Shown here: in pieces, positions 1 to 64,000 of the stretch
How the letters are laid out: each line of letters opens with the position of its first letter
How positions within the stretch are numbered: the stretch's first letter is position 1
Source of the DNA: an uncultured Planctomycetota bacterium
GTDB taxonomy: Bacteria > Planctomycetota > Planctomycetia > Isosphaerales > Isosphaeraceae
Reading direction: 5' to 3'
Assembly (NCBI GenBank): GCA_963737655.1
Contig: CAVTTN010000002.1
Span: forward strand, 3,648,001 to 3,712,000
Length of the DNA stretch: 64,000 nt
The notes under the pieces: generated by a model
The model's database searches: none
What the model saw: only the letters and a program-made list of their open reading frames with translations
What the model was told of the DNA's origin: nothing
Position numbers and translations under genes: made by a program

Positions 1-508
1 GGCCTTGCGCTTCACGGTCTCGGCGAAGGACGCCAAGGAGGCCGACCAGGCGATCCCGTTCCTCGATCACCCGGCCGTCGCCCTCCGCACCCCTCCCGTG
101 AAGACGTTGCCCGGGAACCTGTTCCGGATTCGGGTCCACGTGAAGATGGAGAGGCTCCTGTCCTCGGCCACCGGGGGCGCCATCATCCGGGACTCGATCG
201 GAGGCGAGACGTACCAGGTGAGGATCACCTCGCCGACGCTCAGTTGGCGAGAAGTCACCATCTATCGCAGGGCCCCGGCCGAAGGGGAGCTGACCGTGAC
301 CCTGGGATTGGCCGGTTATGGCGAGGTCTGGTTCGATAGCCTCCGGATCGATACGATCGTGGACCCTTCGACCCTGCCGGTTCCTTCGTCCCGGGACGCC
401 GACGACACCGTGGCCGAGCGTCGTCAGGCTTCGCCGAGCCGGACGGCAACCCGGCCGACCGGAGAAACGGCGTCCCGTCCCGCCGCGACGACCCGCCCGA
501 GGCAGTAG
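1..508 (+). CDS. C-terminal fragment of a hypothetical protein (beta-sandwich/CBM-like end), truncated by the window edge
   Basis: Open frame from the window start to TAG at 506-508, with GC3-rich codons. 'LGLAGYGEVWFDSLRI' resembles the end of galactose-binding-like domains. Confidence 0.55.
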   Translation, partial: ALRFTVSAKDAKEADQAIPFLDHPAVALRTPPVKTLPGNLFRIRVHVKMERLLSSATGGAIIRDSIGGETYQVRITSPTLSWREVTIYRRAPAEGELTVTLGLAGYGEVWFDSLRIDTIVDPSTLPVPSSRDADDTVAERRQASPSRTATRPTGETASRPAATTRPRQ

Positions 509-574
509 AGGTTCCCGGGAGGGCGACCGATCGGCGGAGACCTCGTGAAATCGATCGCGGAGATCGGGGGTTCC

Positions 575-1051
575 ATGTCCGAGATCGAGCCGGAAGCCTT
601 CGATGCCTATCGACCTCCCGAGACGCAACCCGAGGGGGGCGGCCCCTCCTCGGACGATCCGGCCCTGGCCCGGAAATTTCGCGAGCAGATGCTCGCCCTC
701 GGCGTCCTCTGGATCCTGATCGGCGCAGGCGCCGCGGGCCTGGTGTGGCTGGTGGTGCAGGGCAACATGGATCTGGCCTGGACCCTGGGCGGCGAGAGCC
801 GGCTGCTTCTGATCGTCACGGCCGCCCTGGGTGGGACCTGGCTGGTCGTCGGCATCTTCACCTGCGCGAAGCAGATGTGGGCCGTCTACCTCGGCCTGCT
901 CCTGAGCTATCTTTCGCTCCTGGGCAATCTGATCCGCCTGAATCTCTGCTCGATCGTCGTGGTCGCCCTGGTGATCCTCCAGGCGCATCGGGTGATCGGC
1001 TGGTCGAGGCAGCTTCCCAAGGCCCGCCAGCTTGATGATCTTGGGGCCTGA
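575..1051 (+). CDS. Small integral membrane protein (about 4 TM helices), function unknown
   Basis: ATG at 575 follows GGGGG. Hydrophobic stretches: LALGVLWILIGAGAAGLVWLVV, LLLIVTAALGGTWLVVGIF, WAVYLGLLLSYLSLLG, LCSIVVVALVIL. Confidence 0.7.
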   Translation: MSEIEPEAFDAYRPPETQPEGGGPSSDDPALARKFREQMLALGVLWILIGAGAAGLVWLVVQGNMDLAWTLGGESRLLLIVTAALGGTWLVVGIFTCAKQMWAVYLGLLLSYLSLLGNLIRLNLCSIVVVALVILQAHRVIGWSRQLPKARQLDDLGA

Positions 1052-1093
1052 GGCGGATTCCGAGGGATGGAGCTCTGGAATCTGGAACTTCTG

Positions 1094-1125
1094 GGGTGCC
1101 CCCGGTTCTCGAACCGGGGGCACCC
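1094..1125. repeat. Perfect 15-bp inverted repeat (REP-like hairpin)
   Basis: gggtgcccccggttc-tc-gaaccgggggcaccc. Outer aatctgga (1079-1086) and tccagatt (1133-1140) can extend the stem. Confidence 0.85.
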
Positions 1126-1550
1126 GAAAAACTCCAGATTCGGGAGCTACACCCGGATTCCGAGCCCAGGCGATCGAATCGCGACGCCCCGCACTGAACC
1201 CCGCCCGCCCCCGGAGCGTATGTTAAACTTACACGGTCCCACCTCCGGAGAGGGGGGGCCGTGTCCTTTCGTCGTCCCTTACCCAGAACGCCACAAACCG
1301 AGATTCCCCCCATCCCGGGAACTTCCGGGCGGCCCGGAGCGTCGAACGGGGTGTACGGGCCTCTTCTCCCGGCCCGCCCGAGACTTCCGGCGGACGCTGG
1401 GGGATGGTAGGCTTGGAGTTGCGTCGAGGGGACGCGGTCCCGCGTCTCCGTCTCCGTCCGTTCTTCCGATCTTCGTTCGTACCGTCACGAAATCCGATCC
1501 GTCCCCGAGTCGGGGCCTCCTCTCGACCGACTGGACAGGAGTTCCGCGCC

Positions 1551-3955
1551 ATGGCGAAGATCCAGCCCGTCTGGGCGATCGACATCGGGCAAGCCGCCCT
1601 GAAGGCCCTGAAGCTCGTCCCCGGCGAGGACCCCGAGAAGCTCCTCGCCGAGGCGTTCGACTTCATCGAATATCCCAAGATCCTCAGCCAGCCGGACGCC
1701 GACCCCGAGGAGCTCGTCCGCGAGGCCCTGGCCACGTTCCTGGGCCGGAACGAGCTCACCGGCTCGAAGGTGGCCATCGGCGTCTCGGGCCAGGCCGGGC
1801 TGGTCAAGTTCATCAAGCTGCCGCCGGTCGAGAAGAAGCGCATCCCGGACATCGTCAAGTTCGAGGCGAGGCAGCAGATCCCCTTCGCCCTGGACGAGGT
1901 CATCTGGGACTACCAGCAGATCGGCGGCGAGGACGAAGAGGAGGGCGAGGACGACGGGTTCACGATGGCCGAGGTCGGCCTCTTCGCCATGAAGCGGGAC
2001 CAGATCAACCGCGCCATCACCCCGCTGAAGAACGCCGGGATCGAGGTCGACATCGTCCAGATGGGCCCGATCGCCCTCTACAACTTCGCGTCGTTCGACC
2101 GCAAGACGATGCAGAAGGAAGTCGGCGGCTCGGTCGTCTATCTCGACATCGGCGCGGACAACACCGACCTGATCATCACCGACGGCGCCGGATCTGGCAG
2201 AGGAACGTGCCGATCGGGGGCAACCACTTCACCCGGGCGTTGACCAAGGAGCTCAAGCTCACCTTCGCCAAGGCCGAGCACCTGAAGCGGAACGCCACCA
2301 AGGCGCCCGATCCCCGGGCCGTCTTCACCGCCATGAGGGGCGTCTTCAACGACTTCTCGAGCGAGGTCAACCGCTCGATCGGCTTCTATTCGAGCGTGAA
2401 CCGGACGGCCAAGATCGCCAAGGTCATCGGCCTGGGCAACGGGTTCAAGCTGCCGGGGCTCCAGAAGTTCCTCCAGCAGAACCTGAGCTTCGAGGTCGAG
2501 AAGCTCGACGCGTTCGACCGCCTGGTCGGGGATGACGTGGTGGCCGCCCCCCAGTTCACGGAGAACCTGCCGTCGTTCGCGGTGGCCTACGGGCTGGCCG
2601 TCCAGGGGCTGGGCAAGGGCCTCCTGAAGACGAACCTGCTGCCGCCGGAGATCGAGCAGGTCCGGATGGTCCGCCGCAAGAAGCCCTGGGCCCTGGCGGC
2701 GTCGGCCTTGCTGATGCTCAGCTTCTCGATCCTGTTCCTCGCGGACTGGGGCGCGTACGCCAAGGTCGCTTCCGAGGAGTTCAAGCAGGCCACCCAGCAG
2801 GCGAAGACGGCCGCCAAGCAGGGCTCGGACCTCAAGAGCGCCTTCGAGAAGGTCAAGGGGGAGTTCGCGGCGGTCAAGAAGCAGGGGGACGACCTGACCT
2901 CGCAGTCCTCGGACTCGACGAACTGGCCGGCTTTGATCCAGAAGGTCAACCAATCGATGCCGGACCCGGTCAAGATCGCCTCCTCCGTGCTGCGGAGGCC
3001 GATCGACCCCGAAGACCCGAAGAACTTCGACCTCCTGGCCAAGCTCCGGGTGCACATCGACGCCATCATCCCCCGATGGCGCGAGGACGTCGGCGCCGGC
3101 TGGTTCAGCGACGCCGACGCCGTGACGGACCAGGCCAAGAGCTCGATGCACGTCTTCGACCGCGGCGAGACGCCCAGCGGGCCGGGCTGGATCATCAGCG
3201 TGGTGGGGCACCACTACAACCCCTACGACCTGAAGTCCGGCCTCACGGCCGACGAGAAGAAGGTCGCCCAGGGGCCGACCAAGTACCTCCAGGCCACGAT
3301 CCTGCCCAAGTTCTGGGACCCGGCGCTCAGGGCCTTCGGCATCCATCACGCCTGCCTCGCCTGGATGCCCAAGCCGGACCGGAACTGGACCACGGCCAAG
3401 AGCGGCGGGTTCAGCATGCTCGCCCCCCTGCCCAAGTACGAATCGGGCAAGGGCTCCAGCAGCGGCGGCACCGCGCCGAGCGGGGCACCGGAGGGCGGCG
3501 GAGGCGGCCGGGGCGGGTTCGCCGGGATGGTCGGCGGCGGCGGGGCCGGGATGAAGATGGCCCCCGGCATGGGCGGGATGGGCGGCATGGAAGGCATGAT
3601 GGGGATGATGGGCCAGAACGGCTACAACATGGGGGGCGCCGCCTCGGCCCCCTCCAAGGAGCAGGAGCTCAAGACCCTGACCCGCACCGACTTCATGATC
3701 TCCTTCATCTGGCAGCCGGTGAGCCCCGCCGAGCCGCCCAAGGACCTCGCCGAGATCAAGAAGAAGATGGAAGAGGCCGTGGCCAAGTCCCCGGGCGCCG
3801 TGACCCTGGACGAGGAGGCGCTGGCCAAGGCGTCGGAGAAGCAGTCCGAGAAGGGCCTCCAGGAAGCCATCGGCGCCGCCCAGGGCCAGGCGCCGACCAA
3901 GGCCGGGCAGGCCGCGCCCCCGGCATCGGGAGTGCCGACCGCCCCGCCGAAGTGA
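1551..3955 (+). CDS. pilM: Type IV pilus assembly protein PilM with a long C-terminal membrane-anchored (PilN-like) extension; one frameshift near 2189
   Basis: N-terminus 'VWAIDIGQAALKALKL' and 'KFEARQQIPF' are PilM actin-like motifs. 'LDIGADNTDL' continues after a frame change into 'IWQRNVPIGGNHFT' and 'NLLPPEI', then a TM helix. AGGAG precedes the ATG at 1551. Confidence 0.85.
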
Positions 3956-4069
3956 TCCTGAACCCGATCGGAGGTCCGGCCCTCGACTCGCCGGACCTCC
4001 GGACCGCTCAGCCCACCGGACCCCCGATCTCTCCGGCGGATCGGCCGCCTTATCGAGGAACTCGCGACC

Positions 4070-5951
4070 ATGGACCAGCTCAAGGAATTCCTTCAGCAAG
4101 CGATCAAGTATCGCTTCTGGATCGCCGTCGGGTTGTCCTGCCTCCTGCCCCTGATCGCCTACTTCATGAGCTACGGCGCCCTGGCCGAGGCCGAGAAGAA
4201 GGAAGTCGTCGCGATCAAGAGCGCCGCCGCCGACGTCAAGCCGTACGAGAATGGCATCATCTACAACAACCAGTGGAAGGACGCCGTCTCGGAGAAGACC
4301 ACCGCGCTGACCTCCGACGTCAACGTCTCCTGGAAGAAGCTCTACGACCGCCAGGCCCCCCTGCTGACCTGGCCCAAGGAGGTCGAGGCCGACTTCCACG
4401 CCTGGGGCCGGAAATACCCCGAGGTGGACGGCAAGCCGCTGGACTATCAGCGCGTCAACGAGACCCTGATCCGCTACGGGATGGTCTATCCCAATTACGT
4501 CGACGAGATCTACAAGACGTTCCAGCCGTTCGACACCAAGACGGGCAAGGGGATCGTCGCCGCCCCCCCGGAGAGCCTCCTCCTGGCCCCCGAGGAGTTC
4601 GAGGAGTCCGACCCGCCGACCCTCGGCCGGGTCTGGGCGGCCCAGGAGAAGCTCTGGATCCAGAGGACTCTCCTGGACGTCGTCGCCAAGGTCAATGAGA
4701 AGGCCAAGGCCACGAGCTGGGACAACGCCATCGTCAAGCAGATCCTCTCCATCGAGGTCGCCAACGCCGACGCCCAGGACCAGCGGTCCCTGGCCAAGGG
4801 AGACGTCCTGACGCCCGCCCCCGACATCCTCCGACCCGGGCAGGCCGCGCCGGAGCCGACCAAGGACGCCAGCGGGGCCTTCGGCGCCTCGACCAAGTCC
4901 TCGGGGACCGTCGAATACCTGCCGTCGCCCAACCCGGACCAGTTCTTCGTCGTCCCGGTCGCGATGTCGGTCTACATCGACCAGGATCGGATCAACGACT
5001 TCCTCGTCGAGTTCCAGAACTCGCCGATGGCCATCCAGGTCCTGGAAGTCGAGCTCGATGAGGCCGATCCAGCCCGTGGAGAAGCCGAAGAAGGGCCAGG
5101 ACCAGTCCTCGTTCGCCGGGACGATGGGCGGCGGAGGCGGTCGGGGAAGCCTCCTGGGAAGCAGCGTCCTGGGGAAGATGGGCGGCGGCCGGTTCGACGA
5201 GTCGTACAAGGGCGGCGGCCAGAACGCCCTCTACAGCCAGTTCAGCAAGGGCGGCTCGAACCTCATGGGGGGCGGCGGCCGAGCCAACGAGACCAAGGGG
5301 CCCAAGACCCGCGAAGGCGGCAAGGACGTCGCCTCCGAGACCCTCAAGAACCTCAACGAGAAGAAGAAGCCCGGGGCGAAGAAGGAGGAGGAGGAGCCGA
5401 AGGAGGAGATCCCCGTCTCCAACCCGTATTTCAACGTCGTCGAGGTTCGGATCAAGGGGCAGGCGCGGTTCTACAATCCCCCGAAGGGCGGCCCCGCCGA
5501 GACCACCTCGCCGGGCGCCCCGGCCGAAGCCCCGAAGGCCGAGGCTCCCAAGGCCGAAGCCGGGAAAGAGGACGCCCCGAAGGCCGAAGCCCCCGCCAAG
5601 GCCGAGCCTTCGAAGGACGAACCGGCCAAGGGCGAGGCTCCCAAGAACGCCACGCCCCCCGGCGAGGCCCCGAAGACCGACGCCAAGCCCGAACCCGGCA
5701 AGGCCGACATGCCCAAGGACGCCGAACCTCCCAAGGGCGAGGCTCCCAAGGGAGACGCCGCCGGGAAGGCCGACGACGCCAAGCCCGAACCCCCCAAGGG
5801 CGAGGCGCCGAAGGTCGAGGCTCCCAAGGGCGAGGCGCCGAAGGGTGACGCCCCCAAGGGCGACACGCCCAAGGGCGACACGCCCAAGGGAGATGCCCCC
5901 AAGGACGATCCGGCGAACTCCAAGAACGAAACGCCGAAGCCCAAGGGCTGA
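4070..5951 (+). CDS. Membrane-anchored protein in the PilO position, with a C-terminal APKGE/D low-complexity repeat tail; frameshift near 5056
   Basis: N-terminal TM (FWIAVGLSCLLPLIAYF). 'INDFLVEFQNSPMAIQVLEVEL' reads on as 'MRPIQPVEKPKK' if one base is removed. Joins ORFs 4070..5848 and 5058..5951. Confidence 0.7.
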
Positions 5952-6020
5952 TCGGCCCGTCCTTCGCGAATTCCAGTGGACCTGACGAAGTGACCGTCCC
6001 GTGAGGAGACATCCCCGACC

Positions 6021-8246
6021 ATGGCCGCCAATCCCACCGTCGAGAAATTGCAGGAATTCGGCCTCCGCCACGGCGAGAAGCTCGCCATGGGGGTCGTGGC
6101 CGCGGTGTTCGTCCTCTGCGCCTACCTCGCCTGGTCCCACGAATCGCTGCCCATGACGGCCGACGAGGTGGCGACCTCCGCCAAGAAGGCCCAGCAGAAC
6201 ATCGGCAAGCCCCAGAGGAACGAGGACATCCTCGCCAAGCTCGAACAGGACGGCGTGAAGCTCGCCCACTTCGAGAAGGCCGTCGATGCCCGCCTCGCCG
6301 GCGGGGTGGACGCCTCCAAGTACTCCCTCACCGAGTCGTTCGTCAGCCCCGAGCCCGGCGCCGGGCTGATCCGCGACATGCCCGAGTTCCTCGCCCCCGA
6401 GGACCTCTACGTCCACTCCTCGCGAGGGGCCGTGAGGGTCTTCAAGCTCGACGAGGACGGCAATCCGATCCTCAAGCCCACCAAGGAAGAGCCCAAGCCC
6501 AGGCGTAAGAAGAACGCCGCGCGGGGCGGCCTGCTTGGCGGCATGGGAGCGATGGGCGGGTCGGGCAGCCCCAAGAGGAAGAAGAAGACCGGCGCCCTGG
6601 AAGCCCTCCAAAAGAAGAAGGACGAGGAGAACGAGCAGCACCGCAAGAATGCCATGATCGCCGGAGGTGACGACAAGGCCAAGGCCGAGGAGACGGCCGA
6701 GGAAGGCCCCGTCTCCACGAACGTCGAGGATTACGAGCTGGAGAACAAGGGCTATCGCCTCGTCACGCTCGTCGGCAAGTTCGACCACAAGAAGCAGAGG
6801 GAGCTGTACTCCAAGGCGCTCAAGGAAGACCTGGCGTCCTCGAACCCCAATTACCTCCGCCTGGAAGTCGAGCGTCAGGAGCTCCAGGGGGACGGCCAGT
6901 GGGGGGACTGGAAGCCGATCAACCGCGAGGCGTTCGACGAGTTCATGGAGATCAAGACGAAGCTCGAGGACGAGGTCGTCCCGGTTGAGAGCCGGATCGA
7001 GACGCTGATCGACCCCGTCCCGTTCTTCGAGGTCGGCTACATGTACGGCATCCATCACGCCAGCCTCGTCCCCAAGGAGCTGCTCAGGCCGAAGGTCGAG
7101 GCCAAGGCCAAGAACAAATCGGGAGGGGCGGCCGGGTTCCTCAGGCCGGGCGGCGCGATGGGCGGCAGCGAGTTCAACGGCATGGAGGACTACAAGAAGG
7201 CCGGCATGGGCGTCCCGCCCGGCGGCGGCGACTACGGCAAGGGCATGATGGGCGGCGGCGGAGGCGGCGGGGGCGGCCTCGGCGGGCTGGATGGCCCGGG
7301 CGGAGGCGGCGGACTGCTCGGCGGGACCGGGTCCCGGCCGGGAGGGCCCTCGGGCGGCGATTTCCAGAAGTCCTCGGCCGACTTGCTGATGGTCCGGGCC
7401 GTCGATTTCGACGTCGAACCCAACGCCAATTACCGATACCGGGCGCGGGTCGTCTTCGCGAACCCCAATTACGGCTGGGAGAACGTCATCCCGGGCCTGG
7501 ATAACCACTCCAAGGAAAAGGTCGGCCCCTGGTGCGAGACCAGCGACGAGGTCACCGTCCCGGCCGACGTCGCCACCTACGCGATTGGCGCGGCGCTCAC
7601 CCCGGTCGAGAACCGATCCGACGCGGTCCAGTTCCAGGTCGTCAAATGGAACCCCGAGGACGGCCTGACCATCGTGAAGAACTTCGACCAGGTCCCCGGC
7701 CAGGTCATCGGCAGGCCCGAGTCGGCCATGGTGCCGAGGAAGGAAGGCGGCAACCTGACCAGCGCCCAGATCGACTTCACGAGCCATCAAATCCTGGCGG
7801 ACATCCTGGGCGGCACCCACAAGCCCGACGAGATCCAGGGCCTGGGGACGCCGAACTTCAAGTCCCCGACGCTCGCCCTGGTCGTCCGGCCCGACGGGAT
7901 GCTGGTCCTCCGCGACGAGGCCCGCGACGTCAACAACGGCGAGATGGCCGAGCTCAAGGAGATCTACGAGCAGATCAAGCGAGACGCCACCGCCGGAGGC
8001 AAGAAGAAGGGGAGCTCGGCCCTGGGACCGATGGGCCCCCTGGGCGGAGCGGCCGGCGGAGGAGGCCGGGCCGGCGCCGACTCAGCGCGGTGGATCATGC
8101 CTGACGACGGGCGGGCCCCGGCCCGCCCGCCCTGCGTCCCTCGGGACATGGTGCCGGTTCGATCCACCCCCTCGAGGGATCGAACCGGCACCATGTCCCG
8201 TTTCGCTCCCGGGCCGATTCCGGGAAAATCGTCGAAGTACGCTTGA
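6021..8246 (+). CDS. Membrane-anchored periplasmic protein of the pil/secretin cluster, with an FN3-like segment; true 3' end possibly near 8085
   Basis: GAGGAG precedes the ATG. N-terminal TM (LAMGVVAAVFVLCAYLAW) and 'DFDVEPNANYRYRARVVFANPNY'. The last ~50 codons run through a long palindrome and are doubtful. Confidence 0.7.
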   Translation: MAANPTVEKLQEFGLRHGEKLAMGVVAAVFVLCAYLAWSHESLPMTADEVATSAKKAQQNIGKPQRNEDILAKLEQDGVKLAHFEKAVDARLAGGVDASKYSLTESFVSPEPGAGLIRDMPEFLAPEDLYVHSSRGAVRVFKLDEDGNPILKPTKEEPKPRRKKNAARGGLLGGMGAMGGSGSPKRKKKTGALEALQKKKDEENEQHRKNAMIAGGDDKAKAEETAEEGPVSTNVEDYELENKGYRLVTLVGKFDHKKQRELYSKALKEDLASSNPNYLRLEVERQELQGDGQWGDWKPINREAFDEFMEIKTKLEDEVVPVESRIETLIDPVPFFEVGYMYGIHHASLVPKELLRPKVEAKAKNKSGGAAGFLRPGGAMGGSEFNGMEDYKKAGMGVPPGGGDYGKGMMGGGGGGGGGLGGLDGPGGGGGLLGGTGSRPGGPSGGDFQKSSADLLMVRAVDFDVEPNANYRYRARVVFANPNYGWENVIPGLDNHSKEKVGPWCETSDEVTVPADVATYAIGAALTPVENRSDAVQFQVVKWNPEDGLTIVKNFDQVPGQVIGRPESAMVPRKEGGNLTSAQIDFTSHQILADILGGTHKPDEIQGLGTPNFKSPTLALVVRPDGMLVLRDEARDVNNGEMAELKEIYEQIKRDATAGGKKKGSSALGPMGPLGGAAGGGGRAGADSARWIMPDDGRAPARPPCVPRDMVPVRSTPSRDRTGTMSRFAPGPIPGKSSKYA
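8142..8200. repeat. Perfect 24-bp inverted repeat with an 11-nt loop
   Basis: cgggacatggtgccggttcgatcc (8142-8165) is the exact reverse complement of 8177-8200. Confidence 0.9.
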
Positions 8247-8496
8247 CCCATCTCTCGCTTCGGAGTAAGACACCGCCTCGTCTTCTCCCTTCCTCGGACG
8301 CACCCTCGCGCCATCCCCCCCGATCCGCGGAAGTCCCGGGCCCCTGCCCGGGCGAAGCCGCAGTCTCACAACTCGCACGGGCTTCGGCCCGCACCGAGCC
8401 GAGGAATCTGGTCTGCCTCCGCGGGGCAATTCGAAATCGAAAGACCGTCGCCAGGGAAGTCGGCGGTCGTCCCGCGAGAGGCGAAAGGAGGTCGCG

Positions 8497-11400
8497 TTGG
8501 GAAGGCTCAGAACGCTCACGATCCTCATGACCCTGGGCGCCTGGGGGGCCACCTCGTTCGGCGCCCCGCCCGACGACGCCCCCCCCGATCAAGGCTTGGC
8601 CCCGGCCCCGGCCGAACGGCCCGCCCCGCCCGTTGATCCGTCGAGGTACGTCAAGGCGGCCGCCAGTCTGGCGAAGAAGGGCGACCCCAAGGCCGCCGAC
8701 TACATCGAGGCGGCCGATCGCTATCGCGACATGCTCTCGGCCGACGACCAGGCGACCCTGGACGGCCTGAAGACCAGCCGGACCGACCCGGCCCCGGCGA
8801 ACCCTCCGGCCGATGCGCCCCCGGCCCTCGGCGGCGGATTGACCGAGCCGGCGTCGGCCCCGGGCGGGACGACCAAGGATCGGGCCGTCCGCATGCTCGC
8901 CCAGGCCCGGATGGCCCTGGCCGACGGCCAGATTGAGCAGGCCCGCCGGTTCGCCCAGGACGCCCAGGCCCTGAAGGCCGAGTTCAAGGCCTCCGAGGAC
9001 CATCCCGGCCGCGTCCTGGACGACATCGACCGGGTGGCCTCGGGCATCTCCACCCGGGGCGGCACCCCGACCGACGCCAAGCAGCAGGCCCGCTGGCTCC
9101 TCCAGGGCGCCCGCGAGCAGCTCGCCGCCGGCAACTACGAGGAATGCGAGAAGAAGGTCAACGAGGCCCGGGCGCTGAACATCCACTGGACCCTGTTCGA
9201 CGACACGCCGTCGAAGGTCGCCGCCGACCTCGCCAAGCTCAAGCCCAAGACCACCGCGCCGGGGACCCGGGGAGACCGGACCCAGGCCCAGGCCAAGCTC
9301 AAGCAGGCCCGCGAGATGCTGGCCAGCGGCGACTACGACGCGGCCGAAGGGATCGCCTCCGAGGTCGCCTCGTGGAACGTCCGCTTCTCCCTGCTGGGAG
9401 ACAACCCGCAGAAGGTCGTGGCGGCGGCCCGGGCCCTCCGCAAGCGCGACCTGACCCGCAACGCCGGGAAGAACGCCCAGCCGAGCGAGGCCCTGTACAA
9501 CGCGGCCGTGGCCCAGGCCCGGCAGTTCTACAACGCCGGGAGGCTGGACGAGGCCGAAGCCCAGGCCCGCCGGGCCCTGGCCATGAACGTCTCGCCGTCG
9601 CTGACGGCCGAGCGGGCCGAGTCCGTCATGCACGACGTCTCGATCGCCCGGGAGCGGGCCGCCACGCCGTCGCCGTCCCCGACGGCCGTGGCTTCGGCCC
9701 CGGCCCTGGGCGCCGCGCCGAGCGACCCGGCGGTCTCCCCGGCCCAGGCCCCGGTGCCGATCGTCCCGGCCGAGCCGCCGTCGGCCGCCGCCGAGAAGGC
9801 CGGCACCCAGCTGCTCGAACAGGGCGACAAGGCCGGGGCGATGGCGAAGTTCGACGAGGCCCGCACGCTCCATCAGCAGGAAGAGGCCGCCGCCACCGGC
9901 CTGGCGGCCCCGGCCGCCCCGCCGGCCCTGGCCGAGGCCCCGCCGGCCCAGGCCCCGGGCCTTGGCGACGCCCCGCCCGCCCAGCCCCCGGCGCTCGCCC
10001 CGGTCGGGGAGCCCGCCGCCGCTCCGGCGCTGTCCGGCCCGGCCGCCGAGCCTCTGGCCTCGCCCGCCGGGCCGGGTGGCGACGCCCTGGAACAGGCCCG
10101 GGCCCTGCTGACCAACGGCAATTACCCGGCCGCCCGGACCGCCGCCCTCCGAGCCAAGGATTCCGGCGCCGGCCTGGCCGCCGACGAGATGCTCGCCCAG
10201 ATCGGCCAGACCGAGCAGCAGGCCGCCTTGCAGATCTACGAGTCGGCCATCGCGGCGATCCGCAAGGGGACCGACGCCGACATGGGCCACGCCCGGATCC
10301 TCCTGAACGAGCTGACCTCGCTGGAGGGCCTCGATGAGTCCACCCAGCAGAAGGTCCAGGACCTCCTGTACAAGCTCGCCCCCGAACGAGCCGGCAAGGC
10401 CGAGATCGGGACCGTCGAGGACAAGGACGCCGTCGAGGCCCAGAAGCTCAACGCCGAGGTCGGGACCAAGGTCGCCGAGGCCCGGCGGCTGATGGAGACC
10501 GACCCCGAAAAGGCCATCGCCCTGCTCCTGGCCACGGTCGACCAGGTCAAGGCCTCCGGCTGCAAGCCGGCCGTCGTCAAGAACATGACCCACCGCCTCG
10601 AGCTTGCCGTCGAGACCGCCAGGAAGGACAAGGCGGCCTTCGACAACAAGATGAAGGAGAAGGGCTTCCGCGCCGAGATCGAGCGCAAGAGGCTCCGCAT
10701 CCTGGAGGCCGACAAGGCCCGCAAGGAGCGGATGAAGGACCTCATGGCCCGGGCCGAGGAGGCCACCGCCGCCGGCCGCTACGAGGACGCCGAGAAGTTC
10801 TACGGGATGGCCGCCGACCTCGACCCCAACGAGGTCGCCGCCATCGCCGGGCGGACCATGTCGCGGATCAAGCGGCACTATGAGCGCGACCTCCGCACGA
10901 AGTCGGCCAAGGAAGAGACCGCCCTGGAAGCCTGGCAGCTCGTGGACGAGTCGGCCATCGTCTCGGCCAACGTCCAGAGGAACGGCATCGAGTACGACAA
11001 GGGGTTCGTCGCCCTGACCAAGAGCCGTCGCGACCTGGCCCGCCGGATGGCCCCGGTCAAGGCCCCGGAGATCGTCGAGACCGAGAAGGTCCTGAACAAG
11101 CCGATCTCGCTGAACCTGGAGAAGAAGACCCTGGGCGAGGCGCTCCAGTACCTCTCCGAGATGACCGGGCTGAACATCGTCACGGACACCCGGGCCCTGG
11201 CCGAAGAGTCCCTGACCATGAATTCCCCGGTGGATTTCAAGGTCAATGACCTGAAGCTCAAGACGGCCTTGAAGCTCATGCTCAACAACATGAGCCTGAC
11301 CTACCGGGTCGATGAAGGCGGCGTGGTGATGATCACCAGCCCGCAATCCAACCGCCAGAAGACCGAGACGCGGGTCTACCAGGTCGCCGACCTGGTCATC

Positions 11401-12915
11401 CCCCTGACCAACCGCACGCAGAACAGCGCGGTGAACGCCAACCCGCTCGGCCCCCAGATCCCCGGCGGGGTCCTGGACCCGACGAACCTCCAGGTCCAGG
11501 CCGCCGCCATGAGCAACGGGGGCGCCTTCACGCCTCCGGTGGCCATGAAGACCGAGGAAGGCCAGACGTTCGAGAGGACCGACCGGCCCGATTTCATGCC
11601 CCTGATCAACCTGATCAAGGCCTCGGTCCAGCCCGGGACGTGGAATGACTTCCACGGTTCGAGCGACATGAACGGCGCCTACGGCCAGGGGGCCGGCATG
11701 GCCGGCGGAGGCGCCGGCGGCGAGCCGGATGCCCAGATCGGCACGATCACGCCGTTCTACCTCAACATCAGCCTGATCATCCGCCACACCGCCGAGGTCC
11801 ACGACGACATCGTCGACCTCCTCCGGCAGCTCCGGCGGCTCCAGGACTTGCAGGTCTCCATCGAGGTCCGGTTCATCACCGTCAGCGACAGCTTCTTCGA
11901 GCAGATCGGCGTGGACTTCGACTTCTCGATCCAGTCCGACGCCATCGGCCGCAAGAGCACCCTGGCGAACGTCAACCCGGCCGTCCTGCCCGGGGCGAAC
12001 ACCACCGGTACCAACGTGACCGGGGGCACCACCGCCACCACCGCCGGGACGAACGATTACATCGTCAACCCGATCCGCGACCACGCCATCGGCAGCAAGG
12101 CGCCCTTGATCGTCGGCCACACCGGGGCGAGTACCGGCAACGGCAACCCGGGCGACTTCACGCCCGACTTCCAGTTGCCGTTCACCCAGGGGTCGGCCGG
12201 CGTGATCTCGCCGTTCAACGCCCTGACCGGCAACACGGCGGCCACCTTCGGGATCGCGTTCCTGAGCGACCTGGAAGTCTACCTGTTCATCACGGCCGTC
12301 CAGGGAGACACGCGGTCGAACATCGTCCAGGCGCCGAAGGTCACCTCGTTCAACGGGGCCCAGGCGTCGGTGTTCAACTTCACCTCCCGGAACTACGTGG
12401 CGACGCTCACGCCGATCGTCGGGGCCGGGGCCGTGGCCTTCTTCCCCACGATCGGCCAGGTGCCCGACGGCGTGACCCTGATCGTCACCCCGGTCGTCTC
12501 GGCCGACCGCCGGTACGTCCGGATGACGCTCGCGCCCAACTTCATCACCTTCACGCAGTTCGACACCTTCACCATCCCGGCGGCCGTCGGCGGCGGCGGC
12601 CTGGGCGGCCAGTCCTCGGCGATCAACGCCCAGGTCCAGCTCCCGGTCTTCTCGCTGACCAACGTCTCGACCACGGTGACCGTGCCCGACGGCGGGACGG
12701 TGCTCCTGGGCGGCGTCAAGAGGCTCCGCGAGCAGAGGATCGAGGCCGGCGTGCCGATCCTGGCCAAGACCCCTCTCATTGACCGCTTCTTCCGCAACAT
12801 CGGCATCGGCCGGACCACCGACAGCCTGATGCTGATGGTCACCCCGCGGATCATCATCCTCGAAGAAGAGGAAGAGAAGCTGGGCATCCCGCCGGTCCAG
12901 AACGTCACGTTCTGA
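8497..12915 (+). CDS. Large outer-membrane secretin (GspD/PilQ family) with N-terminal helical TPR-like repeats and a Pro/Ala-rich linker
   Basis: TTG start after AAAGGAGGT and a signal peptide. Secretin motifs: 'QVSIEVRFITV', 'VQAPKVTSFNG', 'TTVTVPDGGTVLLGG', 'GVPILAKTPLIDRFF', 'LMLMVTPRII'. Confidence 0.9.
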   Translation: MGRLRTLTILMTLGAWGATSFGAPPDDAPPDQGLAPAPAERPAPPVDPSRYVKAAASLAKKGDPKAADYIEAADRYRDMLSADDQATLDGLKTSRTDPAPANPPADAPPALGGGLTEPASAPGGTTKDRAVRMLAQARMALADGQIEQARRFAQDAQALKAEFKASEDHPGRVLDDIDRVASGISTRGGTPTDAKQQARWLLQGAREQLAAGNYEECEKKVNEARALNIHWTLFDDTPSKVAADLAKLKPKTTAPGTRGDRTQAQAKLKQAREMLASGDYDAAEGIASEVASWNVRFSLLGDNPQKVVAAARALRKRDLTRNAGKNAQPSEALYNAAVAQARQFYNAGRLDEAEAQARRALAMNVSPSLTAERAESVMHDVSIARERAATPSPSPTAVASAPALGAAPSDPAVSPAQAPVPIVPAEPPSAAAEKAGTQLLEQGDKAGAMAKFDEARTLHQQEEAAATGLAAPAAPPALAEAPPAQAPGLGDAPPAQPPALAPVGEPAAAPALSGPAAEPLASPAGPGGDALEQARALLTNGNYPAARTAALRAKDSGAGLAADEMLAQIGQTEQQAALQIYESAIAAIRKGTDADMGHARILLNELTSLEGLDESTQQKVQDLLYKLAPERAGKAEIGTVEDKDAVEAQKLNAEVGTKVAEARRLMETDPEKAIALLLATVDQVKASGCKPAVVKNMTHRLELAVETARKDKAAFDNKMKEKGFRAEIERKRLRILEADKARKERMKDLMARAEEATAAGRYEDAEKFYGMAADLDPNEVAAIAGRTMSRIKRHYERDLRTKSAKEETALEAWQLVDESAIVSANVQRNGIEYDKGFVALTKSRRDLARRMAPVKAPEIVETEKVLNKPISLNLEKKTLGEALQYLSEMTGLNIVTDTRALAEESLTMNSPVDFKVNDLKLKTALKLMLNNMSLTYRVDEGGVVMITSPQSNRQKTETRVYQVADLVIPLTNRTQNSAVNANPLGPQIPGGVLDPTNLQVQAAAMSNGGAFTPPVAMKTEEGQTFERTDRPDFMPLINLIKASVQPGTWNDFHGSSDMNGAYGQGAGMAGGGAGGEPDAQIGTITPFYLNISLIIRHTAEVHDDIVDLLRQLRRLQDLQVSIEVRFITVSDSFFEQIGVDFDFSIQSDAIGRKSTLANVNPAVLPGANTTGTNVTGGTTATTAGTNDYIVNPIRDHAIGSKAPLIVGHTGASTGNGNPGDFTPDFQLPFTQGSAGVISPFNALTGNTAATFGIAFLSDLEVYLFITAVQGDTRSNIVQAPKVTSFNGAQASVFNFTSRNYVATLTPIVGAGAVAFFPTIGQVPDGVTLIVTPVVSADRRYVRMTLAPNFITFTQFDTFTIPAAVGGGGLGGQSSAINAQVQLPVFSLTNVSTTVTVPDGGTVLLGGVKRLREQRIEAGVPILAKTPLIDRFFRNIGIGRTTDSLMLMVTPRIIILEEEEEKLGIPPVQNVTF

Positions 12916-12951
12916 CCGGGGGACCGCGCGTCGTCTCACTTCCCGCGACCG

Positions 12952-12990
12952 GCCGCCGGGGGAATTCGTTCCCCCGGCGGCTTCGCGTTT
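12952..12990 (+). terminator. Rho-independent terminator after the secretin gene
   Basis: 13-bp stem gccgccgggggaa / ttcccccggcggc, TTCG loop, followed by ttcgcgttt. Confidence 0.75.
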
Positions 12991-13041
12991 GATACAGTCG
13001 GTCAAACGCCCCGAGCCGCCTCTCGCCGAGGACCCGGACCC

Positions 13042-13743
13042 ATGACCGCCGCCCTCCTGATCGCCGTCTCGCTCGCCCTGCCCGGCCAGAGGACCGATGG
13101 CCCCCCGCCCGATACTTACAAGCCCGACCCGGCCCTCAAAGCCCTGGACAAGAGCGGCGCCCTGTTCTTCGATCCCCGGGACCGCAGCCTCCTGATCCGG
13201 GCCCGGGTCTGCCTCCGCGAAGGCTACCTGGAGCACCTCCTCTGCGCCGAGAGGACGAAGGAACACGAATCGATCCTCGCCACCAAGGCCGACCCCCGGG
13301 CAGTCAAGGCGGGCCTGATCCTCACCGGGGCCGAGGAAGGCCACCCGGTCCGCTATCAGCCCAAGTTCGAGCCGCCGGCCGGCTCCTCGATCCTGATCCG
13401 CGTCGATTGGCTCGACGGCGACAAGACCCGGACCGCCAACGCCCGCGATTGGGTGAAGGACGGCAAGACCGGCAAGCCGATCGACAAGGATTGGGTCTTC
13501 GCCGGCAGCCAGCTCTTCCCCGACCCGGAGAGGCCCGGCAAGACGATCTTCGCGGCCGACGGCGGCGACCTCTTCACCGTCGCCAACTTCACCTCGGCGA
13601 TCCTCGACGTCCCGTTCGCCAGCACCGGCAACGACGCCGAACGCTCCTTCGTGGCCAATACCGACGCGATCCCGGCCAGGAACTCCTACGTCTCGCTCAT
13701 CCTCCGCCCCTCGAAGCCGGACGGAGCGAAGTCAAAGCCCTGA
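13042..13743 (+). CDS. Exported YdjY-like domain protein
   Basis: Short signal-like N-terminus. 'LEHLLC...KEHESIL' and 'WVFAGS' match my recollection of YdjY-domain proteins; not verified by a search. Confidence 0.55.
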   Translation: MTAALLIAVSLALPGQRTDGPPPDTYKPDPALKALDKSGALFFDPRDRSLLIRARVCLREGYLEHLLCAERTKEHESILATKADPRAVKAGLILTGAEEGHPVRYQPKFEPPAGSSILIRVDWLDGDKTRTANARDWVKDGKTGKPIDKDWVFAGSQLFPDPERPGKTIFAADGGDLFTVANFTSAILDVPFASTGNDAERSFVANTDAIPARNSYVSLILRPSKPDGAKSKP

Positions 13744-14254
13744 GCAGGACCTCCACCGAGGGCCGATCCGCCGGATCTTCGGAACGGTAAGCGAAGACGA
13801 GCCGGCGATCGGCGGCGATCACGAAATCGCCCCCAAGCTGGTGAACGTCCCCTCCCGATCGGCTCGGCCGGCGGCCCCGGAGGATCGCGCGGACGTATCG
13901 CCAGACCACGCGAGGGCGGAGGAGCCGCCCCCACCCCGCCGAACCGAGCCCGAACGCCGAATACGCGGCGAGCTGGGGGTCCGAGACCACCGGAAACGAC
14001 CAGCCCAACTGCTCCCGATAGCCCGGGAGCCGCTCCGGAGGCTCGAACGAGACGACGAGCACCCTCGCGCCCTGGGCAAGAATCGCCTCGTAACCGCCTT
14101 GCACCTCGCCGAGGTGCTCCTGGCAAGGCAGTCAAGCCAGGTGACGGAGGAAAATCAAGAGGAGCGGATGGCCTTCCTCCTCCGAAAGGCGGATCGGAGG
14201 GCCGTCGCCGCTCTCGAACTGGAAATCCGGGACGACCCGGCCGATCTCGATCAT
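13697..14254 (-). CDS. Selenocysteine-containing AhpC/TSA-like (thioredoxin-fold, SelL/PRXL2-related) redox protein, 185 aa, with an in-frame TGA at 14134-14132
   Basis: ORFs 14132..14401 and 13697..14104 share one frame. Reading through TGA gives LLLIFLRHLA-U-LPCQEH (UxxC) and later QLGGDFVI. ATG at 14254 has GGGAGA upstream. A SECIS-like hairpin follows the TGA. Confidence 0.85.
14094..14131 (-). promoter_or_regulatory. Putative bacterial SECIS element
   Basis: mRNA after UGA reads CUGCCUU-gccagga-GCACCUC-GGC-GAGGUGC-AAGGCGG: lower stem, bulge, 7-bp upper stem and a G-rich apical loop 21 nt after the UGA. Confidence 0.7.
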
Positions 14255-14394
14255 CGATCTTCTCCCGAGCGAGAACACATCCGCCACGAGCGTCCGAAAG
14301 GCCGTCATGCCCCGCCATGATATGGGCCCGGCGGCTGCCGACGGCGAGGAAAGTCCGCCACTTCCGAGCGATCCTGGCGTCGAATCGCTCAAAG

Positions 14395-14423
14395 TTGACA
14401 TTCCTCATCAGGATGGTTATGAT
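14395..14423 (+). promoter_or_regulatory. Sigma70-type promoter for cysH-sat
   Basis: TTGACA (14395-14400), 17-bp spacer, TATGAT (14418-14423). Confidence 0.7.
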
Positions 14424-14461
14424 TCGACGAACCTCAGAGGACCATGAGGCCGGGGGATGCG

Positions 14462-15187
14462 ATGACGACGATGGTGGAGGCCGTGCCCTCGATCGATCTC
14501 GAAGCGGCAAACCGACTTCTGGACGGAGGAACGCCCCAGGACGTTCTCCGCTGGGCCGTTCAGACCTATTATCCCAGCCTGACGATGGCCACGGCGTTCG
14601 GGCCCGAAGGCTGCGCGATCCTGCACATGCTCTCGGAGATCGAGCCGAGGGTCCGGGTCTTCAACCTCGACACGGGCTACCAGTTCGAGGAGACGCTGGC
14701 CCTCCGCGACCGGATCGCCGAGGAGTACGGGATCGAGGTCGAGCTCGTCCGGGCCGAACAGACGGTCGCGGAGTACGAGGCGGCCAACGGCGGAGCGGTC
14801 TATTCGCACGACCCGGACCGCTGCTGCCACGATCGCAAGATCGTCCCCCTCCGCCGGGCGATCGTGGGCTACGACGCCTGGATCTCCTCGATCCGGGCCG
14901 ACCAGTCGTCCCACCGAGCCCGGGCGGCCACGGTGGCCCTCGACGCCAAGTTCGGGCTGGTGAAGGTCAACCCGCTCCTCCGGTGGTCCCATCGCGACGT
15001 CTGGGCCTACGTCGTGCAGAACAAGGTGCCGTACAACCCGTTGCACGACCGCGGGTACCCCTCGATCGGCTGCTGGCCCTGCACCCGGGCCGTCTCGGCC
15101 GGCGAGACCGACGAACGGGCCGGCCGATGGGCCGGTCAGGCCAAGACCGAATGCGGGCTCCACTCGATGGACAGCAGCCAGTTGTGA
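14462..15187 (+). CDS. cysH: Adenylyl-sulfate/phosphoadenylyl-sulfate reductase (Fe-S APS-reductase type)
   Basis: 'TAFG', 'LDTGYQF', 'CCHDRK', 'GYPSIGCWPCT', 'RAGRW' and C-terminal 'ECGLH'. Confidence 0.92.
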   Translation: MTTMVEAVPSIDLEAANRLLDGGTPQDVLRWAVQTYYPSLTMATAFGPEGCAILHMLSEIEPRVRVFNLDTGYQFEETLALRDRIAEEYGIEVELVRAEQTVAEYEAANGGAVYSHDPDRCCHDRKIVPLRRAIVGYDAWISSIRADQSSHRARAATVALDAKFGLVKVNPLLRWSHRDVWAYVVQNKVPYNPLHDRGYPSIGCWPCTRAVSAGETDERAGRWAGQAKTECGLHSMDSSQL

Positions 15188-15327
15188 TCGGCCCGCCGCC
15201 GACGATGAGAGCGGGCGAGCGGGCGGCGATTCGTCTTGTCGGATCACGAGAGATCGGCGAAAAGACCTCTTGAGATCATGGATCGACGCCCCGGATCGGC
15301 GGCGATCGTCGTTGGTTGAATCCCCGA

Positions 15328-17100
15328 ATGTCCGTCCGACCCGAAAGGAGTCCTCCCATTTCCGCGACCACCCTCAAGACGCCGGGCCTGAACACTCCGT
15401 ATGGCGGGACGCTCGTTGACCTGATCGTGGACGAGGCCCGGGCCGCGGAAATGAAGGCCACCTCAAAAGACTTCGCCAGCGTGGTCCTCGATGAGCGGGC
15501 CCTGTGCGACCTCGAATTGCTCGCCACCGGCGCCTTCTCGCCCCTGACCGGGTTCCTCGGCAAGGCGGATTACGACCGGGTGGTCGCCGAGGCGAGGCTG
15601 GCCGACGGCACGCTCTGGCCCTTGCCGGTGGTCCTGCCCGTGAAGCCCGGCGACGGCGTGGCCGAGGGCAAGACCCTGGCCCTCCGCGACGTCTACGGCA
15701 ACTTGCTCGCGTTCCTCCACGTCGAGGAGCTGTATCAGCCCGACAAGGCCGCGGAGGCCCGAGGCGCCTACGGGACCGAGGATGCCAAGCATCCCGCCGT
15801 GGCCTACCTGAGCCGCTGCCCCGACCACTACGCCTCCGGCCGGTTGGAAGTGTTGCGGACCCCTCCGCACTACGACTTCGTCGAGATCCGCCGGACGCCC
15901 AGCGAGCTCCGAGAGCACTTCCAATCGCTCGGCTGGTCCAAGGTCGTGGCGTTCCAGACCCGGAACCCGCTGCACCGGGCCCACGAGGAGCTGACCAAGA
16001 GGGCGGCCGAGCAGATCGGCGGCGGGCTGCTGATCCACCCGGTCGTCGGCGTGACCAAGCCGGGCGACGTGGACCATTACACCCGGGTCCGCTGCTACCG
16101 GGCCCTGGTGGACAACTACTACGAGCCCGGTTCGGTCGTCCTGAGCCTCCTGCCCCTGGCCATGAGGATGGCCGGGCCTCGCGAGGTCCTCCTCCACGCG
16201 ATCATCCGCCGCAATTACGGCTGCACCCACTTCATCGTCGGCCGCGACCACGCCGGACCGGGCAACGACTCCTCGGGCAAGCCGTTCTACGCGCCGTATG
16301 CCGCCCAGGAAGCGATGGCCGAGCACAAGGCCGAGCTCGGCATGGAGATGGTGGACTTCAAGCAGATGGTCTACCTGCCCGACGAGGCCCGATACGCCCC
16401 CGTCGATGAGGTCCCGCCCGGGACCAGGACGGCCGACATCTCCGGCACCCAGGTCCGCGACAATTACCTGGCCAAGGGCCTTCCGCTGCCCGAATGGTTC
16501 AGCCGCCCGGCCGTGGCCGAGATCCTGAACGAGACCAGCCCGCCGAAGTTCCGCCAGGGGCTGACGATCTGGTTCACCGGCCTCTCGGGGTCGGGCAAGA
16601 GCACCGTCGCGCACGCCCTGGTCGAGCGCCTGGCCGAATACGGCCGGAACGTCTCGATGCTCGACGGCGACGAGATCCGCACCCACCTCTCCAAGGGACT
16701 CGGGTTCAGCAAGGAAGACCGCGACACGAACATCCACCGCGTCGGCTACGTCGCCGGACTGGTCGCCCAGCACGGAGGGACGACGATCTGCGCCGTGATC
16801 AGCCCGTATCGCGAGACCCGCGACCACGCGAGGAAGGCGTCGAAGGGGAACTTCGTGGAAGTCTTCTGCGATACCCCGATCGAGGAATGCGAGAAGAGGG
16901 ACGTCAAGGGCCTGTACGCCAAGGCCCGCGCCGGCGAGATCAAGGGGTTCACGGGCGTGGATGACCCCTACGAGGCCCCCCTGCATCCCGAGGTCACGAT
17001 CGACACGAGCAAGCTCTCGGTCCAGGGATGCGCCGACGCGATCGTGGAGAAACTCCTGGAGCTGGGCTTTATCCTGCCTCACGGCCACATCGCCGACTGA
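15328..17100 (+). CDS. sat: Bifunctional sulfate adenylyltransferase / adenylyl-sulfate kinase; start is ATG 15328 or ATT 15358
   Basis: Sat motifs 'FQTRNPLHRAH' and 'VGRDHAG'; APS kinase motifs 'WFTGLSGSGKST', 'LDGD' and 'FTGVDDPYE'. Confidence 0.93.
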   Translation: MSVRPERSPPISATTLKTPGLNTPYGGTLVDLIVDEARAAEMKATSKDFASVVLDERALCDLELLATGAFSPLTGFLGKADYDRVVAEARLADGTLWPLPVVLPVKPGDGVAEGKTLALRDVYGNLLAFLHVEELYQPDKAAEARGAYGTEDAKHPAVAYLSRCPDHYASGRLEVLRTPPHYDFVEIRRTPSELREHFQSLGWSKVVAFQTRNPLHRAHEELTKRAAEQIGGGLLIHPVVGVTKPGDVDHYTRVRCYRALVDNYYEPGSVVLSLLPLAMRMAGPREVLLHAIIRRNYGCTHFIVGRDHAGPGNDSSGKPFYAPYAAQEAMAEHKAELGMEMVDFKQMVYLPDEARYAPVDEVPPGTRTADISGTQVRDNYLAKGLPLPEWFSRPAVAEILNETSPPKFRQGLTIWFTGLSGSGKSTVAHALVERLAEYGRNVSMLDGDEIRTHLSKGLGFSKEDRDTNIHRVGYVAGLVAQHGGTTICAVISPYRETRDHARKASKGNFVEVFCDTPIEECEKRDVKGLYAKARAGEIKGFTGVDDPYEAPLHPEVTIDTSKLSVQGCADAIVEKLLELGFILPHGHIAD

Positions 17101-17346
17101 TCCCGGAAGGGACGGCACGTCCCTCCGACCGACCTGACCTGGGCCGAGGGCCCGCCTTCGATCGCGATCGGGGGCGGGCCCTCGGCCCTTGTGGGATTCT
17201 GGGGCGTCGAGGAAATTGGGCACTTGAAGGTGACGGGCCGCTCCGCTATCAATCGATAAGGATGATCCGCCCGGGGCCCTCCCCTCCATCCCGGGCTTTC
17301 CGTCGAGGGAGAACGTGACGACGCCGCATCGCGAGGGAGGACCCTG

Positions 17347-17622
17347 ATGGATCACTTCGTCGAGCTGGACCGCCTTCCCGAAGGTTTCGCGATCCCCGAA
17401 GACTGCCGAGATCGCCTCCGGTTCGAGCCGCAATCGCGCCGGCTCCTCCATTCCGGATTCATGAGCAAGGCCGATTACGATCGCCTCTGCCTGCTCACGG
17501 ACGACTGGCCCTTCCGCCGGAAGCTCGACGAGCTTTTCCGGCTCTGCTCGTCGGCACCCTCCCCCCGGCCGAAGGGCTTGCGCCGCCTCGTCTCGTCGAT
17601 TTCCGCCCTCTGGATGGCCTGA
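17347..17622 (+). CDS. Small hypothetical protein (91 aa)
   Basis: Strong GAGGGAGG RBS 6 nt before the ATG; plausible protein composition. Confidence 0.65.
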   Translation: MDHFVELDRLPEGFAIPEDCRDRLRFEPQSRRLLHSGFMSKADYDRLCLLTDDWPFRRKLDELFRLCSSAPSPRPKGLRRLVSSISALWMA

Positions 17623-17799
17623 CGCCCCGGCTTGCCGACCTCTCCGGACGATCGCTTCGAGCCGCATTCAGAAAGGCACGCGAGTTGCTGCGAATGGGTC
17701 GCGACCGGGTCTCACCCCCGCCTCGCCCCGCCCGTTCGCCTCGACTCGTGGAACCCATCTGGACGCGGCAACTCGACGCAGCCCGTCAGGGAGGTCGGC

Positions 17800-19669
17800 A
17801 TGCAACTCGGAGCGGTCTCCGTCGCGAAGAATGGCATGTGGGTGGGCGGGGAGCCGATCCCCGGATTTCGGCTCCTCCGCCAGCTTTCCGGCGAGAATGA
17901 CCAGGAAACTTGGATGGCCGAGGGGCCGGGCCAGGTCGCGGTGTCCCTGACCTTCCTTCGAAGTCGTCCGGGCGAGGCTTCCACCGAGCCCGACCTTTCG
18001 GCGGTCCGCGCACCGCATCATCCCAACGTCCTGTGCGGATTCGGGTCGTGGACGAGGCCCGAGGGCGTCCTCGTGGGCCTGGAGCCTCACGAGCGAAGCC
18101 TCTGGGACGTGGTTCGGGAGAGGATCGAACGGGGCGCCACCGGCCTCGATCGGCAGGAGGCCCTGGACCTCCTGGCCGAGGCCGCCCGGGGCCTCGATTC
18201 GGTCCACGGCTCGGGCCCCGGATCGGGGCCTCGGTGGCTCGCGCCCACCCCGAGCCGCCTGTTCCTGGTCGGCGGCGTGGCGAAGGTCCGGCCCATCTTC
18301 GCGGACGTCGATCACATCGAGACCCGCAACCTCGCCTTCGCCCCGCCCGAGGCGATCCAGGGCCACCCCTCGGCGCTTTCCGATCCTTACGCCCTGGCCG
18401 TCGTGTACTGCGTCCTGGTCGGCGGCCGTCCTCCGTTCGTCGGGTCGGTCGAGGACGTGACTCATGGGCACCTCAACGACCCGCCCGACCTGAGCATGCT
18501 CTCTCCGGTCGATCGGCCGATCGTCGCCCGCGCCCTGGCCAAGGCCCCGGAATCGCGGTGGGCGAGTTGCGGGGCCTTGATCGCGGCCCTCCAGGACGCG
18601 GGACGCCCGCCCGTCGTGACCCCGGAACCGCCCACGCAAAACTTCAACACGCTGGCCCGAGAGGTCTTCGCCCACCGGGCCGCGTCCGTCCTCCTCCTGG
18701 GAGGCGCGGTCCTCTGGGCGTCGGGGTCGCTTCCCAGGCCCGTCATGAAGTCCGTCCAGGCGCGCGTCGAGGCCTCGGCGCCTTCGCCGTTGCCCTCCCG
18801 GCCCAGCATCCGGGCGGAAATCATCGAGCCCCGACCGGCGGCGAACCCTCTCGTCACGATCTCCGCCCCCGTGGCGCCCTGGAAGGTGAAGGCGAACCAG
18901 GAGGAACCAGCCTCGCGAGTCGTCCCGCTCTCGACAGCCTCGACCCGGCCAGCCCTCGAATCCGTGCCGGCCGGGGTCTTCACCGAAGGGGTCTATCCCG
19001 AGACGTTTCCCGCCTTCGAGAAGCCGGGCTCTCCACGAGCGCCTCCCGCCTCGGGGGAGCTTCGTCCCGAGCCTGCCGCCCATCACCGTGCCGACGGCCG
19101 AATCCTCGCCTCCGCCCGACGCCGATCGCAAGATCCTGGCCGAACGGGCCCGCGCCCAGGGCGACGAACAGTTGCGGGCCGGGAAGGTCGCCGAGGCCAT
19201 CGCCCGCTTCACCGAATGCATCCGCCTCGTGCCCGAGGACCCGATCGCCTTCAACAATCGCGGGGTGGCCTATCGCTATCAGGGCGAGTACCCCAAGGCG
19301 ATTTCGGACTACAGCGAGGCCATCCGGCTGAAGCCCTCCGACGCCGCCCCCCGGTATAATCGGGCCTTCGCCTACTTCCAGCTCGGCGATCTCGTCGGGG
19401 CCGGGGGCGACCTGGACGAGGCGTTGAAGCTCGATCCCGCGCATGTCGGCGCCCTGAGGTTGCGGAGCAAGCTCCACGCCCGTCGGGGCGACACCGCTCG
19501 CGAAGCGGCCGACCTGGCCGAAGCCGAACGGATCGATCGCTCGACCCAGGCTCGCAACGCGGCCCCGGCCACCGGGTCGGGCCGCTCCCTGGCGTCTAGC
19601 CCCGTGGGGCCGACAGGCACTCGGCAATCGATTGGCGATCCACGGGGCGAATCACCCCTCGTTCGGTGA
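17800..19669 (+). CDS. Degenerate Ser/Thr kinase-like domain, TM segment, Pro-rich linker and TPR repeats; frameshift somewhere before 19088
   Basis: Kinase-fold remnants 'HHPNVL', 'FAPPE', '[10 protein letters not shown]', 'GRPPF', '[11 protein letters not shown]'. TPR motifs 'AFNNRGVAY' and 'YNRAFAY' lie in frame 19088..19669. Confidence 0.7.
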
Positions 19670-20681
19670 TGATCCCGGCGATCAGCCCGGCCGGCGTCAC
19701 GTCGAATGCGGGGTTATACACATCAATTCCCTCGGGGGCGGTCGCGAGGCCGAACCCCCGGGTGACCTCCTTGGGGTCTCTCTGCTCGATCGGGATCGCC
19801 GAGCCGTCGGGGATGGTCAGGTCGAACGTGCTGGAGGGCGCCGCGACGTAGAACGGGATCCCGTGGGCCCGGGCGAGCAAAGCCACGCCATACGTGCCGA
19901 TCTTGTTCGCCGTGTCCCCGTTGGCCGCGATCCGGTCCGCGCCGACGACGACCAGGCGGACCTTCCCCTCTTTCATGACCTGGGCGGCCATGTTGTCGCA
20001 GATCAACGTCACGGGGACGCCTCGCCTCTGGAGCTCCCAGGCGGTCAGCCGCGAGCCCTGGAGCAACGGCCGGGTCTCGTCGGCGAACACCCGGAACGAC
20101 TTGCCCTGCTCGTGGGCGGCGAAGACGACGGCCAGGGCGGTCCCGTAATCGGCCGTGGCGAGCCCCTCCGGCATTGCAGTGAGTCAGGACCCCCTGCCCC
20201 GGCTCGATCAGCGCGGCCCCGAACGCCCCGATCGCCCGGCACATGGCCTTGTCTTCCTCGGCGATGGCCCGGGCCTCGGTCAGGAGCCGGTCCACCAGGG
20301 CCGGGCCGTCGAGGCCATCGGCCTCCGTCTCGGCCACCCGGTCCATCCGGTCCAGGGCCCAGAAGAGATTCACGGCCGTGGGGCGGCTGGTGCGGAGGTG
20401 AGCCGAGGCCCGGAGGAGCGCCTCGCGGACCCCCGCCCCCGTCTCGCCGCCGGACCTCGCGCCGAGGACCGCCCCGAAGGCCGCGCCGATCCCGATGGCC
20501 GGCGCCCCCGGACCCGGAGGGATCGAATCGCCTCCCAGACCTCATCCACGGTCGTCAGGTCGATCCGGAGGAACTCCGTCGGCAATCGGGTCTGATCGAT
20601 CAGGCGGACGGACCCCGAGGCGGCGTCCCCGGCCCATCCCACGGTCTCCAGGGGGCCGCCTTCGGGCGTCGGGCCGGTCAC
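19596..20681 (-). CDS. mtnA: S-methyl-5-thioribose-1-phosphate isomerase; two frameshifts near 20505 and 20165, both in G runs
   Basis: 'LIDQTRLP', 'VRG(APAIG)', 'VNLFWAL', 'LTHCNAG', '[17 protein letters not shown]', 'ANKIGTY' and 'NPAFDVTP', spread over three frames. GTG start overlaps the upstream TGA. Confidence 0.9.
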
Positions 20682-20977
20682 AGGTCCTCGTCCCCTTCGT
20701 CCTCGTCGTCGCTCTCCTCGGGGTCGATCCACGAATAGAACTCGGCGTAGATCTCCCAGATGTTCTTCATCGCATGCTTCAGGTCGCCCGGCTTCAGCGG
20801 GCCGTGGCCGGGGGCATATCCGGCCACCTGCGCGGCGATCTTCAGAAGGTCGAGGTTCTGGCCCCTCATCCGCAGGAAGATTCGGCTCTGGGTATCCAGC
20901 TCCATCTCCAACGCCTCGTCGCCGTCCGGCGTGTGTTCGTGCTCGTGTTCGTGTTCGTGGCCAGCTTCGTCGATCAT
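20678..20977 (-). CDS. Small acidic hypothetical protein with an N-terminal (HE)n tract
   Basis: MIDEAGHEHEHEHEHTPDG...; GAGG RBS; GTGA overlap with mtnA. Confidence 0.65.
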   Translation of the reverse strand: MIDEAGHEHEHEHEHTPDGDEALEMELDTQSRIFLRMRGQNLDLLKIAAQVAGYAPGHGPLKPGDLKHAMKNIWEIYAEFYSWIDPEESDDEDEGDEDL

Positions 20978-21033
20978 GGGATTCCTCGGACAGGAGAGGG
21001 GAATTCGAGCGGTCTTCAAGTCGTCGTGATGGG

Positions 21034-22133
21034 TCAGAGCGAGGCCAGGGGCAGGCCGAACGTGGAGGCCACGGCGCGGTTGGTGACGCGGCCCCGGTCG
21101 ATATTCACGCCGTCGGCCACGCCCGGGTTGGACGCGGCCACCTCGCGCCACCCGGCCCGGGCGAACTGGAGGACGTAGGGCAGCGTCACGTTGCAGAGAG
21201 CATAGGTGCTGGTGCGGCCGACGGCGCCCGGCATGTTGGTCACGCAGTAGTGAACGACGCCGTCCACGAGATAGGTCGGATGGCGATGGGTCGTCGGCCG
21301 GCTCGTCTCGACGCACCCGCCCTGGTCGATCGCCACGTCCACGATCACCGCGCCGGGCTTCATCCGGGACAGGTCCTCGCGGCGGACGAGCCGAGGGGCC
21401 CGGCCCCGGTGATCAGGATCGCGCCGATGACCAGGTCGGCCCTCTCCACCGACTCGCGAATCGTGTGGCGGTCGGAATAGAGGGTCGTCACGTTCGGCGG
21501 CATGATGTCGTCGAGGTAGCGGAGGCGGTCGAGGTTGATGTCGAGGATGCGGACGTTGGCGCCGAGGCCGGCGGCGACCCTCGCGGCGTTGGTGCCGACG
21601 ATCCCCCCGCCCAGGATCGCGACCTCGGCCGGGGCCACGCCCGGGACGCCCGCGAGCAAGATCCCCCGGCCTTCCTGGGGCCGTTCGAGATACTTGGCCC
21701 CTTCCTGGATGCTCATCCGGCCGGCGACCTCGCTCATGGGCGTCAGCAACGGCAGGCCGCCCCGGGCGTCGCGGATGGTCTCATACGCGATCGCGGTGAT
21801 CCCGCTGCGGATCACGGCGTCGGTCAGGGCCTCGTCGGCGGCGAAGTGGAAGTAGGTGAAGAGGACCTGGCCCTCCCGCATCCGGGGCCATTCGTCCTCC
21901 TGGGGCTCCTTGACCTTGACGATCAGGTCGGCCCTCTTCCAGATCTCGGCGGCGTCGGCCACGATCTCGGCGCCGGCGGCCTCGTACAGCGAGTCCGGGA
22001 TGCCGCTGCCCAGGCCCGCCCCGGCCTCGACCAGGGCTGTGTGGCCCGAGGAGGAAAGCTCCTCCGCGCCGACGGGCAGCATGGCGACCCGATACTCGTC
22101 CGACTTCACCTCTTTCGGCACACCGACAATCAT
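21034..22133 (-). CDS. ald: Alanine dehydrogenase; frameshift near 21402
   Basis: 'MIVGVPKEVK', 'VKVKEP', 'PMSEVAGR', 'GGGIVG', then 'VDVAIDQGGCVETS' and 'NMPGAV' in the next frame. Confidence 0.92.
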
Positions 22134-22373
22134 CGCGGCCTCTCCTCGGGCTCTGGCGTCTTCCGGCCGGGGAGGGCTCGGACGCACCCATTCGACCAAT
22201 TCATTACGGATTTGGCAAGGGACGCGGCGCCGTGCCCTCCGCGACCCGCGAACGGATGCGATCATGTAGAAAATCGGAGAAGTCGAAATTTTTTCCTTTG
22301 CATCGCGCCGCAAATCGGCGAAATAGATGACCTGCTGGTCGATGAGGACGCCCAGAGGCAGGAAAGGTTCATC

Positions 22374-23360
22374 ATGCGTCCACCCCGGCGCCGAGAGGCC
22401 GCCGTCACCGCCCGCCGACTCGACGACCGGATCGCGATCGACGCGCCCGAGTACTCCGCCGCGATCCGCACCCGGGGGTACGTCTCGGGGGTGGCTGAGG
22501 GGTCATTCCTCGACAGGAAGACCGGGGCCCGCGACCTCGGCTTCGGCCTGGACATCGCCGATTTCCTCCTCGAACCGGCCGACCCCGACGCGCCCATCCC
22601 GCCCGGCCAGTACGACTTCGGCAAGGACAACCCGGTCCACGGCAACCTGGCCAAGCGGTACGTGGAAGGCCCGCAGATCTGCACCCAGGCGAAACGCCTG
22701 GAACCGACCGTGATCGAAGGAGACGGGTTCGTCGCGGTCCGCCAATCCTTCAGCTGGAACGTCGCCTACGCCCCTCGCGACCACGCCGGATCGACCTGGG
22801 AACAACTGCTGATCTTCCCGGCCGAGGGACGATTCTTCCTGGCGAGCGACCGCGTGACCGTCGCCAACGCCTCGCCGGCCCTGTTCCTCCGGGTCGATCT
22901 GCCGGGCCACATCAAGCATCGTCGCGGGGCGGGCTTCGAGCACCTGTACCTGAGCTACAACGACCCGCCGGTGATCCCCTCCACCGAGTTCGCCGACGAC
23001 TTCCCGCCCGACGCCCGGTTCCTCTACCGCCGAGGCAAGGACCCGAAGCCCGAGCGATTCATCCGCGCCTACCAGACCGACCTCGGCCCGGAAAAAGGGG
23101 ACGGCCCCTGGCTCGCCGGGATGACCCTCAATCCCGACGACGTGTATCAAGCCTGGTGCCACCAGAGGGGTTACGTCTGCCTGATCGAAGAGATCGGCGG
23201 CCGGGCCGTGAAGCCGGGCGACAGCTTCGGCGCCGCCTACCTGATCGGCTGGTTCGACGACCGCGCCGCGATGGAGGCGGCCTACGACCGGTTTCGGGGC
23301 GTTCATCGCTGGGAACTCGACGGCCCCGCCGATCGACCCTCGGGATTCCGAGGAACTTGA
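22374..23360 (+). CDS. Conserved hypothetical protein (beta-rich, possibly carbohydrate-active fold)
   Basis: GC3-rich, protein-like 3' part of ORF 21465..23360; GGAAAGG upstream of ATG 22374. Confidence 0.65.
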   Translation: MRPPRRREAAVTARRLDDRIAIDAPEYSAAIRTRGYVSGVAEGSFLDRKTGARDLGFGLDIADFLLEPADPDAPIPPGQYDFGKDNPVHGNLAKRYVEGPQICTQAKRLEPTVIEGDGFVAVRQSFSWNVAYAPRDHAGSTWEQLLIFPAEGRFFLASDRVTVANASPALFLRVDLPGHIKHRRGAGFEHLYLSYNDPPVIPSTEFADDFPPDARFLYRRGKDPKPERFIRAYQTDLGPEKGDGPWLAGMTLNPDDVYQAWCHQRGYVCLIEEIGGRAVKPGDSFGAAYLIGWFDDRAAMEAAYDRFRGVHRWELDGPADRPSGFRGT

Positions 23361-23517
23361 ATGATTGGGGATTGCAGATGGGATGCGAGAATGGGATAAA
23401 ATAGGTGACTTGGGTTGACAGGGTTATCGGCGCGGGTAGGTTTGCGATGGTCGTACTTCCTCCGAGCCGAGGAAGCCCGCTCTCTTCTTTGCCCCTCTCC
23501 CACGAAGGCGTGACCTC

Positions 23518-26500
23518 ATGAGACCTCGTCCCAAGACGTCTCGGCCGACCCGGAGCGTCGGACGGCGGACCATGTTCCTGGAGTCCCTGGAGTCCCGGAC
23601 GCTGCTGGCCGGGCCGGTCATCACGTTGATCCTCACCAATTCGAATGTGGACGAGAAGGGCGGGACGGCCCAGTTGTACGCGGCGGCGTCCACGACCTCG
23701 ACCAGCGACACCATCATCACCCTGGCGATCTCCGGCACGGCAAACCGAGGCAGCCAGTACACGATCGACGACACGAAGCTGACGATCCCGGCGAATACCA
23801 GCTTCAGCAACACGGCGAACATCGCCGGCGTGGACGACATGACGTTCGATCCCAACGCCACGGTGATCTTCAAGGTTGCCGGGATCAATTCGACGGATGG
23901 TGCGACCTGGGACGGCAACAGCCAGACCGCGACGATCGTGAACCAGGACCCCCAGCCGACGGTCGGCCTCACGACCTCGGCGACGAGCTTCTCGGAGGCC
24001 GGTGGGGTCGCGACGATCACGGCGACGCTCTCGGCCGCCTCGGGCTACGCGACGACCGTGAACCTGGCCTACTCGGGCCAGGCGCAGCAAGGCCAGGACT
24101 ACTCGGTTTCTCCGGCCGGCCCGATCACGATCCCCATCGGCCAGACGGTGGCCACAACGACCCTGACGGGCCTGGACGACAACAAGTACGGGACGGACAA
24201 GGCCTTCTCGGTCTCGATCGCCTCGGCCACCAACGCCACCCCGGCCGGCGCCGCGCTGTCGGAGACCGTGACCGAGGCCGACCCGATGCCGACCGTCACC
24301 CTGACCTCCAACCCCTCGTCGTTCAACGAGAGCGGCGGGTCGGCCAAGGTGACCGTTGCGCTCTCCGCGGCGTCCTCGCTGGCGACGACCGTCAATCTCA
24401 GCTTCGCCGGGACGGCCGTCCAGGGGACCAACTACACCGTCAACACGCAGAGCGTCACCATCCCCGCCGGCCAGGTCTCCCAGCCCGTGACGATCACGGG
24501 CCGGGACGACAACGCCATCACCGGCCCCCTGAGCTTGACCGTCACGGCCAGCAGTGCCACCAACGCCTCGATCGCCAACGGCCCCGCCGTGACGCTGACC
24601 GAGAACGACACGACCCAGCCGCCCGGGATCTCGGCGGCCGACACGACCGTCACCGACACCACGCCCGACGCCACCTTCGTCGTCAGGCTCGACCGCGCCG
24701 TGAATTCCTCGACGTCGGTCGATTATTTCACGCAGAGCGGGACCGGCACGAACGGCGCGATCGACGGCGTCGATTTCAAGGGCGTGAGCGGGACGCTCAC
24801 GTTCGCGCCCGGCCAGACGGCCCTGACCGTCGCCGTGCCGATCCTCGACGACAAGTCCTACAAGCCGACGAAGTCCTTCACCCTCAACCTGATCAACCCG
24901 GTCCACGGGGTCGTGACCGACCCCCAGGCCACCGGGACGATCCTCAACACGGCGACCCCGCCGGCCGTCTCGGTCGGCGACGGCTCGGCCGTCGAGGGGA
25001 ACTCGGGCACCACCCCGCTCACGGTCACCATCTCGCTCTCGGCGCCGAGCGAGATCGCCGCGACCGTGAACCTCTCGACGGCCGACAATACGGCGGTCGC
25101 GGGGGTCGATTACATCGCCTACAACGGGTCGGTGACGTTCAATCCGGGCCAGGTCACCCAGACGGTCACCCTCCAGGTCATCGGCAACACCAAGCCCCAG
25201 CCCGACCGCACGTTCTTCCTGAACGCCACCTCCTCCACGAACGCGTCGATCGCCAAGTCTCAAGGCGTCGAGACGATCCACGACGACGACCCGGCCGTCG
25301 GCGTGTCGATCTCCAACGCGACGGTCGCCGCCGGCTCGTCCCCGACGACGGCCACCTTCACCGTGACGCTGGCCCAGGCCAGCGGCCAGACCGCCTCGGT
25401 CAACTACGCCACCGGCGACGGCACCGCCAAGGCCGGCACCGACTACACCGCCACCAGCGGGACGCTGACCTTCGCCCCCAACGTGACGTCGCAGACGATC
25501 ACCGTGCCGATCTCCGCGACGAGCGTCCCCGGGCCGACGAAGCAGTTCTCCGTGACGCTCTCGATGCCGGTGAACACGACGATCTCCAATTCGCAGGGCA
25601 CCGGCACGATCACCAACTCGATCGCCGCCCCGTTCCTCTCGATCGGCGACGTGACCGTGGCCGGCAGCGCCACGCAGTCCACCAACGCCACGTTCAACGT
25701 CATCCTCTCGGCCCCGAGCGGCCAGACCGTCACCGTCAACTACAACACGGCGAACGTGACGGCGCTGGCCGGGACCGATTACGGCGCCGTCTCGGGCCAG
25801 CTCGCGTTCGCCCCGGGCCAGACCGTCCTGCCGATCACCGTGCCGATCCTGCCCAACACCGCGATCGAGCCCTCGCTCGTCTTCAGCGTGAACCTCAGCG
25901 GTGCGACCAACGCGACGATCAGCGACACCCAGGCCCTGGGGACGATCCTCCCCCGGAACATCCCGTACAACGTCACGATCAACGACGTGAGCACCCCTCA
26001 CGGCCCGGCCGGCGCGATGCCCGACGCCACGTTCACCGTGACGCTCTCCTCGGTCGCCTCCCAGCCGGTCACCGTCCAGTACATGACCGCCGACGGCTCC
26101 GCGATCGCCGGGCAGGACTACATCGCCACCCAGGGAAGCGTCACCTTCCAGCCCGGCCAGACCAGCCTGCCGGTCTCCGTCCCCCTGATCGGCACGAACC
26201 TCGACGAGCCGGTCAAGACGTTCTCCTTGATGCTCACGGGAGTGACCAGCAACGCCACGATCGCAATCCCCAAGGGCACCGGCACGATCCTCAACGACTC
26301 GACCACGCCCGACCTGTCGGTCAATAGCGTCGGCGTGGTCGATTCCACGCCTTCCGCGATCTTCACCATCACCCTCTCGTCGCCCAGCGCGAAGACGGTC
26401 ACGGTGAACTACTCGACGACGGACGGCTCGGCGGTGGCCGGTCAGGATTACACCGCGACCTCCGGCACCCTGAGCTTCGCCCCGGGCGAGACGGCGAAAC

Positions 26501-29500
26501 AGGTCAGCGTCCCCCTGATCAAAGATCCTCAGTACACGACGACCGCCCGGACCTTCACGCTCAACCTGACGAACCCCCTGAACTCCACGATCCTCTCCGG
26601 GACCGGCACGGCCTCGATCACGAGCACCGCGGCCGAGCCCTCGGTCACGATCGACGACTTCAGCCGGACCAAGAGCACGTCGGGCACCGTCCTCGCCTCG
26701 ACGGTCGTCCACCTGAGCGCCCCGAGCGCCGTGACCACGACCGTCTTCTATTCGACGTCCGACATCACCGCGATCGCCGGCACGGATTACGTCCAGACGA
26801 TGGGTTCGGTCACGTTCGCGCCCGGCCAGACCGCCGCGATCATCAACGTCCCGATCCTCGGCTCGACCACGCCCGAGGGGACGCGGACGTTCGCCGTGAA
26901 CCTCGTGATGGCCACGAACGCCACCATCGCCGACGCCCAGGCCATCGGCACGATCCTCGATCCGAACGCGCCGGCCGGGATCATCTCCGACAATCCCACG
27001 ATCACCCAGGCCGCGACCCCCCAGCCGATCACGTTCACGATCCACCTGGCCGAGGCCAGCGCCCTGCCGATCACCGTGAACTACGCGACGGCCAACCTCA
27101 CCGCTCAGGCGGGGACCGACTATCTCCAGACCAGCGGCGTCCTGACGTTCAACCCGGGCGAGACGGTCAAGACCGTCCAGGTCGAGGTGCTCGGCTCCAG
27201 CGTCCCCCAGCCCGCCAAGCAGTTCGCCCTGGTCCTGTCGAACCCCGTGAACTCGACGATCGAGACGACCCAGGGGATCGGCACGATCCTCAACGGCATC
27301 GCCAACCCGGCGATCTCGATCGACGACGTGAAGGTCGAGCAGTCGGCGACGGCCACCGTCAACGCGATGTTCCACGTCACGCTCTCCAACGCGAGCACCC
27401 TGCCGATCACGGTCGGATATTCGACCCGGGACGGCGACGCGATCGCCGGGACCGACTACCAGTCCACCTCGGGCACGATCACCTTCAACCCGGGCCAGAC
27501 GGTCCAGACGATCTCGGTCCCGGTCCTGCCCAACATCAACCCGCAGATCACCAAGACCTTCCTGGTCGTCCTGAACGCCCCGACGAACGCGACGATCGCC
27601 GACACCATGGCGACCGGGACGATCGTCAACGACAACCTCGCCCGGTCCCTCACCGTCGATGACGTCCAGGTCGCCAACGGCCCGGCCGGGACGCAGACCT
27701 CGGCCACGTTCACGGTCGTCCTCTCGTCGCCGTCGGCCCAGCCGGTCACGGTCCAGTTCGCGACGGCCGACGGCACCGCCAAGGCCGGGACCGATTACCT
27801 GGCCGTCGGCGGCCTGCTCACGTTCAACCCCGGACAGACCTCGATGACGGTGACGGTGCCGGTCCTCGGCTCGTCGCAGAACAAGGCGAACCTCTCGTTC
27901 ACCCTGAACCTCTCGGCGCCTCAGAACGCGACGCTCTCGCGGACCTCGGCCACCGGCACGATCGTCAGCGGGGTGACCGTCCCGCAGCTCTCCGTCGTGG
28001 GGACGACGGTCGAGGACGTGAGCCCGGCCGCCACGTTCGTCATCAGCCTCGCCGCGCCCAGCGGCCAGACGATCACCGTGAACTATTCGACGTTCGACGG
28101 CACCGCGGTGGCGGGCAAGGACTACACCGCCACCACCGGGACGCTCACGTTCAACCCCGGCGACACGAGCAAGACGGTCTCGGTGCCGGTCCTCCGCGAA
28201 TCGACCTACGGGCCGCCGACCCGCTCGTTCACGCTCGTCCTGAGCAACCCGATCAACGCCGCGATCTTCTCCGGGACCGGGACCGGGACGATCCTCGACA
28301 CCGTGACGCCCCCGACGGTCACCATCGACAATTTCAGCGTGACCGAAGGCAACTCGGGCCAGACGCTGGCGACCACCACGGTCCACCTCTCGGCGGCCAG
28401 CCAGCTCGCGGCGACGGTCTCCTACTCGACGGCCGACGTCTCGGCCATCGCCGGGACCGATTACGTCGCCACGGCGGGACTCGTCACGTTCGCGCCGGGC
28501 CAGACGTCGGCCACGATCTCGATTCCGATCATCGGCAACACGATCCCCCAGCCGAACCGGACGTTCGTCGTCAACCTGACCAATCCCACGGGCTCGACCC
28601 TGGGCAACTCGCAGGCGGTCGGCACCATCGTCGATGACGACCCGGCCTCCGGTCTCTTCGCCGACAACATCTCGGTCCAGCAATCGACCACGCCCACCAC
28701 CGCCACGTTCACGATCAAGCTCGCCCAGGCCAGCGGCTTCCCGATCAGCGTCCAGTACGCCACGGCCAACGGCACGGCGATCGCCGGGACCGATTACCTC
28801 CCGACCCAGGGCACGCTCACGTTCGCCCCCGGCGAGACGAGCAAGACCGTCACCGTGAACGTCCTGGCGGCCACCGTCCCCAAGTCGCCGACGACCTTCT
28901 CGCTCCTGCTCACGAACCCGGTCAACACCACGATCACCACGCCGACGGTCACCGCCACGATCGTCAACGTCGTGACCAATCCGAGCCTCGCCATCGCGCC
29001 GGTTTCGGTGGATGCTCCGACGACCGGCACGGCGATCGCGCTCTTCAACGTCACCCTGTCGGCCCCCAGCGGCCAGACGGTGACGGTCAACTACCAGACC
29101 AGCAACGGCACCGCCTTCGCCGGCACCGACTACGTCGCCGCCCAGGGCACGCTCACGTTCGCCCCGGGGCAGACCATCCAGCAGATCCCGGTGACCGTCA
29201 ACGGCACCATGCAGCTCCTGCCCAATCGCACCTTCACCGTCACCCTCTCGGGCGCCTCCGACGCCACCATCGGCACCGCCTCGGCCACCGGAACCATCGT
29301 CAACAGCAACCTGCCCCACGTCGCCACCGTCTCCGACGCCTCCGCCTCCACCCCGCCCGTCGGCACCACCGCCAACGAGGCGTTCACCGTCACCCTCTCC
29401 AACGCCAGCGATCTGACCGTCACGCTGCAATATGCCACGGCCGACATCACGGCCAAGGCGGGCGTCGACTACGTCAACACCACCGGCTCGCTGACGTTCG

Positions 29501-32500
29501 CCCCGGGTCAGACGACCCAGACGATCAACGTGCCGATCCTCGGCCAGTCGGTGAACAAGCCCAACCTCACCTTCGCCCTGAATCTGACCTCCCCGCAGAA
29601 CGCGACGATCGGCCGGGCCCAGGGCATCGGCACCATCGTGAGCAGCGTGGCCGAGCCGTCGGCGACGATCGCCGGCTCGAACGTCGATGACACCGCCACG
29701 TCGGCCCCCTTCACCGTCACCCTGTCGGCCGCGAGTGGCCAGACGATCACGATCAACTACACGACCCAGGACGGCACCGCCGTCGCCGGGACCAACTACA
29801 CGGCCGCTTCCGGGACGCTGACCTTCGCGCCGGGGTCACGAGCCAGACCGTCAACGTCCCGATCATGAAGGACACCCTGTACGGGCCGCCGACCAAGACG
29901 TTCACCGTGGTGCTCTCGAACCCGACGAACGCCACGATCCAGACCCCCTCCGCCACCGTCACCATCAACAACACCGTGCCCGCGCCGACGGTCTCGATCG
30001 CCGACTTCAGCAAGACCGAGGGCAACTCGGGGACGTCTCTGGCGACGACCACCATCACTCTCTCGGCCGCCAGCAACGTCCCGGCCACCGTCAGCTACAC
30101 CACGGCCGACATCTCCGCCGTCGCGGGCGTCGATTACGTGTCCACGAGTGGGACCGTCACCTTCGCCCCGGGCCAGACCTCGGCGACGATCTCGATCCCG
30201 ATCATCGGCAACACCACCCCGCAGGCCAACCGCACCTTCGCCGTGAACCTGAGCGCTCCGACCGGCGCGACCATCGGCAAGGGCCAGGCCATCGGCACCA
30301 TCGTCGATGACGATGCCCCCGTGGGCCTGTCGGCCGACAACATCTCGGCCAATCAGACGACCACGCCGACCACCGCGACGTTCACCATCGTCCTGACCGA
30401 GGCCAGCGGCCTGCCGGTGAGCGTCCAGTACGCCACGGCCAACGGCACGGCGATCGCCGGGACCGATTACCTCTCGACCCAGGGCACCCTCACCTTCGCC
30501 CCCGGCGAGACGAGCAAGACCGTCACGGTCACCATCGAACCCGCCACGGTGGCCAAGGCGCCGACGACCTTCTCGCTCCTGCTCACGAACCCGGTCAACA
30601 CCACGATCACCACGCCGACGGTCACCGCCACCATCCAGAACACGGTGACCGCCCCGAGCCTGGCCATCGCCCCGGTGATGGTCGAGGCGCCCACGACGGG
30701 GACCGCCACGGCCCTGTTCAATGTCACCCTGTCGGCCCCCAGCGGCGAGACCGTCACGGTCAACTATCAGACCAGCAACGGAACGGCGACGGCAGGCACG
30801 GACTACGTCGCCGCCCAGGGGACCCTCACCTTCGCCCCGGGGCAGACCGTCCAGCAGATCCCGGTGACCGTCAACGGCACCATGCAGCTCCTGCCCAATC
30901 GCACCTTCACCGTCACCCTCTCGGGCGCCTCCGACGCCACCATCGGCACCGCCTCGGCCACCGGAACCATCGTCAACAGCAACCTGCCCCACGTCGCCAC
31001 CGTCTCCGACGCCTCCGCCTCCACCCCGCCCGTCGGCACCACCGCCAACGAGGCGTTCACCGTCACCCTCTCCAACGCCAGCGATCTGACCGTCACGCTG
31101 CAATATGCCACGGCCGACATCACGGCCAAGGCGGGCGTCGATTATGTGAATACGACTGGATCGCTGACGTTCGCCCCGGGTCAGACGACCCAGACGATCA
31201 ACGTGCCGATCCTCGGCCAGTCGGTGAACAAGCCCAACCTCACCTTCGCCCTGAATCTGACCTCCCCGCAGAACGCGACGATCGGCCGGGCCCAGGGCAT
31301 CGGCACCATCGTGAGCAGCGTGGCCGAGCCGTCGGCGACGATCACCGGGACGACGGTGAATGACACCGCGATGACCGCGCCGTTCACCGTCACTTTGTCG
31401 GCGGCGAGCGGCCAGACGATCACGATCAGCTACGCCACCCAGGACGGCACGGCCATCGCCGGGACCGATTACACCGCCACGTCGGGCACGCTCACCTTCG
31501 CTCCCGGAGTGACCTCTCAGACCGTCAACGTGCCGATCTCGAAGGACACCGCCTTCGGGCCGCCGAGCAAGACGTTCACCGTCGTGCTCTCCAACCCGAT
31601 GAACGCGACGATCCAGACCGCCTCGGCCACCGCGACCATCAACAACACCGTGCCCGCTCCCACGGTCTCGATCGCCGACTTCAGCAAGACCGAAGGCAAC
31701 TCGGGAACGTCTCTGGCGACGACAACGATCACGCTGTCGGCCCCCAGCAACGTCCCGGCGACGGTGAGCTACGCCACCAGCGACATCTCGGCGATGGCGG
31801 GCGTGGATTACGTCGCGACGACCGGCACCGTCACCTTCGCCCCGGGCCAGACCTCGGCGACGATCTCGATCCCGATCATCGGCAACACGACGCCTCAGGC
31901 CAACCGCACCTTCGCCGTCAACCTGAGCGCGCCGACCGGCGCGACCATCGGCAAGGGCCAGGCCATCGGCACCATCGTCGATGACGACGCGGCCCCGGGC
32001 CTCTCGGTCGGCGACATCACGGTGACGAGGACCACCGCCCCGACGACCGCCAGCTTCACCGTGATGCTCTCCGAGGCCAGCGGCCTGCCGATCACCGTCC
32101 AGTATCAGACCTCGAACGGCTCGGCGACCGCGGGCGTCGATTACTCGGCCGTCCAGGGCACCCTAACCTTCGCCCCCGGCGTGACCCAGCAGACGGTGAC
32201 CGTGCCGATCCTCGGCGCGACCGTCCCACAGGCCCCGGTCACGTTCACCCTGGCCCTGTCGAACGCCTCGAACGCGACGATCACCACGAGCCAGGCCACC
32301 GCGACGATCCAGACCAACATCCCCCTGCCCTCGCTGACCGCCAGCGACGTGACCGTCACGGAAACCATGACGAGCACGGTCCAGGCCGTGTTCAACGTCA
32401 CGCTGTCGGCCCCGAGCGGAGTCCCGATCACGGTCCAGTACCAGACCGCGAACGGCACCGCGCTCGCCAATCAGGATTATTTGCCGACGCAAGGCACGCT

Positions 32501-34886
32501 CACCTTCAACCCCGGCCAGACGGTGCAGACCATCTCGGTCACGGTGCTCCCGGGCACCACTCCGGGGCCGAACAAGCAGTTCAGCGTGCTCCTGAGCGGC
32601 CCGACGAACGCCTCGATCGCCGACGGGATGGCCGTCGGCACGATCGTGGTTCCCTACGTAATCCCGACCGTCTCGGTGAACGACACGACCACGACGACCG
32701 GCACCGTCGGCAGCGGCCACGTCGCCCTGTTCACGATCAACCTGAACCAGCCGAGCACCTTGCCGGTGACGGTCACGTACGTGACCCAGGACGGCACGGC
32801 GGTCTCGGGACGGGATTACTTGGCGACCCAGGGGACGCTCACGTTCGCCCCGGGCCAGACGGTCCAGACGGTCTCGGTCCCCGTGACCGGCTACAACACG
32901 CAACAGCCGACGAAGACGTTCTCACTCCTTTTGAGCGGCCCGTCGAACGCGACCCTGGGCAACGCCCGAGGGACCGCGACGATCACCAGCGACATCCTCC
33001 CGCCGTCGTTCTCGATCACCGACGCGACGATCACCGACCCCGATTCCGGCACGGTGAACCTGCCGTTCGTGGTCAGCCTCTCGGGCCCGAGCGGCCTGCC
33101 GGTCTCGGTCCAGTACAGCACGGCCGACCTCACCGCGATGGCCGGGGTGAACTACATCCCCCAGCAGGGCGTCCTGAACTTCGCCCCGGGCGTGACGACC
33201 CAGCAGATCCTCGTCCCGATCATCGGCAGCCTCCTGAACAAGGCGACCTTGCAGTTCACCCTGAACCTCTCGAACCCGGCGAACGCGACGATCGCCGACG
33301 CCCAGGCGATCGGCACCATCCTCGACACCCACCCGTTCCCCACGGTCACCATCGGCAACGCGACGGTGGCGAAGCCCCCCTCGGGCGCGGTCCTCGCCGG
33401 GTTCACCGTCACCCTGTCGTCGGCGAGCGAGCAGCCGGTCTCGGTCCACTACAGCACGGCCGACGGCACCGGGGTGGCGAACGTCGATTACGTGCCGACC
33501 AGCGGGACGCTCAACTTCGCCCCCGGCCAGACGACGATGACCATCCCGGTCGCCGTCCTCGGCTCGACGACCTACTCGGGCGACCGGACGTTCCTCGTCC
33601 AGCTCGATAGCCCGGTCCACGTGACGCTCGGCAACCTCCAGGGCGTGGGGACGATCAAGGAGACCAACCCGCTGCCGAACCTGGGCATCAACGACGTGAC
33701 GGTCACCGAGCCGGCCGCCGGGACGACCGACGCCCGGTTCTACGTCGCCCTGGATCGCACGAGCCGGATGGCCATCAGCGTGAACTACACGACGGCCAAC
33801 CTCTCCGCCCACTCGGGGACGGACTACGTCCCGGTCTCGGGCGTCCTCACCTTCAACCCGGGCGAGACCTACAAGACGATCGACGTCCCGGTGCTCGGCG
33901 GCCTCGCCGAGAAGGCCACGACCCAGTTCGCGGTCGTCCTCTCCAGCCCAGTAGACGCGAGCATCGGCCGAGGGGTGGGCCTGGGCACGATCGTCAGCGC
34001 GAATTCCACCGTGGTGACGACCACGAGCGATTCCGGCCCCGGCTCGCTCCGCCAGGCGATCCTGACCTCCAACGCCACCCCGGGCGTCGATACGATCTCG
34101 TTCGCGATCCCGGGGGGCGGCGTCCAGGTGATCGCGGTGGGGTCCGCCCTGCCCACGATCACCGACCCGGTGAACATCGACGGCCGGACCCAGCCGGGCT
34201 ACGGAGGCTCTCCGCTGATCATGCTCGACGGAGGAGGCTCCGGCGGGGCAGACGGGCTGAGGATCACCGCCGGCAACAGCTCGGTGATCGGCCTGGCGAT
34301 CGACGCCTTCGGTGGGGCCGGGATCGTCCTCTCCAACAAGGGCGGCAACCGCATCCTCGCCGACTACCTGGGCGTCGAGGCCGACGGCACCACCCTCCGA
34401 GGCAACCGGAACTACGGGGTCTACGTCTCCAACACCCCGAATAACGTGATCGGCGACGGCTCGACCGACGGCCGGAACATCATCTCCGGCAACGGGATCA
34501 GCGGCGTCCTGATCAGCGGCTCCGGGGCCTCCGGCAACCTCGTCGCGGGCGACTACGTCGGCACCAACGCCCAGGGCAACGGCGCCGTCCCCAACGGCCA
34601 GAACGGCGTGACGATCGCCAGCGCCCCCCTGAACAACGTGTCCGGCAACCTGATCTCGGGCAACGCCACCAACGGCGTGAAGATCTACGGTGTCGGCTCC
34701 ACGAGGAACCGGGTCCAGAGGAACGCCATCGGCACCAACGTGCCCAACGGCGGCTTCGGCATCCTCACCGATTACCTCGGCCCGAAGGACCACAACACCA
34801 CCTCGCCCAACACCTATGGCGGCAATGGCTTCGGGGCCCTGAGCAGCCGGGTGAAGACCCATCGCAAGGGCAAGCACCCGCTTTGA
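23518..34886 (+). CDS. Giant surface protein (about 3790 aa): LEPR-XLL-type leader, about 31 Calx-beta domains and a C-terminal right-handed beta-helix; frameshift near 29833
   Basis: 'FLESLESRTLLA'; repeated 'TADGTA.AG.DY...GTLTF.PG.T' Calx-beta motif; 'DSGPGSLRQAI' and 'NIISGN' beta-helix repeats. The repeat offset changes from 1673 to 1674 across the break, showing a 1-nt loss. Confidence 0.88.
29177..31343 (+). repeat. Near-identical internal duplication, 29177-29670 versus 30850-31343
   Basis: Base-by-base comparison: about 290 bp identical, a 7-codon synonymous patch, then about 180 bp identical. Confidence 0.9.
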
Positions 34887-35151
34887 TCCGAGTCGCCGCA
34901 CCAGGCCCATGCACCCCGGGACCGTCGCCTTGCCGGTCCCGGGGACTCTCCGGGATTCGCGGGCCGGAAGGCTCGATCGGGCCCGAGTCGAAGGCTCGTC
35001 GCGGTCGTGACGATCCGAGAGACCTCGATCCGCAGAAAAATCCCGCCGACTCGCCCCCCGCGGGCTAGATTGCAAGCGATCCCTCCACGAACCGGGACGC
35101 GCACGGCCGCGCGTCCGGGCCACGGATGTCGTCGTCGGAAAGGGCGCCGAG

Positions 35152-38100
35152 ATGAGCCGATACCCCGGGATTGGGACGCGTCCGGGCCGTCGCGACCGCC
35201 GAGGCTCGCGGCCGGGGATGGAGCCGATCGAGCCTCGCATCCTGATGTCGATCGCGGTGAGCGACCCCAAGGTCACGAACCTCGCCGGCACGAAGGCGGA
35301 GTTCGTCGTCACGCTCTCGGCCGCGAAGACCACGCCGGTCACCGTCGATTACTACACGGCCGACGGCACGGCCGTCGCCGGCCGCGACTACACCGCGACC
35401 ACCGGCACCGTCACCTTCGCCCCGGGCGAGACCGGCAAGCTCGTCGCGGTGCCGATCCTCAACAGCGGCCAGTACCAGCCCGACGAGACGTTCTCCCTGA
35501 ACCTGCTGAACCCGGTCGGCGACACGATCTCCGTCCCCCAGGCGCTGGCCACGATCCTCGACCAGAACTCCCCCCCGCAGGTCACCATCAGCGACTTCTC
35601 CGCGACCGAGCCGCTCGCCGGCTCGATCAACGCGACGACCAACGTGCAGCTCTCCTCCGCAAGCGGATTGCCCGTCACCGTCTCGTATTCGACCTCGGAT
35701 ATCTCGGCCGTCGCCGGGCAGGAGTACACGGCGACCTCGGGCACCCTCACGTTCGCGCCGGGCCAGACCTCGCTGCCGATCTCGATCCCGATCCTCGGCA
35801 AGTCCACGCCCGACGGCCAGAAGACCCTCGCCGTGAACCTGCTGAGCGCGACCGGCGCCACGATCGCGAGGTCCCAGGCGATCGGCACGCTGACCGACAG
35901 CGCCGCGCCGGTCGGCACCACGATCGACGACACGACCGTGACCCAGGGCACGACCTCGAACGTCAACGCCCTGTTCCCCGTCCACCTGGCCGCCGCGAGC
36001 AACCTGCCGGTGACCGTCCAGTACGCGACGGTGGACGGGTCGGCCAAGGCCGGGACGGACTACGTCGCCACGACCGGCACGCTGACCATCCCCGCCGGAT
36101 CGACGAGCACCAATATCTCGGTCCCCGTCCTGCCCTCGGCCACGTCCCAGCCGAACAAGCAATTCTCGGTCATGCTCTCGAACCCGACGAACACGACGCT
36201 GACCGACACCTCGGCCGTGGCCACGATCGTGAATCTCGTCCCCAAGCCGGGCTTGACCATCAGCGACGTCTCGGCCGTCGAGAGCAGCAAGGGGCCGACC
36301 TCCGCGCTCTTCACCGTCACGCTCTCGACCCCCAGCGGCGTGCCGGTCACGGTCAATTACAACACGCAGAACCTCACCGCCCTGGCCGGGACCGACTACA
36401 CCGCCACGACCGGCTCCCTGACGTTCAACCCCGGCCAGACCGTGCAGACGATCACGGTGCCGATCCTCGCCAACCCGAACGCGAAGCCGAACTCGCTGTT
36501 CGACGTCCAACTGACCGGGGCGCAGAACGCGGTGATCACCCGGGCCCAGGGCGTCGGCACGATCATCGACGGCGACGTCACGCCCACGATCGCCATCGGC
36601 GACGTGAGCGCCCTGGTCGGCGGCTCCGGCGCCACGACCACCGCGTTGTTCACGGTCTCGCTCTCCTCCGTCGGCACGCAGACCGTCACGGTGGGATACG
36701 CCACCCAGAACGGGTCGGCCCTGGCCGGCACCGACTACACGCCGGTCAGCGGATCGCTCACGTTCGCCCCGGGGCAGTCCGTGCAGACGATCAGCGTCCC
36801 CCTGATCGCCCAGAGTATTCCTCAGCCCACCAAGCAATTCTTCGTGAATCTGACCGGGCCGACCAACGCGACGGTGGGACTCGGCCGGGGGACCGCCACG
36901 ATCCTGAACGACGCCCCGGCGCCGACGGTCTCCGCCGCCTCGGCGGCGACCGTCACCGAACCCGAGGCCGGCTCCACGCTCGCCTCATTCCCCCTGACGC
37001 TCTCCGGCCCGAGCGGCCTGCCCGTGACCGTCAATTACGCGACGGCCGACATCACGGCCCACGCCGGGAGCGATTACACCGCCACCAGCGGGACCGCCAC
37101 GTTCCCCCCGGGAACCACGTCGCTCGTGGTGAACGTCCCGGTCGCCGCCCAGAACCTCAGCCTCCCCACGCAGACGTTCGCGCTGAACCTCTCTGCCGCG
37201 GCCAACGCGAATTTGGCGACCACCCAGGTCGTCGGCACCATCGAGAATGACGCGGCCTATCCCTCCGCGTCGATCGCCGATTCCTCGGTCGTCGCCACGA
37301 GCCCGAATTCGACGTTGGAGAGCTTCACCGTCACGCTGTCCGGGCCCAGCGGCCAGGCGGTGAGCGTCGATTACGCGACCGCCGACGGCACCGCCGTGGC
37401 CGGGACCGACTACGCCTCGACCTCGGGGACGCTGACCTTCAACCCCGGCCAGACGAGCCAGACCATCACCGTCCCGGTCCTGGCCGAGACCTCCTATCGC
37501 GGCAATCGCTCGTTCACGGTCTCCTTGAGCAACCCGGTGAACGTCGACCTCGGCCGGTCCGAGGCCACCGGGGCGATCGTCGAGGGGGGCGCGCTGCCGG
37601 CTCTGACGATCAACGACGTGGCGATCCAGGAGCCCGACCTCGGCACCTCCACCGCCGTGTTCACCGTCACCCTCGCGCCGTCGAGCGGCCTGACCACGAC
37701 CGTCGCCTACTCGACCGTCGATCTCTCCGCCGTGGCCGGGGTCAACTACACGGCGACCTCGGGCACGTTGACCTTCGCCCCGGGCCAGACGACCCAGACG
37801 ATCTCCGTGCCGATCCTCGACGACCTCAAGGTCGATCCGACCTTGCAGTTCGGCGTGGTCCTCTCGTCTCCCTCGAACGCGACCCTGGCGAGGACCGAAG
37901 GGGTCGGATCGATCCTGGACACCGATGCGCTGGTCGTCACGAATACCTCGGATTCGGGTTCGGGATCGCTCCGAGACGTGATCACCCGAGCGAATGCCCA
38001 TTCCGGGCCCGACACCATCACGTTCGCCATCCCGGGAATGGACGTTCACGTCATCAACGTCCGATCGGCGCTGCCCGCGATCACCGACCCGGTGACGATC

Positions 38101-38862
38101 GACGGCGAGAGCCAGCCGGGCTACACCGGGACGCCCCTGGTCGAGATCGACGGCGGGGGCGCGGGCACGGCCGTCGATGGCCTGGCGATCACCGGGGGCA
38201 ATTCGACGGTCCGGGGCCTCTCGATCGTCGGCTTCGGCGGCTCCGGGATCTCGATGACCGGGCTCGGCGGCAACACGATCCAGGCCGATTACCTCGGCCT
38301 CCTGCCCGACGGCTCGACCCCCCTGGGCAATCGCTATTACGGCGTCCTGGCCGACAACTCGCCGAACAACCTGATCGGCGGGACCACGGCCGAGGAACGC
38401 GACGTGATCTCGGGCAACGGGATCGGCGGCGTGTACCTCGGCTTCGCCGGGTCGTCGGGCAACGTGATCGAAGGGGATTATATCGGCACCGATGCCAGGG
38501 GGACCTCGGCCGTCCCGAACGCGATGGACGGCGTGTTCGTGGACAACGCCCCGAACAACTTCGTCGGAGGCCCCGGGGGCACGGCCGGCAACGTGATCTC
38601 CGGGAACGACTCCAACGGCGTCCACCTCTACGGCAAGGGTTCCACCCGCAACCGCGTCCAGGGCAACCTGATCGGGGTCGACGAGTCCGGCAACCACGCC
38701 CTGCCCAACCGCGGGTCGGGCATCCGGATCACCGTCGGAGGCCACCCCAAGAACCTCATCGGAGGCCGAGGGCCGCTCCGAAACGTGACCCGCGCCAACG
38801 GACTCGGGCCCACGAAGTTCATCCCCAAGCATCACGTGGCGAAACCGGTGAAGAAATCCTGA
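35152..38862 (+). CDS. Paralogous surface protein (1236 aa): LEPR-XLL-type leader, 8 Calx-beta domains and a beta-helix
   Basis: 'MEPIEPRILMS', Calx-beta repeats, 'DSGSGSLRDVI', 'NVISGN' repeats and a basic C-terminal tail. Confidence 0.88.
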   Translation: MSRYPGIGTRPGRRDRRGSRPGMEPIEPRILMSIAVSDPKVTNLAGTKAEFVVTLSAAKTTPVTVDYYTADGTAVAGRDYTATTGTVTFAPGETGKLVAVPILNSGQYQPDETFSLNLLNPVGDTISVPQALATILDQNSPPQVTISDFSATEPLAGSINATTNVQLSSASGLPVTVSYSTSDISAVAGQEYTATSGTLTFAPGQTSLPISIPILGKSTPDGQKTLAVNLLSATGATIARSQAIGTLTDSAAPVGTTIDDTTVTQGTTSNVNALFPVHLAAASNLPVTVQYATVDGSAKAGTDYVATTGTLTIPAGSTSTNISVPVLPSATSQPNKQFSVMLSNPTNTTLTDTSAVATIVNLVPKPGLTISDVSAVESSKGPTSALFTVTLSTPSGVPVTVNYNTQNLTALAGTDYTATTGSLTFNPGQTVQTITVPILANPNAKPNSLFDVQLTGAQNAVITRAQGVGTIIDGDVTPTIAIGDVSALVGGSGATTTALFTVSLSSVGTQTVTVGYATQNGSALAGTDYTPVSGSLTFAPGQSVQTISVPLIAQSIPQPTKQFFVNLTGPTNATVGLGRGTATILNDAPAPTVSAASAATVTEPEAGSTLASFPLTLSGPSGLPVTVNYATADITAHAGSDYTATSGTATFPPGTTSLVVNVPVAAQNLSLPTQTFALNLSAAANANLATTQVVGTIENDAAYPSASIADSSVVATSPNSTLESFTVTLSGPSGQAVSVDYATADGTAVAGTDYASTSGTLTFNPGQTSQTITVPVLAETSYRGNRSFTVSLSNPVNVDLGRSEATGAIVEGGALPALTINDVAIQEPDLGTSTAVFTVTLAPSSGLTTTVAYSTVDLSAVAGVNYTATSGTLTFAPGQTTQTISVPILDDLKVDPTLQFGVVLSSPSNATLARTEGVGSILDTDALVVTNTSDSGSGSLRDVITRANAHSGPDTITFAIPGMDVHVINVRSALPAITDPVTIDGESQPGYTGTPLVEIDGGGAGTAVDGLAITGGNSTVRGLSIVGFGGSGISMTGLGGNTIQADYLGLLPDGSTPLGNRYYGVLADNSPNNLIGGTTAEERDVISGNGIGGVYLGFAGSSGNVIEGDYIGTDARGTSAVPNAMDGVFVDNAPNNFVGGPGGTAGNVISGNDSNGVHLYGKGSTRNRVQGNLIGVDESGNHALPNRGSGIRITVGGHPKNLIGGRGPLRNVTRANGLGPTKFIPKHHVAKPVKKS

Positions 38863-39516
38863 TGTTTGCCCGAAAAATCGCCTGTTGATCCAGGTTCCTG
38901 TTGAGCATGACACACTCAACCATCCCATGCATGGGTTTCTCGACCGGTTGCATGGACGCAATCACCGTTCGCGGGCCGGGCCTCCGGCCTCTCGTCGTCG
39001 GCAGAAGTTGACGACACTTTTCGCGAAGTTGACAACACTCTTGCTCCCGAATCGCCGGATTCGCCTTGAATCCCAGGGGATTCCGCGTGGCAACGACTCG
39101 TGCGCACGGAAATCATCGCATTTTTGAATGCGTCAAGTCGCTCGATGCAACTCCCGTCCCGGTCGGTGTTTGTTCCCGGGTGCGCGCAACGCCGGATTCC
39201 CCGAAAGCGTCGAAAACCCGGACTCCCACGGGTCTCGCGATGCGCCATCGCTTGCACGTTCGAACAACTTTGCCGATCTGGACGCCACCGATGGCTCGGA
39301 TCGCCCCTCGGATCGAGTGATCGGGGGACGGGCCGGCGCCGATGATGTCGATCGTGGTCCTCGTCGGGACGGGGACGGTCGGCCGCATCGGGGGTCGTCG
39401 CACCTCATCGGGACAAAATACGTCGATATTTCACAATGGCGCACTCATCGACAAATAATGACTCGAAACGAACGTGCGGAACGTCCGACCGCCGACCTCC
39501 GGGAATCGGGCGTGCG

Positions 39517-39933
39517 TCAGTGGGACTCGCTCGGCGCGCCCCAGGTCGCGGACAGGGTCGCCTCGGCCCCGTCCCCCTCGATCTCGTAGACCAGCTCGCC
39601 GGCCAGTTGCGGCCCGAGCTGGAACGAGAGCGCGGCGTGCTTCCCGATCCGGTCCAGGTGGAATCGGACGAGGCCGAACTGGTAGTAATCGCCGCGGACC
39701 GGCCCCGCCACGTGATCTTCCCGGCGGAGGACCGAGGCGAGCCGAAACCCGTGATCGTCGAGCATCCAGACGTCCGTCAGGGGCCCCATGATCGCCGGAT
39801 GGTCCCAATCGGCCGAGGCGTGCTCCTCGACCCTCAGCGCGTCCGGGCGATGATCTCCCTCGATCTCGGCCCAGAGGGACGCAATCTCGGCGAGGATCAG
39901 GCGATACAGCGGATCGACCTTCCAGCGAGCCAT
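39517..39933 (-). CDS. Hypothetical protein (138 aa)
   Basis: ATG at 39933 preceded by GGGGTGGGA; globular-looking sequence. Confidence 0.55.
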   Translation of the reverse strand: MARWKVDPLYRLILAEIASLWAEIEGDHRPDALRVEEHASADWDHPAIMGPLTDVWMLDDHGFRLASVLRREDHVAGPVRGDYYQFGLVRFHLDRIGKHAALSFQLGPQLAGELVYEIEGDGAEATLSATWGAPSESH

Positions 39934-40116
39934 GTTTCCCACCCCCGACTCGCGGGCACGCCACCGGCCGGGCGCGATGCCCGCCCCATCCCTGGGACGT
40001 CGGCCCGGTCGTCGGCCCCCGGGGAGAGGGGCCGATTCCCGCGCCAACTTCATCCATTCTACGCCATGAATCGGCCGACGTGACGCGCCAAATCGAACCG
40101 AACGGATCGAAAACGA

Positions 40117-40374
40117 TCATCGCTCGGCGGAGGCCGCCATCAGGGCCGCCTGAAGGTCCTTCTCCGTCGGGTTCACGAGGGTGTCGTTATCGACGCGAAG
40201 CGTGGGCATGACCCGCTTCCCGCCGTTCAGGCCGGCGATGTAGTCGTTGTATTCAGGCTCCAGATCGACATCCTTGAACTCATACGGGACGTCATGTTCG
40301 TCGAGGTATCGGCGGGTCTTGAGCGTGTCCGAGCAGGTCATCGAGCCGTAGACGGTCACGTTGGGTTGCTTCAT
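40117..40374 (-). CDS. Glutaredoxin/NrdH/mycoredoxin-like protein with a CSDT active site
   Basis: 'VTVYGSMTCSDT...YEFKDVD...NGGKRVMPTL...LVNP'; GAGGA RBS. Confidence 0.8.
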   Translation of the reverse strand: MKQPNVTVYGSMTCSDTLKTRRYLDEHDVPYEFKDVDLEPEYNDYIAGLNGGKRVMPTLRVDNDTLVNPTEKDLQAALMAASAER

Positions 40375-40457
40375 GGGGTCCTCGGGGACGTGATGGTTTG
40401 CGACGGGCGCTCGTCGAGTGCCGGAGGGTGCAATCGGCGTTCCGACTCGCGGAAAGC

Positions 40458-40736
40458 TCAACGATTGATCCGCTGGGCATTCCCGGCCCGGCACGACAGG
40501 ATCCAGCGTTCTGCGGCCCTGACCTGGTCCTCCGGGGGAGGGATCAGGGTCGCGGAATGCGGGCGTCGGGCATCGTAACGACGAGCGTAGGCCATCAATT
40601 CGTCGAGGACTTCCTCGGGCAACTGCGAGAGGACCGCGTCGGGGTGCGAGGGATCGAGGATCTGCAAGCATTCGATCATGACCTGATACCCGGTCATCGC
40701 CCCGCTTTCATACATTTCGAGCCAATGCGGAATCAC
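40458..40736 (-). CDS. Small acidic hypothetical protein, candidate immunity protein
   Basis: GTG start overlaps the TGA of the upstream gene (GTGA); GGAGG upstream. Confidence 0.55.
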   Translation of the reverse strand: MIPHWLEMYESGAMTGYQVMIECLQILDPSHPDAVLSQLPEEVLDELMAYARRYDARRPHSATLIPPPEDQVRAAERWILSCRAGNAQRINR

Positions 40737-41203
40737 GTCGTCGCCTCCCTCATCCGTGCGACCAGTTCGTCGGCGTGGTCCCAGGCCTGCCAGTGGACAT
40801 TGCCGGGGTTCCTCGCGCTGGTTTCCGCCTCCCACTTCTCGATCGGCGCACCGTTCGCGAAAATCGCGCGGAGCCTGGCGAGCTCGAACATCTCATGGCC
40901 GAAGACGGCGACGATCGCCTCGTCGCTCGTCAAGATGTCCTTGCGGATCAGGAACGGGATCTTCCCGGTCTTCTTGTGGAAGAACCAGGACCAATCGATG
41001 ATGGTCCCTTCAAACTCCCGGAAAGTCGTGGTCTTCGCGGTGGTCGTGTCGTCCAGATAATCATATTCATCTACGCTGAAATGGACGTGGTCCGGGATGT
41101 CCACACCCCATCGCCTCGCGATTTCGCACGCTTCCTCGATCGTCCGACTCGCTCCATCCGGATTCGGCCGCCACTCGAATCGTGGTGCCGCCCCGGTGAT
41201 CAT
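40733..41203 (-). CDS. Hypothetical protein with an HExxE motif, resembling a stand-alone polymorphic-toxin C-terminal domain
   Basis: GGAGG RBS; 'SDEAIVAVFGHEMFE...GNVHWQAWD'; more AT-rich codons than the flanking genes. Confidence 0.6.
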   Translation of the reverse strand: MITGAAPRFEWRPNPDGASRTIEEACEIARRWGVDIPDHVHFSVDEYDYLDDTTTAKTTTFREFEGTIIDWSWFFHKKTGKIPFLIRKDILTSDEAIVAVFGHEMFELARLRAIFANGAPIEKWEAETSARNPGNVHWQAWDHADELVARMREATT

Positions 41204-41422
41204 GATCGCCTCCACGGACCGACCGAGCAGGGACCGCGATTCCAGCGCGGTTCGGAGCGCAGCTAAGGTTGGCCTCCTTGCCAGAATATCCTATCCCACC
41301 AAATCCTTCATCCTGGGTCGAGATTGGCATCCGAATTGTTCGAGCCAGATCGGAACAAAGACCATCGAAATCGAACCCCTGAAAACGTCCGGCCTGGAAG
41401 GGCGTCGGCCCTGAGCAGGCGC

Positions 41423-44078
41423 CTAGCCGCCTGTGGCCGCCATGATCTTTTCGAGGGTTCGCTCGCCGGGTTCCTTGGTCCCTTTGCACTTGGGGTAATT
41501 GGCACAGCCGAGGAAGAATCCCCGGCGCCCTCGGCGGACGAGCATGGCGCCTCCGCAGTTGTCGCAAGTCTCTTCCACGACGATCGTTTTGAGGTCCGGG
41601 CCGGCGGGGGCGGCTGGGGCGGGCAGGTCGCCGATCTTGTCCTTCAGGTCGTCGGGAATCGGCGCGGTGCTTCGGCACTTGGGGTAATTCAGGCAGCCGA
41701 GGAAGGCTCCCCGGCGGCCCTGCTTCAGCCCCATCGGCCCTCCGCACTTCTCGCACTTGACGTCCACCTCGACCGGCCGGACCGGCTCCCCCTTGTCGTC
41801 CACCGGCATGGTGTTCCGGCACTTGGGATAGCCCGTGCAGCCGAGGAACGGGCCCCGGGCCCCTTGACGCAACGCCATGGGCTTGCCGCACTTGGGGCAG
41901 GCATGATCGGTCTCGACCACCGAGGGGACCGGGTTGCCCGCCTCGTCGATGTTGAACGTCTGCTTGCAGACCTTGTTGTCGGCGCAGGCGAGGAACGGGC
42001 CTCGTCGGCCTTCCCGCAAGATGAGCGTCTTGCCGCACTTCGGGCATTTGTGCTCGGTTTCGATCGCCTCGGGTCGGGGGCCGCCGTCCTTGGGCCGGGT
42101 CGCCTTGCATTCCGGGTAGGTCGAGCAGGAGAGGAACGGCTCCCCCCGGCTGAACTTCACCACCATCGGCGCGCCGCACTTGTGGCAGACCTCGTCCGAG
42201 GGGATCTGCACCTTCTGCATGTTCTTCTCGGCCGCGCTCAGCGAAGCCTGGAACGGGCCGTAGAACTCGTCGAGGACCTTGACCATGTCCTCCTTCGCCT
42301 GGGCGATGTCGTCGAGCTCGTCCTCCATGTGGGCGGTGAACTTCAGGTCGAGGATCTTGGGAAAATGCTCGACGAGCAGGTCGGTCACGACCATCCCGAG
42401 GTCCGTCGCGTGGAACCGGCGCTCCTTCTGCTCGACGTAGTGGCGATCCTGGATGGTCTGGATGATCGGCGCGTAAGTCGAAGGCCGGCCGATGTTTTCC
42501 TTCTCCAGGGCCTTGATCAGGGTGGCCTCGGTGTACCTCGGAGGCGGCTGGGTGAAGTGCTGGGTCGGGTTCAGCTCGTGGAGGTCGAGCGCCTGGCCCA
42601 CGCTCATCGCCGGCAGGAGCGCGTCTTCCTGCTTCCCGGCCGGGGGGAGGACCCGGCGGTAGCCGTCGAACCGGAGGATCTTGCCCTGGGTCTTGAACAG
42701 GCCCTCGCCGGCCCGGATCTCGACGTTCGTGACCTCGAAGACCGCCGGGGTCATCTGGCTGGCGACGAACCGGCGGAAGATGATCTGGTAAAGCTTGAAC
42801 TGGTCGGGGGTTAGGCGCGTCCGAATCGATTCGGGCGAGAGCGTCAGGTCGGTCGGGCGGATCGCCTCGTGGGCCTCCTGCGCCTGCTTGCCGGCGGCGT
42901 ATTTGTTCGGCTTGGGTGGCAAGTAGCGGTCGCCATAATCCCGGCCGATCAGGTCGCGGACGCCGGTGATGGCATCGTCGGAGACGCGGAGGCTGTCCGT
43001 CCTCATGTAGGTGATCAGGCCCACGGGTCCGTCCCCGCCGACGTCGATCCCCTCGTAGAGTTCCTGGGCGATCTTCATGGTCCTCTTGCCCGAGAACCGG
43101 AGGCGGATCGCCGCTTGCTGCTGGAGCGTGCTGGTCTTGAACGGGGCGTCGGGCTTATCCAGCTTCTCCACGGTCTCCAGGCGACCAACCTGGTAATCGG
43201 AGGAAGCCAGGACGTCTCGGATGGCTCGGGCGGATTCCTCGGTCTTCGCCTCGAACTTCTTGCCCTGCCACTCGGAGAGGCTCGGCCTCGAAGCGGTCGG
43301 CTTCGGCGGTCGAGCCGCCGGGGGCGACCAGGGCGGTGATCCTCCAGTACTCCTCGGAGACGAACGCGCGGATCTCCTTCTCCCGCTCGGCGATCAGGCG
43401 GGTGGCCACGGACTGGACCCGGCCGGCGGAGAGCCCCCGGGCGACCTTGCTCCAGAGCAAGGGGCTGACCTGGTAGCCGACGAATCGGTCGAGGAACCGG
43501 CGGGCCTGCTGGGCGTTGACCTTGTCCATGTCGATCGGGCCGACGTGGTTGAACGCCTCGCGGACCGCCTTTTCGGTGATCTCGAAGAACTTGACGCGGA
43601 GGACCCGCTCATCGGGCAGGCCCAGGGCGTGCTGGAGGTGCCAGGCGATCGCCTCGCCCTCGCGGTCGGGGTCGGTGGCGAGATAGACCATCTCGACCTT
43701 GGCGGCCTCCTTCTTCAGGTCGGCGATCGTGGCCTTCTTGTCCTCGGAGACCACGTAGCGGGGTCGGTAGCCGTGGGCGACGTCGATCCCCAGGTCCTTG
43801 CCCTTGCTGGGGAGGTCGCGGACGTGCCCCATGCTCGCCTTGACGATGAATTTCGAGCCCAGGAACTTGTTGATCGACTTGGCCTTCTTCGGACTCTCGA
43901 CGATCACCAGGGAACGGCCGTTGATGACCGGGGCGGGTCCGTCGGCCACCTTCCGGGCCTTCGGGGCGGCCTTGGCGCCGGCCTTGGCCGCGGCCTTCGG
44001 GGCGGTCTTGCGCCGAGGGGCGGCCTTGGCGTCCCCCTTTTCTTCCGCATCGGACGATTTGGCGGTCTTGCGGGCCAC
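41423..44078 (-). CDS. topA: DNA topoisomerase I with five C-terminal zinc ribbons; frameshift near 43283
   Basis: TOPRIM 'IVESPKK' and '[11 protein letters not shown]', 'SAGRVQS', catalytic 'ITYMRTDS', 'AHEAIRPT', 'GRPSTYA'. Confidence 0.95.
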
Positions 44079-44399
44079 GATGATTCCTGATCCTTATCTC
44101 GCCAGGGGTTCGGTCGACCCTCGGGCGGCTCCTGGTTGCTCTCTCGGGCGTTCCTGGTACACTCCGCCCGGGCCGGACCGTTGCCGGACGGCCGCGCCTT
44201 TCAATAAGCTAGGGTATCCGGCCGTGTCAAGGGGGGCCGACCCGGCCGGTGGGCCCGGGCGACCTCCTCGAACCGTCCGAGTTCTCGACTTACGTCCACC
44301 AAATCGAGAAGGTTCATTCCCGACGGCGAACGATCTTTCCCGGGCCTCCATGCTCGCATCACGTCGCCCGGAGAGGGGCCGCCCCAAGAGGACACAGTC

Positions 44400-46286
44400 A
44401 TGCCGTTCGCCGTGTTTCGCCGTCACCAGCGGAAGTTGCTGGCCATCTTCGCCATCCTCGCCATGTTCGGATTCGTCCTGGCGGACTCGCTGCCCAGCTT
44501 CGTCGGCAAGACCCGGGGCGGGGCCGGCTCCGACCCGGTGCTGGCCCGGCTCTATGGGCGGGACGTCCGCGATTCCGACTTCCAGGGCCTTCGCGAGTCC
44601 CGGATGAGGGCGAACCAGTTCGTCTATCAGATCCCCATCGACGCCAGGAACCCAAACCCGCAATACTTCGGCGGTTACACCTCGGGCGACATGGTCACGG
44701 CCTACATCCTCCAGCATGAGGCCGACCGGCTCCACCTGCCGGTCTCGGCGGACCTCGCCTATCAATGGATCAAGCAGAAGACCGGGGGCATGTATAACGC
44801 GGCGTATCTGGATGGCGTCTATCGCCGGTGCGGGTTCGCCGACAAGGGGATCACCGAGGATCAGGTCCTCCTGGACATCGCCCAGCAGCTCCGGCTCCAG
44901 ACCGTCCTGACCCTGCCGATGGGGGTGCCGCCGTATGCCTCCGAGACCACTCCTCTGGACGTCTACCAGACCTACCGCGACCAGACCGAGAAGGTCTCGG
45001 CCTTCTTCGTCGATTTCCCGGTCGAGAACTACTTCGACAAGGTGGGCGAGCCGACCGAGGCCGAGGTCCGGGAACTCTTCGAGGCATCCCGGAGCGCCAT
45101 CCCCGACCCCGACCGGCCGACGCCGGGGTTCATGATCCCCCGGAAGGTGAAGTTCGAGGCCGTCAGCGCCGACGTCCTCGCCGTGGCCGCCACGATCCGC
45201 CCCAAGCTGATGGCCAAGGACCAGGAGAAGGAGCTTCGCGAGATCTACGAGGCCCGCCGGGCCGAGTTCCCCGCCCCTCCCGGCGAGCTGCCGCTCTCCC
45301 TGTTCGCCAACGCCCCGGACCTCACCCCGTACGACGCCTTCCCCGACGTCAAGCCCCGCCTGGTGGAGGTGATCTCCGAGGAACGGGCCCGGGAGGAGAT
45401 CAATGCGAAGTTCGAGGACATCAAATCCAACGTCATGAGCACGTTCGAGAACGAATACTACACGAAGGCCGACGAGATGAAGGACTCGGGCAAGTCGGCC
45501 GACCTGCCTTCGCCCGGCGACCTCCTGAAGAAGGCTGCCGCCAAGGCCGGTGTGACCTACGAATCCTATCCGCCGGTCTCGCGGTCCGACGTCGAGACCC
45601 TGGGCGCGATCGCCCGGAGCCGGCTGGGGACCACCCCCCTGGCCGCTTCGCTGTCGTTCCCCGAGATCGCGTTCAACCCGAGGACGGGGCTGTATATCTC
45701 CCAGGAATTGACCGACCCGTCCGACGTCCGGTTCCTGGCCTGGAAGGTCGCCGACACCCCGGCCCGGACGCCGGACCTCGACAGCGTGAGGACCCAGGTC
45801 GTCCGCGCCTGGAAGGTGGCCAAGGCCCGCCCCCTGGCCGAGGCCGACGCCAAGGCGTTCGCCGACAAGGTGTCCAAGGCGGGCGGCGGCGACAAGATCA
45901 AGGCGGTTGCGGGGGACCGGACCGTTCAATCCACCGAACCCCGCTCCAAGTTCGGCGGGGCGATGCCGATGGAAGTCGCCGAAATCCCCCACGCCGGCGA
46001 GGAACTGCATGACGCGATCTTCGCGCTCGATCCCAAGAGCGCCACCGTCGCCCACAACGCACCCGAGACGCACTTCTACGTCTTGAGCCTCCGCGACCGC
46101 GAGCCGACGAAGATCGACCAGCTCTACTCCTTCGGCCTGGCGAACTACATGCTCGGAGAGGTCGGCACCGTGACCGCCCGCAAGCGGTTCCGCACCTGGA
46201 TCACCACCCTCCAGCAACGAGCCGGCCTCCCTCCCGACTGGACCCCGCCGAAAGAAGGGAAGGCCGAGGCCGACGACCTCGAATGA
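44400..46286 (+). CDS. Membrane-anchored periplasmic protein, PpiD/SurA-N-like chaperone candidate
   Basis: N-terminus 'FRRHQRKLLAIFAILAMFGFV', 'PTEAEVRELFE' and 'PRKVKFEAV' resemble the PpiD layout. This is inference. Confidence 0.55.
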   Translation: MPFAVFRRHQRKLLAIFAILAMFGFVLADSLPSFVGKTRGGAGSDPVLARLYGRDVRDSDFQGLRESRMRANQFVYQIPIDARNPNPQYFGGYTSGDMVTAYILQHEADRLHLPVSADLAYQWIKQKTGGMYNAAYLDGVYRRCGFADKGITEDQVLLDIAQQLRLQTVLTLPMGVPPYASETTPLDVYQTYRDQTEKVSAFFVDFPVENYFDKVGEPTEAEVRELFEASRSAIPDPDRPTPGFMIPRKVKFEAVSADVLAVAATIRPKLMAKDQEKELREIYEARRAEFPAPPGELPLSLFANAPDLTPYDAFPDVKPRLVEVISEERAREEINAKFEDIKSNVMSTFENEYYTKADEMKDSGKSADLPSPGDLLKKAAAKAGVTYESYPPVSRSDVETLGAIARSRLGTTPLAASLSFPEIAFNPRTGLYISQELTDPSDVRFLAWKVADTPARTPDLDSVRTQVVRAWKVAKARPLAEADAKAFADKVSKAGGGDKIKAVAGDRTVQSTEPRSKFGGAMPMEVAEIPHAGEELHDAIFALDPKSATVAHNAPETHFYVLSLRDREPTKIDQLYSFGLANYMLGEVGTVTARKRFRTWITTLQQRAGLPPDWTPPKEGKAEADDLE

Positions 46287-46309
46287 GCACCAGTTTGCCT
46301 GAACACCGT

Positions 46310-46349
46310 TCGTAGGGCCCGCCTCGGCAGGCCGAGGCGGGCCCTACGA
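46310..46349. repeat. Perfect 19-bp inverted repeat with GTAG/CTAC ends (REP-like; possible bidirectional terminator)
   Basis: tcgtagggcccgcctcggc-ag-gccgaggcgggccctacga, between convergent genes. Confidence 0.85.
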
Positions 46350-46351
46350 CG

Positions 46352-47686
46352 TCAAAATGGCCGGATTCCCGGGCTGGACCCGAAATGGATGTGGGCATAG
46401 CCCGCGACGAGCCCGCCGATGCCGATCGCATCGGGCCGCGGCTCGCCCCCCGGGCCGTGCAACGTGGTCGCCCGGGGCAACGGGCCCAGGGGTTCCAGTC
46501 TGGAGTAGTGGAACTCGTGCCCTCGCCATTCCGTCCCAACCGGGCCGAGCAGGCACGACCGCTCGACCCGGCTGGTTACATAGGAAAGTCGGACAAAACG
46601 TTCCTGCATGAGCGTCCGAGCCGGCAAGAGGTCCCACATCGGGAATTCCCGGCCGCGAACGTCCACGAGCGACCGGGCACACGCCATCAATCCGCCGCAT
46701 TCCGCGTAGATTGCCCCCCCGTCGCGATGGAACCGGCGGATCGCCTCGCGCATCAACCCATTCGACGCGATCCGATCGGCATGGAGTTCGGGATAGCCGC
46801 CCCCGAGATACAGGGCCGTGACTCCGGGCGGCAATTCGCGATCGTCCAGCGGGGAAAACTCGACGAGCTCAGCCCCCGAGTCGCGCAGAATCTCCAGATT
46901 ATCTTCATAATAGAAGCAGAACGCCCGATCGCGAGCGACCCCGATCCGCCCTCGCCTTTCAAAGGGGGCGGGTTCGGTCGTTTCGGCAAGCTGAGGGGGA
47001 CGGGCGAGGTCCAGGATGCGGTCGAGGTCGATCGTCGCCTCGGCGGCGTCGGCCAGGGCCTCCACCCATCGGGGGTTCGGCTCGCGATCCTCGGGAGGCA
47101 CCAGACCGAGGTGCCGCGAGGGGACGGTCAGCCGCGAATCCCTCTCCAGGAACCCGACCGACGGAGCATCTCCGGCCGAGGCGAGGGCCGGGGCGAGATA
47201 GTCGTCATGATGGCGACGGCTGCCGACCCGGTTCGCGACCACGCCTGCAATCGTCACCCGAGGATCGAACCGGGCGAACCCCCGGACCAGCGCCGCGATC
47301 GAGCGGGCCATCCCTCGGGCCTCGACCACGAGGACGACGGGCAAGTCGAGGATCTGGGCAATCTCGGCGGTCGATCCGGCCGGATCCGTCCCGCCTCGAC
47401 CATCAAACAGCCCCATCACCCCTTCGATCACGGCGAAATCCGCCCCCGAGGCGCCGAGGCGGAACGTCCGGGACAGGGCCTCGGTCGAGAGCATCCATGA
47501 ATCCAGATTTCGACCGGGTCGATCCGTGATGGTTCGATGCTGCATCGGGTCGAGGAAGTCGGGGCCGACCTTGAAGCCCTGGACCGTCCGCCCTCGCCGT
47601 CGCAGGGCCGCCATCAGGGCGAGGCTCACGGTCGTCTTGCCCGACCCGGAATGCGTGCCGGCCACGATCACCGAGGGGATGGTCAT
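46352..47686 (-). CDS. cobB: Cobyrinate a,c-diamide synthase
   Basis: 'SGSGKTT', 'FKVGPDFLD', 'EGVMGLFDG', 'LGGGYPE', 'YAECGG', 'GHEFHYS'. Confidence 0.93.
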   Translation of the reverse strand: MTIPSVIVAGTHSGSGKTTVSLALMAALRRRGRTVQGFKVGPDFLDPMQHRTITDRPGRNLDSWMLSTEALSRTFRLGASGADFAVIEGVMGLFDGRGGTDPAGSTAEIAQILDLPVVLVVEARGMARSIAALVRGFARFDPRVTIAGVVANRVGSRRHHDDYLAPALASAGDAPSVGFLERDSRLTVPSRHLGLVPPEDREPNPRWVEALADAAEATIDLDRILDLARPPQLAETTEPAPFERRGRIGVARDRAFCFYYEDNLEILRDSGAELVEFSPLDDRELPPGVTALYLGGGYPELHADRIASNGLMREAIRRFHRDGGAIYAECGGLMACARSLVDVRGREFPMWDLLPARTLMQERFVRLSYVTSRVERSCLLGPVGTEWRGHEFHYSRLEPLGPLPRATTLHGPGGEPRPDAIGIGGLVAGYAHIHFGSSPGIRPF

Positions 47687-47811
47687 GAGATTGAGAGACT
47701 CAAGGAATGGGAAATCTGCGGAATCTGCGTCATGGGTGATCGCCGAATGCCCTTGTTTCTACTTCGAATGCACAATAATTAGATCAATCCAATAGATGCA
47801 TTTCATGCACC

Positions 47812-48618
47812 CTACGGGGAGGGAATCTGCGAAGCCTCTTCTCGGGCCTTGCGGAAGTGGTGGGAATAGGTCTTGTCATAAAGATGGCTTTCTCGGGGAG
47901 CGACGTCTCCGAGCATGGGGCCGATGAGGATCAGGGCCGTCATCGTGATTTCGGCCTCGGCCATCCGGCGTTCGACCTCGTCCAGGGTGCAGCGAAGGAA
48001 CGTTTCGTCGGGCCAGGAAACGCGGTGGGCGACGACCACGGGGGCTTCGGGGCCGTAGTGGGGCATCAGGGCCTCGACGACCTCGGGCATCTGCGCGGCC
48101 GAGAGGAAAAGGCAGAGTCCGGCCCGATGGGCGGCCAGATCCGCCAGGTTCTCGTTGGCGGGCAGGCCCGTCCGGCCGGAGGCTCGCGAGAGGATCACGG
48201 TCTGGTTCACCCCGGCGGGCGTCAGCTCGATCTTCAGGGCGGCGGCGGCGGCCTGGAAGGCGCTCACGCCCGGGACGATCTCGGACTCGATCCCGAGTTC
48301 GTCGAGCCGACGGATCTGCTCGGAGATCGCGCCGTACAGGCTCGGATCGCCCGAGTGAACCCTGGCCACGTCCTCGCCCCGCGAGGTGGCCTCGTCGAGG
48401 AACGCGATGATGGAATCCAGGTCCATGCTGGCCGAGTTGCGGACCGTCGCCCCGGGCGGGGCGAAGGCGACGACGGCCCTCGGGACCAGGCTCCCGGCGA
48501 ACAGGCAGGCCGGGCATCGTTCGATCAGGGAGCGGCCCCGGACCGTGATGAGGTCCGGGTCTCCGGGACCGGCGCCGATGAAGAATACCTTGCCTCGGCG
48601 CCTCTGAAGATCGGTCAT
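47812..48618 (-). CDS. cobM: Precorrin-4 C11-methyltransferase
   Basis: 'FIGAGPGDPDLIT', 'RVHSGDPSLYGAI.EQ', 'VPGVS', 'SWPDE', 'SHLYD'. Confidence 0.92.
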   Translation of the reverse strand: MTDLQRRRGKVFFIGAGPGDPDLITVRGRSLIERCPACLFAGSLVPRAVVAFAPPGATVRNSASMDLDSIIAFLDEATSRGEDVARVHSGDPSLYGAISEQIRRLDELGIESEIVPGVSAFQAAAAALKIELTPAGVNQTVILSRASGRTGLPANENLADLAAHRAGLCLFLSAAQMPEVVEALMPHYGPEAPVVVAHRVSWPDETFLRCTLDEVERRMAEAEITMTALILIGPMLGDVAPRESHLYDKTYSHHFRKAREEASQIPSP

Positions 48619-48642
48619 GTCGGGGTCTCGGGAAGATCGGGC

Positions 48643-49158
48643 TCAAAGCAAGGTCTTGGCCAGGAGGATCATGGCGCCCCAGGCGATCGGCCAGGTCACC
48701 AGGACGGCCACGGCGGTGGCGTGGGTCCAGGCCGGGCCGGGTCGATCCGCTCGAGCGTCGGCCTTCGGCGAGAAGGCCCGGAGCAGGACCGCCCCGACGA
48801 TCGGGAAGACGCCGAACAGCGGGTTGACCGGCAGGGGGGACGGCACGACGAGGACCGCCATCCCCAGCCAGTAGCCGCCGATCAGGATCCAGGCCGTCTC
48901 GGCCCAGGTGAACCGGGACGCCCCGGGCCGGGCGGGGTCCGAGGGCCGCGACCGCCGATCGATCAGGAGGACGAGAGGGCCGCCCATCGCCAGGCCGAGC
49001 CAGAGATAGAGGATGCCCAGGACGACCCCGGAGCCTGTCGAGGGCAGGCCGCCCGCCGGCCAGAAGGCGCGGAGGAGGCCGGCCGCCAGCGCATACGCCA
49101 CGACCAGGCCGGCGACTTCCAGGAGGCGGATGCCTCGTCTCGGTCCGGGGGATTCCAT
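48643..49158 (-). CDS. Multi-pass membrane protein, unknown function
   Basis: About five hydrophobic helices; start taken at 'MESPGPRR'. Confidence 0.6.
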   Translation of the reverse strand: MESPGPRRGIRLLEVAGLVVAYALAAGLLRAFWPAGGLPSTGSGVVLGILYLWLGLAMGGPLVLLIDRRSRPSDPARPGASRFTWAETAWILIGGYWLGMAVLVVPSPLPVNPLFGVFPIVGAVLLRAFSPKADARADRPGPAWTHATAVAVLVTWPIAWGAMILLAKTLL

Positions 49159-49190
49159 AAGAGTTCGCTCGTCGATCCTGGGACGTCCGG

Positions 49191-49730
49191 TCATCGGCTG
49201 ACGAGCATCGACTCCGAGTCGAGCACGATCAGGAGGAATCCCACCTGCAAGGGCCACGCGAAGGCGACGGCCAGGCCCACTCGATCGGTCCAGGGCCGGG
49301 GAGAGTCGCCCCGAGCCGAGGCCGGCCCGATCACCCAGGCCCTCCAGAGCGCCGCGAGGACCGCCAGGCAGGCCCCTCCGACTCCCAGCATCAACGGGAA
49401 GGAGTACAGATCGATCCGTCCCGGGCCTCTGCTGAGTGGCGACATGATCACCCAGGGCACGCCGAGGACCGCCCAGAGGCGATCGCCGAGCCGGGGATAG
49501 CCGGGCGCCCTCCGGCCGAGGTAGCGGCGGGCGAGGTAGACGAACGTGCCGGTCGTCGTGACCGCGATCCCCGAAAAGGTGAACCAGACCAGGGCCCAGC
49601 CCGCCCCGACGGCGATCTCGACCGGCGTGCGGAGATGGACCGAGGCGACGGCCGCCGCGACGATCACGGCGATGCCGTCTCGGATCGAGAAGCCATCGGC
49701 CCGGGGGTTTCGGGGTGTCCGGGGTTCCAA
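49191..49730 (-). CDS. Multi-pass membrane protein, apparent paralog of the adjacent gene; start uncertain
   Basis: The 3' part of ORF 49191..51386 encodes about five TM helices with a motif layout like 48643..49158. Confidence 0.55.
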   Translation of the reverse strand: MEPRTPRNPRADGFSIRDGIAVIVAAAVASVHLRTPVEIAVGAGWALVWFTFSGIAVTTTGTFVYLARRYLGRRAPGYPRLGDRLWAVLGVPWVIMSPLSRGPGRIDLYSFPLMLGVGGACLAVLAALWRAWVIGPASARGDSPRPWTDRVGLAVAFAWPLQVGFLLIVLDSESMLVSR

Positions 49731-49937
49731 GCGGTCGTCTCTTCGGGCCGGTCTGGGGGACGTTGGCCTCGGCTCGACTTGTCCTCGGCCGGGTGGCGCC
49801 TCTATAATAGGCGACTGCCGGGCGGCGGTCATTCCCCCTCCTCGACCCGATCCCCCCCGGCGACGGCGGGCCCGCCCCGTCCGACCCCTCGGGCCCGGGA
49901 ATGCCCGCGTCCCCGCCGAGGAGAGGAACCGTCCGCC

Positions 49938-51434
49938 ATGTCGTTGCCGAAAGTGGTGATCGTCGGCCGCCCCAACGTCGGCAAGTCGTCTCTGTTGAAC
50001 TGGCTGGCCGGGCGGCGGATCGCCATCGTCGATGACGTCTCGGGAGTCACCCGAGACCGCCTCGGCACGCTCGTGGCCGACGGCGACGGCCCCGACGCCA
50101 CGTTCTTCGAGCTGATCGACACCGGCGGGATCGGCATGGTCGATCGCGACGACCTCTCCGATCATGTGGATAAACAGATCCAGGCCGCGCTGGACGAGGC
50201 GGACCTCATCCTCTTCGCCGTCGATTGCCGGGACGGCCGGATGCCCCTGGATGAAGAGGTGGCCTCGCGGCTCCGCTACGTCGACAAGCCCGTGATCCTC
50301 GTGATCAACAAGGCCGACGACCCCTCGCTCGACGCCCAGGGCGAGGACTTCTACAAGCTCGGCCGCGGCAAGCCGATCTACGTCTCCACGCATCAAAACC
50401 GCCACAAACAAGCCCTTCTGGACCTGATCGCCGAGAAGCTGCCCAGGGCCCCCGAGGGGAAGCCGGCCGAGGAGGCGATGAAGGTCGCCGTCGTCGGACG
50501 GCCGAACACCGGGAAATCCACCTTCATCAACACCCTGGCCCGAGCCGAGAGGATGATCGTCTCGGAGGTGGCCGGCACGACCCGGGATTCGGTGGACGTC
50601 CAGTTCGAGCTCGACGGCCTGCCGTTCGTCGCCATCGACACCGCCGGGGTCCGCCGCAAGGCGAAGATCCGCGACGACCTGGACTTCTACTCCGTCCATC
50701 GCGCCGAGCGGTCGATCCGCCGGGCCGACGTGGTGTTCCTGTTCCTCGACCCGACCGAGGGGATCGCCCGGCTGGACAAGCAGCTCGCCGACTACGTCGC
50801 CAAGCACTACAAGCCGGTGGTGTTCGTGGTGAACAAGTGGGACCTGATCGCCGCGAACCCGGACGCCCCCTCGACGGAGATGATGGGCAAGTTCGCCCAC
50901 AGCGTCCAGCACGCGTTCCGGACCATGCCGTATGCCCCGCTGGCGTTCATCACGGCGAAGACGGGCAAGAACGTGAAGGCGCTCCTGAATCTCGGGCAGG
51001 CGATGTTCAAGCAGGCGAGCCGCCGGGTCGGCACGGGCTCGCTGAACAAGGTGCTCCGCGAGGCGGTGGAGGCCCACCCGCCGGCCATCCGCGAGAATCG
51101 CGCGCCCAAGGTCTACTACGCCACCCAGGTCGGCACCGCCCCGCCGACGATCGTCCTGTTCGTGAACAAGCCCTCGCTGTTCGAGGCCCCGTATCAGCGC
51201 TACCTGCTGAACGTCTTCCGCCAGAAGCTGCCGTTCAAGGACGTGCCGATCAAGCTCTACCTGCGGGCCCGGACCCAGTCCGACCCGAACGCGCCGGCCT
51301 CCTCGGACCACTCGGCCGACTCGGGCCCGACGATGGGGACGCGTCGCGGCTATGCCGACACCGGCCTGAAAGAGATCCTCGACCACGAGCTCGACCAGGA
51401 AGTCAACGAACTGCTCTCGGAGATCGACGAGTAG
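49938..51434 (+). CDS. der: Ribosome biogenesis GTPase Der/EngA
   Basis: Two GTPase domains (GRPNVGKS...DTGG...NKAD and GRPNTGKS...DTAG...NKWD) plus a KH-like C-terminus. Confidence 0.95.
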   Translation: MSLPKVVIVGRPNVGKSSLLNWLAGRRIAIVDDVSGVTRDRLGTLVADGDGPDATFFELIDTGGIGMVDRDDLSDHVDKQIQAALDEADLILFAVDCRDGRMPLDEEVASRLRYVDKPVILVINKADDPSLDAQGEDFYKLGRGKPIYVSTHQNRHKQALLDLIAEKLPRAPEGKPAEEAMKVAVVGRPNTGKSTFINTLARAERMIVSEVAGTTRDSVDVQFELDGLPFVAIDTAGVRRKAKIRDDLDFYSVHRAERSIRRADVVFLFLDPTEGIARLDKQLADYVAKHYKPVVFVVNKWDLIAANPDAPSTEMMGKFAHSVQHAFRTMPYAPLAFITAKTGKNVKALLNLGQAMFKQASRRVGTGSLNKVLREAVEAHPPAIRENRAPKVYYATQVGTAPPTIVLFVNKPSLFEAPYQRYLLNVFRQKLPFKDVPIKLYLRARTQSDPNAPASSDHSADSGPTMGTRRGYADTGLKEILDHELDQEVNELLSEIDE

Positions 51435-51865
51435 CCCAAGCCGTCAGGGCCCGGGGTCGTCGGCCTCGGCGGGCCCGAGGGCTTGCGGCCCAGGGCGATG
51501 GCGTAGGCCGTGGCGTAGGTCCGGCAGTGGGAGATCGAGACGAGGACGTCGCCGATCCCCCGCCCCACGGCCACGTCCTTCGCCCCCCCTCGGACGAGCA
51601 CCAGCGGCTGGCCGGCGGGGTCGTTGCGGACCTCCAGATCGGTCCAGGCCACGCCTCGGCTCCAGCCCGAGCCCAGCGCCTTGAGGATCGCCTCCTTCGC
51701 CGCCCATCGGCCGGCGAAATGCTCGATCGCATGCTTGCGGGCCTGGCAATAGTGGATTTCCCGCTCGGTGTAGACCCGGCGCAGGAACAGCTCGCCGTGC
51801 TGTTCGATCATCTTGCCGATCCGAGGGCACTCGACGATGTCGGTGCCGATCCCCACGATCTCCAT
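51350..51865 (-). CDS. acpS: Holo-ACP synthase; 3' end uncertain because the ORF overlaps der
   Basis: 'IGTDIVE', 'AGRWAAKEA', 'VSISH'. Confidence 0.9.
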   Translation of the reverse strand: MEIVGIGTDIVECPRIGKMIEQHGELFLRRVYTEREIHYCQARKHAIEHFAGRWAAKEAILKALGSGWSRGVAWTDLEVRNDPAGQPLVLVRGGAKDVAVGRGIGDVLVSISHCRTYATAYAIALGRKPSGPPRPTTPGPDGLGYSSISESSSLTSWSSSWSRISFRPVSA

Positions 51866-51984
51866 GACGGCCTTTCCCCGGAACCTCGCGTCCCGAAAAC
51901 CAGTGTAACGGGCGATCCGGGTCGTCGGCTATACTTGCGTGCGCCCGACCCCGACCCCCTTGATTCGAACGGAGTCGATCCGCG

Positions 51985-54205
51985 ATGGACCTCTTCGCTG
52001 ACCTCACGCCCGCCCAGCGCGAGGCGGTCTGCCACGTCGATGGCCCGATGCTCGTCCTGGCCGCCGCCGGGTCGGGCAAGACCCGGGTGATCACCCGGAG
52101 GGTCGCCCACCTCCTGAGCCGGGGGATCGCCGGCTCGAACATCCTGGCGCTGACCTTCACCAACAAGGCGGCCGGCGAGATGAGGGAGCGCGTCGCGGCG
52201 CTCGTGCCGGATTCCGGCGTCTGGGTCGGCACGTTCCACGCCCTCTGCGCCCGATTGCTCCGGCAGTACGCCCCCCTCGTCGGCCTCGATCGCGGCTTCT
52301 CGATCTACGACCAGTCGGACCGCCTCAAGGCGGTCAAGCAGGCGATGGAGAGCCTCGACCTGGAGGGCGCGGGCGTCACCCCCGAACGGGTCGATTCGGC
52401 GATCAGCCGGGCCAAGAACGACCTGATCGGCCCCGAGGCGATGGCCCGTCGCGGCGACGGCGACCACGTCTCGGCCGTCGTGGCCCGCGTGTACAAGGTT
52501 TATCAGGAAAAACTGGCGAGGGCCTCGGCCGTCGATTTCGACGACCTGCTCGTCCACCTCGTCTCGATCCTCAAGGACAACCCCGAGGTCCGCCGGGACC
52601 TCGACGCCCGGTTCCGTTACGTCCTGGTGGACGAATATCAGGATACGAACCTGGCCCAGTACGCGATCGTCCGCGCCCTGTCGGTCGATCGCCCCAACCT
52701 GGCCGTGACCGGCGACCCCGACCAATCCATCTATGGATGGAGGGGCGCCAATCTGAACAATATCCTCGAATTCGAGCATGATTACCCCGGCTGCAAGGTC
52801 GTGAAGCTGGAGAGGAATTACCGCAGCACCAAGAACATCCTCCGGGTGGCTGACGGCCTGATCCGCCACAATCGCCGGAGGAAGCCCAAGGCCCTGACGA
52901 CCGAGAACCCGGATGGCCCTCCGGTCGAGCCTCACGGTGTATTCGACCGAGTCCGAGGAGGCGCAGGGCGTGGCGACGAGGATCGCGGGCCTCGTCCGCG
53001 ACGGGGAATTCGGCTTCCGAGACTGTGCAATCTTCTGCCGGGTCACCGCGCTGACGAGGACCATCGAGGCCTCGCTCCGGGCCGCGAAGGTGCCGTATCA
53101 GGTCGTCGGCGGGGTCTCGTTCTACGATCGCCAGGAAATCAAGGACGTTCTCTCGTATCTGAACCTGATGGCCAATCCGAGGAATGACGTGGCGTTCTCC
53201 CGGGTGGTGAACGTGCCGCCGAGGGGCCTGGGCAAGACGTCCCTGGAGAAGCTCTCGGCCCGGGCCGCCGAGCTCGACCTGCCTCTCCTGGCGATGGCCC
53301 GCCAGGCGGCTGTGGTGCCGGGCCTGAAGGACAAGGCGGCGCGGGGCCTCCGCGACTTCGCCATGCTCATGGATGAACTCGCGGCGATCCGCGACCATGC
53401 CGCCGAGGAGGTCATCCGCCGCCTCCTGTCGCTCTCGGGCTATCACAAGCACCTGGAGGACGAGGCGAAGGCCGGGGGGGATGATCGATTGGCGAACGTC
53501 GATGAACTGGTCTCGGCGGCCCGCCAGTTCGACCGCGAGAACCCCGGCGCCTCGATCCTCGAATTCCTCGAGGACATCAGCCTCGCGTCGGCCGTCGATC
53601 GCTGGAACGACGACGCCGGGGCCGTCACCCTGATGACGCTCCACGCCGCCAAGGGGCTGGAATTCCCGGCCGTGTTCATCGTCGGCCTGGAGCAGGGATT
53701 GCTCCCCCACTCGCGATCGAACGAGGACGACGGGGAGCTCGAAGAGGAGCGCCGACTCCTGTTCGTCGGGATCACCCGGGCCCGCCGGGAGCTCTACCTG
53801 AGCCATTGCAAGGTCCGCGAGTTCCGGGGCCAGAGGACGGTGACGATCCCGTCATGCTTCCTCTCCGAACTCCCCGAGGACTCGATCACCTGTCGAGACC
53901 TGACCGAGACGGCGGCTTGGACCCCCTCGCCCCGACGCCCTCCGCCGTCGCAACCCCCGACGGGCTTCCGCCTGACCACGGCGGCGGAGCTCGCCAACCT
54001 CGCCCCCAGGCCCGCCTCGGCGTCCGCCGACGACCTCGCCGCGTTCCAGCCCGGGGTGACCGTCCGCCACCCCGAGTACGGCCTCGGGAGGATCGTCGCC
54101 ATCGACGGAGCCGGCCCAAACCGCAAGGGCCGGGTCGCCTTCGCCGTCGGAGGGGAACGAACATTCGTCCTGGCGCGGTCACCTCTCCGAAAAGTCGGGT
54201 CCTGA
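51985..54205 (+). CDS. pcrA: UvrD/PcrA-family ATP-dependent DNA helicase; frameshift near 52930
   Basis: 'AGSGKT', 'VDEYQDTN', 'GDPDQSIYGWRGA', 'NYRST', then 'TLHAAKGLEF' and 'EERRLLFVGITRA'. Confidence 0.92.
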
Positions 54206-54249
54206 GGGTCCCGCCGACTTATGACAAAGGATTTTATGACGACATGAAA

Positions 54250-54279
54250 TTGACGGAGCGGGTGAAGATAGGCTAGAAT
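54250..54279 (+). promoter_or_regulatory. Putative sigma70 promoter for dapA
   Basis: TTGACG, 18-bp spacer, TAGAAT. Confidence 0.5.
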
Positions 54280-54418
54280 TCGGACGACTTCAGACCCTCT
54301 TCAGGCGATTTCGGTTCGATCCCTCTTTCTCGACGACTTCCTCACCCCGTACACTGATTCCGCCTCCGAGGGAGGCTTTGTTCCGGGTCCCGGTCCCGTC
54401 CGTGAGTGGGAGAAGTCG

Positions 54419-55321
54419 ATGTCGTCGTCTCGAGGCGGTATGTTCGCGGGCCTGACCGTGGCCCTGGTCACCCCGTTCCGCGACGGGGCCGTCGATTTCG
54501 AGGCCCTGGGACGTCAGGTCGATTGGCAGATCGGGCAGGGCACGCCGACGATCAGCCCGGTCGGGACCACGGGCGAGAGCCCGACGCTCTCTCACGAGGA
54601 ACACGAGAAGGTCATCGCCTTCGTCGTCGAACGGTCGGCCGGACGCGCCCGGGTCCTCGCCGGGACCGGCTCGAACGCCACGAGCGAGGCCGTCCGCCTG
54701 ACGAAGTTCGCCGCCCGAGCCGGCGCCGACGGCGCCCTCCTGGTCTCTCCCTACTACAACCGGCCGAGCCAGGAAGGGCTGTACGCCCATTATGCCCGGG
54801 TCGCGGAGAGCGTGGATCTCCCCCAGGTCCTCTACAACGTCCCCGGCCGGACCGGCCGGAACCTCGAGCCGGAGACCGTCGAGCGGTTGGCGAAGTTCCC
54901 GGCGATCGTGGCCGTGAAGGAGGCCGCCGGCTCCCTGGATCAGGTCAGCGACATCCTCAACCGGTGTGACCTGACCGTCCTCTCCGGGGACGATAGCCTG
55001 ACCCTGCCGATGATGGCCGTGGGGGCCTCGGGCGTGGTGTCGGTGGTCGGGAACCTGGTGCCGGGCGACGTCCTGGCGATGATCTCCGCGGTCCAGGCCG
55101 ACGACTGGGCGGGGGCGCGTCGGCTCCACGCGAAGCTGTTTCCGCTCTGTCGCGACCTGCTCTCGATCGCGGCGAATCCGATCCCGGTGAAGCTCGCGAT
55201 GAAGCTCCTGGGCCGGGGCAACGGCGAGCTTCGCCTGCCCCTGTGCGCTCCGGACGACGCCGGCCTGGGCCGGCTGCGCGCGACCCTCGCGGCCTACGGC
55301 CTCACTCCCCAGGATTCCTGA
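54419..55321 (+). CDS. dapA: 4-hydroxy-tetrahydrodipicolinate synthase
   Basis: 'GTTGESPTL', 'PYYNRP', 'YNVPGRT', 'VKEA', 'SGDD', 'NPIPVK'. Confidence 0.95.
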
Positions 55322-55694
55322 TCCGGCACGATCGATCGAGATCCTCCTGCCGACTCGTGATTCTGCGATTGATCCCTTCTCGGCATGTCAAGTGCAACAG
55401 TTCCAGCGCAAGGACTTTGCCGAGATCCTGGCCCGAATCGGGGCCTGGCGTTTGACTTTCCCACCTCGGCCGGGTGCCGGGGTCCGGGGTTGCTCGTCCC
55501 CGCGATCCCGCCGAGCTTTGATCCTGACGGCCGAGCACCTGCGACCGTCCCGCCCGGGAGGTTTCGACCCGACTCGCGGTCGGGCCTCCCTTGGAATATG
55601 GGTCTCCGACCTGCGCCCAGCCGGAGTTCACGACCATGGCCAAGAAGGCGCCGAGCGCGCATCCGGGAGCAGCAACGGGACGACTCTGACCGTG

Positions 55695-56039
55695 ATGCCT
55701 CCCATCAGCGAACAATCGGTGCGTGACCTCGCCCAGGTGTTCAAGCTCCTGAGCGATGAGACGCGTCTGCGAATCCTCCTGTACCTCGCCCAGAGCGGCG
55801 AGCTCCACGTCACGGACCTCTGCAACCGGCTGGGCCAGAGTCAGCCGGCCGTGAGCCACCACCTGGCCCTCCTGCGGGTCTCGGGGTTGATCGAGTCCCG
55901 TCGCGAGGGGAAGCACAACTTCTACAGCGTCCGGGGCGAGTATTTCGGCGAGCTCCTGCAGGACCTGCTCTCGGCCGCCGGAGACATGCCCAAGAAGGTC
56001 CGGTTCCACCAGTTCCTCCTCAGCCACGAGGCGGATTGA
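55695..56039 (+). CDS. ArsR/SmtB-family transcriptional regulator; may really start at ATG 55636 through another frameshift
   Basis: 'FKLLSDETRLRIL...SQPAVSHHLALLR..GL...RREGK..FY'. Confidence 0.88.
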   Translation: MPPISEQSVRDLAQVFKLLSDETRLRILLYLAQSGELHVTDLCNRLGQSQPAVSHHLALLRVSGLIESRREGKHNFYSVRGEYFGELLQDLLSAAGDMPKKVRFHQFLLSHEAD

Positions 56040-56153
56040 GGATCGGGCCGCTCGCAGTTCCTCGCCCTCTTGCGGTTCTTCGGCCCCCCGTCGCGACCTC
56101 GCGATCGGGGGGCCGCTCTACTGCTACTGCCCCGGGGATCGGTGGCTTCGCCC

Positions 56154-57770
<1,617 letters not shown>

Positions 57771-57873
57771 CCTCGACCATCGCCGGTTCGGCGTGAAGGG
57801 CTCTTGTCAAGGCGTCGTCATTGTCCCCCAAGAAGCCCGAGGATACCAGACCGTTTCGGCGATCCGCCGGCCT

Positions 57874-59517
57874 TCACGACGACCCGCCCGGCTCCCCGGC
57901 CTGGGTCATCGTCCGGGCCCGTTTCACCAGGGTCTTGATCACCGCGCCGAGCACGCACAGGGTCACCATGCTCATGAAGTGATGGGCCGGCTTCTCCAGG
58001 AAGCCTTGCCGGAGCAGCGCCTCCAATACGAGCACGCCATAGGCCGCCACCGCCATCGCGGTCGTGGCCCAGACCAGGGGGACGCGGAACCACAAGCCGG
58101 ACGCCGCCACGAGGAGCGCGTATCCGTTGATCAGCGGGCTGATCATCGCGTCATCGACGATCAGGAGGATCGTCAACAGGGCCAGATCGGTCCCGGCCCA
58201 GGCCAGGCGGGCGGCGTCGGGCCGCTTCCCCATGCGGAGGACGGCTCGGAAGAGCCAGGCCGAGGCCCCCCAGAGCAGCAGGATGCCCATGACCTTGGCA
58301 TGGAGCACGGCCGTCCGGGGCCTCATGATCCGGTAATTCGCCTCGGCGACGATCAGGCAGAGCCCGATCCCCCCGATCCGAGACGCCACCGCCGGCTCGC
58401 GACGGGCCCAGCGACGGATTCGGAGCAACAGGCCGCGACGACGGATCTCGACCTCGTCCCCCCTCGCGAATTTCTCCAGGTCGTCGGCCAAATCCTCGGC
58501 CGTCTTGTAGCGGTCGGCGGGGGCTTTCTCCAGGCATTTCAGGCAGATGAATTCCAGGCTCGACGGCACGTCGGATCGCAGCTCCCGCAGGGGGGTCGGC
58601 TCCCTCTGGAGCACTTGCATCAACGTGTCCATCGGGTTCGGGTCGCAGAACGGCGGCCGGCCCGTGAGGAGCTCGTAAAGGATCGCGCCGAGGCTGTAGA
58701 TGTCGCCCGCCGGACCGACTCTCGACGGGTTCCCGCCGGCCTGTTCCGGGCTCATGTAGCTGGGCGTCCCCAGGATCGTCCCGGAGCACGTCCCCTGCCC
58801 TCCGCCTTCCTCGATCAGCTTGACGAGGCCGAAGTCCGTGACCAGGGGGCGGCCGTTGGCGTCGATCAGGATATTGGAGGGCTTCAAATCGCGATGGATG
58901 ATCCCCTTGGAATGGAGGCGGCCGACGGCCCGGGCCACCGTCGCCATCAGGACCGCCGCCGAGGTCGGGTCCATCTTCTGCTTGTGGAGCTTCTCGGCGA
59001 GGCTGGGCCCGTCCACGAACTCCATCGCGAAGTAGTGCTGGCCGTGGATCTGGCCCACGTCGTGGATCGCCACCACGTGGGGATCGTGAAGACGGGCCGC
59101 CGCCCTCGCCTCGGCGTAGAACCGCTCGACCTGCTCGGGGCCCGCCAGGTGGCTGCCCAGGATCATCTTGACCGCCACCGTGCGATCCAGGCCCTTCTGA
59201 CGAGCCTTGTACACCACCCCCATCCCCCCCCGGCCGATCTCCCCCAGCAGCTCGTACCGGCCGAAATCCTTGCCGTTCCACGAGGAGAACGTCGGGCCGG
59301 ATGAGCCTTCAGACGACTCGTTGGGGGCGAGCGTCGCGGGCCAGTGGAGGGTCTCCGCGGAACCATCCGACGGGGCCGAACCGGGGTGCGTGGCCTGCGT
59401 CGGTCCATCGACGAGCGTACTCTGGTTGTCGAGATCGACCTCGGGCCGTCTCGGGGGGAGCGCGACGGTCGGCGGGATCGGGATCTTCTCGGTGATCTCG
59501 TTCGGATCGGTTGACAT
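57874..59517 (-). CDS. Paralogous Hanks-type Ser/Thr kinase with a C-terminal multi-TM domain
   Basis: Same motifs (HRDLKPSN, DFG, SPE); start taken at 'MSTDPNE'. Confidence 0.92.
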   Translation of the reverse strand: MSTDPNEITEKIPIPPTVALPPRRPEVDLDNQSTLVDGPTQATHPGSAPSDGSAETLHWPATLAPNESSEGSSGPTFSSWNGKDFGRYELLGEIGRGGMGVVYKARQKGLDRTVAVKMILGSHLAGPEQVERFYAEARAAARLHDPHVVAIHDVGQIHGQHYFAMEFVDGPSLAEKLHKQKMDPTSAAVLMATVARAVGRLHSKGIIHRDLKPSNILIDANGRPLVTDFGLVKLIEEGGGQGTCSGTILGTPSYMSPEQAGGNPSRVGPAGDIYSLGAILYELLTGRPPFCDPNPMDTLMQVLQREPTPLRELRSDVPSSLEFICLKCLEKAPADRYKTAEDLADDLEKFARGDEVEIRRRGLLLRIRRWARREPAVASRIGGIGLCLIVAEANYRIMRPRTAVLHAKVMGILLLWGASAWLFRAVLRMGKRPDAARLAWAGTDLALLTILLIVDDAMISPLINGYALLVAASGLWFRVPLVWATTAMAVAAYGVLVLEALLRQGFLEKPAHHFMSMVTLCVLGAVIKTLVKRARTMTQAGEPGGSS

Positions 59518-59594
59518 CGCGGGCCCCGATCGCTCGGCCGAGGAGGGGGAAATCGTGGGATCATCTTCGCGGATCGAAACGAAGAGAACCAGGG

Positions 59595-62520
<2,926 letters not shown>

Positions 62521-62596
62521 CGTTCGATCCGGTCGGGGTGAGAGGAATGCGAATCCCGAGAGAATGGGCGAAGTTTAGCCCATCGGGGGCCGGGCT

Positions 62597-63007
62597 TCAA
62601 CCGTCGAGGAGCCAGGGGATTTCCTCGAACGACTCGGGATCGAGCCGCCAGGCCCGAATCTCGGGTTCCTCGCCGAGCAAGGAGACGATGATCCGGGGGA
62701 CCTCGCCGTAATAGTTCGTGGCCAGGTCCGTCCGGCTGGGGGTCGCGGCCCACCTCGGGTGGGAATGGTAGATCGCCACGATCTCATCCCCCCGTTCCCT
62801 CATGGAGACCACGGCGCGGATGACCTCCTGAGGGTCCGCCTCGTACCGGGTCTCGCTGGCCAGGGAGTTGGTCAGGGGATGGAAGGTGGCCGCCCGCCGC
62901 CCTCGCCCCCCGAGGAGCCCGCAGCACTCCCGGGGGGCTTCCCGCCGGCAGTGGGCGACCATCGCGTCGCGGAGGTCTCCGGGGATCGCCAGGGGGTCGC
63001 CGGTCAT
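62597..63007 (-). CDS. JAB/MPN+ (M67, Mec-like) metallopeptidase
   Basis: 'ECCGLL' and 'YHSHP...PSRTD' (JAMM motif); ATGA overlap with cysK. Confidence 0.88.
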
Positions 63008-63969
63008 TCGGGGAACAGGGGCGTCGAGAGGTAACGCTCGCCCAGGTCGGGGAGGATCACCACGACCATCTTCCCGGCGTTCTCGGGCCTCTTCGCGACC
63101 TGGAGGGCCGCCGTGGCCGCCGCCCCGCAGGAGATCCCGCAGAGCATGCCCTCTTCCTTGGCCAGTCGGCGGGTCGTCTCGAAGGCGTCCTCGTCGCGGA
63201 CCTGGACGACCTCGTCGATCACCTCGACGTTCAGGTTATCGGGGATGAAGCCCGCGCCGATCCCCTGGATCTTGTGGGGCCCGGGCTTGTTCGGCTCGCC
63301 GCTCCGTCTCTGGGTGATGACCGGGGAGTTCACCGGCTCCACGGCGATGACCTTCAGGCCCGGCTTGCGTTGCTTCAAGACCTCGCCGCAGCCGGTGATC
63401 GTCCCCCCGGTGCCCACGCCGGCCACGAGGATGTCGATCCGGCCGTCGGTGTCTCGCCAGATCTCCTCGGCGGTGGTCTTGCGGTGGATCTCGGGGTTCG
63501 CCGGGTTCTTGAACTGCTGGGGCATGAAGGCGTTGGGCGTGTTCTTGACGATCTCCTCGGCGCGGCGGACGGCCCCGGGCATCCCCTCTCCGGCCGGGGT
63601 CAGCACGATCTCGGCGCCGAACGCCTTGAGGAGCCGCCTTCGCTCCAGGCTCATGCTCTCGGGCATGGTGACCATCAGCTTGTAGCCCCGGGCGGCGCAG
63701 GTGAAGGCCAGGGCGATCCCGGTATTGCCGCTGGTGGGCTCGACGATCACCGTCTCGGGGCCGATCTTGCCGTCTCGCTCGGCGGCGTCGATCATGGCCA
63801 CGCCGATGCGGTCCTTCACCGACCACAGGGGGTTGAAGTTCTCCAGCTTCGCCACGACCTCGGCCACGCACCCGGCCGAGACCCGCCGGAGTCGGATCAA
63901 GGGCGTGTTGCCGATGGTCTGGGTGATGTCGTCGTAGATCCGGCCCCGGGTCCTCTCGGCGATGGCCAT
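63004..63969 (-). CDS. cysK: Cysteine synthase A
   Basis: 'SVKDR', 'EPTSGNTG', 'GVGTGGT', '[12 protein letters not shown]', 'GERYLST'. Confidence 0.95.
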
Positions 63970-64000
63970 GCCCTGGTTCTCCTGGCTGACGAAATGGGAC

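Follow-up and report, generated by a model that had tools for sequence, protein, structure and literature searches.

Predicted recoding of an in-frame TGA as selenocysteine in a SelL-related redox protein gene of an uncultured Isosphaeraceae bacterium, and candidate selenocysteine-bearing ethylene receptor-like kinases in the same genome

Does the TGA that separates two minus-strand open reading frames of this planctomycete contig end a gene, or is it read as selenocysteine (Sec)? We analysed a window of 64,000 nucleotides (the whole stretch of DNA considered here) in which an ORF lister reports the two pieces as 14132-14401 and 13697-14104. The first-pass annotation had taken them as one gene split by the TGA, which proved correct. 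A single frame of 185 codons runs from 14254 to 13697 and its lone internal TGA is codon 41 (14134-14132), at the first position of the UxxC motif RHLA-U-LPC. The other breaks of the window had been read as indels, and a rough test agrees: a scan by codon score gave 48 in-frame stops, of which, by eye, only this TGA looked to lie within a sense-strand gene. The features of the region are as follows.

13697..14254, minus strand: SelL-related redox (seleno)protein gene, 185 aa, thioredoxin/AhpC-TSA fold, UxxC (NF040769, PF13911, PF00578, model and fold matches)
14132..14134, minus strand: in-frame TGA, codon 41, predicted selenocysteine (TGA/Cys column in homologs)
14123..14125, minus strand: Cys44, second residue of UxxC, likely the resolving thiol (translation; CxxC in homologs)
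14101..14117, minus strand: SECIS-like upper hairpin, 7 bp with a GGC loop, 21 nt after the UGA (pairing conservation; published SECIS model)
13042..13743, plus strand: YdjY-domain gene, convergent, overlapping the selenoprotein 3' end by 47 nt (NF040466 over cut-off; beside 5 orthologs)
14444..15187, plus strand: cysH, encoding a (P)APS reductase and divergent from the selenoprotein gene (above cut-off for PRK02090 and TIGR00434, below it for TIGR02055)
15316..17100, plus strand: fused sulfate adenylyltransferase/APS kinase, sat-cysC (PRK05537, 820.6 bits, cut-off 669)
14395..14423, plus strand: sigma-70-like promoter that faces cysH and not the selenoprotein gene (matches the consensus at 11 of 12 positions; shuffle mean 0.1)

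The read-through protein, its TGA column and its hairpin

The read-through protein scored 173.8 bits against NCBIfam NF040769 (SelL-related redox protein, curated cut-off 120), residues 8-173 covering profile positions 3-172 of 173, in line with the SelL/PRXL2-like AhpC/TSA assignment made earlier. Profile searches also gave matches to PF13911 and PF00578. The AlphaFold model (30 sequences, pLDDT 93.8) presents a strand at 31-35 and a helix at 42-53 with the UxxC at the helix start, as in the thioredoxin fold, and Foldseek returned BCP (BCP/PrxQ) and ResA structures with E values of 1e-9 to 1e-11. A canonical peroxiredoxin was rejected: the PxxxT/SxxC(U) motif is absent, with Ile 7 places and His 3 places before U41, and the profile PRK09437 gave 21 bits for a cut-off of 140. 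Because this motif is missing, the protein is filed as a thioredoxin-fold oxidoreductase and not as a peroxiredoxin.

The family cut-off was passed in 13 of 121 genomes of the same taxonomic family. The best 16 other loci of this family carry TGA (9 loci) or Cys (7 loci) at the codon-41 column, and in the genome collection, where 26 of 27 loci cover the column, TGA was found in 19 and Cys in 7. The TGA thus occupies the first Cys position of the family motif, as had been stated, and every aligned homolog has either TGA or Cys there. The nearest named records among the 27 loci are Isosphaeraceae and Planctomycetia MAGs. Among 120 database proteins listed, 20 are at least 165 aa long, 18 of them with CxxC; the other 100 are short and without the motif, as would be expected if gene callers stop at the UGA. 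A Cys-form close ortholog (L040 / L074, 59% identity) retains the hairpin and the cysH neighbour, possibly after a recent Sec-to-Cys change.

Downstream of the TGA, positions 14117-14111 pair with 14107-14101 in a 7-bp stem closed by a GGC loop (14110-14108) that starts 21 nt past the TGA. The 50 nt following the codon are predicted to fold in two parts at −22.7 kcal/mol (z −2.1), 7 of 200 shuffled sequences being equally good, so that the two-part stem-loop of the first-pass annotation does exist as a fold. Its two parts fared differently: across 13 TGA orthologs, 96.7% of the upper-stem cells are paired (slid controls, 26-50%), whereas the lower stem, with 47.7%, was rejected as a conserved element. 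The closing pair of the upper stem is G-C in 7 of these orthologs and C-G in 5, a compensatory change; all such counts are inflated by the relatedness of the orthologs. In the source genome, none of the 2213 gene-ending TGAs is followed by a like hairpin at that spacing, and among 10078 TGC codons 3 are. Synonymous recodings of the same peptide yield an equal stem in 6.5% of cases, and the upper stem is therefore partly dictated by the peptide. The loop is GGC in the window gene, while the other 12 orthologs have G-U in theirs; a second subgroup of homologs has an AGUU loop 25 nt from the TGA. The bacterial SECIS model, as given in the part of PMC13188914 used here, asks for a loop of 3-9 nt with G in the first two places, a stem of 4-16 bp, a distance of 16-37 nt from the UGA and at most −7.5 kcal/mol. 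It permits a G-G loop, and the window hairpin agrees with it in stem (7 bp), loop (GGC), distance (21 nt) and energy (−22.7 kcal/mol for the 50-nt fold).

The family score above cut-off, the alternation of TGA with Cys, the conserved hairpin and the presence of selA, selB and selD strongly support the recoding of this UGA as Sec, as well as the SelL/PRXL2-like assignment. The idea that this organism reads UGA as Sec, put forward from the window alone, is well supported by these data. We are highly confident that the gene gives rise to a selenoprotein of 185 residues that belongs to the known SelL-related family and is probably a cytoplasmic thiol-disulfide or antioxidant oxidoreductase, its activity being predicted. 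It is very likely a novel planctomycete representative of an already catalogued selenoprotein family; the annotation of the locus is corrected and a planctomycete member is added to that family. On established bacterial Sec biology, SelB would bind the hairpin loop and deliver Sec-tRNA to the UGA. Sec41, which heads the active-site helix, would attack a disulfide or a peroxide, the substrate class suggested by the modelled fold, Cys44 would resolve the intermediate into a selenenylsulfide, and a cellular reductant would recycle it.

The divergent sulfate-activation genes

The gene is divergent from cysH (14444) and sat-cysC (15316), and it does share an intergenic region with them, as first described. 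From this arrangement a common regulation with sulfate activation had been proposed. (P)APS reductases require a thioredoxin-type donor. The selenoprotein could in principle be a dedicated partner of sulfate assimilation, either as electron donor of CysH or as a gene co-regulated with cysH-sat for S/Se flux. In the taxonomic family the divergent arrangement recurs opposite cysH in 4 loci and opposite rrf2-sat in a fifth, in which cysH is not adjacent. Three other close TGA-form homologs (L063, L065, L068) adjoin sulfatase genes. Among the 27 wider loci, cysH, rrf2 or sat lies within 5 kb in 4, of which 2 repeat genomes of the family loci and 2 have a more distant sat. Against such a partnership, the other 23 loci are without these neighbours, some of their contigs being short; the loci that keep the link are related and not independent; and neighbouring ORFs of the homologs are varied (37 of 89 scanned). 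The sole sigma-70-like site of the spacer faces cysH only, a TTGAC/TAGAC-like core aligns in the orthologous spacers, and no other operator-like motif was apparent, by eye, in 9 aligned spacers. Moreover, the unrelated ydjY is kept beside 5 orthologs, about as often as the cysH/sat link, so that plain synteny explains as much.

Co-regulation with cysH-sat is consequently not supported, the single promoter-like site facing away, the link being confined to close relatives and ydjY being retained to a similar extent, and we regard a dedicated role in sulfate assimilation as unlikely. The place of the selenoprotein gene opposite cysH-sat is best read as the inherited gene order of one planctomycete clade. 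Elsewhere in the source genome (G000), rrf2, which belongs to the cysH-sat cluster of relatives, is found at G000:C2:3463064 (plus strand; L088), 7.5 kb from a second AhpC/TSA-like selenoprotein candidate.

Selenocysteine machinery of the source genome

A search of the genome for selA, selB, selC and selD had been suggested, and three of the four were found. SelA, SelB and SelD exceed their profile cut-offs; selA is intact, SelB occupies one intact frame, and selD carries its own in-frame TGA with an 8-bp GUC-loop hairpin. No gene for tRNA-Sec (selC) turned up in the assembly, which is 87.7% complete, whether with Rfam, with ARAGORN, with two scans for the anticodon loop or with blastn/nhmmer and the tRNA-Sec of 10 relatives as queries; this is the strongest objection to the Sec reading. 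In one congener (G002) selC stands behind a gene whose ortholog in the source genome is not followed by a tRNA. The best Rfam tRNA-Sec match (49.5 bits) is the tRNA-Leu(TAA) of ARAGORN, and the 3025 calls made by ARAGORN at a relaxed threshold, some labelled SeC and none backed by Rfam or nhmmer, were taken as noise. Sec machinery has already been published for Isosphaera pallida and Gemmata, according to the part of PMC4807772 consulted.

The failure of five approaches to find selC, together with the departure of the window loop from G-U, would fit a relic system in which selC was recently lost and all UGA-containing genes are now truncated. However, the incomplete assembly also lacks the clpC ortholog, which is found in 19 of 20 relatives and in 2 of the 3 congeners is a neighbour of selC, at a distance of ~0.7 kb. 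tRNA-Lys(UUU) and tRNA-Ser(CGA) are likewise not found, only one CAT tRNA is listed, and contig C2 terminates next to an integrase-like gene. The joint absence of selC, clpC and the two tRNAs and this contig end point to a missing segment. Besides, selA and selB are intact and selC is present in 3 of 3 congeners. The absence of selC is thus likely an assembly gap, and a relic has only a slight chance of being the right explanation. In a relative, an integrase-like ORF abuts tRNA-Sec (L018:52-1479), which suggests that selC is an integration site in this taxonomic family. Of the nine family genomes with the TGA form, seven have selB and seven tRNA-Sec, and both are present in all 4 with a completeness of 90% or more. 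Among the seven with the Cys form selB was found in 4, and a 99%-complete genome without selB and tRNA-Sec has the Cys form.

The assembly does have frameshifts and some in-frame TGAs without a hairpin, which might speak for a sequencing error or for a Cys codon turned into a stop by mutation. This explanation is hardly credible, since the same TGA occurs in 9 other family genomes and in 19 of 26 wider homologs, with the hairpin conserved. A genome-wide UGA=Trp code was rejected, as TGA is the usual true stop and ends 2213 of the 2928 training genes. Two in-frame TGAs in coding-like sequence without a hairpin, at G000:C2:262145 (plus) and 3001927 (minus), are likely errors or pseudogenes.

Other candidates, ethylene receptor-like kinases and known systems

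Besides SelD, a genome scan for coding-like TGAs with the hairpin type of the window gene brought up two further genes, one AhpC/TSA-like (the second of its kind) and one AhpD/CMD-like with CxxU, together with a TGA at G000:C2:7519197 on the minus strand. Its codon-score threshold missed the window gene and a SelW-like gene, so the list is a lower bound. SelW-like, second AhpC/TSA-like and AhpD/CMD-like genes make three further candidates of known type, with similar hairpins. The loci outside the window are listed below.

G000:C2:7519254-7518091 (L090:6095-7255, L149), minus strand: ETR1_N histidine kinase gene with an in-frame TGA (7519197) at an invariant Cys (hairpin; PF25487, PF00512)
L122-L146, L148, L150 and L151: homologs of this kinase gene
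G000:C2:3221679 and 3221374 (L003), minus strand: SelW/Rdx-like CxxU gene directly upstream of the TGA-containing selD, both with hairpins
G000:C2:3455494 (L088:5306-5839), plus strand: second AhpC/TSA-like UxxC selenoprotein candidate, with the 7-bp hairpin and 21-nt spacing of the window gene
G000:C2:629163 (L091), minus strand: AhpD/CMD-like CxxU candidate (family assigned by eye), with an AGUU-loop hairpin at 25 nt

The second AhpC/TSA-like candidate is 26% identical to the window protein and is widespread in the taxonomic family; it was also seen at L042-L044, L046, L047, L049, L050, L052 and L053.

The TGA at 7519197 belongs to a histidine kinase gene that lies upstream of response-regulator genes and has a frameshift in its ATPase part. 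The product scores 124.9 bits against ETR1_N (PF25487, cut-off 27) and exceeds the HisKA cut-off (PF00512). The TGA column is Cys in all 29 aligned homologs from the taxonomic family, and no internal TGA was present among the good matches listed from 57 other family genomes, so that the Sec form of the source genome stands alone in its family. A DNA-pattern search of 401 genomes of the phylum gave 5 matches: the source genome, 3 homologs and 1 chance match, which was dropped. The 3 other phylum genomes with a TGA-form kinase all hold tRNA-Sec and selB. In metagenomes, the pattern search was made without requiring a hairpin and gave 25 loci; 19 are ETR1_N homologs with an in-frame TGA, and the 6 dropped are neither ETR1_N homologs nor followed by a hairpin. 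In all 19 a stem of 6-7 bp carries a G-U loop 20-21 nt from the TGA, two pairs of loci being identical over the hairpin region.

Over 21 distinct copies, pairing in the kinase hairpin reaches 95.9% of cells; 13 copies close it with A-U, 3 with G-C and 2 with C-G. The Leu codon CTA, 0.6% of the Leu codons of the source genome, occurs in the stem in 12 of 20 counted Sec copies versus 1 of 23 Cys copies. On a tree of 49 ETR1_N domains (20 with Sec), 4 label changes are needed, and the data do not reject one Sec clade (p-AU 0.26). The structural model shows three long helices, with the predicted Sec, residue 20, in a loop ahead of the first; a fold search with the ETR1_N model among solved structures gave nothing at E 0.001. 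The N-terminal side of an ethylene receptor-like kinase faces outward. Plant ethylene receptors dimerise through N-terminal cysteines. Four residues, D35, C75, H79 and K98, are the same in all 12 aligned ETR1_N copies. Key residues of AzoEtr1 carry the same numbers (PMC11819568, consulted in part); the two sets appear equivalent by residue number, AzoEtr1 itself lying outside the alignment. C75 and H79 are candidate copper ligands, to judge from the sequence.

Literature searches, at the level of titles and with most subscription papers outside their scope, found no Sec histidine kinase or ethylene receptor, nor was a Sec form of the receptor found in the portions consulted of the literature on AzoEtr1 and SynEtr1. 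Table 1 of the 2026 review PMC13188914 has 119 prokaryotic selenoprotein families, nearly all redox enzymes, carriers and transporters, with no histidine kinase; the parts of the review covered, that table included, contain no kinase family and no mention of sensor or ethylene. The main text and part of one supplement of PMC13326102 (BSepDB) contain no sensor or kinase family. Five TGA-form kinases matched no NCBIfam selenoprotein model, the statement being limited, for three of them, to the best 25 families.

These data make it probable that the ETR1_N membrane histidine kinases of Planctomycetota include an uncatalogued class of selenoproteins, in which Sec replaces an invariant Cys before the first membrane helix and the Cys and His of the putative copper site are kept. 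On that reading the Sec would have its role in signal input and not in an enzyme active site, serving as a switch (redox or metal) or forming an inter-subunit diselenide. If this is true, two-component signalling would be coupled directly to selenium supply or redox state through a receptor kinase that carries Sec, and the natural Cys and Sec forms offer a ready test of the role of the N-terminal Cys in bacterial ethylene receptors.

Compared with known systems, the window protein is closest to the NF040769 SelL-related redox proteins (AhpC/TSA_2, PF13911), with which it shares a full-length match, the RHxx(C/U)xxC motif and the Sec/Cys alternation, and from which it differs in nothing material. 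Among its best fold matches is human PGFS (9usa; TM 0.73, rmsd 2.4, 17% identity). Fish SelL is a UxxU protein with a diselenide. The likeness to eukaryotic PRXL2/PGFS and to fish SelL is one of fold, the window protein being UxxC whereas SelL is UxxU. An Acidobacteriota record (L084, TGA at 225) holds a homolog with two in-frame TGAs and hence UxxU, like eukaryotic SelL. The Prx-like thiol:disulfide oxidoreductases (PF00578, UxxC/UxxU) and peroxiredoxin-like AhpC/TSA selenoproteins in Table 1 of PMC13188914 share the Pfam clan, the UxxC motif and the in-CDS SECIS. The parts of the review consulted give these Prx-like UxxC families without naming NF040769, and their likeness to the window protein is at clan level. 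As for the kinase of the source genome, it shares ETR1_N (PF25487) with the bacterial ethylene receptors AzoEtr1 and SynEtr1 and differs from them in that residue 20, which precedes the first membrane helix, is predicted to be Sec.
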